Made by a program: the position numbers and the translations under genes
In this document: positions 1-24,951 of the stretch, one piece after another
Numbering within the stretch: the first letter of the stretch is position 1
Layout of the letters: each line of letters begins with the position of its first letter
The notes under the pieces: model-generated
What the model saw: only the letters and a program-made list of their open reading frames with translations
What the model was told of the DNA's origin: nothing
Databases searched by the model: none
Source of the DNA: Lysobacterales bacterium
Lineage (GTDB): Bacteria; Pseudomonadota; Gammaproteobacteria; Xanthomonadales; SZUA-5
Assembly: GCA_022844165.1 (NCBI GenBank)
Contig: JALHMH010000054.1
Span: 1-24,951, forward strand
DNA length: 24,951 nucleotides
Direction of reading: 5' to 3'

Positions 1-123
1 GGCTGTTGAAGCCCCCTTAAATTAAGGGGGCGATTGAGCGCGCAGCGCTCAATGGGGGTTGTGGCAAGTACGGTGTCTGGCGAAGCCAGCAATGCTCGTC
101 GGTCTGAGGTGAAGCCTCGCTAG
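1..123 (+). repeat. Repeat element A, partial (window-truncated) first unit of a head-to-tail tandem
   Basis: Bases 1-119 are identical to 180-298 (period 179 bp). Ends ...GAAGCCTCG-CTAG, with CTAG at 120-123. Confidence 0.9.
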
Positions 124-302
124 AGTCCTTGATGGAGCTGGATCTTGTTAGTTGAGTCAAATTTCTTCGGAGCGGTTTTGGCTGTTGAAGCCCCCTTAAA
201 TTAAGGGGGCGATTGAGCGCGCAGCGCTCAATGGGGGTTGTGGCAAGTACGGTGTCTGGCGAAGCCAGCAATGCTCGTCGGTCTGAGGTGAAGCCTCGTT
301 AG
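120..302 (+). repeat. Repeat element A (short form, ~180 bp, no TIR)
   Basis: Starts CTAG-AGTCCTTGA and ends GAAGCCTCG-TTAG. Internal hairpins GCCCCCTTAA-a-TTAAGGGGGC and ATTGAGCGC-gca-GCGCTCAAT. Homologous to 3679-3852, 6028-6269, 9357-9612 and 12125-12306. Confidence 0.9.
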
Positions 303-395
303 TGTGGAGCGCCCGATGTAGCCCGCCCTTATCGCGCTGTGGATTCGGCGATAAAGGCGTGAAACGTCCGGAGTTACGCTCACCGGGCGGGCGAC

Positions 396-2672
396 TTAAG
401 CTGCGGCTTCGTCCACCACCTGTGCGACTGTGTTGGCCGCCGACGTGACCGACAATCCCTCCGCTCCGACCGACACATCGACCCGCCCTCCACTCACCAG
501 CGAACCGAACAGCAACTCATCGGCGAGTTTGCGCTTGATATGGTCTTGGATCACACGCGCCATGGGTCGCGCACCCATCAGCGGATCGAAGCCCTTGTCG
601 GCAAGCCAACCGCGAGCTGCCTCGTCAACGTGGAGCACAACGTGTTTATCGGCAAGTTGCGTTTCGAGTTCGATCAGGAACTTGTCCACCACGCGCAGAA
701 TCGTTGCCCGATCAAGGCCTGTGAACTGAATGACCGCATCAAGCCGGTTGCGGAACTCGGGCGAAAAACCACGACGAATGACTTCCATCGCATCGCTGCT
801 GTGGTTCTGTTCAACAAAACCCATGGTTCGCCGAGAAGCTGCCTGCGCGCCAGCGTTGGTGGTCATGACCAACACCACGTTGCGGAAATTCGCCTCGCGG
901 CCGTTGGTGTCGGTGAGCACGCCGCGATCCATGACTTGCAACAGCAAGTTGAATACGTCCGGATGTGCTTTCTCGATTTCGTCGAGCAACAGGACCGCGT
1001 GCGGGTGTTTTGTAATCGCCTCGGTCAACAAGCCGCCTTGATCGAACCCGACATATCCCGGCGGAGCGCCGACGAGCCGCGAGACCGTGTGCGCTTCCAT
1101 GTACTCGGACATGTCGAACCGCACCAGCTCGATACCCAGCACCATCGCCAGTTGTCGCGTGACCTCCGTCTTGCCCACGCCCGTTGGGCCGGCGAACAGG
1201 AAGCAGCCGATGGGCTTGTTCGGATCGCCCAACCCTGAGCGCGACATCTTAATCGCACTGGTGAGCACTTCGATCGCCTCGTCTTGCCCGAACACCACCA
1301 TTTTCAGGTTGCGATCGAGGTTCTTGAGCACGTCTTTGTCGGAAGCGGAGACGTGTTTCGGCGGTATCCGCGCCATTTTCGCGACGATGTACTCCACTTC
1401 TTCGGTGTCGATGATCCGTTTGCGTTTATCTTCGGCCATCAATTGCTGACGGGCACCCGCTTCGTCGATGACATCAATGGCTTTGTCGGGCAAAAAGCGG
1501 TCATGAATGTGTTTCACGGACAGATCGACAGCGGCTTTGAGCGCTTCTGGCGCGTACTCAACCTGATGATGCTCTTCGAATCGGCTCTTCAAACCGCGCA
1601 GAATTTCAATCGTGTCGGCTACCGTCGGCTCGGTCACATCGATTTTCTGGAAGCGGCGCGTGAGCGCACGATCTTTCTCGAAGATGCCGCGAAACTCCTG
1701 GAAGGTGGTCGAGCCGATGCAACGCATCTCGCCAGAGCCGAGCAGCGGTTTGATCAAATTGCTCGCATCCATCACGCCGCCGGACGCCGAGCCGGCACCG
1801 ATGATCGTGTGGATTTCATCGATGAACAAAATGGCCTTGGGAATCCGCTTGAGTTCAGCCATCACCTGCTTCAAGCGCTTCTCGAAATCGCCGCGATACT
1901 TGGTGCCTGCGACCAACGCTCCAAGATCGAGCGAGAAAATCTCCGCGTCTTTGAGCACATCGGGCACATCGCCTTCAACAATGCGCTTGGCCAAACCCTC
2001 AGCCAGAGCCGTCTTGCCGACACCGGCCTCGCCAACGTAAAGCGGGTTGTTTTTGCGCCGACGGCACAGCACCTGGATGGTGCGTTCGATTTCGTCGGCC
2101 CGACCGATCAGTGGGTCGATTTTCCCTTGTTTGGCAAGTTCGTTAAGATTGCTCGCATAGATGGCCAATGCGCTCTGCTTTTCGTTCTCGCCCCCGGCTT
2201 CGCCTTCATTGCGCTCTTCGGGACGGCTCGGTTCTTGCGCAATTTTTGCGATGCCGTGCGAGATAAAGTTGACAACGTCCAGGCGCGTGATGTCTTGCTT
2301 TTGCAGCAGATAAGCGGCGTGCGAGTCCTTCTCGCCAAAAATCGCCACCAGCACGTTGGCGCCTGTCACCTCTTTTTTGCCGGACGATTGCACGTGATAC
2401 ACGGCGCGCTGCAATACCCGCTGAAAACCCAGGGTGGGTTGCGTGTCGCGCTCATCGTCGGTCGGCAATACGGGCACGGTCTCTTCGATGATTGAACGCG
2501 TTTCGTCGTTGAGCTTTTTGATGTCGGCGCCACACGCTCTGAGCACTTGCGCGGCGGAGGGGTTTTCGATGAGCGCCAGCAATAGATGCTCCACGGTCAT
2601 GAACTCATGCCGCTTGGCTCGTGCCTCTTTGTAGCTCTGACTGATCGTCAGTTCGAGATCTTTGCTAAACAT
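396..2672 (-). CDS. clpA: ATP-dependent Clp protease ATP-binding subunit ClpA
   Basis: 758 aa. N-domain HEFMTVEHLLLAL, two Walker A motifs (GEAGVGKT, GPTGVGKT), RFDMSEY, no ClpB coiled-coil insert, directly downstream of clpS. Confidence 0.97.
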   Translation of the reverse strand: MFSKDLELTISQSYKEARAKRHEFMTVEHLLLALIENPSAAQVLRACGADIKKLNDETRSIIEETVPVLPTDDERDTQPTLGFQRVLQRAVYHVQSSGKKEVTGANVLVAIFGEKDSHAAYLLQKQDITRLDVVNFISHGIAKIAQEPSRPEERNEGEAGGENEKQSALAIYASNLNELAKQGKIDPLIGRADEIERTIQVLCRRRKNNPLYVGEAGVGKTALAEGLAKRIVEGDVPDVLKDAEIFSLDLGALVAGTKYRGDFEKRLKQVMAELKRIPKAILFIDEIHTIIGAGSASGGVMDASNLIKPLLGSGEMRCIGSTTFQEFRGIFEKDRALTRRFQKIDVTEPTVADTIEILRGLKSRFEEHHQVEYAPEALKAAVDLSVKHIHDRFLPDKAIDVIDEAGARQQLMAEDKRKRIIDTEEVEYIVAKMARIPPKHVSASDKDVLKNLDRNLKMVVFGQDEAIEVLTSAIKMSRSGLGDPNKPIGCFLFAGPTGVGKTEVTRQLAMVLGIELVRFDMSEYMEAHTVSRLVGAPPGYVGFDQGGLLTEAITKHPHAVLLLDEIEKAHPDVFNLLLQVMDRGVLTDTNGREANFRNVVLVMTTNAGAQAASRRTMGFVEQNHSSDAMEVIRRGFSPEFRNRLDAVIQFTGLDRATILRVVDKFLIELETQLADKHVVLHVDEAARGWLADKGFDPLMGARPMARVIQDHIKRKLADELLFGSLVSGGRVDVSVGAEGLSVTSAANTVAQVVDEAAA

Positions 2673-2789
2673 TGGGCCTTCCGTTCCTCTAGCTCAAACG
2701 TGATCCCCAGGAAACTTTCCAAAACCAGAACGAAGTTGTGACGCTTATCGTTCGATCGTCCATCTTCCGTTACTGCCCCGCCGCCAACC

Positions 2790-3110
2790 CTACGCCTCTT
2801 CCATCGCACATAACAACGGGTGTTGATGCGCGCGCGAGAAGGCGTTTACCTGCGTTACCTTCGTTTCTGCCACATCGCGCGTGAAGATGCCACAGACGCC
2901 ACGCCCCTGCGTGTGCACATGAAGCATGATGCGCGTAGCATTTTCGCGCGACATCGCGAAAAACGTCTCCAGGACAATCACCACGAACTCCATTGGTGTG
3001 TAATCGTCGTTCAACAGGAAGACCTTGAATAGCGGCGGCGTTTTCAGCTCCGGCTGGGACGCCTCCGCGACGACGCCCAAGTCCTCCATTGGATCGTTTT
3101 CTCGACTCAT
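2790..3110 (-). CDS. clpS: Clp protease adaptor ClpS
   Basis: [13 protein letters not shown] and HPLLC motifs. Start moved to ATG at 3110 (106 aa) because the longer ORF extends into repeat element C. Confidence 0.95.
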
Positions 3111-3289
3111 GCCGCTCGCATTCTGACCAGGTTTGATAGGGTGACTGATAAGGCCGTATGTGAATTCTTGCGTCCAGCCGTTCTCCGTGCGGCTTCGGGT
3201 CCTCGCCCCTGTAACCTCAAGGGTCGTGAGGATCGTTCTTCGTCTTGCGGGACCACCAGCGATGCTTGTAAAACCGAATCGACGTGTCT

Positions 3290-3449
3290 CTAGCACGTTG
3301 TTGAGAAACGCACTTCCTGTGCGCTTCTCAAGTCGCGAGTCCGGCACATGTCCGGACTCGCTCTCCATGGATCAAGCACTTACGTGCTCGATCCATGTGC
3401 GAACCATCCATGGTTCGCGCCCGCAGGCTGTTTCTCAACAGCCTGCTAG
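3290..3449. mobile_element. MITE-like element C (TIR-bounded, CTAG at both ends)
   Basis: CTAG at 3290-3293 and 3446-3449. 16-bp TIRs match 14/16 (CACGTTGTTGAGAAAC vs revcomp CAGGCTGTTGAGAAAC). Internal hairpins GCGAGTCCGG..CCGGACTCGC (3335-3361), CATGGATC..GATCCATG and GCGAACCA..TGGTTCGC. Only one copy in the window. Confidence 0.7.
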
Positions 3450-3682
3450 TGTGGTGTTCCGCAATGACCTTGAACTATTTCCGCGTCTTTCGACCCCATG
3501 CAGCGTTGCTTCTCGTCGCCATAGAAGAGCTATGTCGTCCGGCCCGGCGGCGCAGCCGCCGGTCGTTCAAGTCGGCTCGCGGCATGCCGCGAAAGCCACC
3601 GACTTTCACCCTCGTCGCGCCTTGCCTGACGCCGAAATCCATCGGAAATATTGTTCAACTTAGTTACGGAACACCACACTAG
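3446..3682. mobile_element. MITE-like element B, copy 1
   Basis: TIR CTAG-TGTGGTGTTCCG ... CGGAACACCACA-CTAG. Near-identical to 12303-12539. Confidence 0.85.
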
Positions 3683-3852
3683 CGAGGCTTCGCCTCAGAC
3701 CGCCGAGCATTGTTGCCTTCGCTCGGCAGCGCACTTGCCACAACCCCGCGCGCTTCGCGCGCGCCCTTGACTCAAGGGGGTTTCAAAAGCCAAAGCCGCT
3801 TCGTAGAAAATTTGACTCATTTGTCGAGATCAGTCTCCGTCAAGGACTCTAG
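3679..3852 (-). repeat. Repeat element A (short form, reverse orientation)
   Basis: Reverse complement reads CTAG-AGTCCTTGACGG ... GAAGCCTCG-CTAG. Shares CTAG 3679-3682 with element B. Confidence 0.85.
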
Positions 3853-3891
3853 TATATCCAGCAAAATGCGGAAGCCAGATGAAGTGACGAA

Positions 3892-4332
3892 GTGGTGACT
3901 GGGAGTTCATATTTCAATCGCCCTCGATTGACGGTTGCGACGATTGTTGCGCGCGATGGGCGCTTTTTGATTGTCGAGGAGCGCGATGGCGTGCTCAACC
4001 AACCAGCAGGGCATGTGGAATTCGGCGAGTCGTTGCTCGCAGCCGCCGTCCGCGAGTGTCTGGAAGAGAGCGCGTGGCGAGTCGCTCCGCGAGCGCTGCT
4101 GGGCGTTTACGCCTCGGCGCAGCGCGATGCGCATTACGTGCGGATCGCACTGATCTGCGATGCCATCGAACACACAGGGTCTGCGCTCGATTCAGACATT
4201 GTCGCAGCACATTGGTTGACGCGCGATCAGATCCTGGCCCACCACCTGCGGCCGCGCAGTGAGCTGACGCTGCGTTGTATCGACGACTTCCTGGCTGGTC
4301 AGCGTTTTCCATTGGCGGCAGTTGCGCTATGA
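3892..4332 (+). CDS. nudJ: NUDIX hydrolase (NudJ-like)
   Basis: TVATIV..GRFLIVEE, NQPAGH and Nudix box GESLLAAAVRECLEES. Stop overlaps the mnmA start (ATGA), as in the conserved nudJ-mnmA pair. Exact GTG start uncertain. Confidence 0.85.
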   Translation: MVTGSSYFNRPRLTVATIVARDGRFLIVEERDGVLNQPAGHVEFGESLLAAAVRECLEESAWRVAPRALLGVYASAQRDAHYVRIALICDAIEHTGSALDSDIVAAHWLTRDQILAHHLRPRSELTLRCIDDFLAGQRFPLAAVAL

Positions 4333-5411
4333 ACGAGCGCGTGTTGGTTGGCCTTTCCGGCGGCGTGGATTCATCGCTGTCGACATGGCTTCTGAAACAG
4401 CATGGGCGCGATGTAGCCGCGTTGTTCATGAAAAACTGGGAGGAAGACGACAGCGACGCCTGCCCGGCCGAGACCGATGCACAGGATGCGCGTCGTGTGG
4501 CGACTGCGGTCGGCGTGCCGTTCTTTGCACGCAACTTTGCGGCTGAGTACTGGGACGGCGTGTTTGAGCACTTCCTCGCTGAGTTGCGACGCGGCCGGAC
4601 GCCGAATCCAGATGTTCTGTGTAATCGCGAGGTCAAGTTCAAGACGTTTATCGAACAAGCGCATGACCTGGGTTATCCCAAGATCGCCACGGGGCACTAC
4701 GCCCAACTGCGCGAGCGTGACGGACGATTCGAGTTACTGCGTGGTGCCGACCCCGGGAAGGACCAGAGCTACTTCCTCTATGCGCTCGATCAATCGCAAC
4801 TCGCGGCGACCGAATTTCCGATCGGGCACCTGCAAAAAACCGAGGTGCGCGCAATGGCAAAACGAGCCAACCTGCCAACTGCCGGCAAGCGCGACTCGAC
4901 GGGCATTTGTTTTATCGGCGAACGTGCCTTCGACCCCTTCATCCAGCGCTATCTGGGTATCTGTCCGGGCCCCATGATGACTCCAGAGGGCAAGTGTGTC
5001 GGCGAACATCGCGGATTGCACTTTTACACGCTCGGTCAGCGCGGCGGACTGGGACTGGGCGGTCGACGCGGCGGCAGCGGCGATCCCTGGTTTGTCATCG
5101 ACAAACGTGTCGTCGACAACACCTTGCTCGTATCCCAGGGTGAGCATCCTCTGCTGTATTCGCGCTGCGCCACAGCAATCGAAGCGCATTTCATCGCCGG
5201 CACGGCGCCCTCAGGGTCGTTTCGCTGCATGGCTAAAGCGCGCTATCGACAATCCGACCAGCCGTGCACGGTGAGCGTCGAGAACCGTACACTTCGCGTT
5301 GAGTTCGATACGCCGCAACGGGCACTGACGCCAGGCCAGTCGATCGTGTTCTATGACCAGGAAGTCTGCCTTGGCGGAGCGATCATTGATGAGATCGACC
5401 GCAGCGCTTAG
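4329..5411 (+). CDS. mnmA: tRNA 2-thiouridine(34) synthase MnmA
   Basis: SGGVDS PP-loop, TPNPDVLCN, ATGHYA, KDQSYFL, DSTGICFIGER, YTLGQR and TPGQS. ATG at 4329. Confidence 0.97.
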   Translation: MNERVLVGLSGGVDSSLSTWLLKQHGRDVAALFMKNWEEDDSDACPAETDAQDARRVATAVGVPFFARNFAAEYWDGVFEHFLAELRRGRTPNPDVLCNREVKFKTFIEQAHDLGYPKIATGHYAQLRERDGRFELLRGADPGKDQSYFLYALDQSQLAATEFPIGHLQKTEVRAMAKRANLPTAGKRDSTGICFIGERAFDPFIQRYLGICPGPMMTPEGKCVGEHRGLHFYTLGQRGGLGLGGRRGGSGDPWFVIDKRVVDNTLLVSQGEHPLLYSRCATAIEAHFIAGTAPSGSFRCMAKARYRQSDQPCTVSVENRTLRVEFDTPQRALTPGQSIVFYDQEVCLGGAIIDEIDRSA

Positions 5412-5998
5412 GGAAACAACGCGCGTTTCCGCCACTCGCCTTCGCATAGTTCGTAGCGCAGCCGGTCATGCAAACGAAACTCGCGCCCACGCCAAAACTC
5501 GATCATGGTGGGCACAATCCGAAAACCCGACCAATGCGGCGGGCGAGGCACATCCTGGCCCTCGAAACGCTGTTCAAACTGGCGCACGCGCTCCATCAGC
5601 TGCTCACGGCTTTCCAGCGTTTGCGACTGTTTCGATGCCCAGGCGCCGATTTGCGACAGGCGTGGGCGCGATGCAAAATAGGCGTCTGCCTCGCAATGCG
5701 TCACCGCTTCGGCCAGACCTTCGACGTTGACCTGAACCTGCTTGTCCAACGCCTTCCAAAGAAAGGCCAAGGCACATTGCGCGTGTTCTCGCAGTTGTTG
5801 CCCCTTGTTGCTCTCGCAATTGGTGTAAAAGACAAAACCTCTGCCGTCCAGTTCTTTGAGTAACACCACGCGCGCCGAGACCTTACCCTGCGCGTCTGCC
5901 GACGCCAGCGTCATGGCCGTCGGCTCCGGCTCTCCGGCTAAGGTTGCAGCGGCGAGGGTTTCGCGGAATGTGGTAAAGGCTTCGAAAAGCAAAGACAT
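5408..5998 (-). CDS. pdxH: Pyridoxine/pyridoxamine 5'-phosphate oxidase
   Basis: EPTAMTLA, RVVLLK, FYTN, SRPRLSQIGAWASKQS, PPHWSG, EFW and RLHDR. 4-bp convergent overlap with mnmA. Confidence 0.96.
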   Translation of the reverse strand: MSLLFEAFTTFRETLAAATLAGEPEPTAMTLASADAQGKVSARVVLLKELDGRGFVFYTNCESNKGQQLREHAQCALAFLWKALDKQVQVNVEGLAEAVTHCEADAYFASRPRLSQIGAWASKQSQTLESREQLMERVRQFEQRFEGQDVPRPPHWSGFRIVPTMIEFWRGREFRLHDRLRYELCEGEWRKRALFP

Positions 5999-6027
5999 GA
6001 TGATCAGCGATCGATGGGGAAGAACGT

Positions 6028-6269
6028 CTAGAGTCCTTGAGGGAGCCGGACCTTGTCAATTGAGTTGAATTTTTTCGAAGCGGCTTTGGCTTTGGCAGCC
6101 CCTTAAGTTATGGGGGGGGTGAGACTCGACGCTGACACGCCGCAGGCGTGTGTCGAGTCGAACGCCAGCGGCTGCGCCGCTGGGCCGGAAATCCGAAGCG
6201 CGGGTTGTGGTCAGTGCGGTGTCGAACGAAGCCAACAGTGCTCAACGGCCTTAGGCCAAGCCTCGCCAG
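6028..6269 (+). repeat. Repeat element A (long form containing module D at 6123-6189), diverged
   Basis: CTAG-AGTCCTTGA at 6028 and AAGCCTCG-CCAG ending at 6269. Overlaps the last codons of the epimerase gene. Confidence 0.8.
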
Positions 6270-7063
6270 GCTTGAGCCGCCAGCATGGCGGCGTAACCTT
6301 GCTGATATGAAGAATACGCTGGCCGCCAACCGAGGGAACGGGCGAGTGCGTTGCTGACGCGTTTGCCTGAGGGCGATTCGCAGACAATGGGCAATTCTGG
6401 CAACCCCATCGCTGCCGCGAGCCATGCCAACACTTCGGCTTCGCTTGAGGGCGCGTCATCGACACCATTGACGATTGGCGGCACGTTGTCTTCCAGCAAC
6501 CTGACACACAACGCCGCTGCATCGTCGACATGGATGCGGTTGGTGAAGTGCTGCGCCCGGGCCGCCGGCTCGCCACGGCGCAATCGACGCAGCAGCATCT
6601 CGCGCCCCGGGCCATATATTCCTGCCAGCCGCACACAGCGGCCATCGGGCGCGGCAAGAGAGATGCCTTCGGCTTCCCTGAGCACGCGGCCATTAAAGGT
6701 ATTCGAGTGGACCACCGAGGCCTCATCGACCTCCTGGCCACCATCGGCATATACGGCTGTACTGGAAACGAATAACCAACGTGCGCAGCGCACGTGGTCG
6801 CGCAAGCGCTGCTGCGCCAGTATGTAGATGTCACGGTAGCCGATTTCATCGCGGCTCGATGGCGTCGCGCAGTACACAACGGCGTCGAATCGGTTCGGCA
6901 GATCTCTCGGATCGCCGCGCAAATCGGCTTGGATCCGCTCAAATTCTGCTGGCAGCATTTCGGCACTGCGGCGCAATCCGACGACCTGATCGCCGCGCGC
7001 CGCCAGCCTCAGACCAACAGCGATGCCCAGCTCACCGCAGCCAGCGATCAGGATTCGCCTCAA
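6251..7063 (-). CDS. NAD-dependent epimerase/dehydratase (atypical SDR, YeeZ-like)
   Basis: ILIAGCGELG Rossmann motif, FVSSTAVY, RLAGIYGPGR and TNRIHVDD. Likely TTG start at 7063 overlapping the xrtH stop (TTGA). Confidence 0.88.
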   Translation of the reverse strand: MRRILIAGCGELGIAVGLRLAARGDQVVGLRRSAEMLPAEFERIQADLRGDPRDLPNRFDAVVYCATPSSRDEIGYRDIYILAQQRLRDHVRCARWLFVSSTAVYADGGQEVDEASVVHSNTFNGRVLREAEGISLAAPDGRCVRLAGIYGPGREMLLRRLRRGEPAARAQHFTNRIHVDDAAALCVRLLEDNVPPIVNGVDDAPSSEAEVLAWLAAAMGLPELPIVCESPSGKRVSNALARSLGWRPAYSSYQQGYAAMLAAQAWRGLA

Positions 7064-7581
7064 GCCACCACCGCTGCGCTCTTTGCCTGAGCGGCCAGAC
7101 GCTGGTCCCTGGATATCCATCGCAACCACAGCAACCAGACAATCAGGGCATCAATGATGATCAACGCCTGCCACAGATAGAGGTGGAACCATTCGAACCA
7201 GACCATGCTCCACTGACCCATATAGAACAAGCTGATGATGCGGACCAGATTGAGCGCCTGGATGGCCAGAAAGCCGACAATGAAACCAGCAATCTTCTGC
7301 ATCCATGTCGACGGAAACGCTGCCAACGCGGCAATCAGAATGATGACCGCCTCGATGCCGTTGCAGCCGCGCTCGATCGAGACCGCAAATCCATTGGCGG
7401 TGCTCTGAATGATCTTGCCATGCGCAATCACTTGATCATCGAACAATAAGATGATCCAAGAGCTGATGCGCGCCAATAAATCGGTAAACGGAATGACCAG
7501 CCAGGTCTCGCCGAAAGACGAGATTTCGAATGCGAACAAGGCGATCAATACGCCCATGAAAACCGAGAAGAAGCGCAGCAT
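7060..7581 (-). CDS. xrtH: Exosortase H (IPTLxxWG-CTERM-specific type)
   Basis: 173-aa polytopic membrane protein with the exosortase triad: Cys (SIERGCNG), Arg (NLVRIISL) and His (FHLYLWQAL). N-terminus MLRFF is typical of XrtH. Confidence 0.85.
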   Translation of the reverse strand: MLRFFSVFMGVLIALFAFEISSFGETWLVIPFTDLLARISSWIILLFDDQVIAHGKIIQSTANGFAVSIERGCNGIEAVIILIAALAAFPSTWMQKIAGFIVGFLAIQALNLVRIISLFYMGQWSMVWFEWFHLYLWQALIIIDALIVWLLWLRWISRDQRLAAQAKSAAVVA

Positions 7582-7722
7582 GCCGATCGCTAGCCGGGGA
7601 GACGGCCGCGGATTCTACCGATTCGATGTCGATCGACCCTGAACGCGAGGCACGCGTGACCAGAACGACTGTGAACAACTTTGTTGATGCGTCGATATCG
7701 GCGACTCCGCTACCATCCGCCT

Positions 7723-8262
7723 ATGAGTTTCGAACGCATCTTCATGATCGGTCCCATGGGCGCCGGCAAGAGCACTGTCGGCAAGCGCGTGGCGCGGCGA
7801 CTGGAGTGGACTTTTGTCGATCTCGACAAGTGCATCGAACTAGAGGCCGGCGCCTCGGTTGCATTGATTTTTGAGATGGAGGGCGAAGCAGGATTCAGAT
7901 CGCGCGAATCTGCGGCGCTGGCGCTTCAGGCGCAAAAGTCGCGTGTCGTCGTTGCAACCGGCGGCGGTGCCGTATTGGCGCCACAGAATCACGCAACGCT
8001 CCGTTCCGGCGTTGTCGTTTATCTGGAAGCCACCGTCGAACTGCAACTGGAACGACTGGCGCGCGATCGCAGCCGCCCACTGTTGCAAACGCCGGATCGC
8101 GCCGAACGCCTGCGTCTGCTCGCGGAAGCACGCAATCCGATCTATGGCGCGCTGGCTGACGTCCGCATCGCTGCCGATCGATTTGGACCAGGCCCTACGG
8201 CCGGGCGTGTATTGGCAGCACTCGTACAACGCTATCCGGAGTATTCGATCCATGCGACTTGA
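7723..8262 (+). CDS. aroK: Shikimate kinase
   Basis: GPMGAGKS P-loop, EGEAGFR, ATGGG and RPLL. ATG at 7723, upstream of aroB. Confidence 0.96.
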   Translation: MSFERIFMIGPMGAGKSTVGKRVARRLEWTFVDLDKCIELEAGASVALIFEMEGEAGFRSRESAALALQAQKSRVVVATGGGAVLAPQNHATLRSGVVVYLEATVELQLERLARDRSRPLLQTPDRAERLRLLAEARNPIYGALADVRIAADRFGPGPTAGRVLAALVQRYPEYSIHAT

Positions 8263-9373
8263 TGTTCAGTTGGGCGACCGCGCCTACCCCATTTTGATTG
8301 GCACGGACCTGCTGCGCGTGACCGGGCATCTGCGCGAAGCGATCGCCGGGAAACAGGTTTTGATCCTCACCGATGAGAATGTCGCACCGCTTTACTTGCA
8401 GGCCGTGCTGGCGGCATTGGATGGACTGAGAACTTCCACCGTCACGATCGCAGCAGGCGAAGCATCGAAGACACTCGCGAATGCGGAGCGCGTTTTCGAT
8501 GCGTTGGCGGCGCTCGGTGCGCAGCGCAACGCTTGTTTGATTGCCCTCGGAGGGGGCGTTGTCGGCGACCTGGGCGGCTTTGCAGCCGCGCTTTGGATGC
8601 GTGGTATTGACTTCATACAGATCCCGACCACCCTGCTGGCAATGGTGGATTCATCCGTCGGTGGTAAGACTGCCGTCAACCTGGCACATGGCAAGAACCT
8701 CGTTGGCGCCTTCTGGCAGCCACGCCGAGTCATCGCCGATATCGCAACTTTATCGACGTTGCCCGATCGCGAATATCGCGCCGGGCTGGCTGAAGTCGTG
8801 AAGTACGGCGCCATATGCGACGGCGCATTTCTCACATGGCTGGAGGACAACACCAACGCACTGAACGACCGTTCGACGAGCGCCATCGCTCACGCCGTGC
8901 TGCGTTCATGTCAGCACAAGGCGCAAATCGTCGCCCGCGACGAGCGCGAAACCGGCGAGCGCGCGCTGCTCAATTTCGGACATACCTTCGGTCATACGCT
9001 TGAGACCCTGGGGCGATATCAAACCTGGCTGCATGGTGAAGCGGTCGCCATCGGGATGACCATGGCAGCACAGTTGTCGGCTCACCTGGGCATGGCACCT
9101 CAAGGGGATGCGCAACGCCTTGCTACCCTCTTGAGGCAATTCGGGCTACCAACCACCGCAAGCGAGTCGGCACATTCGATTGTGGAGTTGATGCGCCTGG
9201 ACAAAAAAACGCTGTCCGACGTGCTCCGCCTGATCCTCTGGCGTGGTGTTGGACGCGCCGAGATCGTGGAGAATGTCGCCCCAGCGGACATCATTGCTTC
9301 CTTGCAAAATGCAGCAAATGGTCCTGCGGTACCCGCATCCGCAACAACGCTTTTCTCTAGAGTCCTTGACTGA
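8252..9373 (+). CDS. aroB: 3-dehydroquinate synthase
   Basis: ALGGGVVGD, PTTLLAMVDSSVGGKT, LLNFGHTFGH and LHGEAV. ATG at 8252 after GGAG. Confidence 0.97.
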   Translation: MRLDVQLGDRAYPILIGTDLLRVTGHLREAIAGKQVLILTDENVAPLYLQAVLAALDGLRTSTVTIAAGEASKTLANAERVFDALAALGAQRNACLIALGGGVVGDLGGFAAALWMRGIDFIQIPTTLLAMVDSSVGGKTAVNLAHGKNLVGAFWQPRRVIADIATLSTLPDREYRAGLAEVVKYGAICDGAFLTWLEDNTNALNDRSTSAIAHAVLRSCQHKAQIVARDERETGERALLNFGHTFGHTLETLGRYQTWLHGEAVAIGMTMAAQLSAHLGMAPQGDAQRLATLLRQFGLPTTASESAHSIVELMRLDKKTLSDVLRLILWRGVGRAEIVENVAPADIIASLQNAANGPAVPASATTLFSRVLD

Positions 9374-9612
9374 GCGGGATCTTGTCAATTGAGTCAAATT
9401 TTCGTCGGAGCGGCTTTGGCTGTTGAAGCCCCCTTGAGTACAAGGGGGGTGAGGATCGGCGCTGACACGCCGCTAGGCGTGTGCCGAGCCGAACGACCGG
9501 CGGCTGTGCCGCCGGGCCGGAAATGAGCGCGCAGCGCTCAATGGGGGTTTTGGCAAGTACGGTGTCTGGCGAAGCCAACAATGCTCGGCGTTCTGAGGCG
9601 AAGCCTCGCTGG
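9357..9612 (+). repeat. Repeat element A (long form containing module D at 9453-9521)
   Basis: CTAG-AGTCCTTGAC at 9357 and GAAGCCTCG-CTGG ending at 9612. Overlaps the last codons of aroB. Confidence 0.88.
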
Positions 9613-9732
9613 TTCTCGGGCAGCACAATAACCTGGAATGAAGAAGCAGGCCTCCGTCGATTTGCCGAACTCGGGTAGGATGGCCGGGGTATGCTTGCGA
9701 TGCAGCTACGCCTTCCACAATCAACGTTGACC

Positions 9733-10011
9733 ATGCGCATTTACATGCAAGCCCTCTCCAGCGGAGCCGAACCGCAGCGTTACTGCCAACTGATCTTGCA
9801 ACAAGATCTGCTGGGCGGCTGGACGTTGATTCGTGAAATGGGCCAGCCAGGCACTCGCGCAACGGTTAAGCGCGAGCAGTACCTGGAACTGGATGCGGCC
9901 CAGTCGGCGCTGATGAAGGCACGCGACCAGCAAATGAAGAAGGGATTCAAAGTGATGTTCAGTCAGGGCGCTGACGAACCGCACAGCGGGGTGCAGCATG
10001 GGTATGACTGA
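9733..10011 (+). CDS. WGR domain protein
   Basis: RYCQLILQQDLLGGWTLIREMGQPG ... KKGF pattern of single-domain WGR proteins, located between aroB and hemE. Confidence 0.8.
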   Translation: MRIYMQALSSGAEPQRYCQLILQQDLLGGWTLIREMGQPGTRATVKREQYLELDAAQSALMKARDQQMKKGFKVMFSQGADEPHSGVQHGYD

Positions 10012-10966
10012 ATTAATGATGGCGTTGGCTTTGACCTTGAACGCCGAAAAATCGGTATGCGTACCGAATGCAACTGGCGACGGATGGGATTGCGGAAAGG
10101 GCGAAACCGCGCCAGCGCCGCGGCCATTGCCGGCAACCGTACCGTCACGCGAAGCCACCCGTCCACCGCTGTACTTGATGAACCCGGATCAAATGCCGCA
10201 GCTGGTCCGCGAATCGATCGAACGTGGCGACTATGCGACAGCCGAAGCCGCCAGCGAACGCCTGCCCCCTCCACCGCCGATCCGCGCTGGCGAACCAGCC
10301 GTCGTCGATGGCAGCGCGGCAACAGCACCAGAGGTGCCATCAGCGGACCCGGTGATGAGCGCATCGAGCGATACCGCAGATCCGCCGGACAATCTTGGGA
10401 TGGAAGAGCCGGCTGCAGCGCCCTCTGAAGCTGAGGCAGCCGGAGAACGTCACAAGGAAAGCGCGGCCCTAGCCGATGAGGCGCACCCACCGACAAACGA
10501 TACGAGCGGCGATCAGCCAGCTGCGGTTTCCGTTACGCAGACAGATCCCGGCGATGCAACGCCGGCGGTCGGTTCTGCAGGCGCTGCGCCACAGGCAGAA
10601 GAACCCGGCGTACGGCCAGATCCCGATCGACCCACACGTAGTATCAGTAGCACCGCGCTGGGCGCAGACGACTTGCTGGCACTGCCAGCAGACCATTACA
10701 CGGTACAACTGACGGCAGCGCGCAGCTTGAGGGGATTCACCGAACTGCGTCAGACACTGCAACTCGCTGTGGAAGACACTTTTGTCGTACAGGTCAAACG
10801 CAACGGCGAAGATTGGTGGCTGATGTTGTGGCGTTCGTTCCCGGATGTCGACAGTGCCCGCAACGCAGCCGCAACCATTAGCACCCAGGCGCTGTGGCCT
10901 CGCCGCCTCGGACCCGTACAAACCGAAGTCCGTGCCGCCAAGGGCCAGGGCTCGGGACCGGCTTAG
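9998..10966 (+). CDS. SPOR-domain protein (DamX-like C-terminus), exported
   Basis: Hydrophobic N-terminus, Pro/Ala/acidic linker, and C-terminal HYTVQL...W..RSFPDVDSARNAA...WPR..GPVQ resembling the DamX SPOR domain. Start at 9998 or 10004. Confidence 0.75.
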   Translation: MGMTELMMALALTLNAEKSVCVPNATGDGWDCGKGETAPAPRPLPATVPSREATRPPLYLMNPDQMPQLVRESIERGDYATAEAASERLPPPPPIRAGEPAVVDGSAATAPEVPSADPVMSASSDTADPPDNLGMEEPAAAPSEAEAAGERHKESAALADEAHPPTNDTSGDQPAAVSVTQTDPGDATPAVGSAGAAPQAEEPGVRPDPDRPTRSISSTALGADDLLALPADHYTVQLTAARSLRGFTELRQTLQLAVEDTFVVQVKRNGEDWWLMLWRSFPDVDSARNAAATISTQALWPRRLGPVQTEVRAAKGQGSGPA

Positions 10967-11071
10967 CCTTTTCTGCTTCAGCCGCGAACAACAAGGCGCC
11001 GCAAGCAACGCGCTGCCAGGTTTCACATTGAGAATCGGCTGCACCGAAACTCATTTAACGACGACGAACCC

Positions 11072-12124
11072 ATGAACGAACTTTTGCATCGAGCCAGCGG
11101 CCGACATAATCGCTTCCTGCGCGCGCTGAAGCGCCTGCCGGTTGACACAACTCCAGTCTGGATCATGCGCCAGGCAGGCCGATATCTACCCGAGTACCGC
11201 GCCACACGCGAACGGGCGGGCAGCTTCATGAACTTGTGCCGTTCGCCAGAGCTCGCCTGCGAAGTCACCATGCAACCGATCGATCGATTCGATCTCGATG
11301 CGGCGATTCTGTTTTCGGATATTTTGACCATCCCTGACGCGATGGGCCTTGGACTGGACTTCGTCGAAGGCGAAGGCCCGCGATTCGCCCGGCCCATTCG
11401 GTCGGTGGACGCGATCAATGACCTGCGCGTACCAGATCCGCTGACCTCGCTACGTTACGTGCCAGACGCCGTACGCACCATTCGCAACGCGCTTGGTGGG
11501 CGCGTGCCATTGATCGGATTTGCCGGCAGCCCGTGGACCTTGGCCTGCTACATGGTAGAAGGTGGACCGAGTGAGCGTTTCGCACACATCAAACAACTGA
11601 TGTGGGACCGGCCAGAGGCGCTGACCCGCCTGCTTCGAGTGCTGACCGATAGTGTTCGCGAGTACCTGTTGGCGCAAGCCGATGCCGGTGCTCAGGTCCT
11701 GATGTTGTTCGATTCCTGGGGCGGCATTCTGGCGCCGGAAGACTATCGGCGATTCTCATTGCCGTCGCTGGCCGAACTCGCAGCGTCGTTGCGACGCGAC
11801 GACTTGCCAGTGATCGTGTTCAGCCGCGGCGCCAACACGCATTTAGATGCGCTTTCCCAGGTGGGTGCAGACGCACTCGGCCTCGATTGGTCGATTGGCT
11901 TAGGCGACGCACGCCGACAAACTCAAGATCGAATTGCACTGCAAGGCAACCTTGATCCTGCAGCTCTGTACGCCTCACCGGAGGCGCTTCGAAACCTGGT
12001 GAGACGTACTTTGTTCGACTACGGCATAGGATCTGGCCACATCTTCAACCTGGGCCACGGTATTACACCCGACGTGAATCCCGAACAGGTGCGCGTGCTG
12101 GTCGAAACGGTACATGGCGCTTAG
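11072..12124 (+). CDS. hemE: Uroporphyrinogen decarboxylase
   Basis: PVWIMRQAGRYLPEY, FSDIL, GFAGSPWTLACY, LQGNLDP and HIFNLGHGI. Confidence 0.98.
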   Translation: MNELLHRASGRHNRFLRALKRLPVDTTPVWIMRQAGRYLPEYRATRERAGSFMNLCRSPELACEVTMQPIDRFDLDAAILFSDILTIPDAMGLGLDFVEGEGPRFARPIRSVDAINDLRVPDPLTSLRYVPDAVRTIRNALGGRVPLIGFAGSPWTLACYMVEGGPSERFAHIKQLMWDRPEALTRLLRVLTDSVREYLLAQADAGAQVLMLFDSWGGILAPEDYRRFSLPSLAELAASLRRDDLPVIVFSRGANTHLDALSQVGADALGLDWSIGLGDARRQTQDRIALQGNLDPAALYASPEALRNLVRRTLFDYGIGSGHIFNLGHGITPDVNPEQVRVLVETVHGA

Positions 12125-12306
12125 CTAGAGTCCTTGACGGAGCCGGATCTTGTCAATTGAGTCTGTTTCTTCGGAGCGGCTTTGGCTTTGGCAGCCCCCT
12201 TAAATTAAGGGGGCGATTGAGCGCGCAGCGCTCGATGGGGGTTGTGGCAAGTACGCTGTCTGGCGAAGCCAACAATGCTCGGCGGTCTGAGGCGAAGCCT
12301 CGCTAG
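12125..12306 (+). repeat. Repeat element A (short form)
   Basis: CTAG-AGTCCTTGACGG immediately after the hemE stop. Ends GAAGCCTCG-CTAG at 12303-12306, shared with element B. Confidence 0.9.
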
Positions 12307-12539
12307 TGTGGTGTTCCGTCATTACCTTGAACGATTTCCGCGTCTTTCGACCCCATGCAGCGTTGCTTCTCGTCGCCATAGAAGAGCTATGTCGTCCGGC
12401 CCGGCGGCGCAGCCGCCGGTCGTTCAAGTCGGCTCGCGGCATGCCGCGAAAGCCACCGACTTTCACCCTCGTCGCGCCTTGCCTGACGCCGAAATCCGTC
12501 GGAAATATTGTTCAACTTAATGACGGAACACCACACCAG
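12303..12539. mobile_element. MITE-like element B, copy 2
   Basis: 18-bp perfect TIR TGTGGTGTTCCGTCATTA (12307-12324 / 12518-12535), bounded by CTAG and CCAG. Interior nearly identical to 3446-3682. Confidence 0.85.
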
Positions 12540-12602
12540 CCGCTCATTGCGCCCAAAAGCGAGCGCGAAGTGCGCTGCCGGATTTCGCTTCGTGTTCGAG
12601 GC

Positions 12603-13037
12603 TCAAAAGGTCTTATGAGCGCGATGCGATTCGCCGGGAACGCGCGCACGTCCTGCAGCGGTTGGTTCGCCGATGCCTGTCAGCCGTTCGAGATCGGGCT
12701 TTGAAAAGCCGTTGATCCGAACCGTACCGAACACGAAAGTCGGCACGATATCAACGCCTAACTGGCGAGCGAGCTGGCGCGACAGAGGCGAGGTGTCGAT
12801 CGTCTTTTCAACGTAATCGATGCCCAGCCCGTCCAGCCATGTTCGGGCGTCGGCGCACACCCGGCAGGTGGAGGTTGCAAAGACCACTAACTTGTCGCCC
12901 CGCACCAGCCCCTGCGCGACATGCTCGACAACTGGCCGAGCGTTCTGGGCGCGCCAAGCCTGACTTGCGATCACGCCCATCATGCTGGCAAACGCGGCGA
13001 CGCCGACATACAGCAATAAATCTCTACGCCAACCCAT
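12603..13037 (-). CDS. Membrane-anchored glutaredoxin/NrdH-like thiol-disulfide oxidoreductase
   Basis: N-terminal hydrophobic helix, then LVVFATSTCRVC (CxxC), cis-Pro VPT and INGF. GGAG RBS. Confidence 0.85.
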   Translation of the reverse strand: MGWRRDLLLYVGVAAFASMMGVIASQAWRAQNARPVVEHVAQGLVRGDKLVVFATSTCRVCADARTWLDGLGIDYVEKTIDTSPLSRQLARQLGVDIVPTFVFGTVRINGFSKPDLERLTGIGEPTAAGRARVPGESHRAHKTF

Positions 13038-13051
13038 AGCTTCTCCCCAAT

Positions 13052-13074
13052 GTCGCCCGGCTTGGCCGGGCGAC
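13052..13074 (-). promoter_or_regulatory. Intergenic 10-bp stem-loop between the peptide and redoxin genes (possible mRNA stabiliser/attenuator)
   Basis: GTCGCCCGGC-ttg-GCCGGGCGAC, a perfect stem. No U-tract follows on the minus strand. Confidence 0.55.
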
Positions 13075-13085
13075 GGTGAAGTCGA

Positions 13086-13277
13086 TCAGAACAACCCAGG
13101 ACAACCGTTTCGACGTAAGCAAATCTCGTAACGCATCGTGCAGTAGTCGTTTTGACCACCGCCGCACTGCCACCAGGCGTTGTCGCAAGCGATGCACGCA
13201 TCCGACGTCGCAAACGCGCTGCCGACGCCTGCGACCAGGGCAACAACAGCGGCACAGATTTTCTGACGCAATTTCAT
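13086..13277 (-). CDS. Small secreted cysteine-rich peptide (63 aa)
   Basis: GGAGA RBS then ATG at 13277. Sec-type signal MKLRQKICAAVVALVAGVGSAFA; 40-aa mature part TSDACIACDNAWWQCGGGQNDYCTMRYEICLRRNGCPGLF with 6 Cys. Confidence 0.85.
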   Translation of the reverse strand: MKLRQKICAAVVALVAGVGSAFATSDACIACDNAWWQCGGGQNDYCTMRYEICLRRNGCPGLF

Positions 13278-13408
13278 TTTCTTATCTCCAATACGGGGAA
13301 TCGCGAGTGCGAAATGCCGCACTCACATGAGTCACTCGCCAGCCCAGAGAATTTTCGATCACGGCAATCGGCGCAATGCCAGCAACATGCGATTCGTCAA
13401 CCCTACCC

Positions 13409-13508
13409 GAGGCGCTTCGAAACCTGGTGAAGCGTACGTAGTTCGACTAAGGCACAGGATCTGGCCGAATTTTCAACCTGCGCGTCGGGTCAAAACAGTG
13501 CATGGAGC
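13409..13508 (+). pseudogene. Decayed duplicate of the hemE 3' end
   Basis: 13409-13480 matches hemE 11981-12052 at 63/72 (first 22 bp identical). After a ~39-bp deletion the match resumes to 12092-12120. Two in-frame stops (TAG, TAA). Confidence 0.88.
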
Positions 13509-13551
13509 AAGGCGCCAGAAGAGCCGTATCTCAACTGACTTCGAACCCGGC

Positions 13552-14772
13552 CTAGACCGCCGCGATAGCAGCCTCAAGCACTTGGTCGATACCAGATTGA
13601 ATCGCGACCCAGGATGGTCTCACCGGCAAATCGGGATCGAGGCCAGCAGCTCGCCCGCGCGGATCCCCGGGCGCCAGGAAGAAGCGCCGCGTGCTGTAGG
13701 TCATTCGTCGACCGCTCGGTAACAACGCCTGGCGCACTTCACCAAAGTGGTTCAGGGACGTGCCCGCCACCTCACCAACGACGATGGCGCGCACTTCCTC
13801 CCGCAACGAATAGGCATTGAGCATGGCCGACGATTGGGTTCGCGCATGGGTAATGACACGTAATGCACGTGGTACCGCCAACGCGCTGGTTTCAAGCAAT
13901 GCCTGATAAACCGGAAAAAACAACGACGAATCGCCGCCGCCATTGCCACGAAAGTCGATGACTGCACGCCGAGCACCGACAGCGCGGACGGCCGCTCGGA
14001 CCTGAGCGACGAAGGCAGAAACGCTCAGTTCCGGATCAGCAACACATCGACGATAGTGGATCGTCAGCGACTGATCCGCGGGTCTCTGGGCCAACACATA
14101 GTGCCGCTGAGGCAACTGCTCGAATGGCAACGCAGGCCGCATGCCAAAATCGACTTCCGTCAGCGTTGGAGCGGCATCGCCATAAGCGACGATAGAGGTC
14201 CGAAGGGCCTTGTTCAGACCCGCACTGCTGATGACGTCGACGTTGTTCTGACTACCGATGCCGAGCGAGAACAACACCGCGGCGCTCGCGCCAAGACTTG
14301 CGTCGAATAGCGCCTCAAATTCAGCCGCCAAGGGGTAGCCGGCAAAGCGTCGTGCCGCATCGCGAATGGCCTCCGGTGCCAGCCCGCCCAGACTGAGGAC
14401 GCGGCGTCCCAGCCAGAACTCGGCGCCGCGCGCCACGGCGGTAACAAACCAACCTTCGGCGAACTCGGTGAGTTTGAACGGCAGGCGTCTGACCAGCAGC
14501 TCCGGCGTTTGAATGCTCGTATGCAAATCGCCCACCGCGCCCGCCAACTGCTGAAATGCGAGCGCACCGCGGGTCAGATCAAAAGCAGCGTACTTCTCGG
14601 CGATCGCGGCAAGCGATTCGAGCTCGCTTCGTGTTCGAAGCTCGAAAGGGCTGACATGCGCGTTGAGAGTCGCCATAAACGCGCGCACATCCTGCTGCAG
14701 TTCGTTCGCCGACGCTTGTCGGTGCCAAAGCGTTGCCAGCATTCCTGCGGTGATGACCTGTCGTCGTTGCAT
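13552..14772 (-). CDS. S41-family-like peptidase with Tat signal
   Basis: MQRRQVI...ASA twin-arginine signal, GDLHT, IDFRGNGGG, RTQSSAM (putative catalytic Ser), IVVGE and LPSG. Confidence 0.78.
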   Translation of the reverse strand: MQRRQVITAGMLATLWHRQASANELQQDVRAFMATLNAHVSPFELRTRSELESLAAIAEKYAAFDLTRGALAFQQLAGAVGDLHTSIQTPELLVRRLPFKLTEFAEGWFVTAVARGAEFWLGRRVLSLGGLAPEAIRDAARRFAGYPLAAEFEALFDASLGASAAVLFSLGIGSQNNVDVISSAGLNKALRTSIVAYGDAAPTLTEVDFGMRPALPFEQLPQRHYVLAQRPADQSLTIHYRRCVADPELSVSAFVAQVRAAVRAVGARRAVIDFRGNGGGDSSLFFPVYQALLETSALAVPRALRVITHARTQSSAMLNAYSLREEVRAIVVGEVAGTSLNHFGEVRQALLPSGRRMTYSTRRFFLAPGDPRGRAAGLDPDLPVRPSWVAIQSGIDQVLEAAIAAV

Positions 14773-14893
14773 GTTCGATAGCCGTCTGTCTCCGGAGACC
14801 TTACGCGTTCACCTTGCGAAATGGATGCGCCAGCGCGTCGAAATGGTCGGCAAGTGTTCTAATCGTGGGCTGACGCAAACGTGCTGGGCCAAC

Positions 14894-15703
14894 ATGCCGT
14901 ACATCGATATTCTGTTGCTTGCCGTTCTGCAGGCACTGACCGAATTCTTGCCGATCTCAAGCTCAGCGCACCTGTACTTGTATGGGGCCTGGTTTGGCGC
15001 AGGTTATCAAGGTCTGATCTTCGATCTGGGTTTGCACCTGGGAACGCTGGCGGCGGTGTTGGCGTACTTCCGTGCGGACTGGCTGCGGTTGTTCGGCGCG
15101 GTGCTCGCCTGGCGGCCGGGGACGGCCATGAACGACGATCAGCGCCTTGCAATCGGTCTTGCCCTGGCGACGGTGCCGGGCGGGATTGCCGCTTTGGCAT
15201 TAGGTGATGCCGGTGCGCTGGCATTGCGCAACTATCTGGTCATCGGTTGTATGCAGATCCTGTTCGGTTCGCTCCTGTTCTGGGCGTTTTGGCGCGCCGC
15301 CGATGCGCAGCTCGGTGAAGCGAAATTGTCGATCAAGGCGGCGCTGCTGATCGGATGTGCGCAGGCACTCGCGCTGATTCCTGGCGTATCGCGTTCCGGG
15401 GTCACCATGACCGCAGGAATGCTCTTGGGTCTTGAGCGCACAGCAGCGGCGCGATTCTCGTTCTTGCTTGCAGTTCCCATCATCGCCGCAGCCGGGCTGC
15501 ATGGTGTCGTTGAGTTGCAACGCGGCGATTCAGGAACGGACCACGCCAGCTTCTGGCTCGGCGCACTGATCAGTGCAATCGCCGGATATGCGTGCATCCA
15601 CTTCTTTCTGACCATGATTCGGCGCATCGGCATGTTGCCGTTTTTCCTCTACCGACTCGCGTTGGGTCTGGGACTGCTGGTTTTCGCGCTGTCGGGCACT
15701 TAA
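14894..15703 (+). CDS. uppP: Undecaprenyl-diphosphate phosphatase (BacA)
   Basis: QALTEFLPISSSAHL, LHLGT, ALIPGVSRSG and ARFSFLL. ATG at 14894. Confidence 0.95.
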   Translation: MPYIDILLLAVLQALTEFLPISSSAHLYLYGAWFGAGYQGLIFDLGLHLGTLAAVLAYFRADWLRLFGAVLAWRPGTAMNDDQRLAIGLALATVPGGIAALALGDAGALALRNYLVIGCMQILFGSLLFWAFWRAADAQLGEAKLSIKAALLIGCAQALALIPGVSRSGVTMTAGMLLGLERTAAARFSFLLAVPIIAAAGLHGVVELQRGDSGTDHASFWLGALISAIAGYACIHFFLTMIRRIGMLPFFLYRLALGLGLLVFALSGT

Positions 15704-15709
15704 CGGTGG

Positions 15710-16369
15710 CTACCCCAACCACGACGCAATCTGCGCGCGCGCCGCATCCACGCCGGTTTTTGCCGGCGACGAAAACAGGATGGTGGTCGCAGGAACATTC
15801 AGCGCAGCAATGGCTTTGTCGACGGCGCGCCTGGCGAGCAACGCAGGCCCACGATTAAGTTTGTCGGCTTTGCTCAGAAGCACCACCGCCGGCAATGCCC
15901 TGGCTGCGCACCAGATCAACATCTGTTCGTCGAAATCCGTGAGCGCCTGGCGCACGTCGCTGACGATGACCATGCCCTTGAGGGAACGGCGCTGGTCCAC
16001 GTAAGTGTCGATCATCTGATGCCATGCATCTCTGATCGCGTGCGGCACGCGGGCATAACCATATCCAGGCAAGTCGATCAGGCGGTCCTGTTCATTGAGC
16101 GCGAATACGACCAGATGCTGTGTTCGACCTGGGGTTTTGCTGATGCGCGCAAGCGAGCCCTGATCGACGATGGTGTTCAGCGCACTGGACTTGCCGGCAT
16201 TCGATCGCCCCGCGAACGCCACTTCGGAACCGCTGTCTTCCGGCATGCCGCCCGCGTTTGGTGTGCTCAACACGAACCGGGCCGAACGAAAGCGAACGAG
16301 CAGGCGTTCGGACTCAGATTTTTCGGGAGAATGCGATGGAATGGCCTTGATCCTGTCTGGGTGGGACAA
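15710..16369 (-). CDS. engB: Ribosome biogenesis GTPase YihA/YsxC
   Basis: EVAFAGRSNAGKSS, SKTPGRTQ, DLPGYGYA and SKADKL. Confidence 0.95.
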   Translation of the reverse strand: MSHPDRIKAIPSHSPEKSESERLLVRFRSARFVLSTPNAGGMPEDSGSEVAFAGRSNAGKSSALNTIVDQGSLARISKTPGRTQHLVVFALNEQDRLIDLPGYGYARVPHAIRDAWHQMIDTYVDQRRSLKGMVIVSDVRQALTDFDEQMLIWCAARALPAVVLLSKADKLNRGPALLARRAVDKAIAALNVPATTILFSSPAKTGVDAARAQIASWLG

Positions 16370-16390
16370 ATGGCGCCGCAGCTGCGAGCA

Positions 16391-17542
16391 TCATGGCGCC
16401 GTGTCTTCAGCAACGACAGCATCTGCACGCCGATAAATCTGAAGATTACTGTCGTTTCGCCGATGGCGATAGCCGATACCAAACGATAGTTCTTCGGCGC
16501 CGATGGTCTTGTAGTCGGCCGCCAGTTCCCGTTGGTGCCAGTTCGCGAATAACGCGATCGGCGATTGGTAACGCCCATAGAGCGTTGTGCTCCAATCGCC
16601 CGACGCGAACCAGCGATGCGGAACGCCCGAGTCATCCTGCATCACGAATCCGGTCTGCAGGATCGCGCCGCGGATCTTCGAAAAGTATGTTTTGTGCAGC
16701 AGATACGACGCGCTCTTGAGGTACGTACCGTCAGCGGCAAATTGTTGGACAAAATCCAGGTATTGCGGCGTGCGCGTCAGTCCGCCATCGCCCAAGTCGG
16801 CGGTGAAGTAGGTCATCCTGCGAAATTTAAGATCGCCCGGCTTGAAGTAGTCGATCGCGACGCCAGCAAGCGTTCCCTTTGGCGGCGCTGCCGCCTGCGC
16901 GGCATCAGCCGCACACAACGATCCGTCGGGTGGCAACCAGAGATAGTTAACATCAATCACCGCATAACCCGCTTCGGCAAGAAACACAAATAAAATCGGC
17001 GTCACACCGACAAAACGACTGCGTTTCAAATCGACGGTCAAGTCGTTGGTGCGAAAAAAACTGAAGCTCAGAATGGCATTCAGCGATTGCCGGATGTCCG
17101 CCAATCCAGCCTCGATCTCGTCAGCCGACAGCGAGGCGAGTTGCGGCACAAGGCCAACCGGTTCCAGGCCAGTCAGCAGCGATTGTTCGACCTCCGGAAA
17201 CAACGCGAGCAGATACAGCGCATCGGGCCCGCTGAAGGGATAGAACACTCGCGACGTCTTCGGCGAATCCGTTTCGCCGAACGCGCGCACCGCATCGAGT
17301 TGTCGCGCACGCAGCGCTGTCCAGCCATCGCCCAGGGTCGCCTGATGGCGTTTGAGTGAGCCTTCGCCCAGACGGTCTTTGAGATTGGAATCAAGCGGCG
17401 TTCGCAGCCCCGCCAGAACCCGTGCCGTATCGTTCAATTCGCCGCGATCCCACGGCGTCGACGGATCGGCGTCGGCGCATGGCGACAGCGCCATGGCGGG
17501 TGTCGCAAGCATCCATGACAGCAGGAGCACAACTCGAATCAC
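16391..17542 (-). CDS. Exported hypothetical protein (383 aa)
   Basis: GTG start overlaps the permease stop (GTGA). Signal peptide ...ATPAMA. Motif-like blocks FYPFSGPD, SFFRT, YLKSASYLLH, QDDSGVP and FGIGY. Confidence 0.75.
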   Translation of the reverse strand: MIRVVLLLSWMLATPAMALSPCADADPSTPWDRGELNDTARVLAGLRTPLDSNLKDRLGEGSLKRHQATLGDGWTALRARQLDAVRAFGETDSPKTSRVFYPFSGPDALYLLALFPEVEQSLLTGLEPVGLVPQLASLSADEIEAGLADIRQSLNAILSFSFFRTNDLTVDLKRSRFVGVTPILFVFLAEAGYAVIDVNYLWLPPDGSLCAADAAQAAAPPKGTLAGVAIDYFKPGDLKFRRMTYFTADLGDGGLTRTPQYLDFVQQFAADGTYLKSASYLLHKTYFSKIRGAILQTGFVMQDDSGVPHRWFASGDWSTTLYGRYQSPIALFANWHQRELAADYKTIGAEELSFGIGYRHRRNDSNLQIYRRADAVVAEDTAP

Positions 17543-18873
17543 AAAACGACCTTCGGCGCATGATGGCGAATCGGAACATACAACAGCGCAGCGAGAACAA
17601 TGGCACCGACCGAAACCAGGACAGCCAGGGTCTGGTTGATCGCCAGGTACACCATCATCCAGCCATTGATTAACAGGAACAACAACGCGCAGGGGATGCC
17701 AAATGGCACGCGGAAAGGCCGTACCCGATCGGGACGGCGGATTCGATCGGCGACAAAGCCAACCATCACACCCATGTTGAACAGCGACAACGAAACGCCG
17801 ATAAAGTTGACCACAAATTCGAAGCTGGCCGTGACCAGCAGCACAATAATCAACAACCACTGCACCAGGATGGCGGCACGCGGTGCTCCGCCCGAGTGAC
17901 GCGCGCCGAGCCGCGCAAACGGTCGCCAGTCGTCGGCCAAAGTTGCCAGGACACGCGGACCGGCCAACACCATCGCGCTGACCGTCGAGACCAACGTCAG
18001 AGCAATCGCAGCGCCAACGATCATCGCACCGCTCTCACCGAATAATGCCCGACCAGCGAGAAAACCGACGGCCAGTTCATTTTCGACGGTCAGTGCGGCA
18101 GGATCGACTCTGACCAGCTCCGAGAACGGCACCAGCCGCAAGAACGCCCAGTTGACAGCGATGTACAGCATCGTCACAGCCAGCGTGCTGAGGACCAATG
18201 CCCGCGGCAGGTTGCGTTGTGGATCGCGTACTTCGGCAGCAACATACAGCGCCGCATTCCAGCCGAAGTAGGCATATGCCACATAGACCATCGAGACGGC
18301 ATATTCAGGACTGCTCATTAACCCCAGCGTATCGCCACGCGTAGCCGCGTGCTCGGGCGCCCACAACAGCGCAGCCCCAACGATGGCGAACATCACCACC
18401 AGCTTAAAGACCGTGGTGATGATCTGAAATTGCGCGCCGATCTCGACTCGAAGCATATGCAGAGCGCTGATCAACGTGACCAGGATCAGCGCAATGGAAA
18501 CCGGCCATGCCTCTGCAATCGGCCAGAGTTTGCCAAGGTAAGCCGAAAACGCCAAAGCTGCAGCGGCAATCGGGCCGGCAAATCCGGCAACCATCGAAAT
18601 CCACCCGGCCGCAAAACCCGCCGCGGGATGGATCAAATCCGTCAACAGGGAATACTCCCCACCCGAACGTGGACGTGCGGCGCCCAGTTCCGCGCAACAC
18701 AGCGCACCCGTCAACGCCGCCAGGCCACCAATGAGCCACAACCATAGAATTGCCGCTTCATCCGGCAAGGCGTGAACCTGATAGCTCAACGTCGAAAACA
18801 CGCCCGTGCCGACCATATTGGCAACGACAATAGCGGCGGCGCTAGCCAGGCCAAGACGGGCAGGATTCTTCAT
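17539..18873 (-). CDS. APC-family amino acid permease
   Basis: VVANMVGTGVF, AELGAARPRSGGEY, AYFGWN..YVAAEVRDPQRNLPRA and many TM segments. ATG at 18873. Confidence 0.92.
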   Translation of the reverse strand: MKNPARLGLASAAAIVVANMVGTGVFSTLSYQVHALPDEAAILWLWLIGGLAALTGALCCAELGAARPRSGGEYSLLTDLIHPAAGFAAGWISMVAGFAGPIAAAALAFSAYLGKLWPIAEAWPVSIALILVTLISALHMLRVEIGAQFQIITTVFKLVVMFAIVGAALLWAPEHAATRGDTLGLMSSPEYAVSMVYVAYAYFGWNAALYVAAEVRDPQRNLPRALVLSTLAVTMLYIAVNWAFLRLVPFSELVRVDPAALTVENELAVGFLAGRALFGESGAMIVGAAIALTLVSTVSAMVLAGPRVLATLADDWRPFARLGARHSGGAPRAAILVQWLLIIVLLVTASFEFVVNFIGVSLSLFNMGVMVGFVADRIRRPDRVRPFRVPFGIPCALLFLLINGWMMVYLAINQTLAVLVSVGAIVLAALLYVPIRHHAPKVVL

Positions 18874-18893
18874 CGGCGAAGTATGCCCAAACC

Positions 18894-18949
18894 GCGCGGG
18901 GCGCGGGGCGCGGGGCGCGGGGCACGGGGCACGGGGCACGGGGCACGGG
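18894..18949 (+). repeat. Heptamer tandem repeat (GCGCGGG)4(GCACGGG)4
   Basis: Eight contiguous 7-bp units read directly from the sequence. Confidence 0.95.
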
Positions 18950-19103
18950 CTCAGAGCGGCAAACATCGTTGCAATGCATTGACACCGCGCCCATTGAACT
19001 CAGGTTAAAGTTCGTCGGACGGCCAACGCCTTTTCGGCCTGTCTTCTGCTTATCTTGCGAATCTCTTCGTTTCGCGTCCTTCACACTGAGCCTGAGTCCT
19101 CCC

Positions 19104-21833
19104 ATGTCGCGTCTTGCAGCCAAAGTCTCGCTTGTCCTCATTGGTGGTTTTTTCGGTATCGGTATCGGCGTGCCAATCGAAGCAGCCGAATCCTTCTGGC
19201 GCGACGTGGATTCTGGTGAGATTTCAGCGCGTGGCGCACCCTGGGTGGCTCCGCCTGGCGCGCGTACGGTTGAGCTGGATATCGCGGCGATGCGCACACT
19301 GTTGATGCAGGCACCCAACGAGGCGCAGATCGCACCGAGAGATAGCACGCTGGTGGTTTCGCTGCCCAAGCCCGATGGGGGCTTTGCGCGCTTCTCGATC
19401 GTTGAATCCCCCGTCATGGAGGCCGGTCTTGCCGCGAAGTTTCCAGACATTCGAACCTACGTGGGCCAGGGACTCGACGACACAACAGCAAGCTTGCGCC
19501 TTGGCGTCACGCCGAAAGCCTTCAATGCCCAGATACTCTCGGCGCGAGGCGAGGTCTTCGTCGATCCCTGGCAGACGAACGACGATCGCCACTACTCGGT
19601 CTACACCCGCGCAGACTTTGGCGAAGCGCGCAAACGCTATCGCTGCGAGACGCTCGACGCGGATGTGGAGATTCTCCCCAAACGTCAAGATTTTCGAATG
19701 TCCTCGGCCGCCAAGAACCCTGCCGGCACATCACTGCGCACCTATCGAACGGCAATTGCCGCAACCTCGTCCTATACCAATGCTTTCGGCGGCACGGTCG
19801 CCGATGGCATCGCCGGCTTGACGACGATGATCAATCGCCTGAACGGGGTCTATGAGCGCGAGTTTGCATTGCGACTGGTCCTGGTTGCCAACAATGATCT
19901 GATTGTCTACACCGACAGCAATGTGGGGCCTCTGGGTACTTCACCGACCAGCCCAAGCCCGACGATCCAGACCACCATCGACAACGCCATCGGTTTTGCC
20001 AACTACGATCTTGGCCACGCCGTGGGTGGTGGTGGTGGCGGCGGCGCAATTACGCCGCTTGGCAATGTGTGCGGCACCTCGAAGGCGCGCGGTTTCACCG
20101 CGCTGAATCCGCCGCGCGGCGATATCTTCGACATCGATTTTGTCGCGCACGAGCTCGGCCATCAACTCGGTGGCAGCCACACCTGGAACGGCTGCGGAGG
20201 CGGGGGCCAGTGGACCGCAACCTCGGCGCAGGAGCCAGGCAGCGGCACCACGATCATGGCTTATGCCGGCATCTGCCCCGACAATCTGCAGCCCAACAGC
20301 GATGCCTACTTCCACGCGCGCAGTTTCACGCAGATCTGGCAGATCATGAACAATGGTGGCCCTGGTAACGGCAACACCGTATGCGGTGCGACAGCCGCCA
20401 CAGGCAACGATCCGCCCGACATCGTGCCGCCGGCGAACATGACGATCCCCGAACGCACGCCGTTCCAACTGACCGCCAGCGGCAGTGATCCGAACGTGGG
20501 CGATACCATCACCTACAATTGGGAGCAGGTGGATGTTGGCGCCCAGGGTTCACCAAGCACGACCGGCGACAACGGCACCGCGCCCTTGTTTCGCTCCTTT
20601 AACGCCAGTACGTCGCCGACACGCGTGTTCCCGTCGCTGCGGTACATTCTCGACAACGCCAACCAGCCGCCAGCAACGATCAGCTTGCCACCGGCGGGCG
20701 GCAGCTATCGGCCTGGCGAAATCTTGCCCGATCCCGCCAGCGGTTCCCGGGTCATGAACTTTCGCGTCACAGCCCGCGACAACCGCGCTGGCGGTGGCGG
20801 CCTGCGGCATTCGCCGAACGTGCAAGTCACGGCCGTCGCCAATGTCGGGCCGTTCCTGGTCGGCAATGTCACCAGCGCCCAAACCGGCGGTGGAACACTG
20901 GCGGTGACCTGGTCTGTGGCCGGAACCGATCAAGCGCCGGTCAGCACCTCTCAGGTCAACATTTTGCTTTCGCTCGATGGCGGCTTCAACTTCCAGACGC
21001 TGGTGGCAGGTACCGCCAACGATGGCGCCGAGACGATCACGCTGCCGAATGTCGCTTCGTCACGCGCGCGCCTTAAGGTCGAGGCAGCCAATGGCACAGG
21101 CGTCAGCGCCGGCAACACCTACTTCGATATCACCGACAGCAACTTCCAGATCAGCAGCGCCGGTACGCCGATCAGCGTCGCTGTGTCCACCGCAACGGCC
21201 GACATCATTGCCACAGCGCAAGGCTCGCCAGCACCGGCACCACGCAACATCGCCACCATCAGCGGTGGCGTGCCGCCATACACCGTCACCGCGACATCGT
21301 TCCCACCGGAACCGGAAATCCAAATACAGAGCTTGCAGGTCACTGGCACCACAGTCGCCGCGACCGCCGTTGCAAGTTGCCTGATCGCCGCGCCCAATCC
21401 GCCCAGCTTCCGTGCCTATCCCGTTGTGCTGCGCGTCATCGACAGCGCCGGCAGCCAAGGCTCTGCTGTGTTCGACGTCAGAGTCACGAACAACACGATC
21501 CCGACGCTCGGAACGTACGCCGATCAATCCTTCGCGCCCGGTGGCACAGCCACCGTCACCCCGTCCGCAGCGGCGGCCGACGCCAATGGCAATCTGGTTG
21601 GCCAGAGTGTCAGGCCCAACAACCTCCCCGGCGGCGGCACCATCAGCATCGCCAGCAACAGCGTGGTGTCGATCACCACCAACGCCAACACCCTACCAGG
21701 GCGCTACACCGTGACCGCTTCAGCCATTGATAGCTGCGGCGCGCAAACATCCAAGGCTTTCACGCTGTGCGTAGTTGGATCGGTTGCTTGTGGCGATGTT
21801 CCCAACCTGCTGTTCGCGAACGGCTTCGAATGA
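19104..21833 (+). CDS. Secreted reprolysin-like (M12B) zinc metalloprotease with C-terminal Ig-like domains
   Basis: Signal peptide, prodomain (LPKPDG..F...ESPVM), HELGHQLGGSH zinc motif, Met-turn GTTIMAYAG, beta-rich repeats, and terminal NLLFANGFE. Confidence 0.88.
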   Translation: MSRLAAKVSLVLIGGFFGIGIGVPIEAAESFWRDVDSGEISARGAPWVAPPGARTVELDIAAMRTLLMQAPNEAQIAPRDSTLVVSLPKPDGGFARFSIVESPVMEAGLAAKFPDIRTYVGQGLDDTTASLRLGVTPKAFNAQILSARGEVFVDPWQTNDDRHYSVYTRADFGEARKRYRCETLDADVEILPKRQDFRMSSAAKNPAGTSLRTYRTAIAATSSYTNAFGGTVADGIAGLTTMINRLNGVYEREFALRLVLVANNDLIVYTDSNVGPLGTSPTSPSPTIQTTIDNAIGFANYDLGHAVGGGGGGGAITPLGNVCGTSKARGFTALNPPRGDIFDIDFVAHELGHQLGGSHTWNGCGGGGQWTATSAQEPGSGTTIMAYAGICPDNLQPNSDAYFHARSFTQIWQIMNNGGPGNGNTVCGATAATGNDPPDIVPPANMTIPERTPFQLTASGSDPNVGDTITYNWEQVDVGAQGSPSTTGDNGTAPLFRSFNASTSPTRVFPSLRYILDNANQPPATISLPPAGGSYRPGEILPDPASGSRVMNFRVTARDNRAGGGGLRHSPNVQVTAVANVGPFLVGNVTSAQTGGGTLAVTWSVAGTDQAPVSTSQVNILLSLDGGFNFQTLVAGTANDGAETITLPNVASSRARLKVEAANGTGVSAGNTYFDITDSNFQISSAGTPISVAVSTATADIIATAQGSPAPAPRNIATISGGVPPYTVTATSFPPEPEIQIQSLQVTGTTVAATAVASCLIAAPNPPSFRAYPVVLRVIDSAGSQGSAVFDVRVTNNTIPTLGTYADQSFAPGGTATVTPSAAAADANGNLVGQSVRPNNLPGGGTISIASNSVVSITTNANTLPGRYTVTASAIDSCGAQTSKAFTLCVVGSVACGDVPNLLFANGFE

Positions 21834-22087
21834 CCCGTGGCCGTTTCGTTGCCCGCCGCATCCATCGGCGCTTCCTGGTTCTGACTCGCGCGCGCTTCGC
21901 TTGAAGCGCGCGGCGAGAAAGAGGCGCAGCAGTGAAAACGGTCGCCCTGGTTTCAATCCAACTGGGACATCACGTACCTGCTTGGCACAGAGTGCGCGAA
22001 CCGTGCAGTTTGCGCTCACCGAAGCCTTTGAGGGTCTCGGCCTGAGACCGCGCCACGATTTGCCGACGGATGGGTCCGCTGCGCAGG

Positions 22088-22166
22088 AAGAGATCCGAGA
22101 CAGCCACTCTTCGCCGCCATGAAGAGATCCGAGATGAAGAGATCCGAGACAGCCACTCTTCGCCGC
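22088..22166 (+). repeat. Fixed-start repeat array 1 upstream of RAYT-like gene
   Basis: Units begin AAGAGATCCGAGA at 22088 (34 bp), 22122 (15 bp) and 22137 (continues into the leader). Confidence 0.9.
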
Positions 22167-22228
22167 CATGGGCATTGGAATCCCGTAGCCACTTGGCGAT
22201 GCGGCGAAATGACCCCGTTCACATTCGC

Positions 22229-22246
22229 TGTCAGAAAATTCTGACA
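22229..22246. promoter_or_regulatory. Palindromic putative operator TGTCAGAA-AA-TTCTGACA
   Basis: Perfect 8-bp inverted repeat ~57 bp before the transposase start, repeated at 24640-24657. Confidence 0.5.
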
Positions 22247-22302
22247 CCACTTTCAGCGTACGCCCTACAGACAAGCTCAGCGGTCGTCGCAATGATCGCC
22301 GC

Positions 22303-23289
22303 CTGACTCAAGCCCGCCACCTCACTGTTGCCGAAGGCCAGCAAGGCCTCTATCACTGCGTCGCACGATGCGTGCGGCGCGCGTGGCTGTGCGGCGTGGA
22401 CCCGATCACCAAGGTCGACTACGAGCACCGCAAGCCAATGATCGCCTCGCGCATTGTTCAACTGGCGAGCATTTTTGCGGTCGATGTCTACAGCTACGCG
22501 GTGATGAGCAACCACCTGCACGTGGTGCTGTCGATTGAACCGACCGCCGCGCGCAATTGGTCTGATGAGGAAGTTGCCTGGCGCTGGGTGCAATTGTTCC
22601 CGGCGCGCGAGGCGGAGCAGAACACGGCGAAAATCAGAGCGCTGTGTGCAGACAAAGTCGCACTTAAGGTTCGCCGCGAGCGGCTCACGGATCTGTCCTG
22701 GTTCATGCGCTGTCTTGATGAGCACATCGCGCGCAAGGCGAACGCAGAAGATGACGTGACGGGGCGCTTCTGGGAAGGCCGATTCAAATCTCAGTTGCTT
22801 GACGACGAAGCCGCGCTCGCCGCGGCGATGGCGTACGTCGACCTCAATCCGGTTCGAGCCGGGATCGCCGACAGCATCGAGAGCAGCGATCACACCAGTG
22901 TGCAGGTGCGCGCCGGGGAACTGCGCAAAGATCCCAGCAAAGCGGACGAGCCGATCCAACCCATTGCCGGCGTTCGGCTTGGATTAGATATGTTGAAAGA
23001 CCAAGCCTTTGCCAGATTGGCGATGAGCAATCGCCAGTACATTGAGCTGGTCGACTACACCGGCCGCCAACTCAAGCCCGGCAAACGCGGCAAGATTGAT
23101 GAGCGCGAGCCGACGGCGTTAAGCAAACTCGGACTCGATGCCAACTACTGGACCGCGCACGTCAAAGGCGTCGGCTCAGGTTACTGGCGCTTCGTTGCCA
23201 GCGTTGAAGCACTCGAGGCCAAAGCCGCAGAGTGGAAACGGAAGTGGCTCAAAGGTATCGGCTATGCCCGGAGCCTTGTGACCGGCTGA
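22303..23289 (+). CDS. HUH/Y1 (IS200-superfamily, RAYT-like) transposase, CTG in place of ATG start
   Basis: YHCVARCVRRAWLCG, HUH motif VMSNHLHVVL, GRFWEGRFKS and catalytic Tyr in AYVDLNPVRA. The codon at 22303 is CTG where the second copy has ATG (24714). Confidence 0.88.
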   Translation: MTQARHLTVAEGQQGLYHCVARCVRRAWLCGVDPITKVDYEHRKPMIASRIVQLASIFAVDVYSYAVMSNHLHVVLSIEPTAARNWSDEEVAWRWVQLFPAREAEQNTAKIRALCADKVALKVRRERLTDLSWFMRCLDEHIARKANAEDDVTGRFWEGRFKSQLLDDEAALAAAMAYVDLNPVRAGIADSIESSDHTSVQVRAGELRKDPSKADEPIQPIAGVRLGLDMLKDQAFARLAMSNRQYIELVDYTGRQLKPGKRGKIDEREPTALSKLGLDANYWTAHVKGVGSGYWRFVASVEALEAKAAEWKRKWLKGIGYARSLVTG

Positions 23290-23926
23290 GATACTCACAT
23301 GGGACTTTTGGCGCCGCTGGCGTCTGGCGGCGTTGGTCGCGCGTCGAAAATCATCCCGGTTCAAATCTTTAGTCCAGACGTCTAAACGTTTGCACGTCTA
23401 ATAGGTTCGCATGAAGAGACAGAAACTGGATGTCCGCGTTTTCGGAGGAGCGGAACCCAGCCATCGAAAGCCTCTCTCCGCGATGAAGCGAAACGGTCAC
23501 CGTCTTTGGCAAGAGCCCGTCTGGGACGCGCGTCACGAACGCGCGTGGCTGTTAGGGCCAGCCAGAGTCGAATGTCATCCCGGCGCGGTGCGCAACACAA
23601 GGCACCACCAAGACGCCGTATACGTGTCCGAGAACCGTACCGCCGATGTGCGCGAAAGTCGATCGAAACGCTGGAACGAAGCAGAACTCGCAACAGGAAT
23701 TCAACATATCGCGGCATCCCGAACTCGATTTTCGAGACGGGACGACTTTGACTCAAACAACCAACTTTCAAGCAAGAGCTAACAGCAGATCAGGTGTTGA
23801 CAGGAGGCGTCCATACGTGCCCTATCCTGGCGTCGCAAGCCGGAGGCTGAGATGGCGCGAGGGTGGTGACGCTTGCCTTGGAAATTCAGTTTGCTGTTAA
23901 ATACCGCCAGTCCGTTGGAGCGGCAC

Positions 23927-24418
23927 ATGGTTGGAAAACTGGCTACGGTGATCGGCGCGATGGCACTAGCCGGATGCGCAACAATGAGCGACCGGCCGTC
24001 GCTCGAGCGCATCGATGCATGGTTTGCGAGGCCCAAATATGTTGTCGAGTTCGAAAGTACCAAGAGCCCATCAGAGTTAATTGATGGCTTAAAGGCGTCC
24101 GGATGCCTAAGCTGGTCAATTACTTCATCAGGCACGGCTGTGGTAGGCCCAAACGCATACGCTCCGGTGTCGGTCAACGCAACATTTACCGCTGCATTTG
24201 GAGCAGAGCCTGATGGATCGGTGTGGGCGTCGCTGGATTACGACGCATCAATGGTGCACGACACAGCTCTGGGTGTGAAGGCGTTTCCTATCGAATCGGG
24301 GTCTCGGGTGCTGGTAACCCCCGTAAAGCTCGGAATGAATGATCAGATCAAGTCGCACTTGGAGGCCGGAACCCTGCTCTGCAACTGGGAAACCTTTGCT
24401 GATCGTTGGCGGCTGTGA
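23927..24418 (+). CDS. Hypothetical lipoprotein (163 aa)
   Basis: GGAG RBS, then MVGKLATVIGAMALAG-C lipobox. No recognisable domain. Confidence 0.75.
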   Translation: MVGKLATVIGAMALAGCATMSDRPSLERIDAWFARPKYVVEFESTKSPSELIDGLKASGCLSWSITSSGTAVVGPNAYAPVSVNATFTAAFGAEPDGSVWASLDYDASMVHDTALGVKAFPIESGSRVLVTPVKLGMNDQIKSHLEAGTLLCNWETFADRWRL

Positions 24419-24434
24419 TTGCGGTTTCTGGTGA

Positions 24435-24577
24435 AAGAGATCCGAGACAGCCACTCTTCGCCGCAAGAGATCCGAGACAGCCACTCTTCGCCGCAAGAGA
24501 TCCGAGACAGCCACTCTTCGCCGCCATGGGCATTGGAATCCCGTCGCAAGAGATCCGAGACAGCCACTCTTCGCCGC
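24435..24577 (+). repeat. Fixed-start repeat array 2 upstream of second RAYT-like gene
   Basis: 30-bp unit AAGAGATCCGAGACAGCCACTCTTCGCCGC at 24435, 24465, 24495 (extended to 53 bp) and 24548. Confidence 0.93.
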
Positions 24578-24713
24578 CATGGGCATTGGAATCCCGTAGC
24601 CACTTGGCGAAGCGGCGAAATGACCCCGTTCACATTCGCTGTCAGAAAATTCTGACACCACTTTCAGCGTACGCCCTACAGACAAGCTCAGCGGTCGTCG
24701 CAATGATCGCCGC

Positions 24714-24834
24714 ATGACTCAAGCCCGCCACCTCACTGTTGCCGAAGGCCAGCAAGGCCTCTATCACTGCGTCGCACGATGCGTGCGGCGCGCGTGGCTG
24801 TGCGGCGTGGACCCGATCACCAAGGTCGACTACG
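24714..24834 (+). pseudogene. 5' fragment of second RAYT-like transposase, interrupted
   Basis: MTQARHLTVAEGQQGLYHCVARCVRRAWLCGVDPITKVDY. 24548-24834 differs from 22137-22423 at only two positions that I can see, and identity stops abruptly at 24834. Confidence 0.88.
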
Positions 24835-24951
24835 TGTCACTGACACCCTCAATAGAGCCATTTCGTGATCGGGTGAATAGAGCCACCTTGATGACGGCGT
24901 GATCGGCTGAATCGAGCCATTTGGTGATCGCTTCAATCGAGCCACTTTGTG
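24835..24951. mobile_element. Terminus of an IS21-family-like insertion sequence (runs off window)
   Basis: Begins 5'-TGT exactly where RAYT identity stops. Four ~20-bp direct repeats TGA.......AAT(A/C)GAGCCA at 24841, 24866, 24900 and 24925, the multi-repeat end architecture of IS21 elements. Confidence 0.75.

Follow-up and report, generated by a model that had tools for sequence, protein, structure and literature searches.

A small hairpin module nested in unrelated repeats of a Lysobacterales genome, read as a candidate mobile element that enters after GG

Bacterial genomes are full of REPs and other small hairpin repeats, and how most of these spread is unsettled. Hairpin MITEs derived from IS200/IS605 (PATEs), like IS608, insert 3' of a tetranucleotide, need TnpA and make no target duplication. 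Islands and prophages borne by integrases leave partial duplications of tRNA or tmRNA genes (attL/attR), and integron attC sites, next to a cassette array with intI, carry R''/L''-L'/R' boxes of the form RYYYAAC...GTTRRRY. A REP family goes with a single-copy RAYT gene, coding for a Y1 (HUH) transposase, that the cognate repeats flank. REPs are palindromes of 20-40 nt, or inverted doublets, headed by GT(A/G)G (Nunvar et al. 2010, PMC2817692; PMC2613905); SMAG are the REP-type repeats of Stenotrophomonas (PMC2613905). Ssn, a GIY-YIG single-strand nuclease, goes with NTS/SRM repeats of ~30 nt that are tagged with CGTC and stand on both sides of its gene, ssnA (Chenal et al. 2025, PMC11893778). 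The available text of PMC2817692, PMC2613905, PMC3733652 and PMC11893778 does not describe the module reported here, and we found no description of it in the accessible portions of the REP, RAYT, SMAG and tRNA-hairpin literature, supplements aside; the terms 'duplication' and 'target site' are absent from PMC3733652, as far as its text was available.

The window, a stretch of 24,951 nucleotides that belongs to the genome here called G000, holds four copies of this module, D. A sequence-only reading had placed two of them within long copies of a repeat A and two, reversed, within an element B. All four exist as claimed, with ends shifted by a few bases, and the layout that it gave is confirmed, namely GTGA, a first hairpin (H1), GAACG(A/C), a second hairpin (H2) and GCCGGA. 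The features are these:

6119..6189, forward strand: D copy 1 (GTGA...GGCCGGA), 82.4 bits, inside an A-type repeat; hairpins H1 at ~6123-6159 and H2 at ~6165-6183, forward strand.
9449..9521, forward strand: D copy 2, 91.6 bits, z -4.55, inside an A-type repeat.
3538..3609, reverse strand: D copy 3, 80.3 bits, z -3.59, inside the B-type element 3445-3683.
12395..12466, reverse strand: D copy 4, 80.3 bits, inside the B-type element 12302-12540.
6015..6269, forward strand: A-type repeat with D copy 1, right end approximate; repeat families D6 and D7.
9344..9617, forward strand: A-type repeat with D copy 2; repeat families D1, D3, D6 and D7.
107..307, forward strand: A-type repeat without D (empty form), C54:172, with a 78-nt middle.
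12112..12311, forward strand: A-type repeat without D, C54:12176.
3445..3683, reverse strand: B-type element, MITE-like, host of D copy 3; repeat family D4.
12302..12540, reverse strand: B-type element, host of D copy 4; family D4, 97% to the other B copy.
22303..23289, forward strand: RAYT-like gene, not part of the element; Y1_Tnp at E 3.9e-4 (below the cut-off), REP_Tyr_transpos at 40.6 bits (cut-off 80).

Copies 3 and 4 are identical in sequence. The conserved unit GGGTGA...GGCCGGA occupies 6117-6189, 9447-9521, 3538-3611 (reverse strand) and 12395-12468 (reverse strand). The B-type element at 3445..3683 has terminal inverted repeats GTGTGGTGTTCCG.../...CGGAACACCACAC beside CTAG, and the B element at 12302-12540 adjoins the CTAG end of the A repeat at 12112..12311. 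The A-type repeat that hosts copy 2 lies downstream of a 3-dehydroquinate synthase gene.

The core of D measures ~70-75 nt (its copies ~72). H1 is made of an outer stem of ~8 bp, an internal loop and an inner stem of 6-7 bp, and H2 of 8 bp with a triloop; beyond the tail GGCCGGA there is often one more hairpin, small and with a C-GNA-G loop. Folded as single-stranded DNA and compared with 200 shuffles, the three distinct window copies give z = -3.6, -4.6 and -3.6 (copy 1 folds at -26.2 kcal/mol, z -3.56), and the opposite strands also fold, with z = -3.1 to -4.4. When 39 copies from 9 genomes are aligned with MAFFT, blind to structure, the paired share of cells is 85.5% versus 27-45% with the partners slid, double changes occur in 21 of the 24 pairs, and the observed score was reached by none of 500 shuffles. 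Among 105 distinct copies from many genera the paired share is 91.7% versus 27-43% slid, in an alignment that was fitted to the covariance model and hence leans towards the proposed structure. The stem covariation that had been noticed in four copies is borne out in this much larger set, with compensatory double changes in 24 of 24 pairs.

The linkers, which had been taken for invariant, are indeed kept as motifs but are not unpaired, since GTGA pairs with GAAC. The partner of the T in GTGA is the second A of GAAC, and this T-A pair is jointly replaced by C-G in G000_C1 and, by reading of the sequences, in L255, L263 and L265; C-G stands there in 2 of the 105 rows of the model-fitted alignment. 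The base of H1 would thus join GTGA to GAAC by two Watson-Crick pairs and a tandem G.A/A.G pair, the latter proposed from geometry. An earlier model (R1), in which the register of H2 was shifted by one base, left helix 4 just 35% paired and was replaced by R2. A hammerhead or k-turn reading of GTGA/GAA was rejected: by eye the core positions misfit and there is no bulge, and Rfam scans are blank.

A search of G000 with nhmmer (E<1e-3) yields 137 D matches, near full length in 104. The loose pattern GGTGA-N35-50-GAACG-N15-26-GCCGGA has 69 matches in the same genome, two of them judged false, and the pattern read backwards has one. D is matched in 36 of the 149 genomes of the order, from 6 of 12 families. 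A class-wide sample gives 11 of 151 genomes, nine of the 11 lying outside the order with 1-2 copies each. Named records that contain the D pattern with both stems of at least 5 bp include Luteimonas, Stenotrophomonas, Lysobacter, Pseudoxanthomonas and Thermomonas. Comparison with Rfam 15 at E up to 1 returned no family that fits D, either in the window or at 10 D loci of other genomes, where the scan gave just the tRNA and tmRNA genes next to D and, outside D, weak matches due to chance.

D is found in several settings in G000: A-type and B-type repeats, a third, C-type repeat, tandem arrays and unique sites. In Stenotrophomonas it is nested in a different inverted-repeat element. The A family of G000 has 59 members with D, 68 without it and 4 odd ones, and the B family 16 with D, 9 without and 25 incomplete. 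D-less B copies of G016, G002, G008 and G003 line up base by base on either side of the gap. B elements without D thus exist in G000 and in four related genomes, and D occurs in contexts other than A and B; the three repeat contexts, the unique sites and the empty forms of A and B uphold the view of the sequence-only reading that D is a structure-defined unit independent of its hosts. That reading had also described short A copies lacking the insert, and these do read ...GGGGGCGATTGAGCG; the empty repeat at 107..307 has ...GGGGG CGAT TGAGCGC..., and D-bearing copies have GTGA..GGCCGGAAA at the same point.

All empty forms compared are paralogues or copies in distant relatives. At A and B sites, the difference between copies with and without D consists of the insert and, in addition, 2-4 replaced bases (CGAT, CGCG, AA/GA), and because bases are replaced and no duplication is visible, these empty forms could also be deletions or old, blurred events. 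At the Stenotrophomonas locus L121, contigs of four sequencing runs lead from position 140 straight to 223-227, apart from 2-6 intervening letters of other sequence, the empty forms being paralogous copies whose matched sides span 18-23 nt only. The D-less form of L121 is a plain hairpin with the loop A(A/T/G)GGA(T/C), and D sits after AAGG there. Flanking repeats in G000 are seen at few copies only and reflect tandem arrays or neighbouring A and B elements; the unique-context copies of this genome have no flanking duplications, and the evidence for duplication therefore comes from other genomes. The best reading of the copy number is that D multiplied to >100 copies in this genome family mainly by settling in two or three other repeat families (A, B and C) and riding along, which would account for the nested mosaic picture.

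D had been said to lie always after GGGTGA. GTGA does mark the 5' end of the element, but the GG before it belongs to the target, which it ends, and is no part of D; the GG at 6117-6118, ahead of copy 1, is read in this way. The sites are best explained if D enters right after GG, mostly at GG^AT, within or at the foot of hairpin-forming sequence, its targets being the loops of REP-like palindromes, other small repeats, tRNA and tmRNA genes at the D-loop, and the antisense T-loop. In other Gammaproteobacteria, D-like copies follow GG^AT in tRNA D-loops, in T-loops (antisense), in tmRNA and at gene ends. The D-loop sites, hit in sense, belong to tRNA-Thr, Arg, Gly, Arg, Arg and Arg and to one tmRNA, the T-loop sites, hit in antisense, to tRNA-Ala, Lys, Ser, Arg and Ser. 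Five of the nine D-bearing genomes outside the order have it at tRNA or tmRNA sites, and in a sixth (L275) it follows a tRNA-like 5' fragment.

Young insertions in these other genomes are built as U, then D plus 0-58 further nt, then U', then what remains of the gene. In U, 16-141 nt of the upstream flank, ending in GG, are directly duplicated, by which the hit gene is rebuilt. The duplication ends in GG in 9 of 9 cases scored by script and also in L251 and L263. It measures 68 nt in L251 (68/68 identical) and 29 nt in L263, where it is the start of the coding frame MRILVIGSGG; in L253 the two parts are identical at 55/55 positions. The junction in the intact copy, taken over 11 cases, is GG^AT in eight and GG^AC, GG^CA and GG^TA in one each. 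The shortest duplications, of 19 nt in L255 (D-loop) and 16 nt in L282 (T-loop), are the minimum that rebuilds the gene. The insert itself, 70-130 nt and non-coding, has a fixed 5' end and a 3' end that falls 0-58 nt beyond GGCCGGA. A 5'-truncated D stands upstream of the duplicated repeat in L251 and several D-bearing loci are tandem arrays, so that repeated insertion and unequal crossing-over both fit. In many copies the H2 loop contains GGAT, like the target hairpins.

How does D compare with the systems described above? Like REPs, BIMEs and REPINs, it is an abundant intergenic GC-rich hairpin repeat with a fixed short motif beside compensating stems, it forms mosaic arrays with other motifs, and it occurs in the same bacterial order. 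In contrast to REPs, it is ~72 nt long and combines two unlike hairpins in direct order with a GTGA head that is paired with GAAC; it flanks no RAYT gene, and its young insertions make long target duplications. As in PATEs and IS608, its ends are defined by structure, it inserts immediately 3' of a fixed, short target and its substrate is probably single-stranded DNA, but it duplicates 16-141 nt and is not linked to Y1 genes. It also differs from classical DDE MITEs, which its host B does resemble, as its ends GTGA.../...GGCCGGA are not inverted repeats and its duplications vary over that same range. The resemblance to attL/attR lies in a piece of tRNA or tmRNA gene on both sides of the insert, with an intact gene kept. 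The D insert, however, is small and non-coding and has no integrase, its repeat has a site-dependent length, the crossover falls at GG^AT of the D-loop or the antisense T-loop, and the 5' part of the gene is repeated as often as the 3' part. By eye, the fixed motifs of D do not look like the boxes of integron attC. The Ssn/NTS system is similar in its hundreds of oriented hairpins with fixed non-palindromic flanks, which in the case of Ssn are read on single-stranded DNA by a chromosomal enzyme; the D motif is nevertheless unlike NTS, D brackets no telling gene, and GIY-YIG is found in G000 only in a 612-aa frame.

We are inclined, with considerable reserve, to regard D as one copy type within a family of small non-coding, non-autonomous mobile hairpin elements, for whose insertion we propose target-primed copying or template switching. 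A strand that is stalled or nicked, with GG at its 3' end, would pair with the CC that faces the start of a donor copy, and the paired GG would prime synthesis from GTGA onward along the donor D. Synthesis would quit the donor at, or somewhat past, GGCCGGA, and the new strand would re-anneal upstream in the target, whereby a stretch of the target would be replicated twice. In essential genes, selection would retain just those events whose duplication restores an intact gene. D itself encodes no protein. An autonomous version of D was not found in G000, where 15 left-only and 8 right-only partial matches are truncated copies or contig ends and no gene is enclosed by a left-right partial pair. 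A search of G156 for the donor of the L253 insert gave only the adjacent tandem unit, partly masked, and among the candidates and loci examined there was no enzyme, donor or intermediate for D. As to replication-strand bias in G000, D in sense is on the G-rich strand at 25 loci and on the G-poor one at 40 (binomial p = 0.08, not significant), 53 of the 118 loci being unscorable. Plain template switching alone gives no reason for GTGA, GAACG and GGCCGGA being fixed across the order.

More tentatively, D may represent a widespread class of mobile hairpin DNA, enzyme-less or served by an unknown enzyme, that invades GG^AT-type loops by target-primed copying and heals the hit gene via long duplications, a general mode of mobility distinct from known transposition. 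The mosaic repeats of G000 might then be the end state of a D-type element colonising other repeats, and D would explain the origin of such 'repeats within repeats'. The footprints of the family are unusually clear, with a fixed 5' end, a narrow target (GG^AT in hairpin loops, most of all tRNA D- and T-loops) and long, variable duplications that regenerate the gene, and we know of no HUH, DDE or integrase mechanism that predicts them. D makes it testable whether replication-linked copying alone mobilises structured DNA. Its covariance model lets annotators flag the elements and the adjoining pseudo-tRNA stumps in Lysobacterales and other Gammaproteobacteria.

Motifs that stay fixed across an order usually mean that a protein reads them. 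A dedicated structure-specific enzyme (a nuclease, recombinase or primase-polymerase) might read GTGA/GAAC and GGCCGGA on the folded strand and cut GG^AT loops, a second break being made variably upstream and its repair producing the duplication. We consider this rather improbable. It would suit the combination of fixed motifs with stems free to vary, in the order and beyond, the narrow target (GG^AT in 8 of 11) and the likeness between GGAT-containing H2 loops and the target hairpins, and it has a parallel in REP heads, which are read by RAYT (PMC2817692). No candidate enzyme emerged among the genes examined, however; neither Y1_Tnp nor the RAYT-like family of the window tracks D, and the sole GIY-YIG match in G000, the 612-aa frame, is a putative UvrC by length alone. 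Moreover, the genes between close D pairs are ordinary: a 340-aa frame between inverted D copies (C1:305800-306822) is outer-membrane-protein-like with no Pfam family, and the other bracketed genes are alpha-amylase-like, Polyketide_cyc2, Slp and two frames of 246 and 214 aa without Pfam family.

That D is first of all a structured RNA, whether a small RNA, a processing or stability element or an unrecognised ribozyme, with copies kept as useful RNA or copied back, appears unlikely to us. Functional RNAs do show covariation along with nucleotides that are fixed at the junctions, and G.T-type pairs exceed A.C-type pairs by 82 to 29, though a single pair supplies 37 of the 82. At tRNA D-loop sites D follows the duplicated start of the tRNA gene, and the tRNA promoter would transcribe it. 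Target-primed reverse transcription makes long variable duplications, and those of D match this footprint; the likeness to a retroelement-made insert is confined to the footprint, namely the variable long duplications and the one 5'-truncated copy in L251. Orientation, on the other hand, gives no support to the structured-RNA alternative that the sequence-only reading had kept beside mobility: D lies in sense in 21 co-directional gaps of G000 and in antisense in 32, with 23 convergent and 19 divergent gaps, much like all gaps. Both strands of D fold about equally well, and Rfam holds no match at E up to 1. The hairpin that follows D has a C-GNA-G triloop, which is typical of stable hairpins in DNA, not in RNA.

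The proposal that an HUH enzyme such as the RAYT-like protein mobilises D is not supported, and we hold it very unlikely that D is a REP-like single-stranded DNA element moved by a Y1 transposase without target duplication. In its favour, D is defined by hairpins, its 5' motif is short and conserved, and a fixed dinucleotide precedes the insertion point; many genomes of the order have Y1_Tnp genes (105 of 149), and in G004 a D copy lies a few hundred bases from a copy of the RAYT-like gene. Yet the 'peel and paste' of Y1 enzymes makes no target duplication, whereas young D insertions carry 16-141 nt. The head of D is GTGA and not GT(A/G)G, and its two different hairpins form no inverted doublet. 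The one clear Y1_Tnp gene of G000 (C48:21393-21728) is bracketed by the hairpin CCCAGGGC-N4-GCCCTGGG and not by D; no D was found on contig C48, nor near the RAYT-like gene at 22303-23289, whose protein is a member of a multicopy family. Nor does that family co-occur with D: the bacterial family f2 has D in 11 of 18 genomes and the RAYT-like gene in 0 of 18, and f7 and f10 each have the RAYT-like gene in 16 of 17 genomes and D in 0 of 17. Y1_Tnp presence is independent of D, and five of the 36 D genomes lack it (G004, G032, G108, G126 and G137, G108 being 100% complete). The RAYT-like gene, tested as a mobiliser of D and not supported, is therefore not counted as part of the element.

Slighter still is the probability that D is not self-mobile but has long been a component of A, B and repeats like them, its absence being due to deletion and its sharing to recombination or gene conversion: D subtypes mostly go with A subfamilies, the forms with and without D are set apart by a few replaced bases where a clean insertion would leave none, and unique-context copies of G000 lack flanking duplications, but one D subtype is paired with different A left arms, the host element in Stenotrophomonas is quite a different one, and in unrelated genomes D-like copies occur by themselves, with neither A nor B, at tRNA and tmRNA genes and at the ends of protein genes, where perfect or near perfect duplications point to recent entry.

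Module D, a unit of about 72 nt built of two hairpins, is present in the window at all four places where the sequence-only reading had put it, nested in two kinds of repeat (A and B types):

6117-6189, plus strand: D copy, conserved ends included, inside the A-type repeat 6015-6269
9447-9521, plus strand: D copy, conserved ends included, inside the A-type repeat 9344-9617
3538-3611, minus strand: D copy, conserved ends included, inside the B-type element 3445-3683
12395-12468, minus strand: D copy, conserved ends included, inside the B-type element 12302-12540
107-307 and 12112-12311: A-type repeats without D

The two minus-strand copies are identical to each other. Read 5' to 3', the four copies consist of GGGTGA, a first hairpin (H1), GAACG(A/C), a second hairpin (H2) and GCCGGA. 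H1 has an outer stem of about 8 bp, an asymmetric internal loop and an inner stem of 6-7 bp; H2 is an 8-bp stem closed by a triloop. The surroundings are ordinary chromosome, carrying clpA, clpS, mnmA, pdxH, aroB and hemE among others.

We find that the fold of D is under selection. As single-stranded DNA, the three distinct window copies are predicted to fold into exactly the H1/H2 layout, with z scores of -3.6, -4.6 and -3.6 relative to 200 dinucleotide shuffles; folding of the opposite strands is about equally good. The claim of covariation holds in a structure-blind MAFFT alignment of 39 copies from nine genomes, in which 85.5% of paired cells can pair, as against 27-45% after a shift of the 3' partners by 1-3 columns, both sides change in 21 of 24 pairs, and none of 500 column shuffles reaches the observed covariation score. 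It holds likewise for the 105 distinct copies among the 112 matches that a covariance model of D (R2) yielded from the window and 99 loci (91.7% versus 27-43% after such a shift; double changes in 24/24 pairs), an alignment that is fitted to R2 and hence biased towards the model structure. G.T-type pairs exceed A.C-type pairs by 82 to 29, which is weak as a sign of strand specificity because a single pair contributes 37 of the 82.

The linkers, described earlier as invariant, pair with each other: RNAalifold joins the G and T of GTGA to the C and A of GAAC. The T-A pair is jointly replaced by C-G in contig C1 of the window's own genome (G000) and, as read by eye, at three loci of other genomes (L255, L263, L265); C-G stands at this position in 2 of the 105 rows of the R2 alignment. 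From geometry, the GA of GTGA opposite the GA of GAAC would form a putative tandem sheared G.A pair. The statement that D always follows GGGTGA is thereby divided. GTGA is the start of D itself, pairs with GAAC and is present regardless of the upstream sequence; GG is the end of the target and not part of D. The 5' boundary is exact, and the 3' boundary is inexact, since the insert extends 0-58 nt beyond GGCCGGA. D is often followed by a small hairpin with a C-GNA-G triloop and then, in many genomes, by a further hairpin with a KGGAY loop that resembles H2 of the same copies and the target loops.

The comparison with Rfam proposed in the sequence-only reading shows no family matching D: with Rfam 15, an E-value scan of the window gave no match on D and two weak matches elsewhere, and ten D loci of other genomes gave only the neighbouring tRNA/tmRNA genes and weak chance matches off D. 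A RAGATH-32-like match at 9815-9898, upstream of the frame 9998-10966 (23.8 bits, gathering score 41.8, E 0.12), is probably due to chance.

D is abundant in G000 (4.68 Mb, 59 contigs, 60.5% G+C; the window is contig C54). A loose three-motif pattern gave 69 matches versus 1 for the reversed control, two of the 69 being judged false, and a profile built from the remainder found 137 matches at E<1e-3, of which 104 are nearly full-length. These lie in A-type, B-type and C-type flanks, in a few unique contexts and in tandem arrays; C-type copies often form two to four tandem units. Arrays of D-like units, one of them in the close relative G001, are:

G000 C45:18302-18977: about ten D-like units of 69 nt in tandem
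G000 C13:87267-87660: four to five D-like units of 73 nt in tandem
G001 C5:12975-13783: seven D-like units about 124 nt apart

Internal units of these arrays begin with ACTGA or are without the 5' part, and one array is broken by a run of N.

Host repeats exist with and without D. D-less B elements, on which the sequence-only reading had made the mobility of D depend, occur in G000 (9, beside 16 with D and 25 incomplete at contig ends or by truncation) and in four other genomes (G016, G002, G008 and G003), where they align base for base to D-bearing copies on either side of the gap. The A family of G000 has 59 copies with D, 68 without and 4 odd ones. The junctions are not perfectly clean. In B, GAGGAG(A/G)A followed by G(A/T)CATAGC becomes GAGGAGG, D, C or ACCGGAG, then the same G(A/T)CATAGC word; in A, the CGAT or CGCG of D-less forms replaces GTGA...GGCCGGAAA(TG). 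In Stenotrophomonas, D is nested in another host element, whose inverted ends measure about 26 nt. At that locus (L121), where D stands after AAGG of the target hairpin loop, contigs of four runs pass from position 140 to 223-227 over 2-6 other letters; they lack D as well as the small hairpin that follows it, and what is left is a plain hairpin with the loop A(A/T/G)GGA(T/C). The joints, with sides of only 18-23 nt, derive from paralogues of a multicopy element and are not proven alleles.

Among close relatives, the exact pattern occurs 44 times in G001 and 20 times in G002, versus 0 for the reversed control in each. The proposed covariance-model search found D more widely: with at most 29 candidates scored per genome, R2 matches in 36 of 149 genomes sampled from the order, distributed over six families (f1 10/15, f2 11/18, f4 10/17, f5 2/4, f9 1/15, f11 1/1), with none in the sampled genomes of f3, f6, f7, f8, f10 and f12. 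Class-wide, 11 of 151 sampled genomes match, nine of them outside the order with 1-2 copies each. The matches listed by a pattern scan demanding at least 5 bp in both stems include Luteimonas, Stenotrophomonas, Lysobacter, Pseudoxanthomonas and Thermomonas, together with a few other proteobacterial MAGs. Across D-bearing genomes the stems are wholly different, and GGGTGA(R), (Y)GAACG(M) and GGCCGGA are constant.

Where D is rare, the sequence directly before it copies the 5' end of a tRNA gene (about 19 bases) or of a tmRNA gene (24 bases), and the intact gene lies some tens of bases downstream. The flanks read [U][D plus 0-58 nt][U'][rest of gene], U being a direct repeat of the upstream flank. 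In 9/9 cases examined by script, U (19-76 nt) ends in the first two G of GGGTGA. At L251 the repeat is identical at 68/68 positions and the insert is D alone; L253 has a perfect 55-nt repeat, and at L263 the 29-nt repeat is the start of a coding frame (MRILVIGSGG...). The native base after the junction was read in 11 cases: GG^AT 8, GG^AC 1, GG^CA 1 and GG^TA 1. Insertion sites are as follows:

tRNA D-loop, sense: Thr, Gly, Arg (four times)
tmRNA: one case
tRNA T-loop, antisense (...GG^ATTCGAAC): Ala, Lys, Ser, Arg, Ser
3' end of a glnA-like gene: in two genera
start of a coding frame: one case

The gene of the fourth entry is read as putative glnA from a motif in its translated tail. In five of the nine genomes outside the order, D occupies a tRNA site of this kind and the duplications measure 16-141 nt; in a sixth (L275) D follows a tRNA-like 5' fragment, and in the remaining three the context is another one or unassigned. 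The shortest duplications are exactly enough to rebuild the gene (19 nt for a D-loop, L255; 16 nt for a T-loop, L282). Duplications of many lengths may arise, of which selection would keep the ones that make essential genes whole again; where the target is dispensable, as with REP loops, A and B, a long duplication need not survive. Repeated entry at the same regenerated site is seen as arrays at L253, L279, L280 and L283.

The footprint comprises a fixed 5' end with an imprecise 3' end, a GG^AT target in DNA able to form hairpins, a 16-141 nt direct duplication of the upstream flank and repeated entry at regenerated sites. To our knowledge, no known mechanism predicts it. D may enter by target-primed copying or template switching: the GG 3' end would prime copying of a donor D from GTGA onwards, and synthesis would quit the donor at or past GGCCGGA, then restart upstream in the target. 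A dedicated enzyme making a specific cut at GG^AT and a second break at variable distance would leave the same footprint and would better account for the strong conservation of the motifs; we rank it second to copying solely because no candidate emerged.

An HUH enzyme such as the RAYT-like protein of the window (22303-23289) had been suggested as the mover of D, a proposal left unsupported since the distribution of Y1/RAYT proteins is unlike that of D, together with the long duplications. That protein keeps an HxH motif; its scores are only 21 bits against Y1_Tnp and 40.6 against REP_Tyr_transpos (cut-off 80). Its family, multicopy in G000 (at least 14 matches) and present in 75/149 genomes, does not follow D (15/15 in f1, 0/18 in f2, 16/17 in f7, 16/17 in f10). 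Y1_Tnp occurs in 105/149 genomes, alike in families with and without D, and five D-bearing genomes have no Y1_Tnp match (G004, G032, G108, G126, G137). The one clear Y1_Tnp gene of G000 (C48:21393-21728, E 1.7e-19) has its own hairpin on either side (CCCAGGGC-N4-GCCCTGGG), a separate, ordinary-looking RAYT/REP pair, and D has no match on contig C48. A GIY-YIG nuclease of the Ssn type is also improbable: G000 has a single GIY-YIG match, which lies in a 612-aa frame, and the NTS motif in the available text of PMC11893778 is unlike D.

Orientation was scored for the 118 D loci of G000 against a home-made gene call (3,480 genes, 86% of the genome). Seven lie in called frames and 16 at contig edges; the other 95 occupy co-directional gaps (21 sense, 32 antisense), convergent gaps (23) and divergent gaps (19), proportions that resemble those of the full set of gaps above 80 nt. 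Such a spread speaks against a strand-specific function in transcripts, with the caveat that A or B repeats carry most of these loci. Replication-strand bias in G000 is not significant (25 vs 40, p = 0.08).

Literature searches turned up the papers on REP, RAYT and SMAG repeats, and for hairpin repeats at tRNA genes with target duplications gave nothing relevant by title or abstract. The available text of PMC2817692, PMC2613905, PMC3733652 and PMC11893778 describes neither D nor long target duplications for REP-like repeats, and their supplements might list such repeats. Because no description of it was found, we file D as new among REP/MITE-like small mobile hairpin DNAs.

Several neighbouring repeats deserve mention. 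The B elements 3445-3683 and 12302-12540 have terminal inverted repeats (GTGTGGTGTTCCG...) adjoining CTAG and look MITE-like; several genera have B in D-bearing as well as D-less form. In the window, each of the two copies adjoins the CTAG end of an A-type repeat, and therefore A ends seem a preferred target of B. At L121, L141 and L156 (Stenotrophomonas), stem-ATGGAT-stem hairpins are very abundant, with word depths in the thousands in contigs; they seem to belong to a REP-like family other than the GTAG-headed SMAG described in the literature. One D copy in a Lysobacterales MAG (L173) is bordered by runs of the octamer CGAGGGCA, another case of different repeat families nested in each other. 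The Y1 gene of C48 is also bracketed, within 21290-21900, by the repeated word CCTTTGGGA(T/C)TAGATTTCG. The RAYT-like gene 22303-23289, with FWEGRFKS in the usual tyrosine region, has repeats around it (22088-22423 and 24435-24834): 30-nt tandem units (AAGAGATCCGAGACAGCCACTCTTCGCCGC) lie before it, and 287 nt that take in its start recur 2.4 kb downstream with 99% identity. Many of its G000 copies are 83-95% identical among themselves. It has the look of an independent multicopy element formed round a divergent HUH-type protein. The window further holds a 97-nt direct repeat of 80% identity (12585-12681 and 14624-14720). An 84-nt piece of the 3' part of hemE (11977-12060) recurs with 85% identity 1.4 kb downstream (13405-13488), on the far side of a glutaredoxin-like gene and of the A and B repeats; repeat insertions may have left it behind as an old duplication of the gene end.
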